Assembly (NCBI GenBank): GCA_040326155.1
Contig: JBEQLE010000004.1
Coordinates: 1-64,000, forward strand
Direction: 5' to 3'
Length of the DNA stretch: 64,000 nucleotides
Source: Leptospirales bacterium
GTDB lineage: Bacteria; Spirochaetota; Leptospiria; Turneriellales; JAOUFE01
Within the stretch, counting starts at the first letter, position 1, and each line of letters begins with the position of its first letter. Of the stretch, positions 1-64,000 are shown piece by piece. Made by a program: the position numbers and the translations under genes. The notes beneath the pieces are model-generated. The model made no database searches. It was not told the DNA's origin and saw only the letters and a program-made list of their open reading frames with translations.

Positions 1-84
1 CGGGCCATGTAAAATATCCGCTTCTACCCACACCGGAAAGGTGTCATATCCATGAAAACATATTGTTCTAACTTTACCAACCAT
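1..84 (-). CDS. 5' end of YifB/ComM family Mg-chelatase-like ATPase (runs off window start)
   Basis: Manual translation MVGKVRTICFHGYDTFPVWVEADILHGP resembles the ComM/YifB N-terminus; AGGAG RBS upstream of ATG at 84. Confidence 0.6.
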   Translation of the reverse strand, partial: MVGKVRTICFHGYDTFPVWVEADILHGP

Positions 85-176
85 TGTTTACTCCTATTAT
101 TTACTTAATAGCCATTTTTGCTGTTTTTTTACAAGAAAACGGTTGATTATTTGCTTAACGGTAAAAGCCTGGCTCG

Positions 177-548
177 GTGAGAAGTATAAATAAAAAAATA
201 CGATTATTAGCGATTCTTCCTTTTCTAGCTTTTATAGCCTGTTCACCAAAATTTGTTAAACAAGACCAGGTTAGTGAGCTTGAGAAAAAATATACCGGCG
301 TTTATATTCTAAAAAAAAATGTTGAAGTCGGAATAAACGAAATACTCAAAAAAGGTACAAAAGTAAGACTTTATATCGTAAGCGGACGTAAATTAGTAAA
401 AGTTTATGCCTACCCTGCTAAAGATAATCGGGAGTCCACTCTAGGGCAAAATATTTTACTATTATTTGAAACACAATTTCCCGAAAAGAAATTTAACCAG
501 GAAATTTTCATTAAAAAACTGAATGAAATTGTAAAAAAGGCCAAATAA
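177..548 (+). CDS. Putative lipoprotein (resembles Leptospira-type small lipoproteins)
   Basis: Basic N-terminus, hydrophobic stretch, FIAC lipobox. Confidence 0.65.
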   Translation: MRSINKKIRLLAILPFLAFIACSPKFVKQDQVSELEKKYTGVYILKKNVEVGINEILKKGTKVRLYIVSGRKLVKVYAYPAKDNRESTLGQNILLLFETQFPEKKFNQEIFIKKLNEIVKKAK

Positions 549-575
549 GCGGGAAACCCACTCTAAGGATGAAAT

Positions 576-1190
576 ATGAAAGCAAACTTGATGTTAGCAA
601 TACTCATGGGTATATTCGTTATATCCGGTACAATATCTTGCAAAAAACTTACCGTAGAAAATACAAAACAAAAATTAACGCCCAAAGGAAATTTTAATAT
701 GGAACAAACAGCAACAATTGAAACAAAACATGGAAATATTGTAATAAAATTTTTTCCAGACCTTGCCCCCGAACATGTCAAAAGTTTTCTCAAACTGGCC
801 AAAGATGGTTTTTATAATAAAACAACATTCCACCGTGTAATTCCCGGTTTCATGATACAAGGTGGCGACCCAAACTCTAAAGATGCCGATAAAAGACACA
901 CACACGGAACGGGAAACCCTGGGTATAGCCTACCTGCTGAATTTTCAGACACACCACATAAAAGAGGCATTGTTTCTGCTGCAAGGTCGCAAGACCCGAA
1001 CAGCGCCGGTTCGCAATTTTTTATCTGCGTCAATGACTCCAACTTTCTGGATGGCCAATACACAGTATTTGGTGAAGTCATCGAAGGCATGGATGTAGCC
1101 GATAAAATAGTTGCAGAACCTAAAGATGGCAACGACAACCCGACTGATCGAATAGAAATGACCGTTACTGTGAACGAAGCAGCCGAGTAA
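576..1190 (+). CDS. Cyclophilin-type peptidyl-prolyl cis-trans isomerase, possibly lipoprotein
   Basis: FHRVIPGFMIQGGDP, SAGSQFFI, LDGQYTVFGEV motifs; N-terminal TISC signal. Confidence 0.95.
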   Translation: MKANLMLAILMGIFVISGTISCKKLTVENTKQKLTPKGNFNMEQTATIETKHGNIVIKFFPDLAPEHVKSFLKLAKDGFYNKTTFHRVIPGFMIQGGDPNSKDADKRHTHGTGNPGYSLPAEFSDTPHKRGIVSAARSQDPNSAGSQFFICVNDSNFLDGQYTVFGEVIEGMDVADKIVAEPKDGNDNPTDRIEMTVTVNEAAE

Positions 1191-1256
1191 CTCGCTTTTT
1201 GCATGACATCAGGTTTGTATCTATAGAATTGGATTTTCAATCTAAGGAGTAATAAT

Positions 1257-1700
1257 ATGGCGCTTGTAAAAGGATCTTCAGAAGTAACAAATTCCACAAT
1301 AGGACCGAATTCATACTTTACCGGCCGTTTTTACATTAACGGTAGTCTAAAAATAGACGGTAAATTTGAAGGTAAATCTCTACAGGCCGAACAACTCTAC
1401 ATTGGTGTAACCGGAAAAGTAAAAACCGATATAACTGCCAACTCGGTAATTGTCGAAGGTATCATCATTGGAAATATTACTGCGCGAAACCGCGTTATGT
1501 TATTACCCACTGCAAAAATTTTCGGAGATATTAAAACTCCTGAGTTAATTATTCAAAACGGAGTAATTCTGGAAGGTAGATGTGCTATTTCAAACGACCT
1601 GAAACACTCAGCGAAAGAATTAATCGACTCCGAATACGGTAAAGAGTCTGCGCGCGAACAAGCGGCTATGGCGCAAATGACAAAACCGAAAAAAGCCTGA
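1257..1700 (+). CDS. Bactofilin (polymer-forming cytoskeletal protein)
   Basis: Beta-solenoid repeats GSLKIDGKFEG, GKVKTDITA, GDIKTPELIIQNG; AGGAG RBS. Confidence 0.92.
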   Translation: MALVKGSSEVTNSTIGPNSYFTGRFYINGSLKIDGKFEGKSLQAEQLYIGVTGKVKTDITANSVIVEGIIIGNITARNRVMLLPTAKIFGDIKTPELIIQNGVILEGRCAISNDLKHSAKELIDSEYGKESAREQAAMAQMTKPKKA

Positions 1701-1719
1701 AAAAATTCAAAACATAAAA

Positions 1720-2741
1720 ATGGACCATCGAACGATTATTTCCATGGGTGATCCGACCGGTGTCGGTTGGGAAATTCTTAAAACTCTCTTACGAGAAAAA
1801 AAAAATATTTTAGTTCAGACATAATCGAACAATTTAAGGGAATTATTTTAGTTGGAGACCTTTTCGATATCGAGATTAAAGATGTTAAAAAAGTCTTCGA
1901 AATTCAAAAATTTCCGGACAAAATAGATATAAATAACCCTCTTTTTAACACCCCAACCGAAAAACCCCTTTTTTTATATCTAAATAAAGAAAAATTATAC
2001 AACCCTGGCCAACCCGATACATACTTTGGCGGACGATCCTTTAAATATATCGAAGCTGCAGCGAAACTCTGGAAAAAGCTTCCTTCTGCCGGTTTAATCA
2101 CTTTACCTGTCTCTAAAGAGTGGATTATACGAAGTGGAATCGCTTTTTCGGGTCATACCGAGTATCTTTCATCCTTATATAGGGTTAATGTAGTTATGTG
2201 TATGTACCACCCAGAACTTTCGGTTATTCCGCTTACAAACCATATTCCTATTAAACAGGTTCCCGATCAAATACTATCGATGAGACATGAACCAATAGAA
2301 GAAGCGCTTGCTTTTTTTATAAACCTTTTTGCACCACAAAAAAAAATTGCATTTACAGGATTGAATCCGCATGCCGGAGAAGGCGGTAAAATTGGTAACG
2401 AAGAAGAGTATTTGACAAAGCTCTTTGAAAATATCCATACAATAAACCCAATGGATGGTCCGCTTCCTGCTGATGGGCTTTTTTCACCGACAAACAGAAA
2501 ACTCTACTCTCTTGTAATCGCCTGCTATCATGACCAGGCTCTAATTCCCTTTAAAGCCCTGTATGGACCGCTGGGAATTAACATCACTCTAAATCTGCCT
2601 AAATTAAGAGTTTCCCCGGATCATGGGCCGGCTTACGATTGTGCTGGAAAGAACATTGCCGCTATGGAAAGTGTCATTGAAAGTCTCAGGTTTGCCATAG
2701 AAAAAGGAACCCAATGGATTCTGCAATACTCTTCCCACTAA
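1720..2741 (+). pseudogene. pdxA: 4-hydroxythreonine-4-phosphate dehydrogenase PdxA, frameshifted at an A10 run (1796-1805)
   Basis: N-terminal MGDPTGVG in one frame from ATG 1720 (stop 1822-1824); PVSKE, FSGHTE, GLNPHAGEGG, YHDQ, RVSPDHG in the -1 frame through 2741. Confidence 0.85.
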
Positions 2742-3064
2742 TACTCTGGTTGATATTCGGCTTTTTTATTTTAGTCCGAACGCCGGTAAACATTTACGCC
2801 CGCATTATTGTCCTTGTTTTTCTGGCATGGAATGTCTATTTTTTTATTGAAAATCCGCAACTACTGCTTAAACCATCCGAATTAAACTGGGGTGGCATAT
2901 TTAAACAGTCCGTTGAATCGGCTCTGCATGGTTTAATCTGGGTATGGCCTCTTACGTTAATATATTCTTTTTATGCATCGAGTGACCGAGATGTGAATAT
3001 TAATTTAACAATATTAAGCGCATTTACCGCCATTGTCTGGGTTTTATATCTGATTTTCATCTAA
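2714..3064 (+). CDS. Small integral membrane protein, unknown function
   Basis: About 4 hydrophobic segments; overlaps pdxA end. Confidence 0.7.
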   Translation: MDSAILFPLILWLIFGFFILVRTPVNIYARIIVLVFLAWNVYFFIENPQLLLKPSELNWGGIFKQSVESALHGLIWVWPLTLIYSFYASSDRDVNINLTILSAFTAIVWVLYLIFI

Positions 3065-3073
3065 TTCTCTTAT

Positions 3074-3169
3074 GGGCACCTCTAAAAACCTACTTTTTTG
3101 CAAAAAAGTGGGTTTTATCGGCCTTTGTGCCCCTAGGGTGCCGTAAAAACGAAGTTTTTAGAGGTACCC
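3074..3169. mobile_element. 96-bp MITE-like element with terminal inverted repeats and TTAT target duplication
   Basis: GGGCACCTCTAAAAAC ... GTTTTTAGAGGTACCC (16 bp, 1 mismatch); TTAT at 3070-3073 and 3170-3173; internal palindrome ACTTTTTTGCAAAAAAGT. Confidence 0.8.
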
Positions 3170-3736
3170 TTATATTGCTTTTTTCAACAAAGATTTAGCC
3201 AGATAATAGGTAATTACATAAACAGCCACCGCCACAAGCATTGCCAGTGGAATCCATCCCAGAAATAAATGAAATATTGATTCTCCATAATCGCGCGTTA
3301 TCGTAAGGAAATCTTCCCAGGATTGTATCATTTGTTTCAACCCTGTTTTAAAGGCATCCCAGTGCATCGGTTCAGCTTGAACCATAAACTCCCCCAATCT
3401 CAAACAAGGAAAAAGAATTAGTATATAAAGAGGTGTTGAAATCCATACTCCAAGATAAACAGAGAGATGGTTTAAATTGAAAATAAATGCAAAAAATACA
3501 CCTATTAACATATGGGTTCCCAATAGCGGGAAAGTTCCCGCAACAAAACCCATGGCAAACCCGGTAGCAAGGTTTTTAGGTGTAAGCCCCTTTATTAGCA
3601 AATTTTTAATAGATACGCCTACAAAATGGACGTATTTTCGAATAAAGCCTTTGCTGGTGTCACGTCCAAATTCTTTCTTAATTTGTTCTACTTCGTCTTT
3701 TGCTCCTCCCAATTCATTCTTTATACTCATATCCAT
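3170..3736 (-). CDS. DUF2062 family membrane protein (likely start 3736 or 3730)
   Basis: TPKNLATGFAMG..GTFPLLGTH pattern typical of DUF2062. Confidence 0.8.
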   Translation of the reverse strand: MDMSIKNELGGAKDEVEQIKKEFGRDTSKGFIRKYVHFVGVSIKNLLIKGLTPKNLATGFAMGFVAGTFPLLGTHMLIGVFFAFIFNLNHLSVYLGVWISTPLYILILFPCLRLGEFMVQAEPMHWDAFKTGLKQMIQSWEDFLTITRDYGESIFHLFLGWIPLAMLVAVAVYVITYYLAKSLLKKAI

Positions 3737-4004
3737 AGAAGATCGAAACAAGAGACAATTTGTAAATTGTTTAAATGTTCTATCGGGCAAACAGTTCTGG
3801 CACACACAAAGCACTTTTATCATTGAAGTATTCAATCCTAACTACATTTTCTAATCATTATTTACCTCTTTTTACACTTTCAAAAAACGATTTGCTTATG
3901 TCCATTTTCAAAGAAAAAACCTATTTTTTTTTCTTGCCATTTTAATGGGATTTTTTTTGAGGTCCTGATCATGAAAAAATTACAATAAAAAAACCTATTT
4001 TCTA

Positions 4005-4032
4005 TTGACATCAGAACATTGCATCGTACTAT
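4005..4032 (+). promoter_or_regulatory. Putative sigma70 promoter of the cyc2-cytochrome operon
   Basis: TTGACA-N16-TACTAT, followed by leader hairpin CAAGAGGACTATC/GATAGCCCTCTTG (~4045-4072) and GGAGG RBS. Confidence 0.55.
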
Positions 4033-4098
4033 GTCGGTAATGACCAAGAGGACTATCTTGATAGCCCTCTTGAACATAACATTTTTTGGAGGAAAAGC

Positions 4099-5247
4099 AT
4101 GAGAAATTGTTTTAAAAAAACAACTGGTTTATTAGTAGCCGTTGTTGTTGCTGGCGCTTTCACGAGTTCAGCATTCGGCGTTGCATCATTTGCACGTCAA
4201 ACTGGACTTGAGTGCCTTAGTTGTCACACAAGTGCACCTGGTTTCCCATCTTTAAACAGCTTTGGAGCTGCTTTTAAAGCTGGCGGATACACAATGGGTC
4301 AGAATTTTGTCGAGGGTGAGAAACTTTCCATCCCCGCTGCTCTGAATACATCTATTGTAACTAAAATTCGGGCAAAATACCATGGTGGAGACGCTTATGG
4401 TGCAAATCCATCATTGACAGTAAATACTCCTGATGAATATGCAATATTTTTTGCCGGCCGTGTTGGTGAAAACGTAGGATTTGTTACTGAGTATGCTGGT
4501 GGACCTTTGTCATTCAAAATGGTTTTTGCATATGATGTAGGACCTGTTAAAATAGCTGTCGTCCCTTGGTGGTCAGATGCATTTAGCGCAGCGTGGGCTT
4601 TTGAAGGCTTATCAACTGGCGCTGTTCGAAACATTCGACCTTCAGAATCTAGTGTAGTTTCTGCTTTTAAAGAGCAAAGTTACGGTGGTGGTGGTGAAGC
4701 TGCTGGTTTAGGTCTATATGTATGGCATCCAATGGGATTCCTTGTATACACTCCATTCGTCAAAGCATATGACGGCGGATTGAACCAATCAGCTGCACAT
4801 TACGTTCGACTAGCGGTGACTCCTACTTTAGGACCACTTGAAACTGGAATAGGTTTTGCTTACTACACTGGAACTACCAGTGGAGCAACTGACTTTGGCG
4901 ATATTGCGACACAACCTGTGACAGATTACAATGCTTATGGCGTTGACTTGCAAGTTATTGGCAATATAGGTATTCCGCTTTCTGCGTTTATCACTTACTT
5001 TGCTGATGTTGAAGCAGCTACTTCTGACTTTGCTATTTACGTTGAAGCCGGATTGATTGAAAACACACTTAACTTTGGTCTTGGTTACAACATGCATCTT
5101 CATGATGATGTAAACAGCATGCTTATTGTCTTGAAGTACAACATATTGCAAAACCTTAGAGTATCCGTTGACGTTACTTACTATCTTGATGATGGTTTAG
5201 GTAATAGCGGATACGAAGTTATGCCCATGCTTTTTGGTAGCTTCTAA
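4099..5247 (+). CDS. cyc2: Cyc2-like fused monoheme cytochrome c / outer-membrane porin (cluster 1-like)
   Basis: Signal peptide; ASFARQTGLECLSCH..FPSLNSFGAAFKAGGYT; EGEKLSIPAALN; PDEYAIFFAGRVGENVGF; TGAVRNIR; amphipathic beta-strands; terminal Phe. Confidence 0.85.
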   Translation: MRNCFKKTTGLLVAVVVAGAFTSSAFGVASFARQTGLECLSCHTSAPGFPSLNSFGAAFKAGGYTMGQNFVEGEKLSIPAALNTSIVTKIRAKYHGGDAYGANPSLTVNTPDEYAIFFAGRVGENVGFVTEYAGGPLSFKMVFAYDVGPVKIAVVPWWSDAFSAAWAFEGLSTGAVRNIRPSESSVVSAFKEQSYGGGGEAAGLGLYVWHPMGFLVYTPFVKAYDGGLNQSAAHYVRLAVTPTLGPLETGIGFAYYTGTTSGATDFGDIATQPVTDYNAYGVDLQVIGNIGIPLSAFITYFADVEAATSDFAIYVEAGLIENTLNFGLGYNMHLHDDVNSMLIVLKYNILQNLRVSVDVTYYLDDGLGNSGYEVMPMLFGSF

Positions 5248-5268
5248 TAAAAACTCTTAGGAGAAAAT

Positions 5269-5613
5269 ATGAAGAAGTTATTAACATTGACAGTAGCAGT
5301 AGCAGTAGCAGGTTCTATGAGCCTGGTATTTGCTGCTGATGGCGCAACTATCTTTAAGAAGAATGGTTGCACATCATGTCACAACCCCACCAAAGATCAG
5401 CTTAAATCTGGTCTTGGCCCGTCCTTGGTAAATATTACCAAGGCTTATAAAGCCGGTGGTGGAAAAGCCGCTTTGGTCACATTCCTGCAAGGGAAAGGTG
5501 CGCCAATAGTAGCTCCGAAAAAGTTTAACACTATGAAAACTCAGCTTGGTAAAACTAAGAAGTTAAGCGATGCTGATCGTAGTGCTTTAGCAGATTACAT
5601 CCTTTCTAACTAA
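5269..5613 (+). CDS. Periplasmic monoheme class I cytochrome c (c555/c552-like)
   Basis: Signal peptide ending VFA; ADGATIF..GCTSCH; GPSL; distal Met in FNTMKTQL; LSDADRSALADYI; Lys-rich. Confidence 0.95.
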   Translation: MKKLLTLTVAVAVAGSMSLVFAADGATIFKKNGCTSCHNPTKDQLKSGLGPSLVNITKAYKAGGGKAALVTFLQGKGAPIVAPKKFNTMKTQLGKTKKLSDADRSALADYILSN

Positions 5614-5642
5614 TTTTAGTTAATTAGATGTAAATTTTCAAC

Positions 5643-5669
5643 GCCCCGCCTTGTGCGGGGCTTTTTTTT
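5643..5669 (+). terminator. Rho-independent terminator
   Basis: GCCCCGC-CTTGT-GCGGGGC followed by T-run. Confidence 0.9.
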
Positions 5670-5695
5670 TATATACTGAATAATGGAAAAATAAA

Positions 5696-6172
5696 ATGGA
5701 AATTGCAATTATATTAGGCAGCAAATCTGATTGGGCGGTAATGGAGTCTTGTGCCAATACACTCAAAGAGTTCAATATTGAATATGATGCTAAAATATTT
5801 TCTGCACATCGAACTCCAAACGAACTTACTGCCTACCTAAACGACATTACTGAAAACAAGCATGTTAAGGTAATAATTGCCGCTGCAGGTTTAGCGGCCC
5901 ATCTGGCCGGGGTTATCGCCTCTCACACAATAGTTCCTGTAATTGGTGTCCCGATGGAAGCTGGAGCACTCAAAGGAGTTGACGCACTCTATTCTATGGT
6001 TCAAATGCCACCGGGCATTCCTGTCGGTACTGTCGGAATCGGCAAACCGGGAGCAATAAACTCAGCATTGTTCGCAGTTTCTATTTTAAGCGTATCAAAC
6101 AATACTTTAAAAGAAAAAATCATCGAATATCGTAAAAAACAAGCCGAAAAAGTACTTTCACAACAAATTTAA
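5696..6172 (+). CDS. purE: N5-carboxyaminoimidazole ribonucleotide mutase
   Basis: GSKSD, SAHRTP, AAHLAGVIA, PVIGVP, QMPPGIPV. Confidence 0.97.
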   Translation: MEIAIILGSKSDWAVMESCANTLKEFNIEYDAKIFSAHRTPNELTAYLNDITENKHVKVIIAAAGLAAHLAGVIASHTIVPVIGVPMEAGALKGVDALYSMVQMPPGIPVGTVGIGKPGAINSALFAVSILSVSNNTLKEKIIEYRKKQAEKVLSQQI

Positions 6173-6264
6173 AAACGACCATTTACTCCTCCAAATCAAC
6201 TTAACTTGCGCTAAATTATTTGTATTTCTATTGACACAATAGATATTTTATGGATCGTGTGGAT

Positions 6265-7290
6265 ATGAATCTAAGCTACCCATCGATTGTCGAACAATTA
6301 TCAGATAAAAAAGAACTAACTACGGAACAAGCCTCCTGGATTATGAACGAGACGATGTCAGGAAATCTTACGTCTGCACAAATCGCGGGATGGTTATTAG
6401 CGGCTCGTTGTAAAGGCGAAACTCCCGCAGAAATTGCCCGGTTTGCGACAATTATGCGTGAAAAAGCTGTTCAAGTACCCGACCTTCCGCCGTTGTGCGT
6501 TGATACATGCGGTACGGGCGGCGATAAGTCCGATCTTATTAATATTTCAACTCTCTCAGCGATGGCTCTGGCTGCGCAAAACATTCCCGTTGCCAAGCAT
6601 GGTAACCGAGCCATCTCTTCTAAAAGTGGTTCTGCTGATATTCTTGAAAAACTTGGATACCCTTTAAGCGAAACCCCAGAAGAAATTTCACAACGAATAA
6701 AAGATAAAAGTTTTGCCTTCTTATTTGCGCCAAATTTTCACCCGGCGATGAAATATGCCGGTCCCGTTCGAAAGGAACTCGGTGTGCGAACTGTATTTAA
6801 TATCCTGGGGCCGCTTTCTAACCCGGCTCGCGCCGGAGTCCATTTACTGGGGGTCTACACTGCGCAGCTTCTTGACCCGATGGCCCAATGTTTAAACCTG
6901 CTCGGCGTTTCTTGCGCTCTGGTAGTTCATGGCGAACCGGGTCTTGATGAAATTAGTCCGGTAGGCAAAACCAAATATCGCCTGCTACACAAAGGAACAA
7001 TAACGCCCGGTGAACTTGATTCATCCGATTTTGCATTGACGATTAAAAATCTGGAATCTCTTAAGGCGCCTACTGCCGAGGTAGCGCTGGAAAAAGCCCA
7101 AAACATTATGAACGGGACATTTCTGGAAGGAATTGAGGCGGTCTCGCTAAACGCAACAGCCGCGCTTTATTTGTATGAACTTGCCCTGGAAAAAACAGAT
7201 TTACCTCTGAAGGAGTATATCCAGAAAAATGTTAAAATACTCATTGAAAAAATAACGAGTAAAGATATATCATTGGCAACTGTTATTTAA
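6265..7290 (+). CDS. trpD: Anthranilate phosphoribosyltransferase (start 6250 or 6265)
   Basis: DTCGTGGD, NISTL, AKHGNRAISSKSGSAD, RTVFNILGPLSNP. Confidence 0.97.
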   Translation: MNLSYPSIVEQLSDKKELTTEQASWIMNETMSGNLTSAQIAGWLLAARCKGETPAEIARFATIMREKAVQVPDLPPLCVDTCGTGGDKSDLINISTLSAMALAAQNIPVAKHGNRAISSKSGSADILEKLGYPLSETPEEISQRIKDKSFAFLFAPNFHPAMKYAGPVRKELGVRTVFNILGPLSNPARAGVHLLGVYTAQLLDPMAQCLNLLGVSCALVVHGEPGLDEISPVGKTKYRLLHKGTITPGELDSSDFALTIKNLESLKAPTAEVALEKAQNIMNGTFLEGIEAVSLNATAALYLYELALEKTDLPLKEYIQKNVKILIEKITSKDISLATVI

Positions 7291-8460
7291 ATGAGTAAAG
7301 CAATTGAATCTCTGTTTTTAAATGAACTTACCAACATTGGAATTGGTTATGCTTTATTAAATACCGAAAGAAATTTAATTCAAGCAAGTCCTTCTTTTTT
7401 GAATGCGCTTCGGGTCGATTTAGAACAGGTTCTAGGTAAAAAGTGGTTGACGTTTTTGCAAAAAAAACTACCGGAATCAACGTTAGAAACCATTGAAAGA
7501 TGGATTTTTCGTAAATTTAAAGACAATATTAATGAATTCTATTTTGCCGATTATGTTACAGAGTTTAACGTTCAAAAACACCTGGTACGTTTACAAAATT
7601 ATGCAATTGACAATATCAATTATACACTGATGACGATAAAGACTATTTCTGTTCCGATCTCGACAGATGATTTTACAAATACACTGAAGGGTTCTAACGA
7701 TTTAAAAATAGCCCGACGAATTCAAAAAGCGATTAATTACAATACAATCGACCACCTCGAAGGAAAATATCTAATTTACGAATTTGATTCTCTTTTTTAC
7801 CCCTCCTCTTTTTTATCAGGGGATATTATCAATATGCAGCAAATTGATCGACGTTATTTTTCAATGTTTATTGGGGATGGTCGCGGCCATGGAGTTTCTT
7901 CCGCATTGTTTTCTTCTTTAATTCACTCCTATACAAACATGATGTCGGCAAATATTCGAAGACACACCTCAGATGTCGGTACATTAATGAGAAAAGTAAA
8001 CAATCTGGCATATCGTGACTTTACCAATACAGGTGAGCACTATTTTTTCAGTTGTATATTCGGAATTGTTGATGGAAACGACCGTACATTACACCTGTGC
8101 AACGCCGGGCACCCACCTGCTTATGTAATTTACGATAAAGAAATAATATCTTTGCAGCCAAATGGACCACTTTTAGGAATAATCCCTCACGAGAATTTTT
8201 CTCATACCACCCTGGAACTCAAACATGCCCAGGCATTTATATTCTTTACCGATGGACTTTATGATCTTCCACCTGTCAACGCAGACAAGACCAATAACGA
8301 ACGAACCCGAGACTGGTTATCCGAATTATATGCAGAGACGAATTACCACACTCGAAATTTCATTAATCTGGTTATAAAAGATATTAAAAACGCGAAATCA
8401 GAAGCGCGCATACATGATGATTTATCTATTCTAACGATGATTATAAATGAAAAGCCCTAA
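7291..8460 (+). CDS. PP2C/SpoIIE-family phosphatase with PAS-like N-terminus
   Basis: SGD, IGDGRGHG, NAGHPP, FTDGL, DDLS. Confidence 0.9.
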   Translation: MSKAIESLFLNELTNIGIGYALLNTERNLIQASPSFLNALRVDLEQVLGKKWLTFLQKKLPESTLETIERWIFRKFKDNINEFYFADYVTEFNVQKHLVRLQNYAIDNINYTLMTIKTISVPISTDDFTNTLKGSNDLKIARRIQKAINYNTIDHLEGKYLIYEFDSLFYPSSFLSGDIINMQQIDRRYFSMFIGDGRGHGVSSALFSSLIHSYTNMMSANIRRHTSDVGTLMRKVNNLAYRDFTNTGEHYFFSCIFGIVDGNDRTLHLCNAGHPPAYVIYDKEIISLQPNGPLLGIIPHENFSHTTLELKHAQAFIFFTDGLYDLPPVNADKTNNERTRDWLSELYAETNYHTRNFINLVIKDIKNAKSEARIHDDLSILTMIINEKP

Positions 8461-8780
8461 ACAATACCGAGATCCATCTGGGCATCTTCCGAAGCGTGTT
8501 TTCTGACATCCCAGGGTGGGTTAAAAACCAGGTTCACGACAACATCACTTACTCCGTCAAATTTTTCACATCTATGGTGTACGGCGCTTCGAAGCGTCGG
8601 CCCAATGGGACATGTAATTGAAGTTAGCGTCATATCGACTTCAACTTTATAGCCTTCTGCTATATCTTCAATACGGACGTCATATATTAAACCAAGATCA
8701 ACAATGTTGACTTTCAATTCAGGGTCAATTATTTTGGATAATTTCGCAAGGATCATTTCTTTAGTAAGTTTTTCTGCCAT
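8457..8780 (-). CDS. DUF59 / SufT-like metal-sulfur cluster assembly factor
   Basis: DPEL.VNIVDLGLIY, MTLTSITCP, PPW. Confidence 0.92.
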   Translation of the reverse strand: MAEKLTKEMILAKLSKIIDPELKVNIVDLGLIYDVRIEDIAEGYKVEVDMTLTSITCPIGPTLRSAVHHRCEKFDGVSDVVVNLVFNPPWDVRKHASEDAQMDLGIV

Positions 8781-8789
8781 TATGATAAT

Positions 8790-10550
8790 TTACACTTGTT
8801 TTCCATCTTCATCAAAATTTTTATCATGAAATAGCTTAAAAAACAGATAATACAAAATTCCAATGCCTGTCAGAGTAATTACCCAACCTGTGGTCGTGTC
8901 TCCAAAAAATATTTGGGATAGGCCGGTCAAAATGCCATAGGTTCCCACGAGAGAGAATATCCAATAGATGAGGTCTTTTTTAAAAGAGATCGGGTTTTCG
9001 CTGAAATGTTTCCAACCTGGTCCGCCGGTTCTGGTGCGACGACAAAAAGACTTCAGTACCTCTTCTTTTTCAGGAGAAGTAGCATAAGTTACGCTCAGCC
9101 AGATAACCGTTGTAAATGCGGTTGTAAAAAGGAGGTGGTGACCAAAGTTATCGAGACTTAAAAAGGGAATTGTTTCGTTAATTACGCTGACGGGTACAAA
9201 AAATGGCAACACAACAGGTATAATAACACCAATTAACGCGGCAACCATGGCTGAAATTTCAGACCAGGCATTAATGCGCCACCAGTACCATCGAAGCAGG
9301 TAGACCGGGCCTGTGCCTGCCCCTATTGCAAAAACAATTTTCCATGCCCCCTGAATGGAAGTCATATTTGTAGCTACCGGATACGTAAGCGCCAATAGTC
9401 CGAAAGTAATAATACGCGATGCAAGTACATACTGCTTATCTGATGCATCTTTTTTTATAAACCGTTTATATACATCAGAAACCAGGTACGAAGCGCCCCA
9501 GTTAATCTGGGTAGACAGGGTCGACATAAAAGCAGCCAGAAAAGAGACGCTCATTAAACCAAATAGTCCGGGCGGTAGCAGCTTTACCATCATTTGCGGG
9601 TAACCAAGCTCTGGGTCCGTTCCACCTTTAAAATAGACCATCGCGCCAATAGCTACAATAATCCAGGGCCAGGGCCGAACGGCGTAATGTAAAATATTAA
9701 ACAGAAAAGCCGACAGAGTTGCGTCCTTGCTAGACTTCGCTGAGAGCATACGCTGAGCGATGTACCCTCCCCCTCCAGGTTCTGCTCCGGGGTACCAGCT
9801 AGACCACCATTGAACGAAAAGCCATGCAAAGGCAGTCACCGTTATAGTGTCGAGGGACAACGGATTCACGCTTAAGTTTTGCTCCGGATACCCGGCATCG
9901 AGGTAAGCGCTTTTAAGACCCGCAAGTCCTCCAAAATCCTGAACAGTATATACAGCTAAAAGAATAGAGCCGAATATAGCTATAAAAAATTGTATAAAAT
10001 CGGCAATGACCACTCCCCAAAGTCCCGAGACAACAAGGTATAAACCAGTTATTGCGTATAAAACCAGTATTATGTACTCCTGCGACCAGTCAGGGTAGAC
10101 GACTCCTATAATTTTCGACATTCCCAGGGTGACCCAACCCATAATTAAAATATTCAGAGGAATTGCCAGGTAAATAGCCCGAAAACCGCGTAAAAAAACA
10201 GCGGAGCGCCCGGAATACCTGATTTCGGCAAATTCTGCGTCAGTAAAAACACCAGCCTGCCGCCAGAGACGGGCATATAAAAAAACGGTTAAAAAACCGG
10301 ACATGGCGAGTCCCCACCAGAACCAGTTGCCGGCGATTCCATATTTGGCGATTAGACCGGTTACGGCCATAGGGGTATCTGCGGCAAAGGTCGTTGCAAC
10401 CATGGAGATACCGGCTATCCACCAGGGCAGCTTTCTACCAGATAAAAAGTACTCTTCCATTCCTTTGGACGAACGAGAGTAGTATCGAACACCTACGCCG
10501 ATGATGACTACAAAATATAGGGCAATTACAATAATATCGAGTGTTTGCAT
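8790..10550 (-). CDS. Sodium:solute symporter family protein (probable start 10550, MQTLD)
   Basis: EYFLSGRKLPWW, SMVATTFAADTP, QRMLSA, AAFMSTLST; many TM segments. Confidence 0.92.
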   Translation of the reverse strand: MQTLDIIVIALYFVVIIGVGVRYYSRSSKGMEEYFLSGRKLPWWIAGISMVATTFAADTPMAVTGLIAKYGIAGNWFWWGLAMSGFLTVFLYARLWRQAGVFTDAEFAEIRYSGRSAVFLRGFRAIYLAIPLNILIMGWVTLGMSKIIGVVYPDWSQEYIILVLYAITGLYLVVSGLWGVVIADFIQFFIAIFGSILLAVYTVQDFGGLAGLKSAYLDAGYPEQNLSVNPLSLDTITVTAFAWLFVQWWSSWYPGAEPGGGGYIAQRMLSAKSSKDATLSAFLFNILHYAVRPWPWIIVAIGAMVYFKGGTDPELGYPQMMVKLLPPGLFGLMSVSFLAAFMSTLSTQINWGASYLVSDVYKRFIKKDASDKQYVLASRIITFGLLALTYPVATNMTSIQGAWKIVFAIGAGTGPVYLLRWYWWRINAWSEISAMVAALIGVIIPVVLPFFVPVSVINETIPFLSLDNFGHHLLFTTAFTTVIWLSVTYATSPEKEEVLKSFCRRTRTGGPGWKHFSENPISFKKDLIYWIFSLVGTYGILTGLSQIFFGDTTTGWVITLTGIGILYYLFFKLFHDKNFDEDGKQV

Positions 10551-10704
10551 GTGTCTATTCCTGATGTGAACCTGGAACCATTTAAATTGCCAGGCCAAAT
10601 TCGATACTACTAAATATGATTCTACTGCGTCAACTGTGAATAATTTTTGAATATGGTTTACACCCTGTTCAACGGTTTGAAATTTACATTCACGAACCAT
10701 TTTT

Positions 10705-11211
10705 ATGAAATACCATCTATTCTGGAATTCACATAAACCTTTTGAGCGCGACAAAGAGGATGTACTAAAAAAAAGAATTGACCTTACGCTTCAAAATGGT
10801 TACTTTCATACCGTTGTAAATAAAGAAAGTTTGAACTGGAAACAATTGGAGATAAATATAATTTTTACAGATGACCGTGAAATTACTGAGCTGAATGAGA
10901 AGTTTCGCAATAAGAATAAACCTACCGACATTTTAACTTTTCCTTTTGAATTGCCCGAAAATAAAATGGACCACCCTGACACAGGCGAGTTATATATTTC
11001 ATTGGACACAGCAAAAAAAAATAGCGTTATGCATAAAAACTCTTTGCTTGATGAGATCTCGCTGTTATTTATTCACGGACTTCTACACGCTTTTCACTTT
11101 GATCATGAAGTAAACGAAGAAGAAAAAACTATTATGGAAACACACGAAAAAACACTGCTGAGTCAAACAAACCTGGAACACATTATTCCTTTAACAAGTT
11201 ATGGATCGTGA
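10705..11211 (+). CDS. ybeY: rRNA maturation endoribonuclease YbeY
   Basis: LN..FRNKNKPTDILTF, HGLLHAFHFDH metal motif. Confidence 0.93.
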   Translation: MKYHLFWNSHKPFERDKEDVLKKRIDLTLQNGYFHTVVNKESLNWKQLEINIIFTDDREITELNEKFRNKNKPTDILTFPFELPENKMDHPDTGELYISLDTAKKNSVMHKNSLLDEISLLFIHGLLHAFHFDHEVNEEEKTIMETHEKTLLSQTNLEHIIPLTSYGS

Positions 11212-12055
11212 TATAATTGCCACTAATACAGACGAACCAGCTTCGAGTAAAGTTAAGTCGCTGTTAAGCCAGATCTTTACTCGAAATGATTCTGTTCGAG
11301 AAGAATTGGTCGACTTTTTTGAAGATCTGGCAATTCCTGTAAGAAATGACCAGATTCAGATGATACTTGGTGTTATTCGGATGTTGAAATTTACAGCCGA
11401 TAAAATTAAAATTCCAATGGCTAACATTGTAGCTGTTCCTGAAGATTCCGATTTAAAAGAGACCACCGCTATGATTATTAAAAGCGGGCACTCGCGAATT
11501 CCCGTGTACAAAGAAGAACAAAAACAGAAAAATTTTACCGGTCTTCTCTATGCAAAAGATCTTTTAAAATCGCTTCATAGTCGAAAGAAATCTTTTCGTA
11601 TTTCCGATTATATGCGGCCTGTTAAAGTTATACCCGAGACCCAGAGTCTACTCTCTTTGCTGCAAGATATGCGCCTGAAAAGGCAACATATGATGCTTAC
11701 GGCAAATGAATTTGGAGAGATTACCGGGTTAATTACGATGGAAGATATTCTCGAAGAAATTGTAGGCGAAATTAAAGATGAATACGACAGTCTGGCGCTG
11801 CCAATTAAAGAAGTTGGTCACCACCTGTTTAACGTTGATGGTTCTATTAACTTGACCGACTTAAACAAAGAACTGATGCTGAATCTGCCCGAAGAAAAAT
11901 TTAACACTCTGGCCGGGTTCTTGTTGCATGAACTAAAAGGGAAAATTTCCGATCAAAAAGAAGTTGTGTATGGCAACGTGACCTTGAAAATTGTCGAGTT
12001 CGAAGCCAGACAGATTAAAAAAGTTCAAATATTTATACCGCCTTCTAAAATTTAA
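11201..12055 (+). CDS. CBS/CorC-HlyC domain protein
   Basis: GHSRIPVY, GLITMEDILEEIVGEIKDEYD, NTLAGF. Confidence 0.9.
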   Translation: MDRDIIATNTDEPASSKVKSLLSQIFTRNDSVREELVDFFEDLAIPVRNDQIQMILGVIRMLKFTADKIKIPMANIVAVPEDSDLKETTAMIIKSGHSRIPVYKEEQKQKNFTGLLYAKDLLKSLHSRKKSFRISDYMRPVKVIPETQSLLSLLQDMRLKRQHMMLTANEFGEITGLITMEDILEEIVGEIKDEYDSLALPIKEVGHHLFNVDGSINLTDLNKELMLNLPEEKFNTLAGFLLHELKGKISDQKEVVYGNVTLKIVEFEARQIKKVQIFIPPSKI

Positions 12056-12068
12056 TCCTGGTTTTAAA

Positions 12069-12740
12069 ATGCAAAATATTCTCTATTTTCGTAAAGAGAT
12101 TTCAGGTGCAACCTTACTTGTCGGGGGCCTGGGTGAAGACGGAAATTTAAGAAAATATAAATTCCCAGGTATCTTAAAATCTAAAAAAAGAAGTTCCTTA
12201 TTTCTTGTCCCCGGTACTATCTGGGACTTTACCGTAACAGGAAATTTGCAAGAGTTTATAATACCAAAAGAATTTAATCTTCAACTCGCCCCGTTTGACG
12301 CTGAAGCTGCTTACCAGGAATTACTACCCCTGGGCTTTTTAATGAAACCCCTGGCCAGCCTGAAAGCTTCCCATCTGAACCAACCTCTTTTTATGGAGCT
12401 CCGTAAAATTCTATCGAAATGGCAGGGTCTGAATGAGTTTAAAAAAGATTATGTTCTAAATCGGTTTTACCTGCGTTTTCTGGATATTATGGGGCTACTG
12501 CACTACTCTGAGAATTGCGTTGATTGCAACAATACGGTTCACCGGCAAACTCCCTATCTTTTAAACGAAGGAAGCTTATGCCAACTATGTATAAAAAAAG
12601 TTTCCACTTACCGTGAACTTACTCTGCCGGGCGAATGGGTAAATACCTATTACCGTTCTTACCAGGATAATTATAAAAAAGACACCGAGTCCAAACTCTA
12701 CCGCGAAAATATACTGAAATTTGTAAACCTGAACATTTAA
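12069..12740 (+). CDS. recO: DNA repair protein RecO, divergent
   Basis: CVDC...LCQLC zinc motif; synteny after ybeY-corC. Confidence 0.6.
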   Translation: MQNILYFRKEISGATLLVGGLGEDGNLRKYKFPGILKSKKRSSLFLVPGTIWDFTVTGNLQEFIIPKEFNLQLAPFDAEAAYQELLPLGFLMKPLASLKASHLNQPLFMELRKILSKWQGLNEFKKDYVLNRFYLRFLDIMGLLHYSENCVDCNNTVHRQTPYLLNEGSLCQLCIKKVSTYRELTLPGEWVNTYYRSYQDNYKKDTESKLYRENILKFVNLNI

Positions 12741-12755
12741 ACTGCCCCAGAGCGT

Positions 12756-15089
12756 TTACATGGAGTACCGGAGACCAAAAAGAAGTTCGATACCCGGTTG
12801 AGGATGATAAGGCGGAATAAATCCATTCGGGTTTTGTATGGATGATTGTTGTGAATTCACCGGTCTAACCCCGTCAGCGCTTTGCCGGCCCATGGTCGCA
12901 TACTTCGTGTTAAATAAATTCTTAATAACAATTTGCGGCTCTATCTGTGTATTCTTAAAAATATTTTTACCTGTCAACGTCAAATTAAACACAAAAAATT
13001 CTTCCAGATACCCATCCGGGTTTTTTTCCGTCACATAATTATAACCTACGTCTGAAATAGTCTGGGCTGTTTTCGGGTAATAATATAACGCCGTCCTGGG
13101 AGCTTTGGTCTGTCCATACCATATGCCGGTAAAATTAATATTCAATTTTTCGAAGAAAAAATAATTCACTCCCATAAAAACCTTATGAGACGGCATGCCA
13201 TAGATTTCATATGCAAGATCTTTTCCTATTGTATAGGTATAATGGCCAAACAGCCTGAAATTCTTGAAAATTTCAAAATCGACGCCTGCACTTACTCCCG
13301 AATAATTTGTTTTACCTGTGTTCTGGTATATATTTGTTTTTGCGGATGATACATTTGGGTTCGGCACAACTGTAATTAGATTTTCCAATCTACTATGAAA
13401 TATATTTACTTTAAAAAGCATAGTCTGGGTTATATAAAAATTCACCTCTGTTTCAGCAGTGCGAATTTTTTCCGGTTCCAGACGGGTATTTCCTCTCCAC
13501 TCATCGTATAACTCAAATGCGCTGGGCGCTTTGAACGCTTCTCCATATAAAAATTTCATACCGATCATTTTATTTGGGACGGCCACAAAAGAAGCCCGAG
13601 GGTTAATCGAATAACCATAATCGGTGTTATAGTCGAATCTTCCGCCACCGGTTAAGATATAATTTTCCGAAAACTTGTGTTCATCCTGAAGAAAAACACC
13701 TGCTTCGTATGAATAGTAGACCGGTGTTACACTTTGCTTTTCGTCCGAATATGTAGAAGAAACGATCGATGAGTCCGTACTCTGGCCCTGACCAAGCCCT
13801 ATTCCGTAATATTGTTGCACGTTTCGTTCCAGCAGAAAACCGGTAATCAGCTCATTATCTTCAGAAATTGCTATGTCGAACTGCTGTTCAAGCCCAATAG
13901 AAGAACCTTCGCCATGATAGTTTTTCTTCTTGTTTTTGGTACGGTTGGTCCCATCATCAACACTTTGGTATTTATATGTATAAACAAACCGTGTTCCGGG
14001 TAAAATAGCAGAACCTCTGTAGATTAGTCTGGTTTTTGAGGAAAATTCGCTTGTAAAATCAAGAGTCTGCTGGGTGTATATAGTATATCCCATATGCTGT
14101 GCTCGAAAAGGTATATTCGGGGATGCCGCAAAATATTCATACCCAACGACCTCGCTACCGAGTCCTTCTTCTCTGAGCCACCAGTTCCAACCGACCTCAA
14201 AATTATCTGCTACATATTTACCTCTAATATAATAATCGTTCAAACCGGTATCAAAACCATTTGGCAGGCGTATGGCAGAACCATCCGGGTTTTGATTCAC
14301 CATGTCACCATACTCTGTTGTTGTTACCGTCTCCGGTTCATAATTCTTATGGAAATAATTACCTGGGTCGTAGCGACCAAGACCTCTGTCCCCCTCACTG
14401 TAATACCAGCGCCCGGTCAGCCATAAGGCATTATTACTGCCCCACGTATAACCGATTAGAATTTCGGGAGAAAATGTATTATAAAGCCCATAGTAAATTG
14501 CGGTGTCTAAAACGAGACCATTCTCTCTGCCTGAAAAAATAGAAGACGATGAGCGGGTTATAATATTAACAATGCCTGCATACGCGTCCGCTCCATATAA
14601 CGTAGAGCCCGGTCCGCTAATAATTTCTACTCTTGCAACATCTAAAAAGGCAAAGTTATAACCAAGGTTTTGCGCCCAGTGACTGGAAATTTCATTTTGT
14701 TCGATACCATCAACAAGAATAAGAAGTTTGGTTTGACCGACATCGCCCATTCCCCTGACCATAATATGCGTAGGGTACTCACCGGAAGGTTGCCCGCTGG
14801 CGACATGAAACCCAGGAAGATCGTTCAACAATTCCGATAAATTTCGATATCCTCTGTTTTTAATTTTTTCGCGATCGACGACAATAATATTTGCTGGAGC
14901 CAACATAATTTGTTGAGGCTTTTTGGAGGCTGATACAACTTTAACTTTAAGCAGGTCTTCAATACTGGGGTTTTCATTCAGAAGTTTTTCCAACTCCTCG
15001 TCTTGAGAATTTTGAGCTGCAAGATTCTGAACACAAAGTAACATAATAAATAATATAGCTATCTTATTAACCAATCTCATAATTTTCAT
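12756..15089 (-). CDS. TonB-dependent receptor (YfiR-associated type)
   Basis: Signal peptide; VVSASKKPQ; plug RVEIISGPGSTLYG; LEPEKIRT; beta-barrel. Confidence 0.93.
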   Translation of the reverse strand: MKIMRLVNKIAILFIMLLCVQNLAAQNSQDEELEKLLNENPSIEDLLKVKVVSASKKPQQIMLAPANIIVVDREKIKNRGYRNLSELLNDLPGFHVASGQPSGEYPTHIMVRGMGDVGQTKLLILVDGIEQNEISSHWAQNLGYNFAFLDVARVEIISGPGSTLYGADAYAGIVNIITRSSSSIFSGRENGLVLDTAIYYGLYNTFSPEILIGYTWGSNNALWLTGRWYYSEGDRGLGRYDPGNYFHKNYEPETVTTTEYGDMVNQNPDGSAIRLPNGFDTGLNDYYIRGKYVADNFEVGWNWWLREEGLGSEVVGYEYFAASPNIPFRAQHMGYTIYTQQTLDFTSEFSSKTRLIYRGSAILPGTRFVYTYKYQSVDDGTNRTKNKKKNYHGEGSSIGLEQQFDIAISEDNELITGFLLERNVQQYYGIGLGQGQSTDSSIVSSTYSDEKQSVTPVYYSYEAGVFLQDEHKFSENYILTGGGRFDYNTDYGYSINPRASFVAVPNKMIGMKFLYGEAFKAPSAFELYDEWRGNTRLEPEKIRTAETEVNFYITQTMLFKVNIFHSRLENLITVVPNPNVSSAKTNIYQNTGKTNYSGVSAGVDFEIFKNFRLFGHYTYTIGKDLAYEIYGMPSHKVFMGVNYFFFEKLNINFTGIWYGQTKAPRTALYYYPKTAQTISDVGYNYVTEKNPDGYLEEFFVFNLTLTGKNIFKNTQIEPQIVIKNLFNTKYATMGRQSADGVRPVNSQQSSIQNPNGFIPPYHPQPGIELLFGLRYSM

Positions 15090-15625
15090 TCTCCATAAAC
15101 CTCTACAGCAAGTCTCAATAAACGCGAACTGATATATAAATTATTCTTCTTAAAAGACTCTAAATTAATTTCAAACCCGATTTTATTACCTACCAGTACA
15201 AAGTTAATGGCAGATCCTTTTTTTGCCATACCGTTTTTTTCCGTAATTACAACAATATGCTTATTTTCTAATGCGTTTAAAATTGTCGGCAGCATGTCCG
15301 AATGTTCTTTCGGAATAAAAAGTATATGTACTGCGCTGAGTTTTTCCACTTTTTCAACGGTATTTACAACGAGTTTTTGCCCTGGCTCCGATTTCTCACT
15401 TGCAATAATCTGCAATGGTTTGGTAATTTCACTATGGCCCCAGACTGCAATTACCAGTGGGTCCACCTGTACGCTACTCGGCCATTCGATAAATTTAGTA
15501 AATTGGTAAATAAAATAGGCTTTTACATTTGTTTCTTCTAAAGAGAAAATAGCTTTAGGCGGTAACAGTAAAGAGACAAAAGTGATTCCAACGAATAAGC
15601 TGATTTTAAATATTTGTTTCGACAT
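15086..15625 (-). CDS. YfiR family (DUF4154) periplasmic protein
   Basis: VKAYFIYQFTKFIEWP, GFEINL, ISSRLLRLA. Confidence 0.92.
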   Translation of the reverse strand: MSKQIFKISLFVGITFVSLLLPPKAIFSLEETNVKAYFIYQFTKFIEWPSSVQVDPLVIAVWGHSEITKPLQIIASEKSEPGQKLVVNTVEKVEKLSAVHILFIPKEHSDMLPTILNALENKHIVVITEKNGMAKKGSAINFVLVGNKIGFEINLESFKKNNLYISSRLLRLAVEVYGE

Positions 15626-15723
15626 CTTTTCTTTTTTTCTTATAATATTGTTGCGAACGAGCAAGCGAACAAATAATTATTCATTTCTTTCTCATTCGGT
15701 CAACGTTAATTTGACTTTACTGT

Positions 15724-18042
15724 ATGAGTATCGAACCAAATGATATGAACGTGCTATTGGACAAATATCAAAAATGGATGAACAATAAATCGCTCCGCGT
15801 GAAATATACTCTGGGTCTTGTAGCTACTTCCGTTCTGGTATTGTTGATATCAGGGATAAGTTTTCTAGTCCTTTTTTTTATAACTTCAAAAAATGTCTAT
15901 CTATCTACAACAAATTCAAGTGCTCACTCCTTAATCTCGAATATCGCTCCCGCAGTTATGTTTAACGACAAACAAGCTGCGGAAGAAACCCTGCAATCGG
16001 CAATAGAGCATCACCCCTTTATTCGCGGGGGTTGCGTAATAATATCGTCAGGCAACTCGCAAGAAGAAGTCTTTGCAGCATACTTTAAAATCGGAAAGAA
16101 TAAACTCTCTTGTGAAAATACAGACCTGAATTCCGGGAATAATAGTTCATATACTATTATTCGGTCTAAACTTGATACCAGAGACGATATTGGCGACCTG
16201 ATTATCTTTGCGGATTTTTCGCAATTAAGAGATACCCTGTGGCTTTATATAGGCATATCCCTGATTATTTTTGGAATTTCTATTATTATATCGATAGCGC
16301 TGGCGAAATATATGAAAAAAATATTTCTAAACCCTATTCAGGACTTAATTAAGTTTGTACGGCGCGTGATCACTAATAATGAATATTCAGAAAAAATAAT
16401 AAAAATTAATGATGATGAAATCGGAGTGCTGACCGATGAGTTCAACCATATGATGAAGATGATTCATCAAAGAGAAAAAACTCTGCAAAAATACCAGAAT
16501 GAACTGGAAAACAAAGTAATAGAAAGAACCAAAGAGCTGCAAACTTCGAAAGAAAATGCAGAGAAAGCAAATGCCTTCAAATCTGACTTTTTGGCAAATA
16601 TGAGTCATGAAATTCGAACACCTATGAATGCAATTCTGGGTTTTACCCAGATTCTTTCTAAGAAAGATCAAAACATTGAAGATCAACATTATCTAGAAAC
16701 CATTTTGAAAAATGGAAAAACCCTGCTCGCTTTAATTAATGAGATTCTCGATCTTTCTAAAGTGGAAGCCGGGAAAATGAAAATAGAATATGAGCCGGGT
16801 TCTCTTATTGGCATTTTGTATGATATGAGCAGCACCTTTGATACGAAAATTACCGAAGGTATTCAAATGATAATTGAAGCGGATGATAATGTTCCTGAAT
16901 ATATATGGCTTGATGACACCCGCATTCGTCAAATTTTAATCAATTTAATTGGCAATGCTTTTAAATTCACGGAAAAAGGACATGTGAAAGTTCGTGCCCA
17001 ACTAGAAAGAAACAACGTAGATGAAACCGTAGATCTGTCCATTTCAGTTGAGGACACCGGTATCGGAATTCCGAAAAATATGCTGGAAACGATTTTTGAG
17101 TCCTTTACGCAAAAAGAGGGCCAGGACATTAATAAATACGGCGGTACCGGACTCGGCCTGGCAATTACCAGGCAACTCATTCAATTAATGAATGGGGAAA
17201 TCTCATTAACCAGTAAAGTGAACCATGGCAGCGTTTTTACTGTGCTCTTGCGAAATGTGAAAATTGCCTCTACGAAAGACATTGTGCCGGAAACCCCGGA
17301 TACACTTGCGCTCGATATTTACCAATGGAATGGCGAGAAAATTCTGGTGGTGGATGATATTGAAGCTAACCGAAGCATTATTCAGGCTTATTTTGCACAT
17401 ACAGATGTAGAGGTTTTGTTAGCCGAAAATGGAAAAGAAGCCATTGACATTGCTCTAGAAAAACAACCTAATTTTATTTTTATGGATATTAAAATGCCTG
17501 TTATGGATGGAAGAAGGGCTATTGAAATTTTATCAGAAAACCCTCAGACAGCAGATATTCCTATTGTAGTAATTACCGCTAGTTTAATGGACTCAGAGGT
17601 GGATGCGGTTCGAGAAAGCTGCGTTGAGGTATTAAGAAAACCTGTTGAACTAGACGCCGTAAAAGATATATTAGTTCAACATTTGAATATTAAACCAAAG
17701 CCATTAGAAGAAAATGAGAAAACATCTGACGTTGATAAAACGAGGAAATCGTCACCGGCGAAGAAAATCGACGGGCGCGAACTTCATCAATACCTGCTCC
17801 ATGAAATTTCTCCTTTGATTCAGGAAATTCAAAATGATTACGATCTGGTACAGTTGAAACAAATAATTACAAATCTGGATAATGAAGTTCATGTTGATAA
17901 TAAAATTTTCAACTCCTGGTTAAGCGACATACGGCAGGCTATGCACTCTTTTGACAATGATCGAATCGACAAATGTCTTCATTCCTACTTCGAAATCTTA
18001 GAGACGTTGTCCGGCTCGAAGTCGGAACCATCAAACCAATAG
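15724..18042 (+). CDS. Hybrid sensor histidine kinase (CHASE8-like sensor, HAMP, HisKA, HATPase, REC)
   Basis: APAVMFND..AAEETL; DEIGVL; FLANMSHEIRTPMNA; GGTGLGL; MDIKMPVMDG. Confidence 0.95.
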   Translation: MSIEPNDMNVLLDKYQKWMNNKSLRVKYTLGLVATSVLVLLISGISFLVLFFITSKNVYLSTTNSSAHSLISNIAPAVMFNDKQAAEETLQSAIEHHPFIRGGCVIISSGNSQEEVFAAYFKIGKNKLSCENTDLNSGNNSSYTIIRSKLDTRDDIGDLIIFADFSQLRDTLWLYIGISLIIFGISIIISIALAKYMKKIFLNPIQDLIKFVRRVITNNEYSEKIIKINDDEIGVLTDEFNHMMKMIHQREKTLQKYQNELENKVIERTKELQTSKENAEKANAFKSDFLANMSHEIRTPMNAILGFTQILSKKDQNIEDQHYLETILKNGKTLLALINEILDLSKVEAGKMKIEYEPGSLIGILYDMSSTFDTKITEGIQMIIEADDNVPEYIWLDDTRIRQILINLIGNAFKFTEKGHVKVRAQLERNNVDETVDLSISVEDTGIGIPKNMLETIFESFTQKEGQDINKYGGTGLGLAITRQLIQLMNGEISLTSKVNHGSVFTVLLRNVKIASTKDIVPETPDTLALDIYQWNGEKILVVDDIEANRSIIQAYFAHTDVEVLLAENGKEAIDIALEKQPNFIFMDIKMPVMDGRRAIEILSENPQTADIPIVVITASLMDSEVDAVRESCVEVLRKPVELDAVKDILVQHLNIKPKPLEENEKTSDVDKTRKSSPAKKIDGRELHQYLLHEISPLIQEIQNDYDLVQLKQIITNLDNEVHVDNKIFNSWLSDIRQAMHSFDNDRIDKCLHSYFEILETLSGSKSEPSNQ

Positions 18043-18085
18043 AAACTCTTTACATAGTATCTAATTTCACTTTTGTGTACAGGTT

Positions 18086-19273
18086 ATGAGCTCTTCTAAG
18101 AAGAAACCTATGATTTTAATTGTCGATGATACTTCGGCAAATATTGAAGTGTTAATGGGTATTCTTGGCGGGGGTGAATATAAAATATCCGCAGCGGTGA
18201 ATGGAAAAGAGGGCATTGAAATGGCCGAAAAACTTCTTCCCGATCTAATTTTGCTTGATGTTATGATGCCCGTGATGGATGGTTATACGGCGTGTCGTCA
18301 TCTGAAAAACAGTATAAATACAAAACATATTCCAGTCATATTTTTAACCGCTAAAATTCAACCGGAAGATATAACGAAAGGGTTCGAAGCGGGAGCGGTC
18401 GACTATATCGTTAAACCGTTTAATGAATCTGAATTGCTGGCGCGAATTGAAAATCATCTGGAACTAAAGCAAAACAGAGAAGAGCTTAAAGAGGAACGTA
18501 ACGAGCTAAGAATAATAAATAAAACTATTGAAGAAGATTTGAACATGGCAAGAAGTATTCAGGAGATGGCGATGCCTTCGCAGCCTCCCAATGCATCTAT
18601 CGCATTTCACTACGCTTCCATGGCCCAGGTGGGTGGAGATTTTTACACTTTTTTTGAATTGTCGGATGGAAAACTGGGGTTGTTTATCAGTGATGTCTCA
18701 GGACATGGAATCGCCGCAGCTTTTATTACTTTGCTGATTAAAAACACATTGCAGCATAATCAAAACCATCTTGATGATCCGGAAACATTAATGGGTGCCT
18801 TGAATGAAAACTTATACGGTCAAACTGCCGGTAATTTTTTTACGGCAATTTATGCCATTATAGACTTTAAAAACAGTGAAATAGAATATGTTACTGCCGG
18901 GCACAACCAACCCTATATTATTGGAGAAGAAATTGAAGAGTTAGGTTGCGATCATAAAAGCCTTCCTATGGGAATTGTAAATAATACATATTTAAAAAAG
19001 ATAAACAAATATTATAAATCTCAAAAATCCTTTCTGACAAAAGGGTCTCGACTTTTATTTTATACGGATGGTTTAACAGAAGCCATTCGTCTCAGTGAAA
19101 AAGATAACCCGGACGCTCTGGACTTTGAATCTTCAAATTTATTAGATACGCTACTTCAAAATCGAAACGAAAGTGCTGAAAAAATTGTTCACAATGTTAT
19201 GGAAGATTTAAAACAATTTCGAGAGACTGACCATTTTGATGATGATGTCTGTATTATCTGCGCAGAGATGTAG
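18086..19273 (+). CDS. Response regulator with PP2C/SpoIIE phosphatase output
   Basis: LLDVMMP, KPF; VGGDF, DVSGHG, YTDGL, DDVC. Confidence 0.95.
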   Translation: MSSSKKKPMILIVDDTSANIEVLMGILGGGEYKISAAVNGKEGIEMAEKLLPDLILLDVMMPVMDGYTACRHLKNSINTKHIPVIFLTAKIQPEDITKGFEAGAVDYIVKPFNESELLARIENHLELKQNREELKEERNELRIINKTIEEDLNMARSIQEMAMPSQPPNASIAFHYASMAQVGGDFYTFFELSDGKLGLFISDVSGHGIAAAFITLLIKNTLQHNQNHLDDPETLMGALNENLYGQTAGNFFTAIYAIIDFKNSEIEYVTAGHNQPYIIGEEIEELGCDHKSLPMGIVNNTYLKKINKYYKSQKSFLTKGSRLLFYTDGLTEAIRLSEKDNPDALDFESSNLLDTLLQNRNESAEKIVHNVMEDLKQFRETDHFDDDVCIICAEM

Positions 19274-19335
19274 AACTTATATCTTTTTCTATCCTTTTTC
19301 TATATACAGGGCAATTCGATTTCAGATGATCTTCC

Positions 19336-20430
19336 ATGCAGACTGAACCCGACGATTTTACCGATACAAGTGAATATTTTTTTCGCCTTACGCCCGATGT
19401 TGTTATGGACGCCGTTGAAGAGGCGGGACTCTACCCTTCGGGACATTGCCGGGCTTTGAACTCTCTGGAAAACAGAGTTTTCGATATCGGACTCGATGAC
19501 GGTTCTCATATTGTCGCCAAGTTTTATCGCCCCGGACGCTGGAACGATAAACAAATTCTCGAAGAGCATAAGTTCTTGGTGGACCTTCGAGATGATGAGG
19601 TTCCGGTGTTGTTTCCGCTACCCTTTCCTAATGGCTCTACTATTTCACAACGAAAGGGAATTTATTATGCCATATGGCCTTTTTCAGGCGGGCGTGAGCC
19701 AGCCGAATTTTCTGACACCGAACTCGAAATTGTAGGACGCCTGATTGCCCGCATTCACAATACCGGCGCCGGTTCTGCAGCTCCGGAACGCCCTGCGTTA
19801 TCTTCTAAACGTATGGGTTTAGAACCCTACAATTTTTTAGTCGAAAACCGATTTATACCGCCCGAACTTACGAACCGCTATGAATACGCTGTAAAAAAAA
19901 CAGTAGAAGTCTACGACAAACTTTCTGAAGATATTCCAACCCACCGCATTCACGGCGATTGCCATCTTGGGAATCTACTGTTCGGTACTCACGGATGGTA
20001 TTTTCTCGACTTCGATGATTTTAGTGAGGGGCCCGCAGTGCAAGACATCTGGCTGATTGTCTCTGAACGCGATGAAGATTCTGATCGTCGTCTTAACATA
20101 TTCCTGGACGCTTATCGCACTTTTCGAGATTTTGACGATAGGTGGTTAATGCTGCTAGAACCCTTACGAACTCTACGGTATATTCATTATACATCATGGA
20201 TAGCCAGACGGTGGAAAGATCCTTCTTTTCCTGCGGCATTTCCCCATTTCGGCGATAACGAGTTTTGGATAAAAGAAGTAAATGACCTGGAACACCAACT
20301 GACCCTTTACGCGAAACCAGATGCAAGTCAAATTATTCTCGAAAATAACCCTTTGTCTAATTCCACGGATGATGCTCCGAAAGAAGAAGAACCGCTAACA
20401 AATAAAGATTTCTTCTGGGATATGGAATAA
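19336..20430 (+). CDS. srkA: Stress response kinase SrkA/RdoA family
   Basis: LNSLENRV, KFYRPGRW, HGDCHLGN, DFDD, WIARRW.DP.FP.AFP. Confidence 0.93.
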   Translation: MQTEPDDFTDTSEYFFRLTPDVVMDAVEEAGLYPSGHCRALNSLENRVFDIGLDDGSHIVAKFYRPGRWNDKQILEEHKFLVDLRDDEVPVLFPLPFPNGSTISQRKGIYYAIWPFSGGREPAEFSDTELEIVGRLIARIHNTGAGSAAPERPALSSKRMGLEPYNFLVENRFIPPELTNRYEYAVKKTVEVYDKLSEDIPTHRIHGDCHLGNLLFGTHGWYFLDFDDFSEGPAVQDIWLIVSERDEDSDRRLNIFLDAYRTFRDFDDRWLMLLEPLRTLRYIHYTSWIARRWKDPSFPAAFPHFGDNEFWIKEVNDLEHQLTLYAKPDASQIILENNPLSNSTDDAPKEEEPLTNKDFFWDME

Positions 20431-20442
20431 GTTTCGTTAAAT

Positions 20443-21189
20443 TCAACGAATGTAATTTTCATAATAGTCAACCGCAATATCGGAGTAGTTGTATTGCTCT
20501 GAAAAACCCATGGCGCCATTCGGGAAAAAACGTTTGTTACGAAACGCCAGTATCGTTTTAAAGTCTGCTTGAAAACCAGCATTGTATGCAGCGGCAAAGA
20601 ACGCTATTTTCTTTACTGTATTGAACGACGCCAGTTTATTCGAAAATTTGTCTTGAACAATATGATAAAAACAAGCCAGATAATACGTCTGCCAGGATGG
20701 ATTTTCTAAGCGACGAACTCTTTGGCGACGAATCGATTTTTGCAAGTTCTTTTCAGATTTTGAATACTGTCTTAAAGTTGTGCACTCTTTACGCGGGTGC
20801 TTTATAAAATAGCTCTCGATATTTTCTGCAAAGGAGGGTTTCATTTGAAAATAACCTATGGAAAAATCGGCATAGTCCTCACCATAATTTACATAGAAAA
20901 TTTTCAGCCCAGTCGTTTCCATTTCATCTTGTATTAAAGAGTATCGAATAAGCTCAGGAAAAATAACCGGTACTAAGATATCGGGGTCGGCACCATAACC
21001 TTTAAGCTGTTGAGCTACTTGAGGTCCATTCTCTTCAATAAAAAGTAACGCCGTTTGATAATCCGATCCGAATATTTCTTTATACACGGATTTTGCAAAA
21101 AGGCTGCCTGATATAATGCAAAAAACAGCGGCGGTAAATAACCATTTTGTAAAATAAATTCGTTTAAACGTCATTATATCTAATCTCAT
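20443..21189 (-). CDS. Secreted protein with lytic transglycosylase-like motifs
   Basis: Signal peptide; FPELIRYS, SIGYFQMKPSFAE, AAAYNAG. Confidence 0.6.
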   Translation of the reverse strand: MRLDIMTFKRIYFTKWLFTAAVFCIISGSLFAKSVYKEIFGSDYQTALLFIEENGPQVAQQLKGYGADPDILVPVIFPELIRYSLIQDEMETTGLKIFYVNYGEDYADFSIGYFQMKPSFAENIESYFIKHPRKECTTLRQYSKSEKNLQKSIRRQRVRRLENPSWQTYYLACFYHIVQDKFSNKLASFNTVKKIAFFAAAYNAGFQADFKTILAFRNKRFFPNGAMGFSEQYNYSDIAVDYYENYIR

Positions 21190-21311
21190 ATACTATTACG
21201 CCCTTCCAGGGTAAGCCACGTAAAGGTTTTTTCAACTGGCGAACCACACGTAGATATTGAAAGCGACCATAAAAAACCACTTTTGACTTTATCTACTACG
21301 TCATTTAGACA

Positions 21312-21653
21312 ATGTGTCCCATGGTCTATATGACGTTTGCAGTTACCGGAGCCTGGATTGGGGCCAGCCTGGGAATCATCATACTATTCGTTTTCCCATT
21401 TCAAGGAACAGTAAAAGAAAACCTGTGGACCGCCTTAATTATTTCACACTCCGCATTAGGTTTAATCTCAGTTTACCTGATCGGCGAATTGTTATTGTTA
21501 GTCACCGTTGGTCCAGTCTTACTTTTTATCGGTTTTGCAAATATTCGCTGGCTCCATTTTTGCCGAACATGCGGACAATCCTATTTTATGGTCGAGTTCC
21601 ACAAAACATCGTCACAAAAGATTTGCCCGGCATGTAATGGCATTATCGGATAA
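21312..21653 (+). CDS. Hypothetical membrane protein with C-terminal CxxC...CxxC
   Basis: 3 hydrophobic segments; CRTC and CPAC. Confidence 0.6.
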   Translation: MCPMVYMTFAVTGAWIGASLGIIILFVFPFQGTVKENLWTALIISHSALGLISVYLIGELLLLVTVGPVLLFIGFANIRWLHFCRTCGQSYFMVEFHKTSSQKICPACNGIIG

Positions 21654-21721
21654 ACTCAATTTCGGTTTTATTCAAGATTTTTTTAAAAATACCGATAAGC
21701 AGGTATCGGGAGAATTTACTT

Positions 21722-22240
21722 ATGCACAAGTTTTTCATTGCTTTTCTTTTTTTAACATCCGCCCATTTTCTATACCCTGAATGTCCTACGCACTATTCAG
21801 AAATGACAATGCAAGACCATATTAAACTGTTCCCGATTAACGAGCATGAGTGGTGGACCAAAGAACAAACTGTCAACGACGGTCGAGTCACACTTGCCAT
21901 CTCGCCAGTTGACGCATTACCAGACGGAGCGGGAGTATCTGCCCTGATAAAATTCTCGGGAAAGTTTCGCGTAATTACCCCCGACGCTTTTATCGCATTA
22001 GGTAGTTTCGGCGGCCCCAAGATGAAAGCATTATATTCACACGAACTCAGAATTAGCGAACAAGGTTTTGACGGTTGGGTCGCGGTACAATACAATCTGG
22101 TGGATAAAATAAAAAAACAAATAAAAAAGGGAGAGAACTTCTATGTCTGCATGGTTTTAATCGGTGTTATCAATGACCGACACTTTTATTTAATGAACAA
22201 TTTTTCCACTGAAAATGACGAAAGCGAAACAAAACAGTAG
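21722..22240 (+). CDS. Hypothetical secreted protein
   Basis: GGAG RBS, signal-like N-terminus, 172-aa ORF. Confidence 0.7.
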   Translation: MHKFFIAFLFLTSAHFLYPECPTHYSEMTMQDHIKLFPINEHEWWTKEQTVNDGRVTLAISPVDALPDGAGVSALIKFSGKFRVITPDAFIALGSFGGPKMKALYSHELRISEQGFDGWVAVQYNLVDKIKKQIKKGENFYVCMVLIGVINDRHFYLMNNFSTENDESETKQ

Positions 22241-22244
22241 ATTT

Positions 22245-22757
22245 CTATTTTTTCCCTTTCTTTTCAAGTTCCGAAAAAACCCACTCCCAGTCACTCACCG
22301 GTTTCTCCTCGGAAGCAGACTTCATATAAGAAGGCAGCGACGACGCCTTTTTTGCCATACTTTTTTTATCCAGATTTAAAATATGATCGACAAGCCACAC
22401 ATTCAAATAGCCAAGCAAATCTTTTACAATCGTATGGTCCCCTGAGCGAAACTTCTTTTCATAATCACGCAAACCATCTACAAAGGTTCGGTGCGCCATG
22501 CGGTGTATTTCCAGATTTGGTTTATCTACCTGTTCAATAACCATCTCTTCCGCTTTAAAATGAAATTTAGTATAACTCGCCAGCTGCCCAAAAATCAACG
22601 AAATACCGGTCAAATCAACCTTCGTATCAACCGCAGTTTGCAAACGATTAATAATTCCAATTAAAGTTTTATGTTGAACATCGACTCTATCAATACCGGT
22701 CTTCATCTCTTCAGACCATTGAATATTACCTTTACTGTCCCAGCTATCATCACTCAT
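22245..22757 (-). CDS. Bacteriohemerythrin with C-terminal extension
   Basis: W...TGIDRVDVQH, HFKAEE, HRMAH, WLVDHILNLD di-iron ligands. Confidence 0.93.
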   Translation of the reverse strand: MSDDSWDSKGNIQWSEEMKTGIDRVDVQHKTLIGIINRLQTAVDTKVDLTGISLIFGQLASYTKFHFKAEEMVIEQVDKPNLEIHRMAHRTFVDGLRDYEKKFRSGDHTIVKDLLGYLNVWLVDHILNLDKKSMAKKASSLPSYMKSASEEKPVSDWEWVFSELEKKGKK

Positions 22758-22881
22758 ACAATATTATAATTACCCCATCTACTAAGTAATGAATTTGCCT
22801 TACTTTGTCTATATGTATTTACATTCAGCAGACAAACAAAAGATTTTTCCCCGGCAAATCGTAGCAATCAAACGAAGCAAA

Positions 22882-23034
22882 AATAACGTGGTAATTTTAT
22901 CTGACGCTTTCATGCTGCCAGAGCCAGCCATGGGAGCACAAAAACCCTTTAATGTCAATACAATTGTTGCAAAATTTCATTGTGAGGCATGAGGGGCAGC
23001 GAAGGCTGGCCTGAACAGATAAAATTTGTTAGGC
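22882..23034 (+). repeat. Degenerate attC-like inverted repeat
   Basis: AAATAAC-N5-AATTTTATCTG ... CAGATAAAATT-T-GTTAGGC. Confidence 0.4.
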
Positions 23035-23044
23035 GAAATAATGG

Positions 23045-23338
23045 TTATAGATATTTCTGAATATCCATAGCGCCGTGGTACACCCCCAAAACAGAGATTA
23101 TACTTTGCTCCAGTATGTAAGTATACGCTATTTTATAATGACCATATAGTATAATTCTAATCTCTTTGGAAGCCTGTGTTTTATATACAAAACCGATATT
23201 AGGTTGATTTTCTAATAATTGAACTTTAGCATATATTCCGTCGATAGTGTCGGAGGCCGCTACAGGATTATTTTCTGCAATATAATCGAAGATAGACTTT
23301 AAATTTGCACTGGCTTCATCGGCCCATTCTATTTCCAT
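23045..23338 (-). CDS. RelE/ParE family toxin
   Basis: IEW..EA..L.SIFDYIA..NP..A, P.IG, YKIAY, VYHGAMD. Confidence 0.92.
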   Translation of the reverse strand: MEIEWADEASANLKSIFDYIAENNPVAASDTIDGIYAKVQLLENQPNIGFVYKTQASKEIRIILYGHYKIAYTYILEQSIISVLGVYHGAMDIQKYL

Positions 23339-23514
23339 TGCTTATCGATTCTGTTTTTCATTTCTATATTACTTATTGTATTGCCTTCTTCTACATCAAG
23401 TAAACCACGTTCTACAATATTCGAAAAGGCTAGTTCTTTAATAATTTCCTCTGGTGTGCTATCTTCAGGTTGTTCATTAATTATCTCTATGAATTTCTCT
23501 TTTACTGCTGACAT
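23329..23514 (-). CDS. Cognate antitoxin of the ParE-like toxin
   Basis: Short acidic ORF overlapping the toxin start; VERGLLDVEEG.TIS pattern. Confidence 0.85.
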   Translation of the reverse strand: MSAVKEKFIEIINEQPEDSTPEEIIKELAFSNIVERGLLDVEEGNTISNIEMKNRIDKQWK

Positions 23515-23520
23515 AAAGAC

Positions 23521-23549
23521 AGTTTATTAAGATATCTTGACGGGGTCAA
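23521..23549 (-). promoter_or_regulatory. sigma70 promoter, probable leaderless TA transcript
   Basis: TTGACC-N17-TAAACT, 6 nt before ATG; no SD. Confidence 0.6.
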
Positions 23550-23896
23550 ATTCATTTTATTTTTCTCCGGTATATCATATCCCGTTGGGAATTATCCGAC
23601 TAATCGGAATCTGAAGATTAACTCGAATCGAGAAAAGGTTATCCATTTAAAACTAAATATTCGATAACTGTGAAAACTATAGTTATCCTGGTTTGTTAGG
23701 ATCAGATTTATCTAAATAAATATTCATCGAATTTCACCTCTTGAATATTTAAATGTTAAAAAATTATATTTTGGCATGGATAATTCCTCTTTCAGGAGGA
23801 TATTGAAATCATAGGTATCAATATGAAAAGTCAATTTATGATTCTGCAGGCCCGACATCGATGGCAGGCGTTTATTTCGTATTCATATCGCTGTCT

Positions 23897-24655
23897 TCAC
23901 CGGCTTATCCGGTGCAATGCTTTGTTATGTTTTGGTACACCGAAATGTAACTCACGATGACAGTTGGGGCACAGTGCGGTAGCATTTTGAACTGTATCTT
24001 CTCCGCCATCAGCCAATCTAACCTTGTGATGCACCTCTAAATACGGGCTATTATCTTTCTTTCTCGCAAATGGGGCTGATGAATCGCATCTTTCGCATTT
24101 CCCACTTGCTCGCTCAAGAATTTCTGCAACGACGTAAGGATTACGCTCATATACATTCGCTACAATTGCCCTGACTTGTGGAGTTTTATTCGACGTTGAA
24201 AGTATTTTTTGTCGCTCTTCTTTTGGAGTTTTCAATGCTTTTTCGACAGCTTTATCAAAAGATTTATCAAAAGATTTATTCGAATCTTCAAAGCTGACAA
24301 TGCCTTGTGAAATAGCTAAGTACGAAGAGTGTAAATCTCGTAAAGACTTCAACGTGACATTGTTCTTCGCTTCATAGTACTCAATATGTTTCCACAAAGC
24401 GTTAACCGAATTAAGTAAAGAACTAGAGCTATCTTCGGTCATGATGCGGGCTAAGTAATAACTCATATCCGACGCACTCAAAGCACGTTTAAATTCAAGC
24501 CCATTAATCATTTTTTCGTATACAGCAATCATGATTTTTGCAGAATTAATATTAACTCCATATTCACGATTTAGCTGTTAAGCGCCTTCAGTTGGGTTTA
24601 ACTCGCCATCAAAAACCTTTTTTGCAGTAGTGTAGACTGCTTCAATGTTCGACAT
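23897..24655 (-). pseudogene. McrA-like HNH endonuclease with in-frame TAA at codon 26
   Basis: AGGAG RBS, ATG 24655, TAA at 24578-24580, same frame continues; CERC, YLEVHH, EDTVQNATALCPNCHR. Confidence 0.85.
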
Positions 24656-24765
24656 TCAGTTTGCTCCTACAAAAAACATAACATCGTAATATATAGCTTT
24701 TCGTATATTAAGGAATAACTAATGATATACAGAATTTTTATATAATCCGATTTAAAGTATATGCT

Positions 24766-24915
24766 TTAATTTTTGCACCCATTCTTATCACAAGTAATTT
24801 TTTGTGATGATGAAACCCAATGGTCAGGGTGTTTTCTTGTGTCAACGCCACATCCAGTACGACCACCTTTAGTTCCTTTATGTATCTCACCTGTCGGTGT
24901 ATGCTTTACGGCCAT
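24766..24915 (-). CDS. 49-aa small Cys/His protein (absent from ORF track)
   Basis: MAVKHTPTGEIHKGTKGGRTGCGVDTRKHPDHWVSSSQKITCDKNGCKN; AAGGGG RBS. Confidence 0.7.
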   Translation of the reverse strand: MAVKHTPTGEIHKGTKGGRTGCGVDTRKHPDHWVSSSQKITCDKNGCKN

Positions 24916-25195
24916 ATTTAATCCCTTTAAAATAGATATACGGAAAGATGTATATTGATCTTAAAATGTCAATACTAATCTTTGTCTTGCGAGCACACGA
25001 TGTGCGGCGTCAGAATAATATGGCCGCCATTTCCCCCTAACACTATACACCTGATCTAACCCGACCATACTTGTGCGGTAATGTTGCAGGTGCCATTGTA
25101 TTACATGAAAAACGAAAACTTACATTTATTCCGGCGAAAGCCGAAAAAACTGCTATTGTATGAAAACTTCAAAGAAAAGCCATCTCCCGTAAAAT

Positions 25196-25270
25196 ACGTA
25201 GGGGGTAGCAGGATAAGTTTTTGCTTTGCCAAAAACTTATCCTGCTAGGGAAACTTCCACCACCCTTCCT
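25196..25270 (+). repeat. G5-initiated structured intergenic element, copy A
   Basis: ACGTAGGGGGTAGCA, perfect 18-bp stem 25206-25247, AGGG...ACCCTTCCT. Confidence 0.6.
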
Positions 25271-25344
25271 TTTTCATTTGAGAAAAAAGACACGCGAAGC
25301 ATTGAACATACTTGACAATAAGATGGATATATGTAAACAGAGTA

Positions 25345-25710
25345 ATGGCTACCATATTGCTGGTTGATGATATATCATTTATAAAGCGAATTGAAAAAAA
25401 AGTTCTGGAAGAGAACGGGCATAGCATAGTTGGCGACGCCTCTGATGGAGAACAGGCGATAGAGCTTTTTGAAAAGACCAGACCTGATATCGTTTTAATG
25501 GATATTACTATGCCAAAAGTGGACGGAATTGTAGCGCTTGAAGCAATACTGGAAAAGCACCCGGAAGCAAAAATTATTATGTGTTCAGCTCTGTCTCACA
25601 AGCATGTTCTTTTTAAAGCTGTAAAAGCGGGAGCTAAAGATTATCTGGTGAAGCCCTACACAATGGAAAGGCTGCTGGAAACCATTTCAAGAGTATTGAA
25701 ACACCCTTAA
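25345..25710 (+). CDS. cheY: CheY-like single-domain response regulator
   Basis: LVDD, MDITMP, CSA, VKPY. Confidence 0.88.
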   Translation: MATILLVDDISFIKRIEKKVLEENGHSIVGDASDGEQAIELFEKTRPDIVLMDITMPKVDGIVALEAILEKHPEAKIIMCSALSHKHVLFKAVKAGAKDYLVKPYTMERLLETISRVLKHP

Positions 25711-25724
25711 CGCAGTAAATTAGC

Positions 25725-27260
25725 ATGCATCTCTCCATCTATCCACAGAAAAAATATACATCTCGTCTATATTCCCGCGCTCTCTATTTTCTGACTTTAT
25801 TCCTGGTTTGTTTATGGACCGGTTCCTCTTTAAGCGCCCAAAGCCCCCCGCTCGAAAAGAAGCACCCGGAAGGGTTAAAATTAAAATATAAAGCAAATTA
25901 TGAGATTGTGGTTTTTCCCACCATCTACCGACTCAATCGTAAAAACATTTACCTGAAAAATATTTACGAAGGGGTCGTCGTTGACCGACTGCGACTACTG
26001 TCCAAAGGGTATGTTAAAAAACCGACTCCGGTTGAATTTTTCTACCCCGTCGAAGGTGTTGAAACCGGAGGAGAGATACTCGAAAACCCCCGGCAATATA
26101 TTCTGGAAAACTTTATTTCACAAAGCGCATACTTTCCTATGAAAATAGTTCGCGCCGACAACCTGCCTGCGGAAATCACCTCTGCTGAATATTTTTTCAG
26201 TAATTACAACGCGTTGCGTTCACTCGATTCCGAAACATTTTACCTGTTTTTAACGCTCGAACCCGCCGAACAAACCACACTCGATGCCGGTGTGTATTTT
26301 TACCGAGGGAATAAGCTATTATATCACACTATAAAAACCATTGTCACTGAAAACCTTCACGTTGAAATATCCCTCTTAACCTCTGGCGTTCGAAAATGGA
26401 TGGCTGGGCCTCAATCTGGTAACCTTTCTGTTCAAACAATTAAGGAGGGAGCCTCCGTTTATATCGATAAAATCTTTTCAGGCAAAACCCCGCTTTTTAT
26501 GCAGCACCTGCCGGCCGGCCCACACGAAATCGATGTCTATAAAACCGGCCATAAACCGTGGAAAGAAAAAGTAACCATCGAACCCGGCAAAACAAAATCA
26601 ATAACAGGCAAACTCGTCGAAAAATGGAGCGAGGGTGTCCTGCGAATAAGCTCAAACCCACCCGAAGCTGACGTATATGTCGATCTCGAATACCGGGGGA
26701 AAACCCCAATAGATGTTTCCGGCCTTGAAACTGGGAATCACAGAATTCAATTGGTAAAAGAAGGGTTTATCGACAATTATAAAATGGTGAAAATTTCTTA
26801 CGTTCAAAAACGACGTGAAATAAAATTATTACTAAAACCCGGCAATTCTGAAAAACATTTTGAAACGAACCCTGCCGTACTTGGCAAAATAACAAACCAG
26901 GGTTTCTTTAAAGGTTTTACAATTGGAGCGGGAGGGTTTGCCATTACCGGTTTATATTTTTTAATGCAGGCGGAAAACTTTCAAACAAACATAGCATCCA
27001 TAAAAAAGAACTCTGGCTCCAATTTGAGCGCGCATGAACAAAAAAAAATAAAAAACCTGAACACTAAAATTACCAATTATACCGGATATTACACCGGCTC
27101 GTTTATTACCTCCGGAGTATCGATCGGAATTGCAACTTATTTCTTTATTAAATATTTATCTTCTTATAACCCAAAAATAGTATCGAACCCGAAGTTAGGT
27201 TTTTTTGCTTCGGTAGATTTAAATGGCGGTTTTTCAGGTAAGTTCGTCTATCGCTGGTAA
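25725..27260 (+). CDS. PEGA domain-containing secreted/membrane protein
   Basis: Two GA.VY.D...GKTP PEGA repeats; signal peptide; C-terminal hydrophobic segments. Confidence 0.88.
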   Translation: MHLSIYPQKKYTSRLYSRALYFLTLFLVCLWTGSSLSAQSPPLEKKHPEGLKLKYKANYEIVVFPTIYRLNRKNIYLKNIYEGVVVDRLRLLSKGYVKKPTPVEFFYPVEGVETGGEILENPRQYILENFISQSAYFPMKIVRADNLPAEITSAEYFFSNYNALRSLDSETFYLFLTLEPAEQTTLDAGVYFYRGNKLLYHTIKTIVTENLHVEISLLTSGVRKWMAGPQSGNLSVQTIKEGASVYIDKIFSGKTPLFMQHLPAGPHEIDVYKTGHKPWKEKVTIEPGKTKSITGKLVEKWSEGVLRISSNPPEADVYVDLEYRGKTPIDVSGLETGNHRIQLVKEGFIDNYKMVKISYVQKRREIKLLLKPGNSEKHFETNPAVLGKITNQGFFKGFTIGAGGFAITGLYFLMQAENFQTNIASIKKNSGSNLSAHEQKKIKNLNTKITNYTGYYTGSFITSGVSIGIATYFFIKYLSSYNPKIVSNPKLGFFASVDLNGGFSGKFVYRW

Positions 27261-28427
27261 CCTGACCGGTTCGTGTTGTAACAGTGAGTCAAGATCGGGC
27301 GTAGCCCCTTGAAAATAAAAACAGGGAATCTCTTCGGCCTTTATATTAAACATGGCGTAAGCCCTGCTCGTTGCCGCTTTCCAGATAAACTCAGGCTTCC
27401 AGACACCCTCTTTCAATAATGCTGATATCTCGTGTAGCATAGAAACATCGGGTGATGTCCCTTTAGAGTCTGTCCCCATTAATACCGGTAAGTTTGTTTT
27501 TTCCAAAGCACGCCAGTTTTTTCTAATATATCCTAAAAAACGACTGGAACGATGACAAATAACAATCGCCCCGCGCTCGCTTTTTTTCTCGAGAAAATCG
27601 ATATCAAAGTCCGTTGCTTCATTTAAATGGACCAGAAGCGTTCCACCTTTGCCGGGCCGTTTCAATATTCCCGTTTTTTCAATATAGGGCAACAACTCAC
27701 TGTTTTTGCTGATTTCATGAATAAAATTTTGACCTATATCCGATAAAAACTGAACTGCCTCCCCTTGAGCCCGACCCAGATTATTTTCAGAAATATCTTC
27801 CAGCAAATGTACCGAAACCCAATTGCTTTCCTGCGTATTCGCACAAAACTTCCAGATTTTCGGAGAACTGCCATACGGGGAGTGAACCGTAGGATGCAAT
27901 TCTCGGTCCTGTTTCAAAGCCTCAACGGCAACCTGCAGCCGCATATCGTCATTAGGAGGGGAATACCCCAATATTTCAAGAAAACGCAGACCCGAAAATT
28001 CTCTTAAACCACCCAGATTCCGTGAAAATTCAGCATCATTGGATACATCGCAGTAGTAAAAAGTTCCCCAGCGATTGGCAAACCGTATGGCTTGTTGAGC
28101 CTTCTCTATGGATTCTTTTATATCTGGTTTTTTTATAGCAGCCATCGCTCTAATAAATTTAAAAACCCCACCGCCGGGACCGGGTTGCGAGAGATAAGAG
28201 AGTCCCAGATGTGTATGGGCATTCACCAAACCCGGCAATAATACCCCTTCTGGAGCAACAATGGTTTTATACCCTTTGGGAACCGTTTTAAACCCTTTTT
28301 GGACCGGAACCCCATTGTGAAAAACCACCCATGGATCGGGCTTAAATACACCGTCATCATCCAGGCCCCATTGTCCGATTATTGCGATATTTCCGCTGTT
28401 TCCGTTATTTTTCTGCGTTTTTAACAT
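27234..28427 (-). CDS. Metal-dependent amidohydrolase family protein
   Basis: LPGLVNAHTHL, HSPY, HLLE, MGTDS. Confidence 0.88.
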   Translation of the reverse strand: MLKTQKNNGNSGNIAIIGQWGLDDDGVFKPDPWVVFHNGVPVQKGFKTVPKGYKTIVAPEGVLLPGLVNAHTHLGLSYLSQPGPGGGVFKFIRAMAAIKKPDIKESIEKAQQAIRFANRWGTFYYCDVSNDAEFSRNLGGLREFSGLRFLEILGYSPPNDDMRLQVAVEALKQDRELHPTVHSPYGSSPKIWKFCANTQESNWVSVHLLEDISENNLGRAQGEAVQFLSDIGQNFIHEISKNSELLPYIEKTGILKRPGKGGTLLVHLNEATDFDIDFLEKKSERGAIVICHRSSRFLGYIRKNWRALEKTNLPVLMGTDSKGTSPDVSMLHEISALLKEGVWKPEFIWKAATSRAYAMFNIKAEEIPCFYFQGATPDLDSLLQHEPVRLPAIDELT

Positions 28428-28469
28428 GCAATTTTTATACCAATAGTCAAAAAATCCGAATAATATAAC

Positions 28470-28498
28470 TTGACAACTGAAGTATTCAAACCGATAAT
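28470..28498 (+). promoter_or_regulatory. sigma70 promoter, probable leaderless cheA transcript
   Basis: TTGACA-N17-GATAAT, 7 nt before ATG 28506. Confidence 0.65.
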
Positions 28499-28505
28499 TT
28501 TAAAT

Positions 28506-31500
28506 ATGGTCTCTGTTCAAGACAAAGAAGAAGTTAAGTTTTTCTTAGACGAATTAAATGAAAACCTGGTTTACCTGGATGAAGCAATTATCACTCTCGA
28601 AGAGAACCCCTCTGACGCTGAGACGATTGAAGAAATATTTCGTGTAGCCCACACAATTAAAGGTAGCGCAGGGTTTTTAGACCTGAAAAACCTTGTTTCC
28701 CTTGGTCACGCCATGGAAAGCGTCTTTCAGGAATTTAAAGATGGCAAAATACAGGTTAACACCGAAGTAATCACTACTGTCCTGGAGTGTAAAGACGCCA
28801 TAGGTGAAATTGGAAAGCTTCTCGGGCAAGGCGAAAATACCGAAACAGTAGATACCGAAGCCTTAATTCAAAAAATAAATACATTTTTACATGCTGACTC
28901 TGGCAAGAAGAGTCCAGCGGTAAAAAAAGCCGATCCGATCTCCGACAACAGCAAAAATGGTGGGGAGTTAACTGCGAGTGACTACCTGCCCGGAACGGTA
29001 TTGCTTCGAGTCTGGGTTTCGACGGAAGAGCCAGCCCCGGCTATTCGAGCTTTCCTTGTTCAAAAAAACATATCGGAAGTTGCGGAAATTATTAAACAAA
29101 AACCAACCGAAGAAGAGATGGACTCGGAAGATTTTGTTTTTCCAGAACACTGTGAACTAAAATTCTGGGTAGAAACGGACGCCTCTGACGTCACACTCAG
29201 CAATGCTGCAAAAGTAGACTTGATCGATGATGTAAAAGTTGTTTCTGAAGAAACATTGAAAAGTATTGCCGAAAAGGAAAAACCCAGCGGGTCGTCAGAT
29301 CAAAAAACAGGCGCTTCGACTCGTGAAGAGATTGAACTTTCAGACACAGTCCGTATTCCGGTTCAACGCCTCGATATTATGCTCAATCTCGTGGGAGAGT
29401 TGGTAATCGCCAATAGTGGTTTCTCTCAGATTCAAGAACATCTACGCGATTCTTCCGGTTTTGATGAACTTTACCGGAATGTACGAGATCGAACCAAAGA
29501 TCTTGTCCGTATTTCAGCCGATATTCAAGATCTCGTCATGAAATCTCGGCTCGTTCCCGTAAGCCAGGTATTTAACCGTTTTAAACGATTTATTCGCGAC
29601 TACTCCTTTCGAAGCGGCAAGAAAATTCAACTTGTTATGACTGGAGAATCAACTGAAATCGATAAAAAAATTATCGATGAAATGATTAAGCCACTTACCC
29701 ACCTTGTACGTAACTCTCTTGATCACGGAATAGAATCGCCTGAAGAACGCCGTAAAAGTGGCAAGAATCCGGTCGGGCGACTGCACCTTATTGCCAGCCA
29801 GGAAGGTAACTATATAAATGTTGTAATTGAAGATGACGGTAAAGGACTCGATTATGTAAAGATTGTACAGACAGCTGTCGATCGCGAGATTATTACCTAT
29901 TCTGAAGCAGAGCAAATTACAGAAGATGAAATTAAAAAATTAATTTTTCACCCCGGCTTTTCAACAAAAGAAGAAATCGATGAGATGTCAGGACGTGGCG
30001 TTGGAATGGATGTTGTAAAAACCTCCGTCGAAGATCTGAATGGAACGATTATTCTGGATACGACTCCCGGTGCTGGAACAAGGTTAACGATTAAGTTACC
30101 TTTAACTCTGGCCATTCTAAATGCACTAATTGTCCGTGTCGCAAAAGATCGTTTTTGTATTCCTATGTCCTCCATTGTGGAAACACAAAAAGTCGCCATG
30201 AAAAACTTTCTTTCCGTAGAGAACAACGAGATGGTTCGCTTGCGCGATAGTCTTATACCAATTGTTCGACTCGAAAAAATATTTCCAGCCGAAATGCTTG
30301 ATGTAGAAGGCGAAAACGGTGAAACTTCTGAAGTAGAAAACGAATCGGAATACAGCGGAGGAATCATTCAAACTCAGGATGAGCTGCCGGTTATTGTGGT
30401 AGACTATCATGGGTCCCATGTTGCCATTTTAGTGGATCAGTTTATTAATCGCCAGGAGATGGTAATTAAGTCATTATCTGAACACTACAGATCCATTGAA
30501 GGTATCTCCGGAGCTTCTATTCTGGGTGACGGTAGTATTATTTTAATTATCGACGTACATGGTGTAATACAACTTCATCAGAAAAAAAGATCGAAAACAT
30601 TTCAAGACATTGGTCCGGGTTTTGGAGCAGGCGGTGACCTTACACCACCACAGATTATTCAGAAACCTATAAAATCCCCGATTGTCAAACCTCCGAAAAA
30701 AACGAAGGCACCTGAACCAGCAGAACCTGTAACGATGGCCAATTTGTCGTCCATGACTGCCGAACAGTTCGAAAGTCTCGAAGATGCGGAAACAAACATA
30801 CCGGAAGAACCCGAATCTGAAGATGTAAACGCGCAGGAAGAACAAAGACTCGAACAGAGCGACGATACAGCAGAAACTCCGGTTGTCGATGACATCGATT
30901 CCGATCTTAAAGATCAAATGATCGAAGATGGTACGGCCGATGAATTGATTGAACAAGTCCTCGAAATGAATGTATTGCATACAAAAATTGAAGGCGAAGT
31001 CCAGGATACTTCCCCATTAACTTTACAGGACCAGAAGCTGCGAGAAGAAGAACCCGAGCCTATAGCTGAAGAGCCGACAGAAATGGAAGAACCCGAAGCA
31101 ATAGCCGAAGACGACGGTGAATTAAGCGAATTTGAAAAAATGAAGCAAATGATTAATGCTTCAGACGAAGAGCCGACAGAAATGGAAGAACCCGAGCCTA
31201 TAGCTGAAGACGACGGTGAATTAAGCGAATTTGAAAAAATGAAGCAAATGATTGATGTTTCAGACGAAGTCTTTCCAGATCAAAATCTGGCTCTTTCTCA
31301 TTTTGACGCTTCTACATTAGATTTTAGTCTAATAAATCGTATTCTGGACGGACATGATGAGGAAAACTTGAAAAACTGGTTAAAACAAGCAAACAAAAGA
31401 GCAATCGAAGGCATTATCAGCCTGACTGGTCGTGAAGATATAAAATCAGGGAAAATCAGGGCAAAAAAGTTTTCCCAGAAAAAGGTGATGAAGCACTTTG

Positions 31501-31910
31501 ACGATCTTAAAATGCTGCAAGAGGAAATTATTGCCTTGAAGTTACCCATTTTGCCATTATCAGGAATGATATACCTCATTTTTACTAAAAAAAATGCACT
31601 CTCTGTTTGTAATTTATTGTTTGAGACGGCGCAATTACCAGCCCCGGATGAATTAGACTATGAACCACTCCTGGAAGTAACCAATATACTCGGTAGCGCT
31701 TATACAAACACCCTTACACAAATTACGGACATCCCTGTGGAGCCCGGATTGCCGGAAATTATCGAAAACCGGGAAGAAGTAGAAAAGTCACTGATGGACG
31801 ATCTCACAAAACAGAAACATCGTATTTTATTTGTTGAAAACCAGTTTTTATGGGATAATAAGTCCGTTCTTGCTGATATATTATTAATGATTCCCCAAAT
31901 AAATGATTAA
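28506..31910 (+). CDS. cheA: Chemotaxis kinase CheA with acidic linker and C-terminal CheC/CheX-like domain
   Basis: FRVAHTIKGSA, LNLVGELVI, HLVRNSLDHGIE, SGRGVGMDVV, CheW-like P5; C-terminal EVTNILGSAY. Confidence 0.95.
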   Translation: MVSVQDKEEVKFFLDELNENLVYLDEAIITLEENPSDAETIEEIFRVAHTIKGSAGFLDLKNLVSLGHAMESVFQEFKDGKIQVNTEVITTVLECKDAIGEIGKLLGQGENTETVDTEALIQKINTFLHADSGKKSPAVKKADPISDNSKNGGELTASDYLPGTVLLRVWVSTEEPAPAIRAFLVQKNISEVAEIIKQKPTEEEMDSEDFVFPEHCELKFWVETDASDVTLSNAAKVDLIDDVKVVSEETLKSIAEKEKPSGSSDQKTGASTREEIELSDTVRIPVQRLDIMLNLVGELVIANSGFSQIQEHLRDSSGFDELYRNVRDRTKDLVRISADIQDLVMKSRLVPVSQVFNRFKRFIRDYSFRSGKKIQLVMTGESTEIDKKIIDEMIKPLTHLVRNSLDHGIESPEERRKSGKNPVGRLHLIASQEGNYINVVIEDDGKGLDYVKIVQTAVDREIITYSEAEQITEDEIKKLIFHPGFSTKEEIDEMSGRGVGMDVVKTSVEDLNGTIILDTTPGAGTRLTIKLPLTLAILNALIVRVAKDRFCIPMSSIVETQKVAMKNFLSVENNEMVRLRDSLIPIVRLEKIFPAEMLDVEGENGETSEVENESEYSGGIIQTQDELPVIVVDYHGSHVAILVDQFINRQEMVIKSLSEHYRSIEGISGASILGDGSIILIIDVHGVIQLHQKKRSKTFQDIGPGFGAGGDLTPPQIIQKPIKSPIVKPPKKTKAPEPAEPVTMANLSSMTAEQFESLEDAETNIPEEPESEDVNAQEEQRLEQSDDTAETPVVDDIDSDLKDQMIEDGTADELIEQVLEMNVLHTKIEGEVQDTSPLTLQDQKLREEEPEPIAEEPTEMEEPEAIAEDDGELSEFEKMKQMINASDEEPTEMEEPEPIAEDDGELSEFEKMKQMIDVSDEVFPDQNLALSHFDASTLDFSLINRILDGHDEENLKNWLKQANKRAIEGIISLTGREDIKSGKIRAKKFSQKKVMKHFDDLKMLQEEIIALKLPILPLSGMIYLIFTKKNALSVCNLLFETAQLPAPDELDYEPLLEVTNILGSAYTNTLTQITDIPVEPGLPEIIENREEVEKSLMDDLTKQKHRILFVENQFLWDNKSVLADILLMIPQIND
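31068..31269 (+). repeat. 99-bp near-perfect tandem duplication inside the cheA linker
   Basis: Units start at 31068 and 31167 (EEPTEMEEPE.IAEDDGELSEFEKMKQMI). Confidence 0.9.
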
Positions 31911-31948
31911 TCGTTTTACAATTTATGTAGACATGCATTATTTGACAT

Positions 31949-32332
31949 ATGGCTTCTGCTAAAGTTGAGGGAACGAAAGTACTGATTGTCGATGATTCGG
32001 GCTACATGCGACAAGTTATTCGTAAATATCTTGAACCAAAAGGGTTTGTTATTATTGGTGAAGCTCAAGATGGGTGGGAAGCCATTCAGCTTTTTGATCA
32101 ACTTCGACCAGACGTTGTTACAATGGACATCTCTATGAAAAAAATGGGTGGTATTGAAGCGACTAAAAAAATTAAAGCTATAGACAGCAAAGCTAAAGTG
32201 ATCATGGTCTCTGCTTTGGGCGAAGCGAGATTTATAAAAGAAGCAATTAAAGCCGGAGCAAACGACTTTATTATTAAACCCTTCGCCGAAGAACGACTTG
32301 TTGGTTCCATTACCAATGTCGTTGGCAAATAA
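31949..32332 (+). CDS. cheY: CheY response regulator
   Basis: IVDDS, MDISM, VSA, IKPF; adjacent to cheA. Confidence 0.9.
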   Translation: MASAKVEGTKVLIVDDSGYMRQVIRKYLEPKGFVIIGEAQDGWEAIQLFDQLRPDVVTMDISMKKMGGIEATKKIKAIDSKAKVIMVSALGEARFIKEAIKAGANDFIIKPFAEERLVGSITNVVGK

Positions 32333-32365
32333 TACTAGCTCAACTTTATATTATTGGAGATCTGA

Positions 32366-32734
32366 ATGACCACTATCCTGATTGTAGATGATGCAACATT
32401 TATTCGAAACATGGTTAAAAAATCTTTACTTCCGCCAGATTTTACGGTCGTTGGGGAAGCTGCAAACGGTTTTGAAGCCATAAAATTATACAACGAACTT
32501 AAGCCCGATCTTATAACTATGGATATTACAATGCGTGGAATGGACGGATTGACAGCATTAGAAGAGATATTAAAAAGCAACCCTGAAGCAAAAATTATTA
32601 TGCTCAGTTCACTGGGTGAAGAAAAGTTTATTAAAAAGGCGATTAGTCTGGGGGCTAAAGATTTTATTACAAAACCATTTAAACCCGCCCGACTGGTGAA
32701 TGCAATTCGCGCGATTGTAGATAAAGAGGACTAG
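32366..32734 (+). CDS. cheY: CheY response regulator
   Basis: IVDDA, MDITM, LSS, TKPF; GGAG RBS. Confidence 0.9.
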   Translation: MTTILIVDDATFIRNMVKKSLLPPDFTVVGEAANGFEAIKLYNELKPDLITMDITMRGMDGLTALEEILKSNPEAKIIMLSSLGEEKFIKKAISLGAKDFITKPFKPARLVNAIRAIVDKED

Positions 32735-32910
32735 TGCTGTGTCTGGATAATAAGTTATTTTATTATTCAATAAAAACCTTATCCAGAGGCAGCTAAGTCA
32801 TAGACTCTGAGTGCAAAAGGCACTTCGAGTGGCGTTTCCGCTTGAATTTGTTCCGCTAGCCGTTGGCTAGCCGACGGCTAGCGGAACAAATTAAACAGAC
32901 ACGGCACTAG
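32731..32910 (+). mobile_element. ~180-bp CTAG-bounded MITE, copy 1 (complete)
   Basis: CTAGTGCTGTGTC ... GACACGGCACTAG; two large internal hairpins; related copies at 36607 and 47398. Confidence 0.85.
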
Positions 32911-32914
32911 CCAA

Positions 32915-34144
32915 CTATGGCTGCTCCTTCTTTTTCGATCTAAATACCTTTTGCCAGTTTATTTCCGAAGTTTTCAGCAGGTTTATGGCTACGGCAAAAA
33001 TCAAAATCGTTATATTTCCAAACCAGGCTGTTAGAAACGGCGGTATCTGTGGAAAGTTGACAGCCATGGCATCACTCGATAAAAATAAGCCAAAGTAAAT
33101 AAAAATAAATATAACCGACTGCCCCAGGCCCAGCCCTTTACCGCTGCGTTTATTAATAATTCCCATGGGGAAACCCAGGTACAAAAATAAAAATGTAGCA
33201 AATGAAAGCGCAATACGTTTGTGTAATTCACTTTTCAGACGAATAAGGTCTTTTTCCCCGTGTTTTTCTTCTTCTGAATTATAATTATCTATTCTATCTA
33301 AAAGTTCGCTTAAACTCAGTCCATTAAATTCCCTCTTCTTTTCCAGGGCAAAGTTATTTATATCATTTTGTATATTAATATCGAGATACCCATTGGTAAA
33401 ATCAACAGTTTGATAAACGCCCGATTTATTATCTTCAGTAAAAATATATCCGTTGTGCAACCGAATAGCTTTTATCCAAACGCCCCCTTCGAGCTCTTTT
33501 AAAATTTTGTATCCTTTTTCGGCTACTATAAATTCACTCAAGCGATAAACCTTTGTAATTTTATCGGACTTTTTAATTTGAACATTCTTTAAAATATCCA
33601 TACCTGGGTGATCGGGGTCTGGTTCAATGGAACCTACATAAATATGGCGCTGGCTCTTTTTGCCTTCTTCTAAAAGTGAAAACTGTCCCTCTTCGATAAT
33701 AGCAGTTGGGTTATACTTATAGATATTATACGCTATAACTTTCATCTCTCGCGCACAATACGGAACAACCTCAAGGTGAAAAAGAAGCAAAACAGCAATC
33801 ATACCCCCGCCAAAATAGACAAAAGGACGAAAAATGGTAGTGTACTTCATTCCCCCGGCTCTCATGGCAATAATTTCAGAATCACCATTCATAGTGCCAA
33901 CGGCCATAATAATCGCTAGCAGCGCCGACATAGGAATAGTCATACCCAGAGTCCACCCCATAGAGTATGTCAATAGCTCCAAAATATAAAAAACATCGAT
34001 ATTCTTTTCAATAGCGGCTTTAATCGCCTCACGCATGCTAAATAGCAATACGATAAATGTAAAAAATATCAATCCCACAATAAAAGGGGGTATAAAATTG
34101 GATAGGGTATACCGCGAAAGTATCGTGGGTTTAAAAAATTTCAC
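32915..34144 (-). CDS. LptF/LptG family LPS export permease
   Basis: TIPMSALLA, DSEIIAMRAGG, ELHKRIALSF, KRSGKG. Confidence 0.93.
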   Translation of the reverse strand: MKFFKPTILSRYTLSNFIPPFIVGLIFFTFIVLLFSMREAIKAAIEKNIDVFYILELLTYSMGWTLGMTIPMSALLAIIMAVGTMNGDSEIIAMRAGGMKYTTIFRPFVYFGGGMIAVLLLFHLEVVPYCAREMKVIAYNIYKYNPTAIIEEGQFSLLEEGKKSQRHIYVGSIEPDPDHPGMDILKNVQIKKSDKITKVYRLSEFIVAEKGYKILKELEGGVWIKAIRLHNGYIFTEDNKSGVYQTVDFTNGYLDINIQNDINNFALEKKREFNGLSLSELLDRIDNYNSEEEKHGEKDLIRLKSELHKRIALSFATFLFLYLGFPMGIINKRSGKGLGLGQSVIFIFIYFGLFLSSDAMAVNFPQIPPFLTAWFGNITILIFAVAINLLKTSEINWQKVFRSKKKEQP

Positions 34145-34159
34145 TATTACACCGGATTA

Positions 34160-34549
34160 TTACAATTGGACCTTCATCGTATATGCAATATATTCTTCTT
34201 TTAACTCGTAAATGTAAACCTTGTAACCGGGCAACTCAATAGTGTTATCTTTTATTGGATAGGCTTTTAATTCGCTTAAATCAGCAGTCTCTTTATTTGT
34301 ATCATACCTTTCTTCATATCGAAAATGTACTGCCTGCTCGTCAGCTTTTATGAAAAACCACTTTTTGTATACCATACGTCGTTTTCCCATCTTCAGTTGT
34401 ATTTCGGTCGAACTAAACATCAACTGATCTGTAACAACCCTGCTTAGCTTTACGCCCTCAGACTCTTCTTTAATTATATAAGCTCCACCGCCACAATAAC
34501 CAAAAAAACCGAGACTCAATACAAATAATATTATAACGCTCTTTTTCAT
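34160..34549 (-). CDS. Hypothetical lipoprotein
   Basis: MKK plus hydrophobic stretch, FGYC. Confidence 0.65.
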   Translation of the reverse strand: MKKSVIILFVLSLGFFGYCGGGAYIIKEESEGVKLSRVVTDQLMFSSTEIQLKMGKRRMVYKKWFFIKADEQAVHFRYEERYDTNKETADLSELKAYPIKDNTIELPGYKVYIYELKEEYIAYTMKVQL

Positions 34550-35322
34550 GCTACCTCTAGGTCTCTATTATTTAACTCGTATAAACGGTGTAACCCTTTT
34601 AATGTCAACGCAGGGTCTACCACATCAAAAAATTCATGTGTAAAACCGAGTTCTGTGATGATCCCTCCGGTTGCTATGACCACAAGGTTAGATGCATCGA
34701 CAGCGGCTATCTCTCGGCCAAGTTCCCGAAGAATTTCCCGAACCATTCCTTTGGTTGAGAAATAAACACCGCACTCTATGGACTCTTGTGAACTTTCACC
34801 CAGTATTTTATCTTTATTACGATACTCAACCTGTGGCAATTTTGCGGCTTTCTGACTCAAAGCTGAAAGAGTTGTATGAATTCCCGGAACAATTACCCCA
34901 CCTTGGTAAATATTATCGCTGATGAGGCAAAATGTTATTGCTGTGCCAAAATCGACTACAACTACATGAGGGCCAAAACCTGCCGCCGCAGTTAGGTTGG
35001 CCAGGCGGTCGGCCCCTATCGTTGGAAATTTTTCAGGGTTAAATTCAAAAGGGAATTGTAACCCGCCATCGACCAAAAGAATATCCTGTGTTCCCAGAAA
35101 GTGAAACGCCTCGCACAAGGGAGTATTGATGCTTGGGGCTACCGAACACATAACCACTCGAAACTTCTCATCCACTTCGTCGGCCCAATTTCTAATAAAA
35201 ACAGCCCATCCATCTCGGGAATTATCGGAAAGTGTTGGCGTCCTTGTCGTTTTCAACAAAGAACGCCCATTCCACAAACCAAACACCGTTTCCGAATTGC
35301 CAACATCGACCGTAATGATCAT
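34546..35322 (-). CDS. coaX: Type III pantothenate kinase
   Basis: DVGNS, IGADR, VVDFGTA, GGVIVPG, ATGG. Confidence 0.95.
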   Translation of the reverse strand: MIITVDVGNSETVFGLWNGRSLLKTTRTPTLSDNSRDGWAVFIRNWADEVDEKFRVVMCSVAPSINTPLCEAFHFLGTQDILLVDGGLQFPFEFNPEKFPTIGADRLANLTAAAGFGPHVVVVDFGTAITFCLISDNIYQGGVIVPGIHTTLSALSQKAAKLPQVEYRNKDKILGESSQESIECGVYFSTKGMVREILRELGREIAAVDASNLVVIATGGIITELGFTHEFFDVVDPALTLKGLHRLYELNNRDLEVA

Positions 35323-36461
35323 CTTCGGCGTGGAATTTCCTTCAAAGTAACCTTTGTTTTATAAATCTTTCCATCTCGAATATACTCAATATCAATGATC
35401 GCCCCGGCCCCTTTTCGCAAAACCGTCGACTTTAAAACAGATAGACTTTCTGCCGAATCTCCATTGACTTTAATAATAAAATCGTTGGAACGCAAGCCCG
35501 CTTCCCAGGCAGGGGAACCCTGGTTGACATGAGAAATTAAAAGTCCTACATTGTCTTCCAGTTTAAGTTTATTTCGGGTTCTATCGGAGATACTGCCTTC
35601 GATTACTACACCGATATAACCAGGTTTAATTGTTTTTCCTGATTTTAAAACCTCAATTACATCTTTAGCATAATTTATGGGTATAGCAAAACCGATACCG
35701 ACAGAACCTCCGCTTTGCGAATAGATCATCTGGTTAATACCGACCACTTCGCCTTTAATATTCAGCAATGGCCCACCTGAATTTCCAGGATTAATTGCCG
35801 CGTCTGTCTGAATACGAGGTTGTCCATCGGCAGCGTGAATATCCTGACCGGTGGATGAGATTACTCCGAAGGTAAAAGTTGATTGTAAACCAAATGGGTT
35901 GCCAATGGCAATGCCAAAATCGCCAACTCTTGTTTCGTCAGAATTGCCTAGGTGGACTACCTTAATTTCTTCTTTGGCTTCTATTTTTAATAAAACGATA
36001 TCGGAAATTTCATCGCTGCCGATCAACTTTGCTTCATAAAAATTTCCATTTTGTAGTTTAACGGTAATCTTGTCGACTCCTTTGACAACATGATAATTCG
36101 TTACAATAAAACCATCTGAACTGATAATAAAACCCGAACCCAACCCTTGTCTTGTTCTTTCTTTCGGAGTTCCAAAAAATTGTTTAAAAATCGGGTCAAC
36201 TTTAACAATTTGCTCTGTTTCAATTCGGACTACCGCCGGGCTCACCTCTTCGTATATTTCACGAAGCGCTTGTTGTAGCTTTATAGCGCCTACAACCGAA
36301 TTACTTTGCAACAGAGGGTTTTGTTCCGAAGCAAAAATTTGTGAATCTGTAGATTCTTTACAGTTTCCTATAAAAGGAGAAAAGAAAGCGCCAATTAGAA
36401 ACACAAATAACACAAGATTTGTTAACCCAATAGGCGATATTTTCCATTGTTTTTTATCCAT
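35319..36461 (-). CDS. HtrA/DegP family serine protease with one PDZ domain
   Basis: GLGSGF, TNYHV, IQTDAAINPGNSGGPL. Confidence 0.95.
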   Translation of the reverse strand: MDKKQWKISPIGLTNLVLFVFLIGAFFSPFIGNCKESTDSQIFASEQNPLLQSNSVVGAIKLQQALREIYEEVSPAVVRIETEQIVKVDPIFKQFFGTPKERTRQGLGSGFIISSDGFIVTNYHVVKGVDKITVKLQNGNFYEAKLIGSDEISDIVLLKIEAKEEIKVVHLGNSDETRVGDFGIAIGNPFGLQSTFTFGVISSTGQDIHAADGQPRIQTDAAINPGNSGGPLLNIKGEVVGINQMIYSQSGGSVGIGFAIPINYAKDVIEVLKSGKTIKPGYIGVVIEGSISDRTRNKLKLEDNVGLLISHVNQGSPAWEAGLRSNDFIIKVNGDSAESLSVLKSTVLRKGAGAIIDIEYIRDGKIYKTKVTLKEIPRRR

Positions 36462-36606
36462 TTAGACCTCTTAAGTGCAAAATTGCAAATTCCCCGAAAA
36501 TGGGGTAAATTAATAGTACTTTGTATTATTCCACTAAATTTAAGATCGCAAGTCAAGTAAAATATTCGAAAAAAACAAGCAATCGAAGGAAGGAAGGAAG
36601 GAGGTG

Positions 36607-36787
36607 AGTGCCGTGTCTTTTTAATTTGTTCCGCTAGCCGTCGGCTAGCCAACGGCTACCGCTTCACAAATTCAAGTGGAAACGCCACTCGAAGTGCCTT
36701 TTGCACTCAGAGTCTATGACTTAAGCTGTGACTAGATAGATTATATTAAAATAAGCTAATGTAACATCTATCCAGTCACAGCACTAG
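36607..36787 (-). mobile_element. CTAG-bounded MITE, copy 2 (inverted)
   Basis: Reverse complement of the 32731 element with a diverged first hairpin. Confidence 0.85.
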
Positions 36788-36810
36788 TGTAGATTACTGG
36801 TGCTCGCTTA

Positions 36811-37611
36811 TTACTTCTTACCTTTCTTCTTTTTGGTTTCAACGGCAATTCTGGCCTTGTAAGACTCGATACCCGATTTGCATTTTTTACTGAGTTCCAT
36901 GTCGCCTGTCATGCTGGCAATTCGCCGCAAATCTTCGAGCATTTTCATGGCATAAACAAGGTCGTTGGTTGATTTTGTGGATATTTCAAATTTACTGCGG
37001 TATTGACTGGAGGCGTCAAACAGTGTTTCTTTTACTGTATTTAACAACTCCTGGCGGTCATAAAAAAATTCCTCTCTGGGGTCTCGTATCGCCTGCATTT
37101 CTCGATAATCAGTCATATTCTTAAGCGTTATGGCCAGTTTGCCCCAAAGCTCAGGAAAAGACCATTTCCACTTGGTGCTTTCGCCATACCCTTTTATGAG
37201 CCTTTGAATAGTTTTTTGTATATGCTTATAAAAATTAAGACGCTGTTTGGGAGTAAAAGGTTTCAGTTTATCGAGTTCTTCACGGTTATGGTTTAAAGGA
37301 GCATCTACATTCATGGTCACAACTGGCTCAATTTCTTGAAAAATTTTACCGACCATTCTTTTTGCCGTATCAAGGTAATTGTTATTTTTTATACCCATCA
37401 TACGCTCAGACATATCGTTCATGTCCAGGTTGAGGTTAATCTGGCGTAACATTTTAGATACGATTCCTATATAAAAAAAAGGCTGCAATTTTTCATTTTG
37501 ACCCATTGCTTTTTTTATTGCCGCAATATCTTTATCTATTTCGGCAATGGCTTTTTTTTGTTCTGAAATTCTATCGTTGTATCTTCTTTTCGTACCGGCG
37601 TCTACTGCCAT
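36811..37611 (-). CDS. Conserved-looking helical hypothetical protein
   Basis: GAGG RBS; 266-aa ORF; YGESTKWKWSF motif. Confidence 0.8.
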   Translation of the reverse strand: MAVDAGTKRRYNDRISEQKKAIAEIDKDIAAIKKAMGQNEKLQPFFYIGIVSKMLRQINLNLDMNDMSERMMGIKNNNYLDTAKRMVGKIFQEIEPVVTMNVDAPLNHNREELDKLKPFTPKQRLNFYKHIQKTIQRLIKGYGESTKWKWSFPELWGKLAITLKNMTDYREMQAIRDPREEFFYDRQELLNTVKETLFDASSQYRSKFEISTKSTNDLVYAMKMLEDLRRIASMTGDMELSKKCKSGIESYKARIAVETKKKKGKK

Positions 37612-37636
37612 AGTTTTACCTCTTATTTATATAACC

Positions 37637-37837
37637 CTATGCATAAGTATCGACAACTGATTGGGGCATACTTGACCCGGCTTCATCGAGCGCAGGTTCA
37701 CGAGGTGGCTCGCTGGCCGGTTCTGAGGCAGAAAGTTCCGGCGTTTCCGGCGGTGGTTCGTGTAGAACCCTTGTTACAGTCTGGCTGGGTAATGTGTTTT
37801 GATTTTCACCGATTATATTATTTATTTCCTGTACCAT
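37637..37837 (-). CDS. Small Pro/Glu-rich hypothetical protein
   Basis: Overlaps lgt end, GGAG RBS, ends VVDTYA. Confidence 0.55.
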   Translation of the reverse strand: MVQEINNIIGENQNTLPSQTVTRVLHEPPPETPELSASEPASEPPREPALDEAGSSMPQSVVDTYA

Positions 37838-38750
37838 AGGGCTCGGCTCCTCTTATCCACTTCATAATTTCACCTCGCTGTTTTATCAGGTAGAAAAAAG
37901 AAACGGCAATAAATACCAGAGAAATAAACTGTCCCTGGGTAATCGGAATTTCCCCGAAAGGCAAGGTAACGGGGGGGTTTAACCGAATAATTTCAACCAA
38001 AAAGCGAACTAAACTATGAAGTATAATAAAAGTAACAAATTTTACCCCTACCGGCCACTCTCTGGTCCGCTTCAAAAAGAAGAAAGCAAAAAGTAAAAGT
38101 GAAAAAGTGGCTTCATAAAAAGGAGTATTATACACAACAACATCGGGACCGTGGTCTCGAACAAGTTCGGCCCAGGTATCCTGAGCGGCGCCGTTTGGAA
38201 AAGACATTGCAAAAGGAGCGCGCCAACCTAAATCGCATGCTATTCCATAACATCCATCCCCGGAAAACAAGCAACCTAAACGTCCAAACATATACCCAAT
38301 AGCCAAAGAAGGGGTAACAATATCACCCATTCTAAGATACGGAATTTTTACATATCGTAAATAAAAAACCATGGCCAGACTGGCTACGAGAGCTCCACCA
38401 TACCAGGTCAATCCACCCAGACTGAATAGCTGTTTAAAAAACCCACTGAAGCCATACCAACTATCGGAAGTTTCCCAGACAAAGAACAGTTTGGCTCCGG
38501 CAATGCCACCAAGAACCAGTATAATAATAATCGTGTCGGCCATAGGTACGGGCATACCAAGCCGATGAAACTCTTTTTGAAGAAGGAAGTTTGCGGTAAG
38601 AAAACCACAGGCCATCATTAAGCCATAAGTAGATAGACGAATCCAGCTATCTTCAGCTAGAAAATCGGCGGTAATAAATCCGCCTTTATAATGACATCCG
38701 GCAAGAAAAAGAACCGAAACGAGTGCAAATAAGAGTGTTTTCAGACGCAT
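37818..38750 (-). CDS. lgt: Prolipoprotein diacylglyceryl transferase
   Basis: TYGLM, GGLTWYGG, GRLGC, RFLVEIIR, QGQFIS. Confidence 0.93.
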   Translation of the reverse strand: MRLKTLLFALVSVLFLAGCHYKGGFITADFLAEDSWIRLSTYGLMMACGFLTANFLLQKEFHRLGMPVPMADTIIIILVLGGIAGAKLFFVWETSDSWYGFSGFFKQLFSLGGLTWYGGALVASLAMVFYLRYVKIPYLRMGDIVTPSLAIGYMFGRLGCLFSGDGCYGIACDLGWRAPFAMSFPNGAAQDTWAELVRDHGPDVVVYNTPFYEATFSLLLFAFFFLKRTREWPVGVKFVTFIILHSLVRFLVEIIRLNPPVTLPFGEIPITQGQFISLVFIAVSFFYLIKQRGEIMKWIRGAEPYGTGNK

Positions 38751-38788
38751 GATAATAAATGAATTTTCCAAATGGGTGGTCAAGGACT

Positions 38789-41548
38789 TTATACGCGAAC
38801 ACCAAGAGATTCTTTTACAATTCGATTTTGTTCTTTTTCATGTAATTTATAGATTCCTTCTGCAGGCACCGCCGAAGATGGGCGTGAAACAACTGAAAGA
38901 CCTGCCCTCTCAGGAATAAGTTTTATAAGCTGATCTCGAATATAAGAGTTCGCTCCCATGTTTTCAGGTTCTTCTTGAGCCCACACAAACTCGGTAGCAT
39001 TCGAATATTGGTTTATGACTTGCTTTAACTCAACTTCGGGAAAAGGATACAATTGTTCGACTCTTACAAGGGAAACATGAACCAGATTTTTTTCATCCCG
39101 AACTTTTTGAATGTCGTAATAAATTTTACCCGAACAAAAAATTACCCTTTTCGGATTTAGCAGCCTATCCCAGATAACGGGTAAAAAACCATCGTTATAA
39201 AAATCTTTAAGTTCGGAGAACGACTCTGTATAACGCAAAAGACTTTTCGGAGTAAACACCAGCAGAGGTTTTCGGTCGTGTAAAACCATCTGACGGCGTA
39301 GCGCGTGAAAATACTGCGCCGGGGTGGTTAAATTCACTATGCGCATATTCTCTTGAGAGGCCATCTGTAAAAAACGTTCGAGCCGGGCGCTGGAGTGTTC
39401 AGGCCCCTGCCCCTCATAACCATGCGGCAATAACATCGTCAAAGCGCTTTTTCTGTGCCATTTTTGTTCTGCAGAAGAGATAAACTGGTCAAAAATTACC
39501 TGGGCTCCGTTTGCAAAATCACCAAACTGAGCTTCCCAGATTACTAAACCGTATGGGTCAACAAGTGAATACCCAAACTCGTACCCGAGCACGGCAAATT
39601 CAGAGAGAGGGGAATTTACAAATTCTACTCCCCTCTCTGTGATGTTCTCAAAAGGAGAAAATTTTGTTCCCGTGTTATAATCAGCTAAAACAGCATGCCT
39701 GTGTGAAAAAGTTCCACGGCTGACATCTTGTCCGCTGAATCTAACCCAAAATTTATCTTTCAATAGTCCCGCCAGAGCCAATGACTCTGCGGCAGCCCAA
39801 TCAAGAGGTTTTTTTTCTTGAACCATCTGTTCCCGGGTAGTATAATAACGTTCGAGTTTAGGGTGTAATTTGAATCCGTCTGGAAATTGTACAAGTGTTC
39901 GTCCCAGCTCTTTTAGTTCCATTTTCGAGGGTATAACAGATATTTTATTTGAATTATGAATAGAACTCCAATTGCCTTTCATTGTATCGACTTCCATTTT
40001 TACATCTTGTTCACGCTGGTCATGTAACCCGTTTTTAAGTTCTTTTTGGTATTTTTCCTTTGCTAAAGTAATAAATTCATCCGAATTTCCTCTTTCTTTT
40101 AAAATTTTTTCATAACCTGCTAAAGCGCCCGGATGTTTTTTAATAATTTTATAAAGAAAAGGCTGAGTAAAAGAGGGTTCATCAGTTTCATTGTGTCCCA
40201 GTTTTCGATATACGACCAAGTCAATTACAATATCTTTATGAAATGTATGACGGTAGCGAATAGCGAGCAAGGCCGCTTTATAAACCGCTTCGGCGTCGTC
40301 TCCATTTACATGAATAACCGGTACATGGTATCCCCTCGCAGGGTCAGTTGCGTGAGGCCCTCCTCGCGAATCACTCGGATCGGTGGTAAACCCAATCTGG
40401 TTATTCAATACAATATGGATGGTACCGCCTGTGCTGAAGCCCTCTACTTTTGACAGGTTCAACGCCTCGGCAACAACCCCCTGGCCGGCAAAAGCTGCGT
40501 CGCCATGTATTACAATACCATAATACTTATTTCGCAGGGTATCTTTTGCCAGTGTCTGTCTGGCTCTTACAGAACCATTCACGACGGGGTGAACAGCTTC
40601 AAGATGAGAAGGATTAAACATTAAAGTCACTTTAAGGTTTTTAGTTTCGGAAAGTTTTCTGATGGCAGAATACCCAAGGTGGTATTTTACATCGGAATAA
40701 TCGGGAGTCGCGGGGTCAAAATTTTCGTTAAATTCGGCAAAGATTTTAGAAAGAGGTTTTTCCAATACGTTCGCCAGAACATTCAGACGACCCCGGTGGG
40801 CCATGCCCAGAACGACCCCTTCTGCGGAAGAAAATTCTGCTTCTCTTAGTAGACTGTTCAATAGAACGATCAGACTTTCACCCCCTTCCAGAGAAAAACG
40901 TTTTTTACCCGGAAATTTATTGCCTGAAAACTTTTCAAAATATTCAGCCTTAATAAGGTCGAGAAATATTTGTTTTTGTATAGAGGTTTCAGGAACACTG
41001 AAAAATGAATCTGATTCCACTTGTTTATAAAACCATGACTTCTCTGCTTGTTTATCAAGATGAGAAATTTCCAACCCGATGGTGTCGCAATAAATTCTCT
41101 CAAACATAGAAATTAATTTTTCGAGAGAGGATGTTCCAAATGCGACGTGGGTAACACTCTTTTTCAACTCTTCGGGGGAAAAACTTTCAATACTTTTTTT
41201 GAGCCATGTTCGCTCGGGCATACGCATTCCCAGGGGGTCAATGCCGGCGGCATAATGGCCGTAATTTCGATACGTGTTCAGTAAAAGTTCTACCCTGGAA
41301 AGCTCCAGCGTACCAGTTGGTGCGACAGTTTGGCTTACAACAGGGGAGCCCGATAATGAAAAACTGTCTCTATTTGACTCATAGGCAGAAAAGAGCGCCC
41401 TCCATTCAGAATCGACTGAAAGTGTATCTTTTCGGTAGCTGGCATAAAGGTCTTCTAATAAAGACAGATTCTCCCCGGAGAATGCTGGTAATATTGATTT
41501 GTCAGTAATGTTCACCGGTTCGGACTCCTTAGACATAGGACGAACCAA
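38789..41548 (-). CDS. sucA: 2-oxoglutarate dehydrogenase E1
   Basis: KRFSLEGGE, GMAHRGRLN, DVKYHLG, HGDAAFAGQG, WEAQFGDF, GPEHSSAR. Confidence 0.97.
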   Translation of the reverse strand: MVRPMSKESEPVNITDKSILPAFSGENLSLLEDLYASYRKDTLSVDSEWRALFSAYESNRDSFSLSGSPVVSQTVAPTGTLELSRVELLLNTYRNYGHYAAGIDPLGMRMPERTWLKKSIESFSPEELKKSVTHVAFGTSSLEKLISMFERIYCDTIGLEISHLDKQAEKSWFYKQVESDSFFSVPETSIQKQIFLDLIKAEYFEKFSGNKFPGKKRFSLEGGESLIVLLNSLLREAEFSSAEGVVLGMAHRGRLNVLANVLEKPLSKIFAEFNENFDPATPDYSDVKYHLGYSAIRKLSETKNLKVTLMFNPSHLEAVHPVVNGSVRARQTLAKDTLRNKYYGIVIHGDAAFAGQGVVAEALNLSKVEGFSTGGTIHIVLNNQIGFTTDPSDSRGGPHATDPARGYHVPVIHVNGDDAEAVYKAALLAIRYRHTFHKDIVIDLVVYRKLGHNETDEPSFTQPFLYKIIKKHPGALAGYEKILKERGNSDEFITLAKEKYQKELKNGLHDQREQDVKMEVDTMKGNWSSIHNSNKISVIPSKMELKELGRTLVQFPDGFKLHPKLERYYTTREQMVQEKKPLDWAAAESLALAGLLKDKFWVRFSGQDVSRGTFSHRHAVLADYNTGTKFSPFENITERGVEFVNSPLSEFAVLGYEFGYSLVDPYGLVIWEAQFGDFANGAQVIFDQFISSAEQKWHRKSALTMLLPHGYEGQGPEHSSARLERFLQMASQENMRIVNLTTPAQYFHALRRQMVLHDRKPLLVFTPKSLLRYTESFSELKDFYNDGFLPVIWDRLLNPKRVIFCSGKIYYDIQKVRDEKNLVHVSLVRVEQLYPFPEVELKQVINQYSNATEFVWAQEEPENMGANSYIRDQLIKLIPERAGLSVVSRPSSAVPAEGIYKLHEKEQNRIVKESLGVRV

Positions 41549-41605
41549 ATTAGTTTTTTATAATATATGGATATTAAAATGCAAGATAAAAGTGAAATAA
41601 AATTT

Positions 41606-41646
41606 TTTCATTAAAAAACCGGGATTAACCCGGTTTTTTAATGAAA
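41606..41646. terminator. Long hairpin, probable terminator of the 41709-42578 gene
   Basis: TTTCATTAAAAAACCGGG-ATTAA-CCCGGTTTTTTAATGAAA. Confidence 0.75.
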
Positions 41647-41708
41647 TGAATCGACGACAAACAGTAAGAATTTGTTCCTGCTGTTTGTTTCTATATATTA
41701 TTGTCGCC

Positions 41709-42578
41709 CTAATTTGTTTTTTTGGTCTTAACCTCAACTTCTTTATCGTACACCAGATTCTTTGCGTCACTGGCATCTCTTTTAAATTCTTCTGGAATTC
41801 TCGGGTCCAATACCGGGGGCATATTGGCCTCGACTGCAAAACGATTATCGCGTAGGTCAGTTTGAACCGTATATATATCGTTTCTATTCAACAACTGATA
41901 TATTCTTACAACATTCAGTTTAGACTTTCTACAATAGTTAATCGCAGCAAGGTATCTTTCAATTCGCATAGCATGATATCTGGGGTCTGGTTTTTTACCA
42001 TCTTCAAACCATTTCTCAAGATCGATTCCCGCTTTACGAATTCGACGCGCTTCAGTAAGCCGCTCGTAACCCATTTCAATATTACGGAAAATAGTATAAC
42101 GGTCATACGTGAGGTGAAACTCAGTAGGGTCATAAGAGCGGGCTTCGCCGGGGTCAATATCAACCCCATACCGGCGTACAAGCTCTGAGTTTTTATCAAA
42201 CTTAACACGCAAGTCGACGAAATTCTTAATTACCCTTTGCAACATGGTTGACGTACGCTCGATATAATTAAGACTCATTTGCTCAAAAAGTTTTTCGAGC
42301 TTTTGCTGGGTTGCCAGCTGAGTTTTATATGAATCAACATAGTTTCTTTCTAAAAACAAAGAAAGTCCGGCAAGGTAGTCATTTTTAATTACTTCAAACT
42401 CTTTTTTTTGATCTTCCGTACCGAAATTTAGTATAGCCACTTCAATACCGACTATAAATTTTTGATTTTCGGCAGTCTTTTCTTTTGCTTTTTGACTGGG
42501 CGGAACCGCCACAACCGAGCCGATGTATCCGAAAAATACGGAAACTAATATAATAGCTTTAATTTTTTTTATATTCAT
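41709..42578 (-). CDS. Secreted alpha-helical hypothetical protein
   Basis: GAAGGGG RBS, signal peptide, helical periodicity. Confidence 0.75.
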   Translation of the reverse strand: MNIKKIKAIILVSVFFGYIGSVVAVPPSQKAKEKTAENQKFIVGIEVAILNFGTEDQKKEFEVIKNDYLAGLSLFLERNYVDSYKTQLATQQKLEKLFEQMSLNYIERTSTMLQRVIKNFVDLRVKFDKNSELVRRYGVDIDPGEARSYDPTEFHLTYDRYTIFRNIEMGYERLTEARRIRKAGIDLEKWFEDGKKPDPRYHAMRIERYLAAINYCRKSKLNVVRIYQLLNRNDIYTVQTDLRDNRFAVEANMPPVLDPRIPEEFKRDASDAKNLVYDKEVEVKTKKTN

Positions 42579-42760
42579 TGTAATCCCCTTCACTTTAATC
42601 TATTGCTTTAATAGAATCCTACGTTTCATTATCGACCTGAATACGTAAACTTCTTAAATGTATTATTAGAAAATAATGTCAACATTTTTATTATGAACAA
42701 ATGACAATTAAATGGCTAAATAGCGAAGATCCGAGATAAAACATTCGATAATAAAAATAA

Positions 42761-44095
42761 ATGCTGAAAAACAGAGTCATATTACCGGAAAATCGTTACA
42801 AAGAAATATGGGATATCTATATAATATTAATTACCCTGTTTACAGCAATAGAAGTTCCGCTTCGCCTGGCCTTTTCTTACACTACCGGAACGTCAATTTT
42901 TCAGATAGAAGTATTAATCAGCATTTCATTTGCTTTTGATATTATTATGAATTTTCATATGGCATATAAGTCGGGAACCGGGTACATTACATCGAAATCA
43001 AAAATTGCGTCGAGGTATCTGCGCGGGTGGTTTACCATGGACCTTCTTGCGACGATTCCCTTTTTTCTATTCACCGGAGTTTTAGCAGCAGAAGGCGCTC
43101 ACTCCTTACGCATATTAAGGCTTTTTCAGCTGAATCGCATTATAAAGTTGCTGGGAATTGCTCGTTTTACAAAAAACTGGGAAAGACACCACTCACTGAA
43201 TCCATCGATGTACAGGCTAATTTTCTTTATTATTTTTATCTCATTGGCAGCTCACTGGATAGCTTGCGGCTGGATGCTTCTTGGCGGGGTTTCTGATTTT
43301 TCAGGAACTCTGTTTGAAACCTATACCTGGGCACTGTATTGGGCCATAACTACGTTAACAACAGTGGGGTACGGGGATGTAACTCCTACCACTGTGGGGC
43401 AGCAATATTATACCATGATGGTTATGATTGCAGGGGTTGGCACGTATGGATATGTTATTGGTAACGTGGCGAGTTTTTTAGCAAACATGGATCTTGTTAA
43501 AGCAGGATACCGTAAAAAAATGGAAGAAATTACAGCTTTCTTAAATTACCGATCTGTTCCGCCGGAACTACAACAGAGGGTGCATGAATATTATGAACAC
43601 CTCTGGGAAAGCCGTCTCGGTCACGACGAAGAGAGTGTATTAAACGATATTCCGAATCCCCTGAAAACAGACTTAGCTTTATATATGCGACAAGATTTAA
43701 TAAAAAAGGTTCCGTTTTTTGCCGAGGGAAGTGAGTCGCTTTTAAGAGATCTGGTTATGGCGCTACGTCCACGGGTCTATCTGCCCGGAGCGTATATTAT
43801 TCGAAAAGGTGATATGGGAACATGCATGTATATTATCAGTACGGGAACGGTAGAAGTTGTTTCGGAAGATGAAAAAAAGATATATGCAACACTCAACGAG
43901 GGTACTTTTGTCGGGGAGATGGCTCTGGTTCTGGAGCAACCTCGAACGGCTAATGTACGAACACGAGAATATTGCGATTTGTACATTCTAGAAAAAGAAG
44001 ATTTTGATGATGTCCTGAAAAATCACCCCTCCTTTGCAAAATTCATACGCAAAGTAACAAATGAAAGATTAAAAGAATATAAAAAACGACATTAA
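42761..44095 (+). CDS. Cyclic nucleotide-gated K+ channel (SthK/LliK-like)
   Basis: 6TM, S4 LRILRLFQLNR, TTVGYGD filter, C-linker, CNBD FVGEMAL..PRTANV. Confidence 0.95.
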   Translation: MLKNRVILPENRYKEIWDIYIILITLFTAIEVPLRLAFSYTTGTSIFQIEVLISISFAFDIIMNFHMAYKSGTGYITSKSKIASRYLRGWFTMDLLATIPFFLFTGVLAAEGAHSLRILRLFQLNRIIKLLGIARFTKNWERHHSLNPSMYRLIFFIIFISLAAHWIACGWMLLGGVSDFSGTLFETYTWALYWAITTLTTVGYGDVTPTTVGQQYYTMMVMIAGVGTYGYVIGNVASFLANMDLVKAGYRKKMEEITAFLNYRSVPPELQQRVHEYYEHLWESRLGHDEESVLNDIPNPLKTDLALYMRQDLIKKVPFFAEGSESLLRDLVMALRPRVYLPGAYIIRKGDMGTCMYIISTGTVEVVSEDEKKIYATLNEGTFVGEMALVLEQPRTANVRTREYCDLYILEKEDFDDVLKNHPSFAKFIRKVTNERLKEYKKRH

Positions 44096-44192
44096 TGCGA
44101 AGTTACCGACCATACGGGCAGAGAATTCCCTATTTTCCCCGCATAATGTCCAAAACAGCTTTACATAGGGGCGGCAAGCTTCACGTAAGCAA

Positions 44193-45392
44193 ATGAACGC
44201 AGACAAGCTCGGTTATTTTGGTCATTTTGGCGGACGATATGTTTCGGAACTACTCATGCCAGCGCTTATTGAACTTGAAGCGGCTTATAATAAATTTCGA
44301 AAAGATAAAGACTTTCGCAAAGAATACGATTTTATACTACGTGAATATGCAGGACGTCCCACAAACCTATACCTTGCGCCACGAATTTCTGAGAAATGGA
44401 AAGCTAAGGTTTATTTAAAAAGAGAAGACACCTTACATACAGGTGCTCATAAAATAAATAACACGCTCGGGCAAACTTTGTTAGCGAGTAAAATGAATAA
44501 AAAAAGAATTATCGCAGAAACAGGTGCGGGTCAACACGGAGTTGCAACGGCCACAGCGTGCAGCTTATTCAATTTACCATGCACTATATATATGGGCGAA
44601 GAAGATTTAAGACGCCAGGCCCTCAATGGATTTCGAATTGGTCTGCTGGGCGCCGAAATTATCGGAGCCGGGGGAAAAAAGGGAACATTACGTGACGCAG
44701 TTTCTGAGGCCCTTCGCGACTGGGCAAAAAACGTAGGCGATACCCATTACGTTCTTGGTTCAGCCGTCGGCCCCCACCCCTTTCCTACTATGGTTCGAGA
44801 TTTTCAATCTGTTATCGGTAAAGAAACCAGAAAACAGATTATTACAAAGGAAGGAACACTACCACACGCTGTAATTGCCTGCGTTGGCGGGGGCTCGAAT
44901 GCAATCGGAATGTTCCATGGGTTCTTAAAAGACACCAAAGTAAAACTAATCGGCGTGGAAGCAGCAGGACATGGTTTAAACAAAGGTTTACACTCAGCAA
45001 AACTCGCAAAAGGAAAGCCGGGCATATTTCAAGGCTCACTCAGCTATGTTTTACAAAATGGAGACGGGCTGGTACAACCGGTTCACTCGGTTTCTGCGGG
45101 TCTCGATTACCCCGGCGTTGGGCCCGAACACGCCTATTTAAAAGACAGCGGACGCGCCGTATATGAGTCCATTACGGACGATGAAGCGCTCGCTGCATTT
45201 TGTGAACTTTCCGAACAAGAAGGAATAATACCAGCTCTTGAAAGTTCCCATGCCATTGCGTATGCCAAAAAGTGGATTCGTAAATCTCAAAAATCGGGAC
45301 TAAAACAACCTGTTGTCATTGTAAACCTTTCGGGTCGAGGGGACAAAGACGTAGCCGAAGTTCAAAGAGTTCTGTCAGAAAAAAACAAATAG
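44193..45392 (+). CDS. trpB: Tryptophan synthase beta chain
   Basis: [44 protein letters not shown]. Confidence 0.98.
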
Positions 45393-45397
45393 GCAGT

Positions 45398-46150
45398 TTG
45401 GAATTGGCCCTGCATATATATAAACTCGATTCAACAAACCCGTTTTTAAACCTGGCTACAGAGGAGTACTTTCTAAACCAGGTTAATAAATTAGATGAGA
45501 ACGCTTACCTGTTTTTCTATGAAAATTCCTCGTCCGTCATTCTGGGAAAAACCCTGGACCTACCCAAAGAAGTCTACAGCCATAAAAAACTCCCGTTTAC
45601 AATACGACGCTCCTCCGGTGGAGGCAGTGTCGCACACTTCCCGGGAAATCTCAATTACGGAATATTACTTAGCCTTGAACATTACCCCGAGCTGAACAAT
45701 ATCTCAAATTCATACCAGATTATACTCCAGACATTGGCCAAAGCCATCTACCCTGCCTTAGCCGTACAGGTAGCCGGTATATCCGATTTATCGATTGCCC
45801 AAAAAGGAGAGTTAAAAAAAATCTCAGGAAATGCTCAAACACGAAAAAGAAAATGGCTTTTACACCACGGAACTCTAATATACGATACTACTCATTTGTC
45901 GCAAATATCATACTACTTAAAGCCACCGCCCAAAGAACCCGATTACAGGCAATCTCGAAAACATAATGACTTCTTATTGAAAAAAGTTCCACAGCAAGGC
46001 AAACATAGAATTATTCGGTCCATTATAGCCGCATTTTCCCAAAAATTCGACCAAACCCCGGCATGCAAAAAACTCATTCCTGAACAAAAACAGGAAATTC
46101 GCAAATACTGTACATCCTTCATACAAGAACGTCGGTTATCCTTGAAATAG
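45398..46150 (+). CDS. Lipoate-protein ligase family protein
   Basis: NLATEE, RRSSGGGSV, KKISGNAQ, HHGTL. Confidence 0.9.
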   Translation: MELALHIYKLDSTNPFLNLATEEYFLNQVNKLDENAYLFFYENSSSVILGKTLDLPKEVYSHKKLPFTIRRSSGGGSVAHFPGNLNYGILLSLEHYPELNNISNSYQIILQTLAKAIYPALAVQVAGISDLSIAQKGELKKISGNAQTRKRKWLLHHGTLIYDTTHLSQISYYLKPPPKEPDYRQSRKHNDFLLKKVPQQGKHRIIRSIIAAFSQKFDQTPACKKLIPEQKQEIRKYCTSFIQERRLSLK

Positions 46151-46362
46151 TCCAATTTTGAACCCGATTCAGATCAAAAATCGATTAAGGGGAAAAGCTA
46201 GTAGCCAACTCTACGCGAATTCACCCCTTTTCCCTGACTCCGACCACCGTAAAAAACGGCGTTCTCCATCACCCAATACGAAATTTCATTGGCGTCGTTC
46301 AAAAACCAAGCTTTTTGGCCACAAATAACTTCAAACCAAAATCGAACGAAGCGACGAAAGTT

Positions 46363-46462
46363 CCCCGAAGCGAGCTGGCAAAAACCACGTTTTTTGACAG
46401 CGTAAAAACTTCAAACGAACATCGAACGAAGCGACACAAAATAACCGAAGGATTATTTTGTG
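46363..46462 (-). repeat. ~100-bp double-hairpin intergenic repeat (CACAAA family), with a partial tandem copy at ~46300-46356
   Basis: Reverse complement matches 52399-52500 and 53699-53800, including GCTTCGTTCGAT and AAAAAACGTGGTTTTT. Confidence 0.8.
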
Positions 46463-46473
46463 CACTAAAATGT

Positions 46474-46815
46474 CTAGTTTCTGTAACTATACTTCAGCTG
46501 ATCGGCTTTAGCAAACCACATGCCAGCCTCAACCTCGTCACCTAGAAGCTCTTCGTAATAGTATCCAATATCTTCGTATGTTTGTACATTCAGTGGATTA
46601 ATTTTTAGAGCTCTTTTATAACTCAGTAGAGCATCCGTAATATCGTTCGAGTCTTTCGTACAAAGAACAATCAGGTGTCCTCGTAGTACCCACAACCGTT
46701 CTGAAGATGGGTTTTCCACAATACCTTCTTCAATCAGCTCTATGACTTCATACGGGACATCACCCTCATCAGGAAAAATCGAACGTATTTGATCTATATA
46801 ATCTTCTTCACTCAT
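46474..46815 (-). CDS. Small TPR-like protein
   Basis: ALLSYKRALKINP...YEDIGYYY TPR pattern. Confidence 0.7.
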   Translation of the reverse strand: MSEEDYIDQIRSIFPDEGDVPYEVIELIEEGIVENPSSERLWVLRGHLIVLCTKDSNDITDALLSYKRALKINPLNVQTYEDIGYYYEELLGDEVEAGMWFAKADQLKYSYRN

Positions 46816-47162
46816 ATTCTTTACAAATAAAAGCTTATAGAAGCTTAAGCTGATCGCATACAGTCAGTGTGCTTGAAAGAAAGTGCCCCTGGAGAGTCGT
46901 CCGTGTAACCTGTTTTTTAATTTTCCGCATATCTTTACCCCTTGTACCGAAAATAGCTACTTTTCGATGTTTTTATATTTTTTAAACAAATAAGATGCGC
47001 GTAACGAATTTTATTTATATAAAGGAGTATGACCCATTTCTTTTTACTCAGTCAACATTTTTTTTCAATATTTGACAGCATTTTCAAAAATATTAAAAAC
47101 CGATACGCCCTGAAATTAGCATAAATTTGATCAATTTAATAGACAATCTGCTCTATTTAGCT

Positions 47163-47194
47163 TACCATGTGAGTAAGCATTTACTTACATGGTA
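47163..47194. promoter_or_regulatory. Long palindrome, candidate repressor operator
   Basis: TACCATGTGAGTAA-GCAT-TTACTTACATGGTA. Confidence 0.5.
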
Positions 47195-47397
47195 TAGCCC
47201 TGAAAACTAAAAGCACCTAAGTACGGAGAAAAACATGTATTACCATTATAAATTCTTTAAAAATGAAGACGACCATTGGCCCGACTTCTCCGATGAAAAA
47301 CAATTGAAACCAGACCAACCCACCAACACCGAAAAAACCAAAAGAATCGAACTTGATGTTGCCAGCGACAACCAAACATCAAACGAAGCGACTAACT

Positions 47398-47510
47398 CTA
47401 GTGCTGTGTCTGGATAATAAGTTATTTTATTATTCAATAAAAACCTTATCCAGAGACAGCTAAGTCATAGACTCTGAGTGCAAAAGGCACTTCGAGTGGC
47501 GTTTCCGCTT
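47398..47510 (+). mobile_element. CTAG-bounded MITE, copy 3 (right end missing)
   Basis: Nearly identical to 32731-32843; ends at the stop codon of the convergent gene. Confidence 0.85.
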
Positions 47511-47976
47511 ACTCTTTTTCTGCCCAGTCTTTCATTTTTCTTTTTAGTTTTTCTTCCACTTTTTTTGCAATTTCTCGCCACTCTTCGTCATCTTCTTCTT
47601 CGGCCCACTCGTGACAATATTCCGAAAATTTTCTTTCAAACTTTTGCCACTCTCGTGTTTTTTTTCGAGACTTTACCTGTCCGCCTTTACTTGCTCCGCC
47701 CCAGATAGAAACAGCTCCCATTAAAAATCCGAAATCATACCATCCTCCGGTATTATTAATTTCGTAGACTCGAACCGTATCAGAAAAAATTCCAATAATC
47801 AGAGTCACAATACTAATGGCCCCGTGCCAAAGTCCTGCCCAGAACCCAGCCGGAGCCTCGGACACATATTTTGGATCGCCGGCAGCGCATCCAGAAAATA
47901 CAATTAAAATAAAAAATAAGAAAAACGGCAATACCATTCTACGTTTTTTATAAAAACTCATATACTCCCCCTCCAT
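47509..47976 (-). CDS. Hypothetical membrane lipoprotein
   Basis: FSGC lipobox; PAGFWAGLWHG, YEINNTGGWYDFGF. Confidence 0.8.
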   Translation of the reverse strand: MEGEYMSFYKKRRMVLPFFLFFILIVFSGCAAGDPKYVSEAPAGFWAGLWHGAISIVTLIIGIFSDTVRVYEINNTGGWYDFGFLMGAVSIWGGASKGGQVKSRKKTREWQKFERKFSEYCHEWAEEEDDEEWREIAKKVEEKLKRKMKDWAEKE

Positions 47977-48101
47977 CAGTCAAAAATAACCTGAGCTAAA
48001 AAATAGAATTATTTAAAATGCTCCAGCCAATACCAATATACATATATTTTTTATCATGGGAATCTCTTTTTTTTATATCCCATCTTGCTTAAGACAATAA
48101 C

Positions 48102-48130
48102 TTGACTTCAAATGTTTAAATTAATATATT
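48102..48130 (+). promoter_or_regulatory. sigma70 promoter, probable leaderless transcript
   Basis: TTGACT-N17-TATATT, 7 nt before ATG 48138. Confidence 0.6.
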
Positions 48131-48137
48131 TCTACTT

Positions 48138-50996
48138 ATGAGCAATAATAAAATAAAACTGGGTTTAATGCCGCCACTAACGGGACTCGTAGCTCTATAC
48201 GGTGAAGAAATTGTCCGAGCGGCAAAGATAGCAGTAGACGAAATCAATGAAAGTGGAGGCCTGTTAGGCAATGAGCTAGAGCTGATTATTGAAGATGATG
48301 GCAGTTTACCGGACACGGCAGTTCCGGCAGCTCATAAACTTGTCGATTTGGGCTGCACTGCTATTATTGGTAATCTTTTATCTAATTCCCGAATATCGGT
48401 GGCAAATCAGGTTGCAGATAAAAGGAAAATACCATATTTAAATTTTTCTTTTTATGAAGGTAGTATATATTCACCTTATTTTTTTCATTTTGCCGCATTG
48501 CCAAACCAGCAAATAGATAAGATGATACCATATATGGCTAATAAATATGGATCGAAGTTTTTCTTTGCCGGAAGCAACTATGAATGGCCACGAGGCTCCA
48601 TTGACGCCGCTAAAATGGCTCTTTCTTCTGTTGATGGTGAAGTAGTTGGCGAAGAATATTTACCAATCGGGAGCGAAAAAATGGATTCACTGCTGGATAA
48701 AGTGAAAAAATCAGGCGCCGATGTTTTTGTTCCGTATTTTGCCGGCCAAGACCAAGTCAACCTGCTAACCGGTTTCACGGAATTAGGTCTAAAAAATAGA
48801 ATGGCAGTTGTTATGGGACATTATGATGAGACCATGGTCAGCAATCTTTCCGCTGAGGTCAGAGAAGGGTTTTATTCATCTAATACCTATTTCATGGATG
48901 TTGAAACGCCTGAAAACAAAGATCTGTTATCTCGTCTCAAAAATTGTCTGGGAGTAAATGAGTTATGGCCCAAAGGTAACGGAATTATTACAAATTTTGG
49001 AGAAGGTACATATATTTGTGTTAAAGCTTTTGGCGAAGCCGTTAAACTTGCTGGAAGCCTGGATGTTGATATAATTCTAAAGTCTCTGGAGAATATTCAA
49101 ATTGCAGGACCCCAGGGAAAAGTTACGATGGACCCTGAAACACATCACGCAACTGTAAATTCCTATTTGTCCAAATGCAATAAAGACGGCTCTTTCAGAA
49201 TTATAGAAAAATTTGGAGAGATTAAACCGATTATTCCGAAGCGCTATCATACAGAAATGATGTCCAGAAAATTACGCCATAAAGACAAAAAAAGTACGGA
49301 AGCACTTACCAGTTTAGATGAAAATAATAATAAATCCTCCATGGGTCAAATATTGGCCATTACCGATGTTTCCGTTATTGCAATTGGCAGTGATGGCAAC
49401 ATCATGTATGTAAACCGAAATACCTGTGAACTGTTTAAATATAAGGCAGATGAGCTTATAGGAAAATCTGTAAATATTCTTCTACCGCCTCGCTATCGTA
49501 ATTCTCACGGAAAAAGTATTATGGATTTTTTACATTCTGATGAAACCGATCAGCGCATGAGCCACAGAGGAGAGATTTCTGGTTATACTAAAAATGGCGA
49601 AGAATTTCCGGCGCAGGCCAGTCTTTCTAAAATTATTACTAAAGAGGGAACTTTAATGGTGGCCTCTTTAAAAGATGTCAGTGAAAGAAAAAAAATGGAG
49701 GAAGAACTTACCTGGAAGGCAACGCATGATCCACTGACGAAGCTGGCGAACCGCAATTTAATGAAAGAGCGTATAAAAAATGCGTTGGCCAGAACATTAC
49801 GTTCAAATACGGAAATTGCACTTCTATTCTTAGACCTGGACAACTTTAAAAGAATCAATGATACACATGGCCAAGAAGAAGGTGACAATCTTCTTCTTGG
49901 AGTAACTGATCGACTTGTAAATGCAGTGCGACCCGGTGATACGATTGCTCGTGTTGGAGGCGATGAGTTTGTTCTCTTATGTGAACAGATTGAACATGAA
50001 AATGAAGCTGTCGTTATAGCAAATCGCTTGGTTATAGCGCTTCGTGATAAAGTCGAAATTGCGAACACGAGTCACTACATCAGTGGCAGTATCGGATTGG
50101 CTTTTGGCAACGGTTATACTCATAGCGCAGAGGAGCTTTTGAAAAATGCGGACATTGCCATGTATGAAGCTAAAAATAAAGGGCGAGATAGTTGGAGAAT
50201 ATTCAGCGCCGATCTGGAAGAATCGGTGAAAATGGAGTTGGAAATAGCGAACGGACTTCACACTGCATTAGAGAATCATGAAATTAAAGCTTTTTTTCAG
50301 CCAATTTATGATATTACCGGAAATGAAATGATCGGCGCAGAACTGTTGGCGCGTTGGATAAAACAGGACAAAATGATTCCTCCGGATCTGTTTATTCCGA
50401 TTGCAGAAAAAAGTGGAGTAATTAATGAATTGGGATATTTTGTTTTTCGTGAGGGCTGTTTTGCTCAGGTCAAAACATCAAAAATGTCACCGCCTGGCAA
50501 AGAACCGTTTATTTCAATCAATGTCTCTACAAAACAATTGGACGATCCTCATTTTATAAATAAAATCAATGGAATATTGTCTGAAACAGGCGCAAAACCT
50601 GAGCTGCTGATACTGGAAATTACGGAGTCCAGTCTAATGTCAAATGCAGATAAAAACATACAAACTTTAGCCTGTTTAAAAGAGATTGGTCTGAGTACCG
50701 CGGTGGATGATTTTGGTACAGGTTATTCTTCTCTCAGTTATCTAAGTAAAATGCCCGTAAAAAAAATAAAAATCGATAAATCTTTTATTGATTATATCGA
50801 CACGCAAAAAGATCAAAAAACAATCGTAAATGCAGTTATAATGATGGCAAAAACAATGAATATTGAAATTGTTGCAGAAGGGGTCGAGACAAAAGAGCAA
50901 TTGAATATTCTAAATGAACTTGGCTGCGATAATATACAAGGCTACCTGTTTTCAAAACCACTGCCTTCAAAAGATTTTTTCAACATGTTCAGTTAA
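48138..50996 (+). CDS. AmiC/UrtA-like binding domain-PAS-GGDEF-EAL signalling protein
   Basis: IKLGLMPPLTG, EDDGS, YEG, NQQ, GSNYEWPRG; PAS; HDPLTKLANR, RVGGDEF; ELLARW, DDFGTGYSSL. Confidence 0.95.
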   Translation: MSNNKIKLGLMPPLTGLVALYGEEIVRAAKIAVDEINESGGLLGNELELIIEDDGSLPDTAVPAAHKLVDLGCTAIIGNLLSNSRISVANQVADKRKIPYLNFSFYEGSIYSPYFFHFAALPNQQIDKMIPYMANKYGSKFFFAGSNYEWPRGSIDAAKMALSSVDGEVVGEEYLPIGSEKMDSLLDKVKKSGADVFVPYFAGQDQVNLLTGFTELGLKNRMAVVMGHYDETMVSNLSAEVREGFYSSNTYFMDVETPENKDLLSRLKNCLGVNELWPKGNGIITNFGEGTYICVKAFGEAVKLAGSLDVDIILKSLENIQIAGPQGKVTMDPETHHATVNSYLSKCNKDGSFRIIEKFGEIKPIIPKRYHTEMMSRKLRHKDKKSTEALTSLDENNNKSSMGQILAITDVSVIAIGSDGNIMYVNRNTCELFKYKADELIGKSVNILLPPRYRNSHGKSIMDFLHSDETDQRMSHRGEISGYTKNGEEFPAQASLSKIITKEGTLMVASLKDVSERKKMEEELTWKATHDPLTKLANRNLMKERIKNALARTLRSNTEIALLFLDLDNFKRINDTHGQEEGDNLLLGVTDRLVNAVRPGDTIARVGGDEFVLLCEQIEHENEAVVIANRLVIALRDKVEIANTSHYISGSIGLAFGNGYTHSAEELLKNADIAMYEAKNKGRDSWRIFSADLEESVKMELEIANGLHTALENHEIKAFFQPIYDITGNEMIGAELLARWIKQDKMIPPDLFIPIAEKSGVINELGYFVFREGCFAQVKTSKMSPPGKEPFISINVSTKQLDDPHFINKINGILSETGAKPELLILEITESSLMSNADKNIQTLACLKEIGLSTAVDDFGTGYSSLSYLSKMPVKKIKIDKSFIDYIDTQKDQKTIVNAVIMMAKTMNIEIVAEGVETKEQLNILNELGCDNIQGYLFSKPLPSKDFFNMFS

Positions 50997-51125
50997 ATCA
51001 AACCAGATTTTAATAACAGTTATTTAAAATCACCAGTGGCAACACCTCTACGACTTCCGTCGAAAAGTAAATATTAATATTGTATATATAAAAACTTCAA
51101 ACAAATTCTACAATTTCAGTTATCA

Positions 51126-51210
51126 ACGTTGGGGGTAGCAAAAACCTGGGCGGGGCTTGCCCCGCTTTGGTTGGTGCGAGGGGGAAGACTTTTCCCCTTT
51201 AAACCTTCCT
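51126..51210 (+). repeat. G5-initiated structured intergenic element, copy B
   Basis: ACGTTGGGGGTAGCA, hairpin GCGGGGC/GCCCCGC, AGGGGGAA/TTCCCCTT, ACCTTCCT. Confidence 0.6.
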
Positions 51211-51284
51211 TTAGTCGCAACAACTCATGCGTTTTTATAGTTTTGCACTTTTTTTCACTTTTTTGTAATATCGTAAAAAAATGC

Positions 51285-51451
51285 TAAAAGATTTCCAGGA
51301 ACATACGAGAATCTACCATGCAATTGGACTTAAATAAAACATTCGCGGCGCAACTAACGCTGTTTGGATGAAAAGCTATTATGTATAAAAAAAGGCAGGG
51401 AAGCCAAAATATGTTAAAAACAAATAAAGCGATGTTTCAAGGAGGAGACAT
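51285..51451 (+). promoter_or_regulatory. flaB leader: sigma28-like promoter and GGA-containing CsrA-type sites
   Basis: TAAA-N15-TACGAGAA; TTGGATG, GGCAGGGAAGCC hairpin, AAGGAGGAG RBS. Confidence 0.5.
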
Positions 51452-52300
51452 ATGATTATCAACCACAACCTCAGCGCGGTTTTCGCACACAGAACCCTTA
51501 AATTTAAAAATTGGGATATGCAAAAAAATATAGAGAAATTGTCCAGCGGTGAAAGAATTAACCGCGGTGGCGATGACGCTTCGGGACTAGCAGTCTCAGA
51601 AAAAATGAGGACCCAGATTCGCGGTCTTCGCAGGGCAGAGCAAAATACCGAAGACGGTATGAGTTTTATCCAGACTACGGAAGGATATCTCTCACAAACA
51701 TCGAATATTATCCAGAGAGTCCGTGAGCTTGCCATTCAAGCGGCCAACGGCATTTACTCTGAGGGAGACAGGCAACTTATTCAGGTAGAGGTTTCGGAAC
51801 TGATCGATGAGATCGACCGAATTGCCTCGCAAGCAGAGTTCAATAAAATGACACTGATGACCGGATCGTTTGGCCGATTAAACCCGACCGCAAGTATGTG
51901 GTTCCACATGGGAGCCAACATGCACCAACGCGAGAGAGTTTATGTAGAGACAATGACAACGGCAGCGTTGAAATTGAGAAACCCGACCACAATGACTTTT
52001 ATCTCTATCTCGACACCTGGCAAAGCCAATGGTGTTATCGGTCTTGCCGATGAAGCCTTGCACATTATCGGCAAACAACGCGCCGACCTTGGGGCTTACT
52101 ACAATCGCCTCGAATATGCAGCTAAAGGTTTAATGAACGCCTATGAAAATATAACGGCGGCAGAATCTAGAATTCGCGATACAGACATGGCGGAGGAAAT
52201 GGTGGATTTCACCAAGAACCAGATTCTAACCCAGGCCGGAACGGCAATGCTGGCACAGGCAAACCAGGTTCCTCAGAACATACTTCAACTATTGAGGTAA
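51452..52300 (+). CDS. flaB: Periplasmic flagellar filament core flagellin FlaB
   Basis: [51 protein letters not shown]; 282 aa. Confidence 0.98.
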
Positions 52301-52337
52301 GCAGGAAAAGAACACATATATATCGCCGTACAACTCT

Positions 52338-52382
52338 GAGCCTCCAGCGGTTGCCAATAACCGCTGGAGGCTTTTCTTTTTT
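52338..52382 (+). terminator. Rho-independent terminator of flaB
   Basis: AGCCTCCAGCGGTT-loop-AACCGCTGGAGGCT followed by T-run. Confidence 0.92.
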
Positions 52383-52398
52383 AGGCCCTTTGTTTATC

Positions 52399-52500
52399 CA
52401 CAAAAAAATCCTGCGGTTTTTTTGTGCTCCTTCGTTCGATTTTATTTTAAAGTTTATTTCGAAAAAAAAGCGTGGTTTTTTTTCGACCGCTTCGGGGTAT
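52399..52500 (+). repeat. CACAAA-family double-hairpin repeat, with partial copies to ~52595
   Basis: CACAAAAAAATC-CTGC-GGTTTTTTTGTG, CTTCGTTCGAT, AAAAAAGCGTGGTTTTT, CGCTTCGGGG. Confidence 0.8.
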
Positions 52501-52669
52501 TCTTTTACAAATCCTTCCTTTATCCACAAAAAAAAATTCGCTTTTCGTCTTTAGGTCACAAAAAAATCCTCCGGTTGTTTTATATTCCTTCGCTCTGAGC
52601 GAGAGGTGCATATTACCAGGAGCAAAGTAAATATACTTGCTTAGTCAACTGGTCGTTTCACTCTACCAT

Positions 52670-53563
52670 ATGCAAAAATTTATATTTCACCCGGGCTTGG
52701 TGATTATCAGCACTCTATTATTCTTTTCACAGTCCTGCACAGGCTCAATCAAATCGCATAACGCCTCTTGCCTTTCAAAAAACAATGCAGGCGTTGTTCC
52801 ATGTGGTACGAGTTTTGTACGCCTGGCTTCCTCGTCGAATTCAAGCTCCCTTGAAAATCTGGAAGCGGAAGATTCCTTCGCTTTGCTACCACCCGATTTC
52901 GATATAAAACGAGCAGAAAAATACCCGGTACTGATTACTCTGCCCTATACCGGTGGAGGTGGCGCAGATTTCATTCGTTCTTATCTATATAATGCCTGGC
53001 CCTATGCTGATAAAGGAAAATTCGAATGGAGTAAGGCCCATAGGTATTTTACCAAAACCCATTTCGAAAAAAACAATACCCGCTTTATTATATTAATTCC
53101 GCCGGGTTCCGGCGCCAAAAGAGATCATGACTGGACTGGTTTTATGGCTTCCATCGATCGTTACGAAAGAAGAATTGCAGAAAATCTGGCTTTACTGAAA
53201 CAAAACTATAATGCGGATACGAGCCGTGTTGTTCTTTCGGGTTACTCTCTGGGCGGTGATATTTCGTGGGCTTTAGCGTTGAAGTATCCCGGGCGATATT
53301 TCGGCGCGATTATAATGGGAACTCGAATCGGCTACCGCAATAGAAAAGCCTACAATATATTGAAAAAAACAGGGTTCCGTTTTTACATTGGCATGGGCGA
53401 GTTCGAACTGGAACATCGGAAAAAAGGAAATTCCGAAGGAAGGAAAATTCTGGACCAGCATAAAATATCGTATATTTATAAAACAATACCGGCGGGCGGC
53501 CATACCACATTGAAACATTCAGAATTTATAGACGCTCTTTATTACACGTTCCGGTTTCAATAA
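52670..53563 (+). CDS. Alpha/beta hydrolase (esterase-like), probable lipoprotein
   Basis: LLPPDF....KYPVLI, GYSLGG nucleophile elbow, GGH; SQSC lipobox-like. Confidence 0.85.
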   Translation: MQKFIFHPGLVIISTLLFFSQSCTGSIKSHNASCLSKNNAGVVPCGTSFVRLASSSNSSSLENLEAEDSFALLPPDFDIKRAEKYPVLITLPYTGGGGADFIRSYLYNAWPYADKGKFEWSKAHRYFTKTHFEKNNTRFIILIPPGSGAKRDHDWTGFMASIDRYERRIAENLALLKQNYNADTSRVVLSGYSLGGDISWALALKYPGRYFGAIIMGTRIGYRNRKAYNILKKTGFRFYIGMGEFELEHRKKGNSEGRKILDQHKISYIYKTIPAGGHTTLKHSEFIDALYYTFRFQ

Positions 53564-53582
53564 ATTTCTGGATACGCGAGAA

Positions 53583-53908
53583 ACAACCGTTTCGTGGTCT
53601 GTTTTTCAAATAATGATTGTCAATGCAGTTAAGGCAAAGCAAATTGCTTCATTAAATTCTATTCGGAAGGTTCTATATGAAAAAATTCGTTTTTGGTTCA
53701 CAAATAAATCCTGCGGTTTATTTGTGCTGCTTCGTTCGATTTACGTTTAAAGTTTTCTTTGTAAAAAAACGTGGTTTTTTTACAACCGCTTCGTGGTATA
53801 ATCTGGTTTCTCTTCCAAATAATGATTGTCAAAATACTCTAAACAATACTCATTGCTTCATTAAATTCTATCCAGAAGGTCATATATGAAAAAATTCGTT
53901 TTTAGTTC
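53583..53908 (+). repeat. Tandem duplication of upstream region, RBS and first codons, containing a CACAAA repeat (53699-53800)
   Basis: CAAATAATGATTGTCAA, ATTGCTTCATTAAATTCTAT and ATGAAAAAATTCGTTTTT each occur twice (ATG at 53677 and 53886). Confidence 0.85.
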
Positions 53909-55115
53909 GTCTTTGGTTCTATTTTTATTAACCGCTGCCGCTATTGATTCTATTACTCTGCAATTAAACGGTAATTTTGCAATTTCTATAGATAGGAATG
54001 TCTGGGAAGCGGAAAAATATCATGAATGGGTGGAACAAGACGGGGGATACGAGAGTGAAATGCAGCTTATTGAAGATCCTGCCTATATAGTCTCGATATT
54101 CATGGCCGACATACATGAGTATAATAAAAGAATGGAAACTGTAGAGGAAGAATCCCATAAACCGCCACCAAGGCCGGACGCTTTTATTTCATGGATCGAA
54201 AGAACTGCGAAAAAAAAAGGTAAAAAGTTTGTTTTCTCAGATCCTATTGAAAAATACGGATTTATCTATATCCGTGGAACAGAAGAAAGCGAAGATGGTA
54301 GCGTCAAGTTTGCCATCCATCTTGGAATGCAGGCTACCGAACACGGTGTTATATTTATTTTTCACATGTTCGATAAATCTCGATCGAATGACAACGTACC
54401 CTATTCCGATGAATTGTTTAATACCCAATACGAAGAAATCCTGGAGACATTTGAAATCAGGCACGAAACTCCAGAAGAAACGGAAAATACCTCCGGGCAG
54501 GATGATGAAATCGACTTACCCAAAGACGGCGCAAAAACCGATGATAATAAATTATACGTATTCGATTTTCCTGACTCTTTTATTCTAACCATTAATAAAG
54601 AGAAATGGGAATTGATTGCGAACAATATAAAAAAAGAGAGTCTAAAGGTAAAAAGACGGTATAATTTAAAACAAGACACTGGTTATAAATTAGAGATGAT
54701 GGTATCTGCAACCACCGAAAGGGACAGACAAGAGCTAAGCGACCCTGAAATTTTTTTCAACGCTCTTACCGACGGTCTTGAAGAACATGGAATACCCCCT
54801 GTTTTTTCCAAAATAAAACATAAAAATGGGATGTATTATATCCAGGGAATTGTCCGCGATGAAAGCGAGGTCTTACTTGCTTTTCACATGGCCTATTATT
54901 TAAATGACAAACACTTTGTTTTTTTAAGTCACAGTTACGAAATAGAGCATTCCACCGGAGACGTGGCTTTTAACCCGGAAATTTTCACCGCTCAATTCGA
55001 AGAAATTGTTGACAGTTTTCATCCCTACCCTGCTGTTGAGTCGAATAATGAAAACGGTCCTGAGATTGAAGAAGAAAACACAACCGAAACCGACTTGCAA
55101 AACGAACAGGAATAA
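53886..55115 (+). CDS. Secreted acidic protein with two internal homologous domains
   Basis: Signal peptide; F.I.I.R..WE ... Y.RG ... H ... F..Q(Y/F)EEI..F occurs twice. Confidence 0.8.
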   Translation: MKKFVFSSSLVLFLLTAAAIDSITLQLNGNFAISIDRNVWEAEKYHEWVEQDGGYESEMQLIEDPAYIVSIFMADIHEYNKRMETVEEESHKPPPRPDAFISWIERTAKKKGKKFVFSDPIEKYGFIYIRGTEESEDGSVKFAIHLGMQATEHGVIFIFHMFDKSRSNDNVPYSDELFNTQYEEILETFEIRHETPEETENTSGQDDEIDLPKDGAKTDDNKLYVFDFPDSFILTINKEKWELIANNIKKESLKVKRRYNLKQDTGYKLEMMVSATTERDRQELSDPEIFFNALTDGLEEHGIPPVFSKIKHKNGMYYIQGIVRDESEVLLAFHMAYYLNDKHFVFLSHSYEIEHSTGDVAFNPEIFTAQFEEIVDSFHPYPAVESNNENGPEIEEENTTETDLQNEQE

Positions 55116-55123
55116 ACGAACAA

Positions 55124-55684
55124 ATGAGACTTACATTTTTAGTAAAATTATTTTATATAGCAAACATACTATTCTTGATTACAGCCTGTAATAAAAAAAC
55201 AGAACCCCCTTTTGGCGGATATTTCACAGTTCAAGTCGATACAAACGAATGGAAAATTATTCAACAATCGGAGAACAAACTGGATGAAGGACCGGTTAAA
55301 TACTTATACCAGATGAAAGCAGATTCGGGGTATTTTCTCGATATCACTGTTTATAACGTGCAAGAGGAATATACCATGTCCTCCGATTCGATTGAGTTTT
55401 TTGAGCAAACTCGACACTCTAAATCAGGTGAAGGACAAAAATTTATTCTCGGCGAAATAAAAGTTATAAACAATATTCATTACCGAAGTTCATTGTTCTA
55501 CCAAAAAGAGAATCTGGAACGAGCCACTTTTACAGGTCATTTGGGAAAAAAAACTTATGTAACTTTGTTCAACTTATTTTATAACCACGGGGCCTCAGAC
55601 GGAGCAGTTAGATACAACCACGATTCCATGACTTCTCAGTTTGTAAAAATTCTGAAGTCATTTAAAGATCTCTCAAACGAATAG
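55124..55684 (+). CDS. Lipoprotein carrying one copy of the same domain
   Basis: ITAC lipobox; FTVQVDTNEWK, SGYFLDI, SQFVKILKSF. Confidence 0.78.
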   Translation: MRLTFLVKLFYIANILFLITACNKKTEPPFGGYFTVQVDTNEWKIIQQSENKLDEGPVKYLYQMKADSGYFLDITVYNVQEEYTMSSDSIEFFEQTRHSKSGEGQKFILGEIKVINNIHYRSSLFYQKENLERATFTGHLGKKTYVTLFNLFYNHGASDGAVRYNHDSMTSQFVKILKSFKDLSNE

Positions 55685-55685
55685 A

Positions 55686-56249
55686 ATGATTATAAAATTA
55701 AAAACCCCTCAATACATTTTCATGTTGCTCACTCTTTTTATTCTGCTCAGTACTGCAAGATGCGCTGGAAAAAACGCACTGGTCACCAATACTGGTACTC
55801 CGGGAATTTACAACAAAGCCGGAGTCTACTTTGAATACCCTGCGACATGGAATGTTACAGAAGACTATATGGCATCGGATGCCAGGGTTATATATATAGA
55901 AACTCCGGGCAGCGCTATTTTATTTATCTATATTTTATCCGAAAAAAACTCAAGTAGGCTAACTCAATTTGCCCGAAAATTCGCCATATCAATCCGCTCG
56001 TCAGATTCAGACAGTTTAATAGGCGAATCGACATTCGGCTCGCCTGAAAAACAAGATCCATATGAAGTTTTAACGGAGCGTTTTCTGGTGACGTTTTTAA
56101 AAAAGAGAATCGCTTACCAAAGGGTTTACCGCAGAAGAGTTTTTCACGAATATGCCTGCACTTTAATTGCCCAATATGCGCTTGAAAATCGATACAATTT
56201 AGAAAAAAAGTTTAATGTAATCTCCTCGACTTTTCGCTATTCTGAATAG
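55686..56249 (+). CDS. Putative lipoprotein, PsbP/DcrB-like
   Basis: GVYFEYPATWNV, terminal ISSTFRY. Confidence 0.7.
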   Translation: MIIKLKTPQYIFMLLTLFILLSTARCAGKNALVTNTGTPGIYNKAGVYFEYPATWNVTEDYMASDARVIYIETPGSAILFIYILSEKNSSRLTQFARKFAISIRSSDSDSLIGESTFGSPEKQDPYEVLTERFLVTFLKKRIAYQRVYRRRVFHEYACTLIAQYALENRYNLEKKFNVISSTFRYSE

Positions 56250-56314
56250 CAATGGATTGTAACATGTATTGTTAAAATCCGATGCATTACAACATGTATT
56301 GATTAAATCTAAAA

Positions 56315-57007
56315 TTATGGTCTACCTACGACATCAACATATGCAAAAAACATATTGTCTGACAGGTACTTGGTGCGGTCATTATCCGAAGATGGACGGC
56401 GCCGAAGAAAATCGTTAAACAAAACTCCGCCTTCCATATAAATCCCTTTTTTATTCAGGTTCATACGATACCTTTGAATTCCCTTACTCACATGATGAAT
56501 ATAAACAATGCTCCCGTTTTCTTCCACACCCGTTACCACCGAAACATGGGTATACTTATCATCCCACCTTCCATTGTCGTTTTTGTCGTAAGTATTATTG
56601 AAAATAATCAGATCGCCCGTTTTGGGAGTTCGGCTCGAATTTTGCCACGATTGTCTTCGGTACGTTTTGTAAATAATTTCTACGCCATTCGTCCCGGAAG
56701 GAAACTGAGATGCCTCTGAAAAAACATCAATACCGATGTTGTCAAAAACTGCGCGAACCATTCCCGAACAATCATTAATGTATTTTTTACCATTCAAATA
56801 TAGGTATGGACCGCTTTTACCCAAAAGAGATTGCGACACCTCACGAATTTTCAACCGAATATCGCTTTGCTCCGTCTGTATTTCAGTACCCGGAAGGCGA
56901 GAGGTCGTTTCGGAGGAACCAGATGAACCACTCGCCCCAGCATGCAGGTACGTCAAAGAAAAAACTAATGAGAATAGAAATATGAATACATAAATTAGTT
57001 TACGCAA
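56315..57007 (-). CDS. NlpC/P60 (CHAP-like) cell-wall peptidase
   Basis: DCSGMV, PKTGDLIIF, THVSVV, YIH; GAGGAG RBS. Confidence 0.88.
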   Translation of the reverse strand: MRKLIYVFIFLFSLVFSLTYLHAGASGSSGSSETTSRLPGTEIQTEQSDIRLKIREVSQSLLGKSGPYLYLNGKKYINDCSGMVRAVFDNIGIDVFSEASQFPSGTNGVEIIYKTYRRQSWQNSSRTPKTGDLIIFNNTYDKNDNGRWDDKYTHVSVVTGVEENGSIVYIHHVSKGIQRYRMNLNKKGIYMEGGVLFNDFLRRRPSSDNDRTKYLSDNMFFAYVDVVGRP

Positions 57008-57133
57008 AATTTAGCTCCTCTGAATCCCTAGTCCTATAACAATATAAAGAAGTTAATTGATCGGCAAATAATTTTGCAACCATATACCCGATAGTGTGAC
57101 TGCAATTGAATTCCGTTGAAATTTCGGCTTATT

Positions 57134-57823
57134 TTAGATATATTTTATGACCATAATCACCAGGCCAGAGCTAGACATCATCGCGGCGAAAGACCAACGC
57201 ATAAAACGCTCGATACGATTACTTTGCTCATCGAATCTTCGGTTCATCTCCGTCCTCAGGCTGTCAAATTTTAGTTCCTGACTTTCAAAACGAAAATTTA
57301 TATTTTCAAACCGCTTATCGAAGTGATTGAATTGATAATCTACCTGTTCAAACCGTGCGACTACCTGATCGAATCGTTTGTCTACTTGAGCAAGCTGTGT
57401 GTCCATCTGATCGAGTCGTTTATCTACCTGATCTAGTCGTGTGTCTACCTGATCTAGTCGTGTGTCCATCTGCTCAAGTCGTTTATCTACCTGTTCAAGC
57501 CGTGTGTCTATCTGCTCAAGTCGTTTATCTACATGTTCGAGCCGTGTGTCCATCTGCTCAAGTCGTTTATCTACATATTCAAGCCGTGTGTCTATCTGCT
57601 CAAGTCGTTTATCTACCTGAGCAAACCGTGTGTCCATCTGCTCAAAACCGTTAATCATTAATTCCCGCTGGTTTTTTAGTTCGTTTTCAAACCGGGCCAA
57701 TCGTTCCAATTCAATATTATTGTGTAGTTGAACACTCTCGGATTCATTTATCCATTCGTTCAAGTGAGATTTAACATAATCTCCGATAACGATTAATTCA
57801 CTCTTTGAAATTGGCACTGGCAT
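57134..57823 (-). CDS. Heptad-repeat coiled-coil protein with C-terminal TM anchor
   Basis: (E/D)Q(V/M/I)D(K/T)RL repeats; MRWSFAAM..GLVIMVIK tail; AAGGAG RBS. Confidence 0.88.
   Translation of the reverse strand: MPVPISKSELIVIGDYVKSHLNEWINESESVQLHNNIELERLARFENELKNQRELMINGFEQMDTRFAQVDKRLEQIDTRLEYVDKRLEQMDTRLEHVDKRLEQIDTRLEQVDKRLEQMDTRLDQVDTRLDQVDKRLDQMDTQLAQVDKRFDQVVARFEQVDYQFNHFDKRFENINFRFESQELKFDSLRTEMNRRFDEQSNRIERFMRWSFAAMMSSSGLVIMVIKYI
57342..57650 (-). repeat. Coding tandem repeat of 21-bp units (42-bp superunit)
   Basis: Alternating TCAAGTCGTTTATCTAC and CCGTGTGTC(C/T)ATCTGC units. Confidence 0.9.
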
Positions 57824-57989
57824 AAAAAGCTCCTTCTACTTTGTTTGTCAAGAAATTATTTCCGTATTCGTTTCTTATTAGTGTAATAGGCAAAAATCTG
57901 TTTTTTTTTCAATATCTGCGTTTTTTTTTCAATAAAAAGATTGACTGAGAAATAAATTGTCCATACATTCTATTTGTACAATAACCAAT

Positions 57990-59627
57990 ATGGAAAACCT
58001 CATTTTAATTGTCCTGATCGCCGCTTTATGCTCCACGGTGTTAAATGTATTTTTTAAACGTTTTAATATGCCCCCTATATTGGGTTATATTTTATCTGGG
58101 GTAATTATTACATCTATTTTTAATTTACAAAATTCAAACCGACAAATGCTGTCTGAAATAGCCGAGTTCGGAATCGTTTTTTTACTTTTTACGATTGGCC
58201 TTGAATTCTCAGTTCAGAATTTAAAGAAAATGAAAAAAGAGGTTTTTGTTCATGGAACAATCCAATTTTTGTTAACATCACTTGTATTTTTTCTCATAGC
58301 GCACTATTTTTTTTCCATCCCTCTAAAAGGGGCTATTGTATCGGGAGCAGCGCTTGCCCTCTCTTCAACCGCAATTGTATTGAAATTTTTTCAAGAAAAT
58401 AGAGAGATGGGCCGGGCTTATGCAAGAGAATCGCTCGGTATTTTAATCTTACAGGATATTGCCGTAATTCCGGTACTTATTATGATCGGAATTTTTACAA
58501 AAACCGGTGATGTCAATATCGGTACGTTGCTTGCCCGAACTGTTTTAGAAGCGGCAATTGTTTTAGCCTTGTTATGGGTATTTGGCAAATACGTATTAAA
58601 CATAGCTTTGTCCTGGGTAACCAGTGTTCACTCCCATGAGATCTTTATTTCATCCATTTTACTTCTCGTTGTTGGCGCCTCCTACCTCGCCCACTCCTTC
58701 GGATTTTCTTACTCCTTAGGCGCATTTATTGCCGGACTCATGATTGCTGAAACCCAGTATAAATACCAGATTGAAGCCGATCTGACTCCCTTTCGAGATA
58801 TTTTACTGGGGGTATTTTTTGTCTCTGTTGGAATGCAGATTGATATCCGGTTTATGTTCCTACACCTAGCCGACATTCTAACGCTGATGACTATGATTAT
58901 GCTGATTAAAGCCGCTCTAATATTTCTGGTTTTACGCTTTAGTCATTGGAGTTCAACTTCATTAAAAACGGCCGTGGCTCTATCTCAGGTTGGTGAATTT
59001 TCATTTGTAATATTTGAACTTGCCCAAGATGGAAAATTACTGAGCGGCGATATATCGAAAACGATGATTATAGCGGTTGTCTTTTCTCTTATGTTAACGC
59101 CATTCATATTGCGCTACCTCGAATTAATAATTCGCTTTACCCGAAGGCAAAGCAATACGCAAGAATCAGTATTAATTGAACCGAAACCCGAAAAAATGAA
59201 AGGTCATATTCTGGTTTGTGGATATGGTTTCCAAGGACGCCAGGTGGTGGAACAACTGATAAAAATGAATATCCCTTATCTTGCCATTGAATTTCAAAGA
59301 CAACTCGTAGACAAGGGCAAGGCAGCCGGTAGGAATATTATGTTTGGTAATGCATCTCAGAAATCTATATTAAAAAAAGCGGGATTACGTAATGCAATTG
59401 CCGCCATCGTTGCTATTGAAGACGAAAAAAAAGCCGCATTAGTTGGCAGAAGAGTAACTGAAGCCGCAGCAAACATTAACGTTGTAATCAAGGTCTCTCA
59501 TGAAAACCTTTTTGCAGATTTAAAAGATATGGACGGCGTACATATAATTAACGAACACGCGGCTCTTGCCAAAACCCTCGTAAACTATGCCATCACCTGT
59601 GATATTGACCAAAACCAGAGTCAATAA
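57990..59627 (+). CDS. CPA2 cation:proton antiporter (KefB/KefC-like) with TrkA-N domain
   Basis: AEFGIVFLLFTIGLE, LSSTAIV, LQD, LSQVGEFSF, CGYG. Confidence 0.94.
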   Translation: MENLILIVLIAALCSTVLNVFFKRFNMPPILGYILSGVIITSIFNLQNSNRQMLSEIAEFGIVFLLFTIGLEFSVQNLKKMKKEVFVHGTIQFLLTSLVFFLIAHYFFSIPLKGAIVSGAALALSSTAIVLKFFQENREMGRAYARESLGILILQDIAVIPVLIMIGIFTKTGDVNIGTLLARTVLEAAIVLALLWVFGKYVLNIALSWVTSVHSHEIFISSILLLVVGASYLAHSFGFSYSLGAFIAGLMIAETQYKYQIEADLTPFRDILLGVFFVSVGMQIDIRFMFLHLADILTLMTMIMLIKAALIFLVLRFSHWSSTSLKTAVALSQVGEFSFVIFELAQDGKLLSGDISKTMIIAVVFSLMLTPFILRYLELIIRFTRRQSNTQESVLIEPKPEKMKGHILVCGYGFQGRQVVEQLIKMNIPYLAIEFQRQLVDKGKAAGRNIMFGNASQKSILKKAGLRNAIAAIVAIEDEKKAALVGRRVTEAAANINVVIKVSHENLFADLKDMDGVHIINEHAALAKTLVNYAITCDIDQNQSQ

Positions 59628-60037
59628 ACATCAATTGAGTAATCTGCCCCCGAACTATTGCCCATATATACAACTCGTATAAACAACGAGGTACCCGAGG
59701 CTGTTGCCAGACAAGACTCAGTATTGGTTCCCGAGTTTGTACCGTTGCAAACCTGGTTTGTAAAATCTGCATCAGTAAAAACCTCAAGGTCCACATCACC
59801 GTTTAAATTATATAAATCTATATAATAAGATGAACTTGCGTTTACTCCATCTATTTCGTAATACCATTCATCAGATGTATAATCTGTATATGGAATATCG
59901 TCAAAAGCGGTTCCATCGTAATAAATGTAAACAGGGTTATCCTTACTGCCTTCTGACACAGACACGGTGACTGTACAAGTTGCTCGCACAGCAAAGATAA
60001 ATACAAATAAGGTAAAAATTAATAATTTGAGTTTCAT
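59621..60037 (-). CDS. Secreted protein with PPC-like domain
   Basis: Signal peptide; GDVDLEV...C......ESC...LFIRV...YSI; GAGGGG RBS. Confidence 0.72.
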   Translation of the reverse strand: MKLKLLIFTLFVFIFAVRATCTVTVSVSEGSKDNPVYIYYDGTAFDDIPYTDYTSDEWYYEIDGVNASSSYYIDLYNLNGDVDLEVFTDADFTNQVCNGTNSGTNTESCLATASGTSLFIRVVYMGNSSGADYSIDVY

Positions 60038-60081
60038 TTAACAACCCCTCATGAGAACAATAATAGAATCGTACTGCTTTG

Positions 60082-61404
60082 TCAATTTTTTTTCAGTCGC
60101 ATATATCGGTATAAAAAAACAGCAGCTATTGAAAAAGCGACTGCCGGGCCAAATGCGTATAAAGTACGTATGGCCAGCGCCGACTCATAAGTTTGTTCCA
60201 CATTTGCTATATACCCGCCCCACCATAAAACAACACCGAGCAAGGCGGCGGAAAACCCCATAGCACTTTTATTTATGAAAGTGTATAATGCAAAATATGT
60301 TCCTTCACGACTCTGGTTCTCCTGTACTCCGTCAGAAGAAATTGTGTCGGCTAAAGCCGCAGGGTTTATCATAATGATTGCCCCGGCGGCAACACCGGCG
60401 ATTGTCGCCAAGATCGCCATTTGTACAACATCTCCGGCGCTTAAATACATGGTGAAAATAAAAATCAACGCTGCTGTAATATTAGCCCCCATCCATAATT
60501 TTAGTTTATCAACTCGTTTAGCAATGAATATCCAGCCGGGAATCGAAAGTGTGGCGGCCAGCATGAACAGTCCGATTACGATGGCCTCACTACCAGGGGC
60601 ATTTAGAATATATTCTGTATAATAAAATGTAGCTGTCAAAATGATGGCTCCGCCGACCTGACTGAAAAAACCAACAATTAGTATACTTCGAGCCTGACGA
60701 TTTTTCAACACAGCACCATAGGTTTTAAATATACCATGCTTTGCACTTGTCTGGTCTTGACCGCGCGGGGTTTTTAAAACCATAATCCATATTACGGCGA
60801 TTGTAAAAATTCCCACTCCGCCCATAACCCAGGGAGTAACTTCTTTTGCCGTCGCCCCGGAACCTGGTTCAAAAATAACCATCTGTAAAACGGCAACTCC
60901 CAGAAAATTTCCAATATTTTCCCAAAGAGCTCTGTTTCCATATATTCTATTTCTGTCGTGATAATCAGCCGAAAGTTCAGCCCCTAAAGAGTAATGTGGA
61001 ATATAAAAAGCTGTCAAAGCAGTATAAAAAACCGGAATTGCAATAATCATCCAGAGTATCTTATAATTCTCGGCGGGAGTCCATAAAAAATAAAATAACA
61101 CACCTGTGGGAATCGCCGAAGCGGCAATCCATAACCGGCGTCTACCCATACGGGAGGTGGTATGGTCGCTTAAATAACCACAAATGGGATCGTTTATAGC
61201 GTCCCAGATGCGAGCGCCAAGAAAAATCATTCCCATTGTTAAGCTGCCGATAAATAAAACATCAGTAGCATACTTCATTAAGTAAGTTCCGGTAAGAAAA
61301 TTCAACATCGACGCCCCGGTCATGGGCAGCCCGTAAAAGAAAAGTAATTTCCTTGAAATCGGACCTGAAGAGGCAGCCCGAGCGTGATCAACATCTGGTT
61401 TCAT
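60082..61404 (-). CDS. GPH/MelB-type MFS transporter
   Basis: RIWDAINDP..GYLSD.T.SRMGRRR; 12 TM. Confidence 0.92.
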   Translation of the reverse strand: MKPDVDHARAASSGPISRKLLFFYGLPMTGASMLNFLTGTYLMKYATDVLFIGSLTMGMIFLGARIWDAINDPICGYLSDHTTSRMGRRRLWIAASAIPTGVLFYFLWTPAENYKILWMIIAIPVFYTALTAFYIPHYSLGAELSADYHDRNRIYGNRALWENIGNFLGVAVLQMVIFEPGSGATAKEVTPWVMGGVGIFTIAVIWIMVLKTPRGQDQTSAKHGIFKTYGAVLKNRQARSILIVGFFSQVGGAIILTATFYYTEYILNAPGSEAIVIGLFMLAATLSIPGWIFIAKRVDKLKLWMGANITAALIFIFTMYLSAGDVVQMAILATIAGVAAGAIIMINPAALADTISSDGVQENQSREGTYFALYTFINKSAMGFSAALLGVVLWWGGYIANVEQTYESALAIRTLYAFGPAVAFSIAAVFLYRYMRLKKN

Positions 61405-61483
61405 AGAGACCCAGAAATAAAATAAAAGCATTGCAGGCATAGTCCTTTTTTTGTTTTATCATTTGAAAACATCGGAGTCCAAT

Positions 61484-62407
61484 TTGAGATCAAATATTGT
61501 ATTATTTAACCCTTCTTCCGGTAAAGGTCGTTCGCTGAAAAAAAAAGAACACCTGAGTAGCGCTTTAAATAAATATTCCATTGAACACGAATTTATTATT
61601 ACAAAAAGTGAGGCGCATCTACGGGAACTTGTTCATACCCATGCAGACGCAAAATCAATTATAGCTGTCGGGGGAGATTCGACGATTACAATTGCTGCCG
61701 ATGAAATTATAAAAGGAAAACATAACGTAACCCTCGGGTTAATCCCTCTCGGTTCGTCAGACGATATAGCGCTGGATTACGGAATTACCGATCTTGAAAA
61801 AGCGGTCTCCGTTATTCACAAAGCAGAAACCCGGCAAACCGATATCGGTAAAATAACGGAAAATGGGAATACTGTATGCCATTTTCTGGGTCAGGCAAAT
61901 ATAGGAATCGGAGTCGCGGTTAACCGTTATGTGGCAAATGCCGTTCATAAGAATAGATTTCTTTCTAAAAACCAGACTTTAGCGGGTCTGGCCGGAATGA
62001 TGCATGCCTATAAAAAACACGAAGTTCCCGTGCAAGCCCATATTGTTCATCCAGAAGAAAACATGGATGGGGAATTTACCAGCCTATTGTTCAGTAAAAT
62101 TCGATACTGGGCCTCAGGGTTGCTATATGCACCAAGCGCAAAACCCGATGATGGTGATTTACATGCTGTGTTTATTAAGTCCTGCCCACTGCTCCGGTTA
62201 CTGCGTTTGACTCAACTGGCTGCAAACGGAAGGCATGTGAAGCAAGAAGAGACAGTGACAGTTTCTGCAAATAAATTTCGCGTTCGTTTAAACTCCCCGT
62301 TTCAAATTCAAGTCGACGGCGACATTCTGCAACAATCGAATCAAGAAAGAAATTTTACAGAAGTTGAATTTTCAACGTTACCTTTGGCTATAAAAGTCTT
62401 TCGGTAA
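61484..62407 (+). CDS. Diacylglycerol kinase family lipid kinase
   Basis: FNPSSGKG, AVGGDST, IPLGSSDD, PDDG, QVDGD; GGAG before TTG 61484. Confidence 0.92.
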   Translation: MRSNIVLFNPSSGKGRSLKKKEHLSSALNKYSIEHEFIITKSEAHLRELVHTHADAKSIIAVGGDSTITIAADEIIKGKHNVTLGLIPLGSSDDIALDYGITDLEKAVSVIHKAETRQTDIGKITENGNTVCHFLGQANIGIGVAVNRYVANAVHKNRFLSKNQTLAGLAGMMHAYKKHEVPVQAHIVHPEENMDGEFTSLLFSKIRYWASGLLYAPSAKPDDGDLHAVFIKSCPLLRLLRLTQLAANGRHVKQEETVTVSANKFRVRLNSPFQIQVDGDILQQSNQERNFTEVEFSTLPLAIKVFR

Positions 62408-62462
62408 TTTATGTCTTGTATTGATCATTTCATCCTGTAATATTATTCCAACAAAGAATTTC

Positions 62463-62573
62463 AGGAAGGGGGCGGATGGTTTTTTACCCACCGGGAAAAC
62501 CACAATCCCCCTTGTCTGCGAATTTTTTTGGAAGCCAAAAAAGATTCTTCGACAACCCCCCGTTATTATAATT
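62463..62573 (-). repeat. G5-initiated structured intergenic element, copy C
   Basis: Reverse complement ACGGGGGGTTGTC...GACAAGGGGG...CCCCCTTCCT. Confidence 0.55.
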
Positions 62574-62674
62574 TTATTTCGACAACACTATTAATGAATT
62601 CGTTATCAGGGTATTCATAGACGAATAATTTTTTAATAATGGACAACCCTTCTCTTTTTTAGTTATTATACAAC

Positions 62675-62845
62675 GTGGCTGTATCATACCTGGAACCAAT
62701 ACCTGAACTAACCGGCAATAAGGCTAAAGAGTTCGAAGAGAAAATGAAATCAATTAAACCTAAGGTATTATCGAAAGATGAAAAGGATTGGCTGAAAACT
62801 GTCAAAATTGGCGGCCAGCATATTTTTGATAAAAATCATAAATGA
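62675..62845 (+). CDS. 56-aa putative antitoxin (absent from ORF track)
   Basis: GTG start; MAVSYLEPIPELTGNKAKEFEEKMK; TGA overlaps the ATG of the GNAT remnant. Confidence 0.55.
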   Translation: MAVSYLEPIPELTGNKAKEFEEKMKSIKPKVLSKDEKDWLKTVKIGGQHIFDKNHK

Positions 62846-63122
62846 TACTTCATTTTCCTGAAGAATAGGCCGTTTTGCAGTACATACAGAACTGGCCAGC
62901 AAAGGTATCGGCAGCAAACTTATAAATTTTATTAAACTTTGGTTTACTGTAACCAATAAAACCGGGTGCAGGTTTTTAATCGTCGATGCTAGAAACTCAG
63001 ACCCTGTTATCAAATTCTATCGAAAAAATGGTTTTGAAGATTATCCAGAGACTTCAAGAGACAGCAATACTGTTCTTATGTTTTATGATCTATTAGCTTT
63101 CCAGTTAGCATTTGATAAATAA
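62842..63122 (+). pseudogene. GNAT acetyltransferase toxin remnant (N-terminal half missing)
   Basis: RIGRFAVH...KGIGSKL, TGCRFLIVDA, FYRKNGF, LMFYDL in a frame with no start; ATG 62842 frame stops after 8 codons. Confidence 0.8.
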
Positions 63123-63224
63123 ATTATTAGAAAGCCGGCAGCTGACTTTAAACTCAAATTTCACATACCAGATTTTCATCTGCTCTACCGCACTACGCAC
63201 GACTGCAAGGCTAAATAATATCTA

Positions 63225-63623
63225 TTGACATCAGAGAATTATGATGAGAAGAAAATTTCAAGCCTGGAAACACAAGCCAAGAAACTTAATGATGCAAGTA
63301 CGAAGAACTTGTTATCAAATTTGTTCTACAACTGGGGAACTTGCTTAATGAATCTGGCAAAAACCAAGCAAGGCAAAGAAGCGGAAGAGTTGTACAACCA
63401 GGCAATCGAGAAGTACCAAAAAGCTATTGAATTTGGCGGCAGTCCTTACAATCTTGCTTGTTTATATGCAATAACAGGAGATGAGAAGAACGCATTACAT
63501 TTCTTAGATATTAGTTTGAAAAACAAGGAAATTTCTACTGATTTTGTACTTGAAGACGAAGATTGGAAAAATCTTTTAGAACATGAAAAGTTTAAAGCAA
63601 TCATTCAAAAATACAAGACTTGA
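63225..63623 (+). pseudogene. C-terminal TPR fragment
   Basis: YNWGT.L..LAK, AIEKYQKA, YNLACLYA, DEDW; TTG start without RBS. Confidence 0.6.
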
Positions 63624-63679
63624 AACAGGAAGCATACTTGACTTTTATTCGGCCATTGGGGGAAACCAGTTCGCCACTG

Positions 63680-64000
63680 TTAGCGAGATTTCAAGTGGAA
63701 CCGAAAATCACAAGAATCACCTCCTTTTGAAATTGTTTGAGTTCTCTTTAAATTGCAATGCCAGAGTTCAGCTAAAGGGTAATCCATATTGCACGCAGCA
63801 AACGCAGTAAGTTCGGGAGACTCATTTTCGATAAAGAAATTTGAGATTGGACATTTGACAACATCAAAACCAACGTCACATTCCCCGTCTTTTTTTACTC
63901 GCTGAAAAGGTTTTCTGAAAATGATGAACCAAAGAAGGCCATTCACCAAGCCCAACCTGCGTTTACGATTCGAGCCAATTAATCTTGTGAGTTTATAACT
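63680..64000 (-). CDS. L-2-amino-thiazoline-4-carboxylic acid hydrolase-like protein, 3' part (frame open to window end)
   Basis: KCP, C.MD, LKRTQTISKGGDSCDFRF. Confidence 0.75.
   Translation of the reverse strand, partial: SYKLTRLIGSNRKRRLGLVNGLLWFIIFRKPFQRVKKDGECDVGFDVVKCPISNFFIENESPELTAFAACNMDYPLAELWHCNLKRTQTISKGGDSCDFRFHLKSR

Follow-up and report, generated by a model that had tools for sequence, protein, structure and literature searches.

A two-gene operon encoding a Cyc2-family cytochrome-porin and a c555-type cytochrome in an uncultured relative of Leptospira probably serves electron uptake from dissolved iron

We analyzed a 64,000-nucleotide stretch of DNA (hereafter, the window) and found that positions 4005-5670 are a two-gene operon, in which a cyc2-family gene is followed by a c555-type cytochrome gene. 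The features of this region are as follows:

4005..4032, plus strand: sigma-70-like promoter candidate (TTGACA, 16 nt, TACTAT; 10/12 matches)
about 4037..4080, plus strand: hairpin in the 5' leader, core stem about 4045-4072 (from folding, -15.4 kcal/mol)
4088..4092, plus strand: ribosome-binding site GGAGG, 6 nt 5' of the ATG (read from the sequence)
4099..5247, plus strand: cyc2-family gene, with signal peptide, monohaem domain, 16-strand barrel and C-terminal Phe (from sequence, alignment, model and trees)
5260..5263, plus strand: ribosome-binding site GGAG of the second gene (read from the sequence)
5269..5613, plus strand: gene for an exported, Lys-rich, c555-type class I monohaem cytochrome c (from PF00034, a PDB match and alignment)
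5643..5670, plus strand: intrinsic terminator, with a stem of 7 G-C pairs, a 5-nt loop and a T-run (read from the sequence)

ORF analysis of the window gave proteins of 382 aa and 114 aa for the two genes, which are separated by a gap of 21 nt. To the left, the minus strand carries a DUF2062 gene (3170..3835; PF09835, E 1.5e-21), and to the right lies purE (5696..6172; TIGR01162, 187 bits), so that both ORFs and both neighbours named in a preliminary description of this DNA were borne out. That description had the pair "inserted" between DUF2062 and purE, a wording that we consider doubtful because a related genus (genome G001, from the host's family) keeps the same cyc2-cytochrome-purE order. 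With regard to the signals it had proposed, the terminator (GCCCCGC-loop-GCGGGGC at 5643-5661, then the T-run) is strong and the leader hairpin held up (z -2.43; 2/200 shuffles fold equally well), but the element at 4005-4032 is a promoter candidate only, since promoter-like sites in the region (8, vs. 5.5 ± 2.5 in shuffles) are not above chance as a class. An Rfam scan of 3800-5750 returned no family at threshold, and its sub-threshold matches sat on the terminator. The unit stands alone, with neither oxidase nor bc complex genes linked to it.

The 382-aa protein is a Cyc2-family member, that is, a single c-type haem domain fused to an outer-membrane porin. Its signal peptide (about residues 1-27) was assigned by eye; the only CxxCH (C39-x-x-C42-H43) follows the hydrophobic N-terminus, the motif stretch reads ...GVASFARQTGLECLSCHTSAPGFPSLNSFG..., and the C-terminal residue is Phe. 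The FARQT motif, the CxxCH behind the signal peptide and the terminal Phe had all been noticed beforehand. Keffer 2021 (PMC8406198) defines Cyc2 by the pattern P.FAR[QK][TY], a length of at least 365 aa and a single N-terminal CxxCH after the signal peptide. The window protein fits this description in its length (382 aa) and its single CxxCH (residues 39-43) and has FARQT at the family spacing; the Cyc2 architecture claimed earlier stands on that motif, the single haem site and the length. The strict pattern PXFAR[Q/K][T/Y] fails because the sequence reads VASFARQT, with Ala in place of Pro. Among 242 relatives this position is Pro in 221 and Ala in 20; Ala is found in 16 of the 30 nearest relatives, and the ortholog in genome G002 has Pro. 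The family's PXL, expected 4 residues after CxxCH, appears here as PSL at 6 residues after the His (distance in the 242 relatives: 4 in 187, 5 in 44, 6 in 2). The predicted mature N-terminus, VASFAR, starts three residues before FAR, as does YPGFARKY, the Cyt572 N-terminus obtained by Edman sequencing as quoted in the review PMC13741234.

At E<=1e-3 we recovered 169 relatives among 8000 scored candidates and 818 clusters at 50% identity, 51 of them at <=1e-30. The haem site was kept in 253/259 fetched relatives; each of these 253 has exactly one CxxCH, and 171 fit P.FAR[QK][TY]. A 46-sequence family alignment revealed invariant or near-invariant columns at P50, L52, N53, G56, F59, K60, G63, G73, L76, S77, P79, N83, D112, E113, G120, R121, G127, T173 and G174, with which the downstream motifs listed in the preliminary description coincide. 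Pfam and NCBIfam searches gave no family matching the 382-aa protein, and a PDB sequence search found no relative (best E 0.36). An AlphaFold2 model (pLDDT 84.4, pTM 0.81) predicted a 16-strand barrel (DSSP) over residues 83-381, whose top Foldseek matches were OprP (2o4v) and OprO (4rjx/4rjw), with E values from 6e-8 to 1.5e-7. These two porins are the templates reported for Cyc2 modelling, and the 16-strand OprO/OprP-like barrel is itself among the traits given by Keffer 2021. Of the "barrel with heme plug" anticipated earlier, the barrel was obtained; the plug is unsupported by the model because the haem region is ill-defined (pLDDT <50 at residues 21-30 and 32-36).

The 114-aa partner carries the haem site C34-x-x-C37-H38 and an axial Met89, matches PF00034 over cut-off (E 2.7e-10), and aligns over residues 23-113 with Aquifex c555 (PDB 2zxy, E 2.6e-15), the Met ligand included. 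CxxCH, a distal Met and homology to a solved member place it in class I with c555/c552, and the likeness to Aquifex c555 suggested beforehand is thereby sustained. PDB 2zxy was deposited under the name c552. C34, C37, H38 and M89 are invariant in 7/7 partner cytochromes. The mature protein of 92 aa was correctly described as Lys-rich: it has 14 Lys, a single Met (M89) and a pI of 9.9, vs. 4.6 for mature Cyc2. Prediction of a complex of the two mature proteins with two haems scored 0.01 against a mark of 0.32, which speaks neither for nor against binding.

In comparison with known systems, the closest likeness is to Cyc2 PV-1 of Mariprofundus ferrooxydans and other Cluster 1 Cyc2, which share the signal peptide, FARQTG before a single CxxCH, PxL after it, an aromatic C-terminus and an OprP/OprO-like barrel of 16 strands (predicted here); the haem motif CLSCH is also the one quoted for Cyc2 PV-1 in PMC13741234. 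The window protein differs in the Ala for the motif Pro, in two extra residues before PxL, in its separate well-supported subclade and in its spirochaete host, and most relatives exceed it in length. Leptospirillum Cyt572 and the FARKY-type ("Cluster 3"-like) cytochrome-porins have the same fused architecture and motif position, but they carry FARKY where the window protein has FARQT, and HMM alignment with FARKY-type barrels extends over only about 70-140 residues. Relative to Aquifex aeolicus c555 (PDB 2zxy, 9l08), the window cytochrome is, judged by sequence, of the same class I monohaem fold along its entire mature length, with the CxxCH and axial Met region aligned, but has short insertions, is more basic and adjoins a Cyc2 gene. 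In the rus operon of Acidithiobacillus ferrooxidans, cyc2 is followed by the gene for a dihaem cytochrome c (Cyc1). In both arrangements, a gene for an outer-membrane cytochrome-porin is directly followed, in the same orientation, by one for a periplasmic c-type cytochrome; in contrast to Cyc1, of about 200 aa, the window partner is a 92-residue monohaem c555-type protein, and no cupredoxin or oxidase genes are attached.

Trees took in the FARKY-type and Ralstonia-type groups, with Cluster 2 (Acidithiobacillus) sequences left out. In these, the window protein fell with the Cyc2 of Gallionellaceae and Zetaproteobacteria (named relatives: Ca. Ferrigenium straubiae KS, Sideroxydans and Gallionella MAGs, Mariprofundus micogutta ET2 and other Zetaproteobacteria), to whose named loci it is 24-37% identical. 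This cluster was separated from FARKY-type sequences of Zetaproteobacteria with 100/100 support and from a Ralstonia/Caballeronia/Methylocystis group at SH-aLRT 81; the plasmid relatives that we found are Ralstonia-type. The window protein belongs to its own subclade of 15 rows (support 100/99), which joins Helicobacteraceae MAG sequences in a group of 20 rows (100/97). Although it was nested among Cluster 1-type sequences in two free trees, a tree in which the spirochaete-bearing clade branches off before every other ingroup row was not rejected in an AU test (LG+G4, p 0.8), and a two-outgroup tree had a five-way polytomy at the base of the major cluster. The earlier assignment to Cluster 1 is therefore supported, on these sequences, only as membership in the same major cluster as the Gallionellaceae/Zetaproteobacteria Cyc2; nesting inside Cluster 1 is not secured.

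We also asked what lies downstream of cyc2 in other genomes. Within the subclade, a c555-like gene is found 3' of cyc2 in 9/9 distinct loci (the window, G001, G002 with L002, L004 and L100 taken as one, L096-L099, L101 and L102), and the pair recurs in two further genera of the host's family. In the wider family, a cytochrome is downstream in 15 of the 67 named loci whose 3' flank is long enough, and in 12 of these 15 it is a dihaem ORF of 204-237 aa; the count for plasmid loci is 3/5. A cyc2-type gene is present in 3/4 genomes of the host's family vs. 0/57 other sampled genomes of the order and class, and its history within the family appears, as judged from sequence, to be one of vertical inheritance.

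The host is an uncultured relative of Leptospira on what its sequence places as a deep branch of the Leptospira class. The preliminary description had called it an apparent member of Leptospirales; the Leptospira-like character is upheld, and genome grouping shows that what it shares with the Leptospira-like family is the class, not the order. The genome (171 contigs, 94.7% complete, estimated contamination 1.71%) encodes an aa3-type CtaD and two further haem-copper oxidase genes, the Ccm haem lyases CcmF and CcmC, a cytochrome b, NapA and DsrAB/DsrE, and DsrA is over the model cut-off in 4/4 genomes of the family. A search for DsrD (PF08679) gave no match, but it gave none in the control genomes either and so carries no weight. 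It contains 60 CxxCH ORFs, among them ones with 18, 16, 12, 9, 8 and 8 sites, and several multihaem ORFs have Geobacter- or DmsE-type domain matches. Of the genes that the preliminary description had singled out for a search, those for haem attachment and an aa3 oxidase are there; RuBisCO and CdhC were not found in the 94.7% complete genome, and obligate iron lithoautotrophy as in Gallionella or Mariprofundus is therefore not indicated. Contigs from metatranscriptomes (four runs, two studies) match parts of 4047-4665 and 5207-5450 at 95-98% identity, and two contigs (X2 record 11 and X4 record 14) extend across the cyc2 stop codon into the beginning of the cytochrome gene. Such RNA-library contigs may contain DNA, and they come from 95-98% relatives rather than from the window strain. 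None matched 3400-4005 or 5622-6400, which is not evidence that the pair is expressed more highly than its neighbours.

Cyc2 is the main genetic marker for inferring microbial iron oxidation at neutral pH. Our computations cover the protein family, its fold, the type of partner, the conserved pairing, and the haem-attachment and oxidase genes of the genome; from these we infer that Fe(II) is the substrate, which way electrons flow, that they pass between the two proteins, and what finally accepts them, with Fe(II) oxidation as the best-supported function of the pair. Dissolved Fe(II) would be oxidized at the haem in or beneath the barrel, the electron would be handed from Cyc2 to the c555-like periplasmic shuttle, and the shuttle would reduce a cytochrome c oxidase, with O2 as acceptor and the aa3-type enzyme encoded elsewhere in the genome as the candidate. 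We lean, on balance, towards such a minimal route from outer membrane to periplasm, and the pair probably lets the host take electrons from dissolved iron.

A caution comes from Keffer et al. themselves, who point out that Cyc2 may serve other functions and that most homologs have an unverified function (Keffer 2021). In keeping with this, the pair could be a general port for extracellular electron uptake or exchange that is not specific to Fe(II), with reduced humics, mineral surfaces, sulfide-derived species or partner cells as donors. The genome is rich in other candidates for electron transfer at the outer surface (the 60 CxxCH ORFs, with up to 18 sites), and DsrA in all four family genomes implies a lineage that handles several inorganic donors. 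Nevertheless, a single haem in a narrow barrel is argued to suit dissolved Fe2+ over solids (Keffer 2021), and known iron oxidisers dominate the nearest named relatives; we regard a general port as unlikely, though worth keeping in view. It is rather improbable that Fe(II) is handled without energy gain, as surface detoxification or redox reporting in a mainly organotrophic or sulfur-oxidising cell. The missing RuBisCO and CdhC, an oxidative-TCA 2-oxoglutarate dehydrogenase encoded in the window, and the separation of the operon from any oxidase or bc complex genes would fit such a cell, but the aa3 oxidase could accept electrons from cytochrome c, and a dedicated shuttle cytochrome conserved in all nine loci suggests that electrons are passed on and not discarded.

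Flow in the opposite direction, with the pair sending respiratory electrons to an outside acceptor, appears very unlikely. In FeGenie (PMC7005843), a possible link to iron reduction is drawn for some Cyc2 (cluster 3), genes of which are present in Geobacter, and a 2026 trait survey of 387 taxa recorded Spirochaetota only as iron reducers (PMC12911419). The window protein, however, is not of the FARKY (cluster 3-like) type, and both the one Cluster 1 potential measured, +208 mV for Cyc2 PV-1 (Keffer 2021), and a c555-type partner point to high-potential, inward flow. We give hardly any weight to an assembly or binning artefact that brought in the pair from another organism. The assembly is in 171 contigs with the contamination estimate given above, yet the contig is 91.8 kb long, GC over 3900-5700 is 0.39-0.44 vs. 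0.396 for the genome, the best named matches of sucA, which lies on this contig at a distance of 35 kb, are in Leptospira and Leptospiraceae, and the same pair is found in two other family genera, in one of them with purE adjoining. These observations favour an intact contig over 3800-5700, the stretch singled out for a check in the preliminary description.

Returning to Fe(II) oxidation as our preferred reading, the preliminary description knew of no iron-oxidising spirochaete. The ability does appear undescribed, but other Spirochaetota families have FARKY-type relatives, and one paper includes in a table a Spirochaetota MAG that has genes for iron oxidation. In a table of a study of acid-mine-drainage MAGs, two Spirochaetota MAGs are marked "No" in all four trait columns of their row (PMC8357290). 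The novelty is modest: the Cyc2 family is known, and what is new is the member, its host lineage and its c555-type partner, which replaces the usual dihaem one. As Cyc2 homologs were already known to be scattered over many phyla (Keffer 2021), the effect on current knowledge is incremental. A broader picture, which we offer tentatively and with some doubt, is that the host's family consists of lithotrophic spirochaetes that draw on dissolved Fe(II) via Cyc2 and c555 and on reduced sulfur via DsrAB/DsrE, respire O2 or nitrate, and perhaps fix CO2 by an ATP-citrate-lyase-like enzyme. If this is true, iron oxidation would be met here for the first time in spirochaetes, and the pair would amount to a pared-down path of two proteins linking the cell exterior to the respiratory chain. 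The small size of the operon lends it to a clean heterologous test of whether Cyc2 and one cytochrome are sufficient for electron entry to the periplasm. The spirochaete copy always comes with its own small shuttle cytochrome and is seen in sediment RNA libraries. With a Cluster 1-type copy passed down in a family of this class, the phylum Spirochaetota would join those that contain candidate iron oxidisers.

The preliminary description of the window had reported a promoter, a leader hairpin, two exported proteins and a terminator, and this arrangement was confirmed, with both ORFs at exactly the positions first given:

4005-4032, upstream of cyc2: promoter-like site, TTGACA-16-TACTAT (candidate only)
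downstream of the promoter-like site: leader hairpin (-15.4 kcal/mol, z -2.43)
after the leader hairpin, upstream of cyc2: GGAGG
4099..5247, plus strand: cyc2-family gene, ORF of 382 aa
5269..5613, plus strand: partner cytochrome gene, ORF of 114 aa
5643-5670, downstream of the partner gene: terminator, stem of 7 G-C pairs plus T-run

Sites of the TTGACA-TACTAT class were not in excess (8 in the region vs 5.5 ± 2.5 in shuffles), the stability of the leader hairpin was matched by 2 of 200 shuffles, and an Rfam search of the unit region returned no family reaching threshold. The pair lies between a DUF2062 gene (minus strand) and purE. Elsewhere in the window, a 181-aa ORF (2196-2741, plus strand) aligns with the PdxA model (320 positions) from position 146 to 318 only, so its N-terminal half must be encoded upstream, in a different frame or a separate ORF, making a frameshift, assembly error or split gene possible. 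A TonB-dependent receptor of the haem/siderophore type (12756-15089, minus strand) and a hybrid histidine kinase with response regulator (15724-19273, plus strand) lie 7-14 kb downstream of the pair.

Although no Pfam or NCBIfam family was returned for the 382-aa protein, we found 169 relatives at E<=1e-3 among 8000 scored candidates, and an exhaustive search gave 818 clusters at E<=1e-3, of which 51 reached <=1e-30. The haem site is kept in 253 of 259 fetched relatives, all 253 having exactly one CxxCH, and the common N-terminal signature, xPxFARQTGxxCxxCH....PxLNxFG, is the motif given as defining Cyc2 by Keffer et al. (2021; PMC8406198), who further require a 16-strand porin and no fewer than 365 aa. 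The window's protein (N-terminal sequence: GVASFARQTGLECLSCHTSAPGFPSLN) carries FARQT and CLSCH, the latter also being the haem motif quoted for Cyc2 PV-1 in a review (PMC13741234). Since the motif Pro is replaced by Ala (20 of 242 relatives have Ala; among the 30 nearest, 16 do) and PxL lies 6 residues past the His where 4 is typical (242 relatives: 4 in 187, 5 in 44, 6 in 2), the published screening pattern would have missed this protein. Judged by eye, the signal-peptidase site probably falls between AFG and VAS, which puts the mature N-terminus 3 residues upstream of FAR, the same offset as in the Edman-sequenced N-terminus of Cyt572, YPGFARKY (PMC13741234).

An AlphaFold2 model built from a 46-sequence alignment (pLDDT 84.4, pTM 0.81) showed 16 strands across residues 83-381 and short helices near the haem site; its best PDB matches by Foldseek were OprP (2o4v) and OprO (4rjx, 4rjw), porins reported as Cyc2 templates (PMC8406198). 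A search of solved structures gave no sequence relative of the protein, so the 16-strand outer-membrane barrel is a model-based prediction. Together, FARQT, the single CxxCH and the modeled strands support the Cyc2 architecture proposed from the sequence; the expected barrel was recovered, but not the haem plug, as residues 21-36 are poorly defined in the model.

We then considered to which of the published Cyc2 clusters the protein belongs. A scan of one genome per species yielded 79 loci, the best in a MAG titled Spirochaetia bacterium (40% identity) and others in deltaproteobacterial, Nitrospirae and gammaproteobacterial MAGs, in Sideroxydans and Gallionella MAGs, and in Ca. Ferrigenium straubiae KS, Mariprofundus micogutta ET2 and numerous Zetaproteobacteria. 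McAllister et al. (2020; PMC7029218) describe Zetaproteobacteria with Cluster 1 and Cluster 3 Cyc2, and Gallionellaceae also in Cluster 1. M. micogutta ET2 has a second, distant copy with FARKY, whose named relatives are almost all Mariprofundus, Mariprofundaceae and Ghiorsea, and this FARKY group was used as a Cluster 3-like outgroup. In a careful tree of 52 rows (LG+C20+F+G4 by PMSF), a hand-picked subset of 101, ingroup and outgroup were split at 100/100. The window's Cyc2 fell in a clade of 15 rows (100/99), its companions being 12 metagenome proteins and the sequences of 2 further spirochaete genomes. This clade is part of a 20-row clade (100/97) that also takes in 2 Helicobacteraceae MAG sequences and is nested among Gallionellaceae, Zetaproteobacteria and other lineages. 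Loci without a motif-bearing ORF (L046, L056, L058, L070, L077), ORFs shorter than 360 aa and locus L002 (a duplicate of L004) were omitted from the trees.

An AU test under LG+G4 did not reject the alternative that puts this 20-row clade at the base of the ingroup (p 0.8). The quick tree of all 101 rows again showed nesting, but with the opposite basal group, and a quick tree with a second outgroup (Ralstonia, Caballeronia, Paraburkholderia, Ideonella, Methylocystis and one Rhodospirillales MAG) gave the ingroup an SH-aLRT of only 81 and a five-way polytomy. Our reading is that the window's Cyc2 belongs to the same major cluster as that of the neutrophilic iron oxidisers, as one of about five sublineages. 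The initial assignment to Cluster 1 thus holds at the level of the major cluster shared with Gallionellaceae and Zetaproteobacteria; a position inside Cluster 1 is probable but not secured by these trees, whose outgroups were the FARKY group and the Ralstonia-containing set. The plasmid or chromid loci of Methylocystis, Ralstonia, Paraburkholderia, Caballeronia and Ideonella (L132-L136) are distant members with FARQTG and FPELTP, the Ideonella member having FNRQTG instead of FARQTG; in the Caballeronia record a HiPIP gene lies upstream of the Cyc2-family gene.

The 114-aa partner belongs to the class I cytochromes c (PF00034, E 2.7e-10). Among solved structures it comes closest to those of Aquifex c555 (2zxy, E 2.6e-15 across residues 23-113; engineered trimer 9l08), with the Met-ligand region aligned, so the likeness to c555 noted in the preliminary description was right, as was the Lys-rich composition: the mature protein of 92 residues has 14 Lys, one Met and a pI of 9.9, vs 4.6 for mature Cyc2. 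A c555-like gene lies ~12-25 nt 3' of cyc2 in the window and in two other genera of the host's family (G001 and G002), with purE next after the pair in G001 as in the window. It also lies 3' of cyc2 in 6/6 further metagenome loci retrieved by the window's protein, some cut by a contig end, giving the pairing in 9/9 distinct loci; all 7 full-length partners keep C34, C37, H38 and M89. Outside this subclade, tblastn at E<=1e-3 against the other named loci of the one-genome-per-species scan found a c555-like relative at L007 only, where the similarity is weak (E 2.7e-4) and the match lies ~5.5 kb upstream of cyc2. Of 67 loci with sufficient sequence past cyc2, 15 had a downstream cytochrome of some kind (12 dihaem ORFs of 204-237 aa, 2 spirochaetes and 1 monohaem ORF of 441 aa), and an annotated c-type cytochrome gene directly follows the cyc2-type gene in 3/5 of the plasmid loci. 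Because other Cyc2 loci often have a downstream cytochrome of another kind, the unit is the familiar design of Cyc2 plus periplasmic cytochrome, but with a smaller, different carrier.

The unit lies on a 91.8-kb contig, the first 64 kb of which make up the window; the contig belongs to a genome (G000) of 4.26 Mb, 171 contigs, 39.6% G+C, 94.7% completeness and 1.7% estimated contamination. G+C across the unit is 0.39-0.44, and SucA, encoded 35 kb further along the contig, finds its best matches among named sequences in Leptospira, Leptospiraceae and Spirochaetota (46-49% identity). Because of these SucA matches we place the host as a deep branch of the Leptospira class, by genome grouping in another order than the presumed Leptospiraceae family; on that grouping, the class in the label 'apparent Leptospirales' stands and the order does not. 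Between G000 and G001, identity is 62% for PurE, 59% for the partner and, for Cyc2, 51% over residues 1-301 and 40% over residues 1-382, values that fit vertical inheritance in which the outer-membrane protein evolves faster; a chimeric or misbinned contig is very unlikely. Sampling recovered the Cyc2 gene from 3/4 genomes of the host's family and from 0/57 others of its order and class, 27 of which belong to the family taken to be Leptospiraceae. Across a 401-genome phylum sample, 8 other genomes matched the cytochrome domain (6/11, 1/2 and 1/17 in families f18, f13 and f15). The four ORFs that could be read among these, at loci L137, L139, L143 and L144 (genomes G109, G222, G239 and G338), are of the FARKY type, three of 406-430 aa and a 141-aa reading in L137. 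Owing to such FARKY relatives, Cyc2-family genes are not unique to the host's family; the FARQT type is confined to it among the spirochaetes searched.

Four metatranscriptome runs from 2 studies contained contigs 95-98% identical to parts of the unit, including 4047-4261 (4 differences), 4052-4227 (3), 4069-4536 (22), 5214-5385 (4) and 5207-5450 (8), the last two of which run from the 3' end of cyc2 into the cytochrome gene. Sediment RNA libraries thus contain close relatives of the pair; such libraries may also include DNA, and a contig over two genes is no proof of a single transcript.

The genome search recovered CcmF and CcmC, a cytochrome b and three haem-copper oxidase genes, one of them for subunit I of an aa3-type cytochrome c oxidase. 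NapA (1020 bits, cut-off 904; C159:2503-5120; L128, L112), adjoining a 208-aa tetrahaem ORF, makes nitrate a possible acceptor. DsrA (510 bits), DsrB (417), DsrE/TusD (126) and DsrJ (143) exceeded their cut-offs (C164:1550-3784, C164:12523-12867 and C101:3777-4262; L123, L124, L145 and L113), with DsrE on the dsrAB contig, and of 61 genomes searched, the 4 from the host's family and no others had DsrA above cut-off, suggesting sulfur oxidation in this family; oxidative-type dsrAB was reported in 2025 for Leptospirae MAGs from estuary sediment (PMC12687941). The dsrA match has one in-frame TGA in G000 and TAA in two relatives. CxxCH occurs in 60 ORFs (maximum 18 sites); C55:51499-56471 and C167:6055-10280 contain ORFs with 18, 16, 12 and 8 CxxCH and Geobacter-type CxxxxCH/CxxCH and c7-type domains, which fits a cell with several routes for extracellular electrons. 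On contig C125, locus L131 (306-7569, minus strand) includes a 445-aa ORF with ATP-grasp_2 and Citrate_bind (54.5 bits; 0/14 control genomes match); after it come a CoA-ligase-like ORF of 906 aa, a CBS protein, and flavoprotein and Fe-S subunits of the fumarate-reductase type. The 445-aa product, which resembles an ATP-citrate lyase beta subunit, may belong to a reverse-TCA or citryl-CoA enzyme; a citrate-synthase-like domain was not detected at L131, and neither RuBisCO nor CdhC was found in the 94.7% complete genome.

The literature searched contained no account of an iron-oxidising spirochaete, in line with the preliminary description, and none of a Leptospira-class Cyc2; the supplementary tables of PMC12501874, PMC12911419 and PMC12687941 may list more. 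Closest in print are a table of hot-spring MAGs in which one Spirochaetota MAG has iron-oxidation genes by FeGenie (PMC12501874) and a trait survey with Spirochaetota as iron reducers only (PMC12911419). On this evidence the unit is a genuine Cyc2-family gene, vertically inherited in a lineage of the Leptospira class and accompanied by its own c555-type shuttle. This lineage appears lithotrophic or mixotrophic, so that gaining energy from Fe(II) is plausible; it may or may not be autotrophic. Oxidation of Fe(II), feeding a cytochrome c oxidase, would be the likeliest function of the pair, a reading that we favor with moderate confidence.
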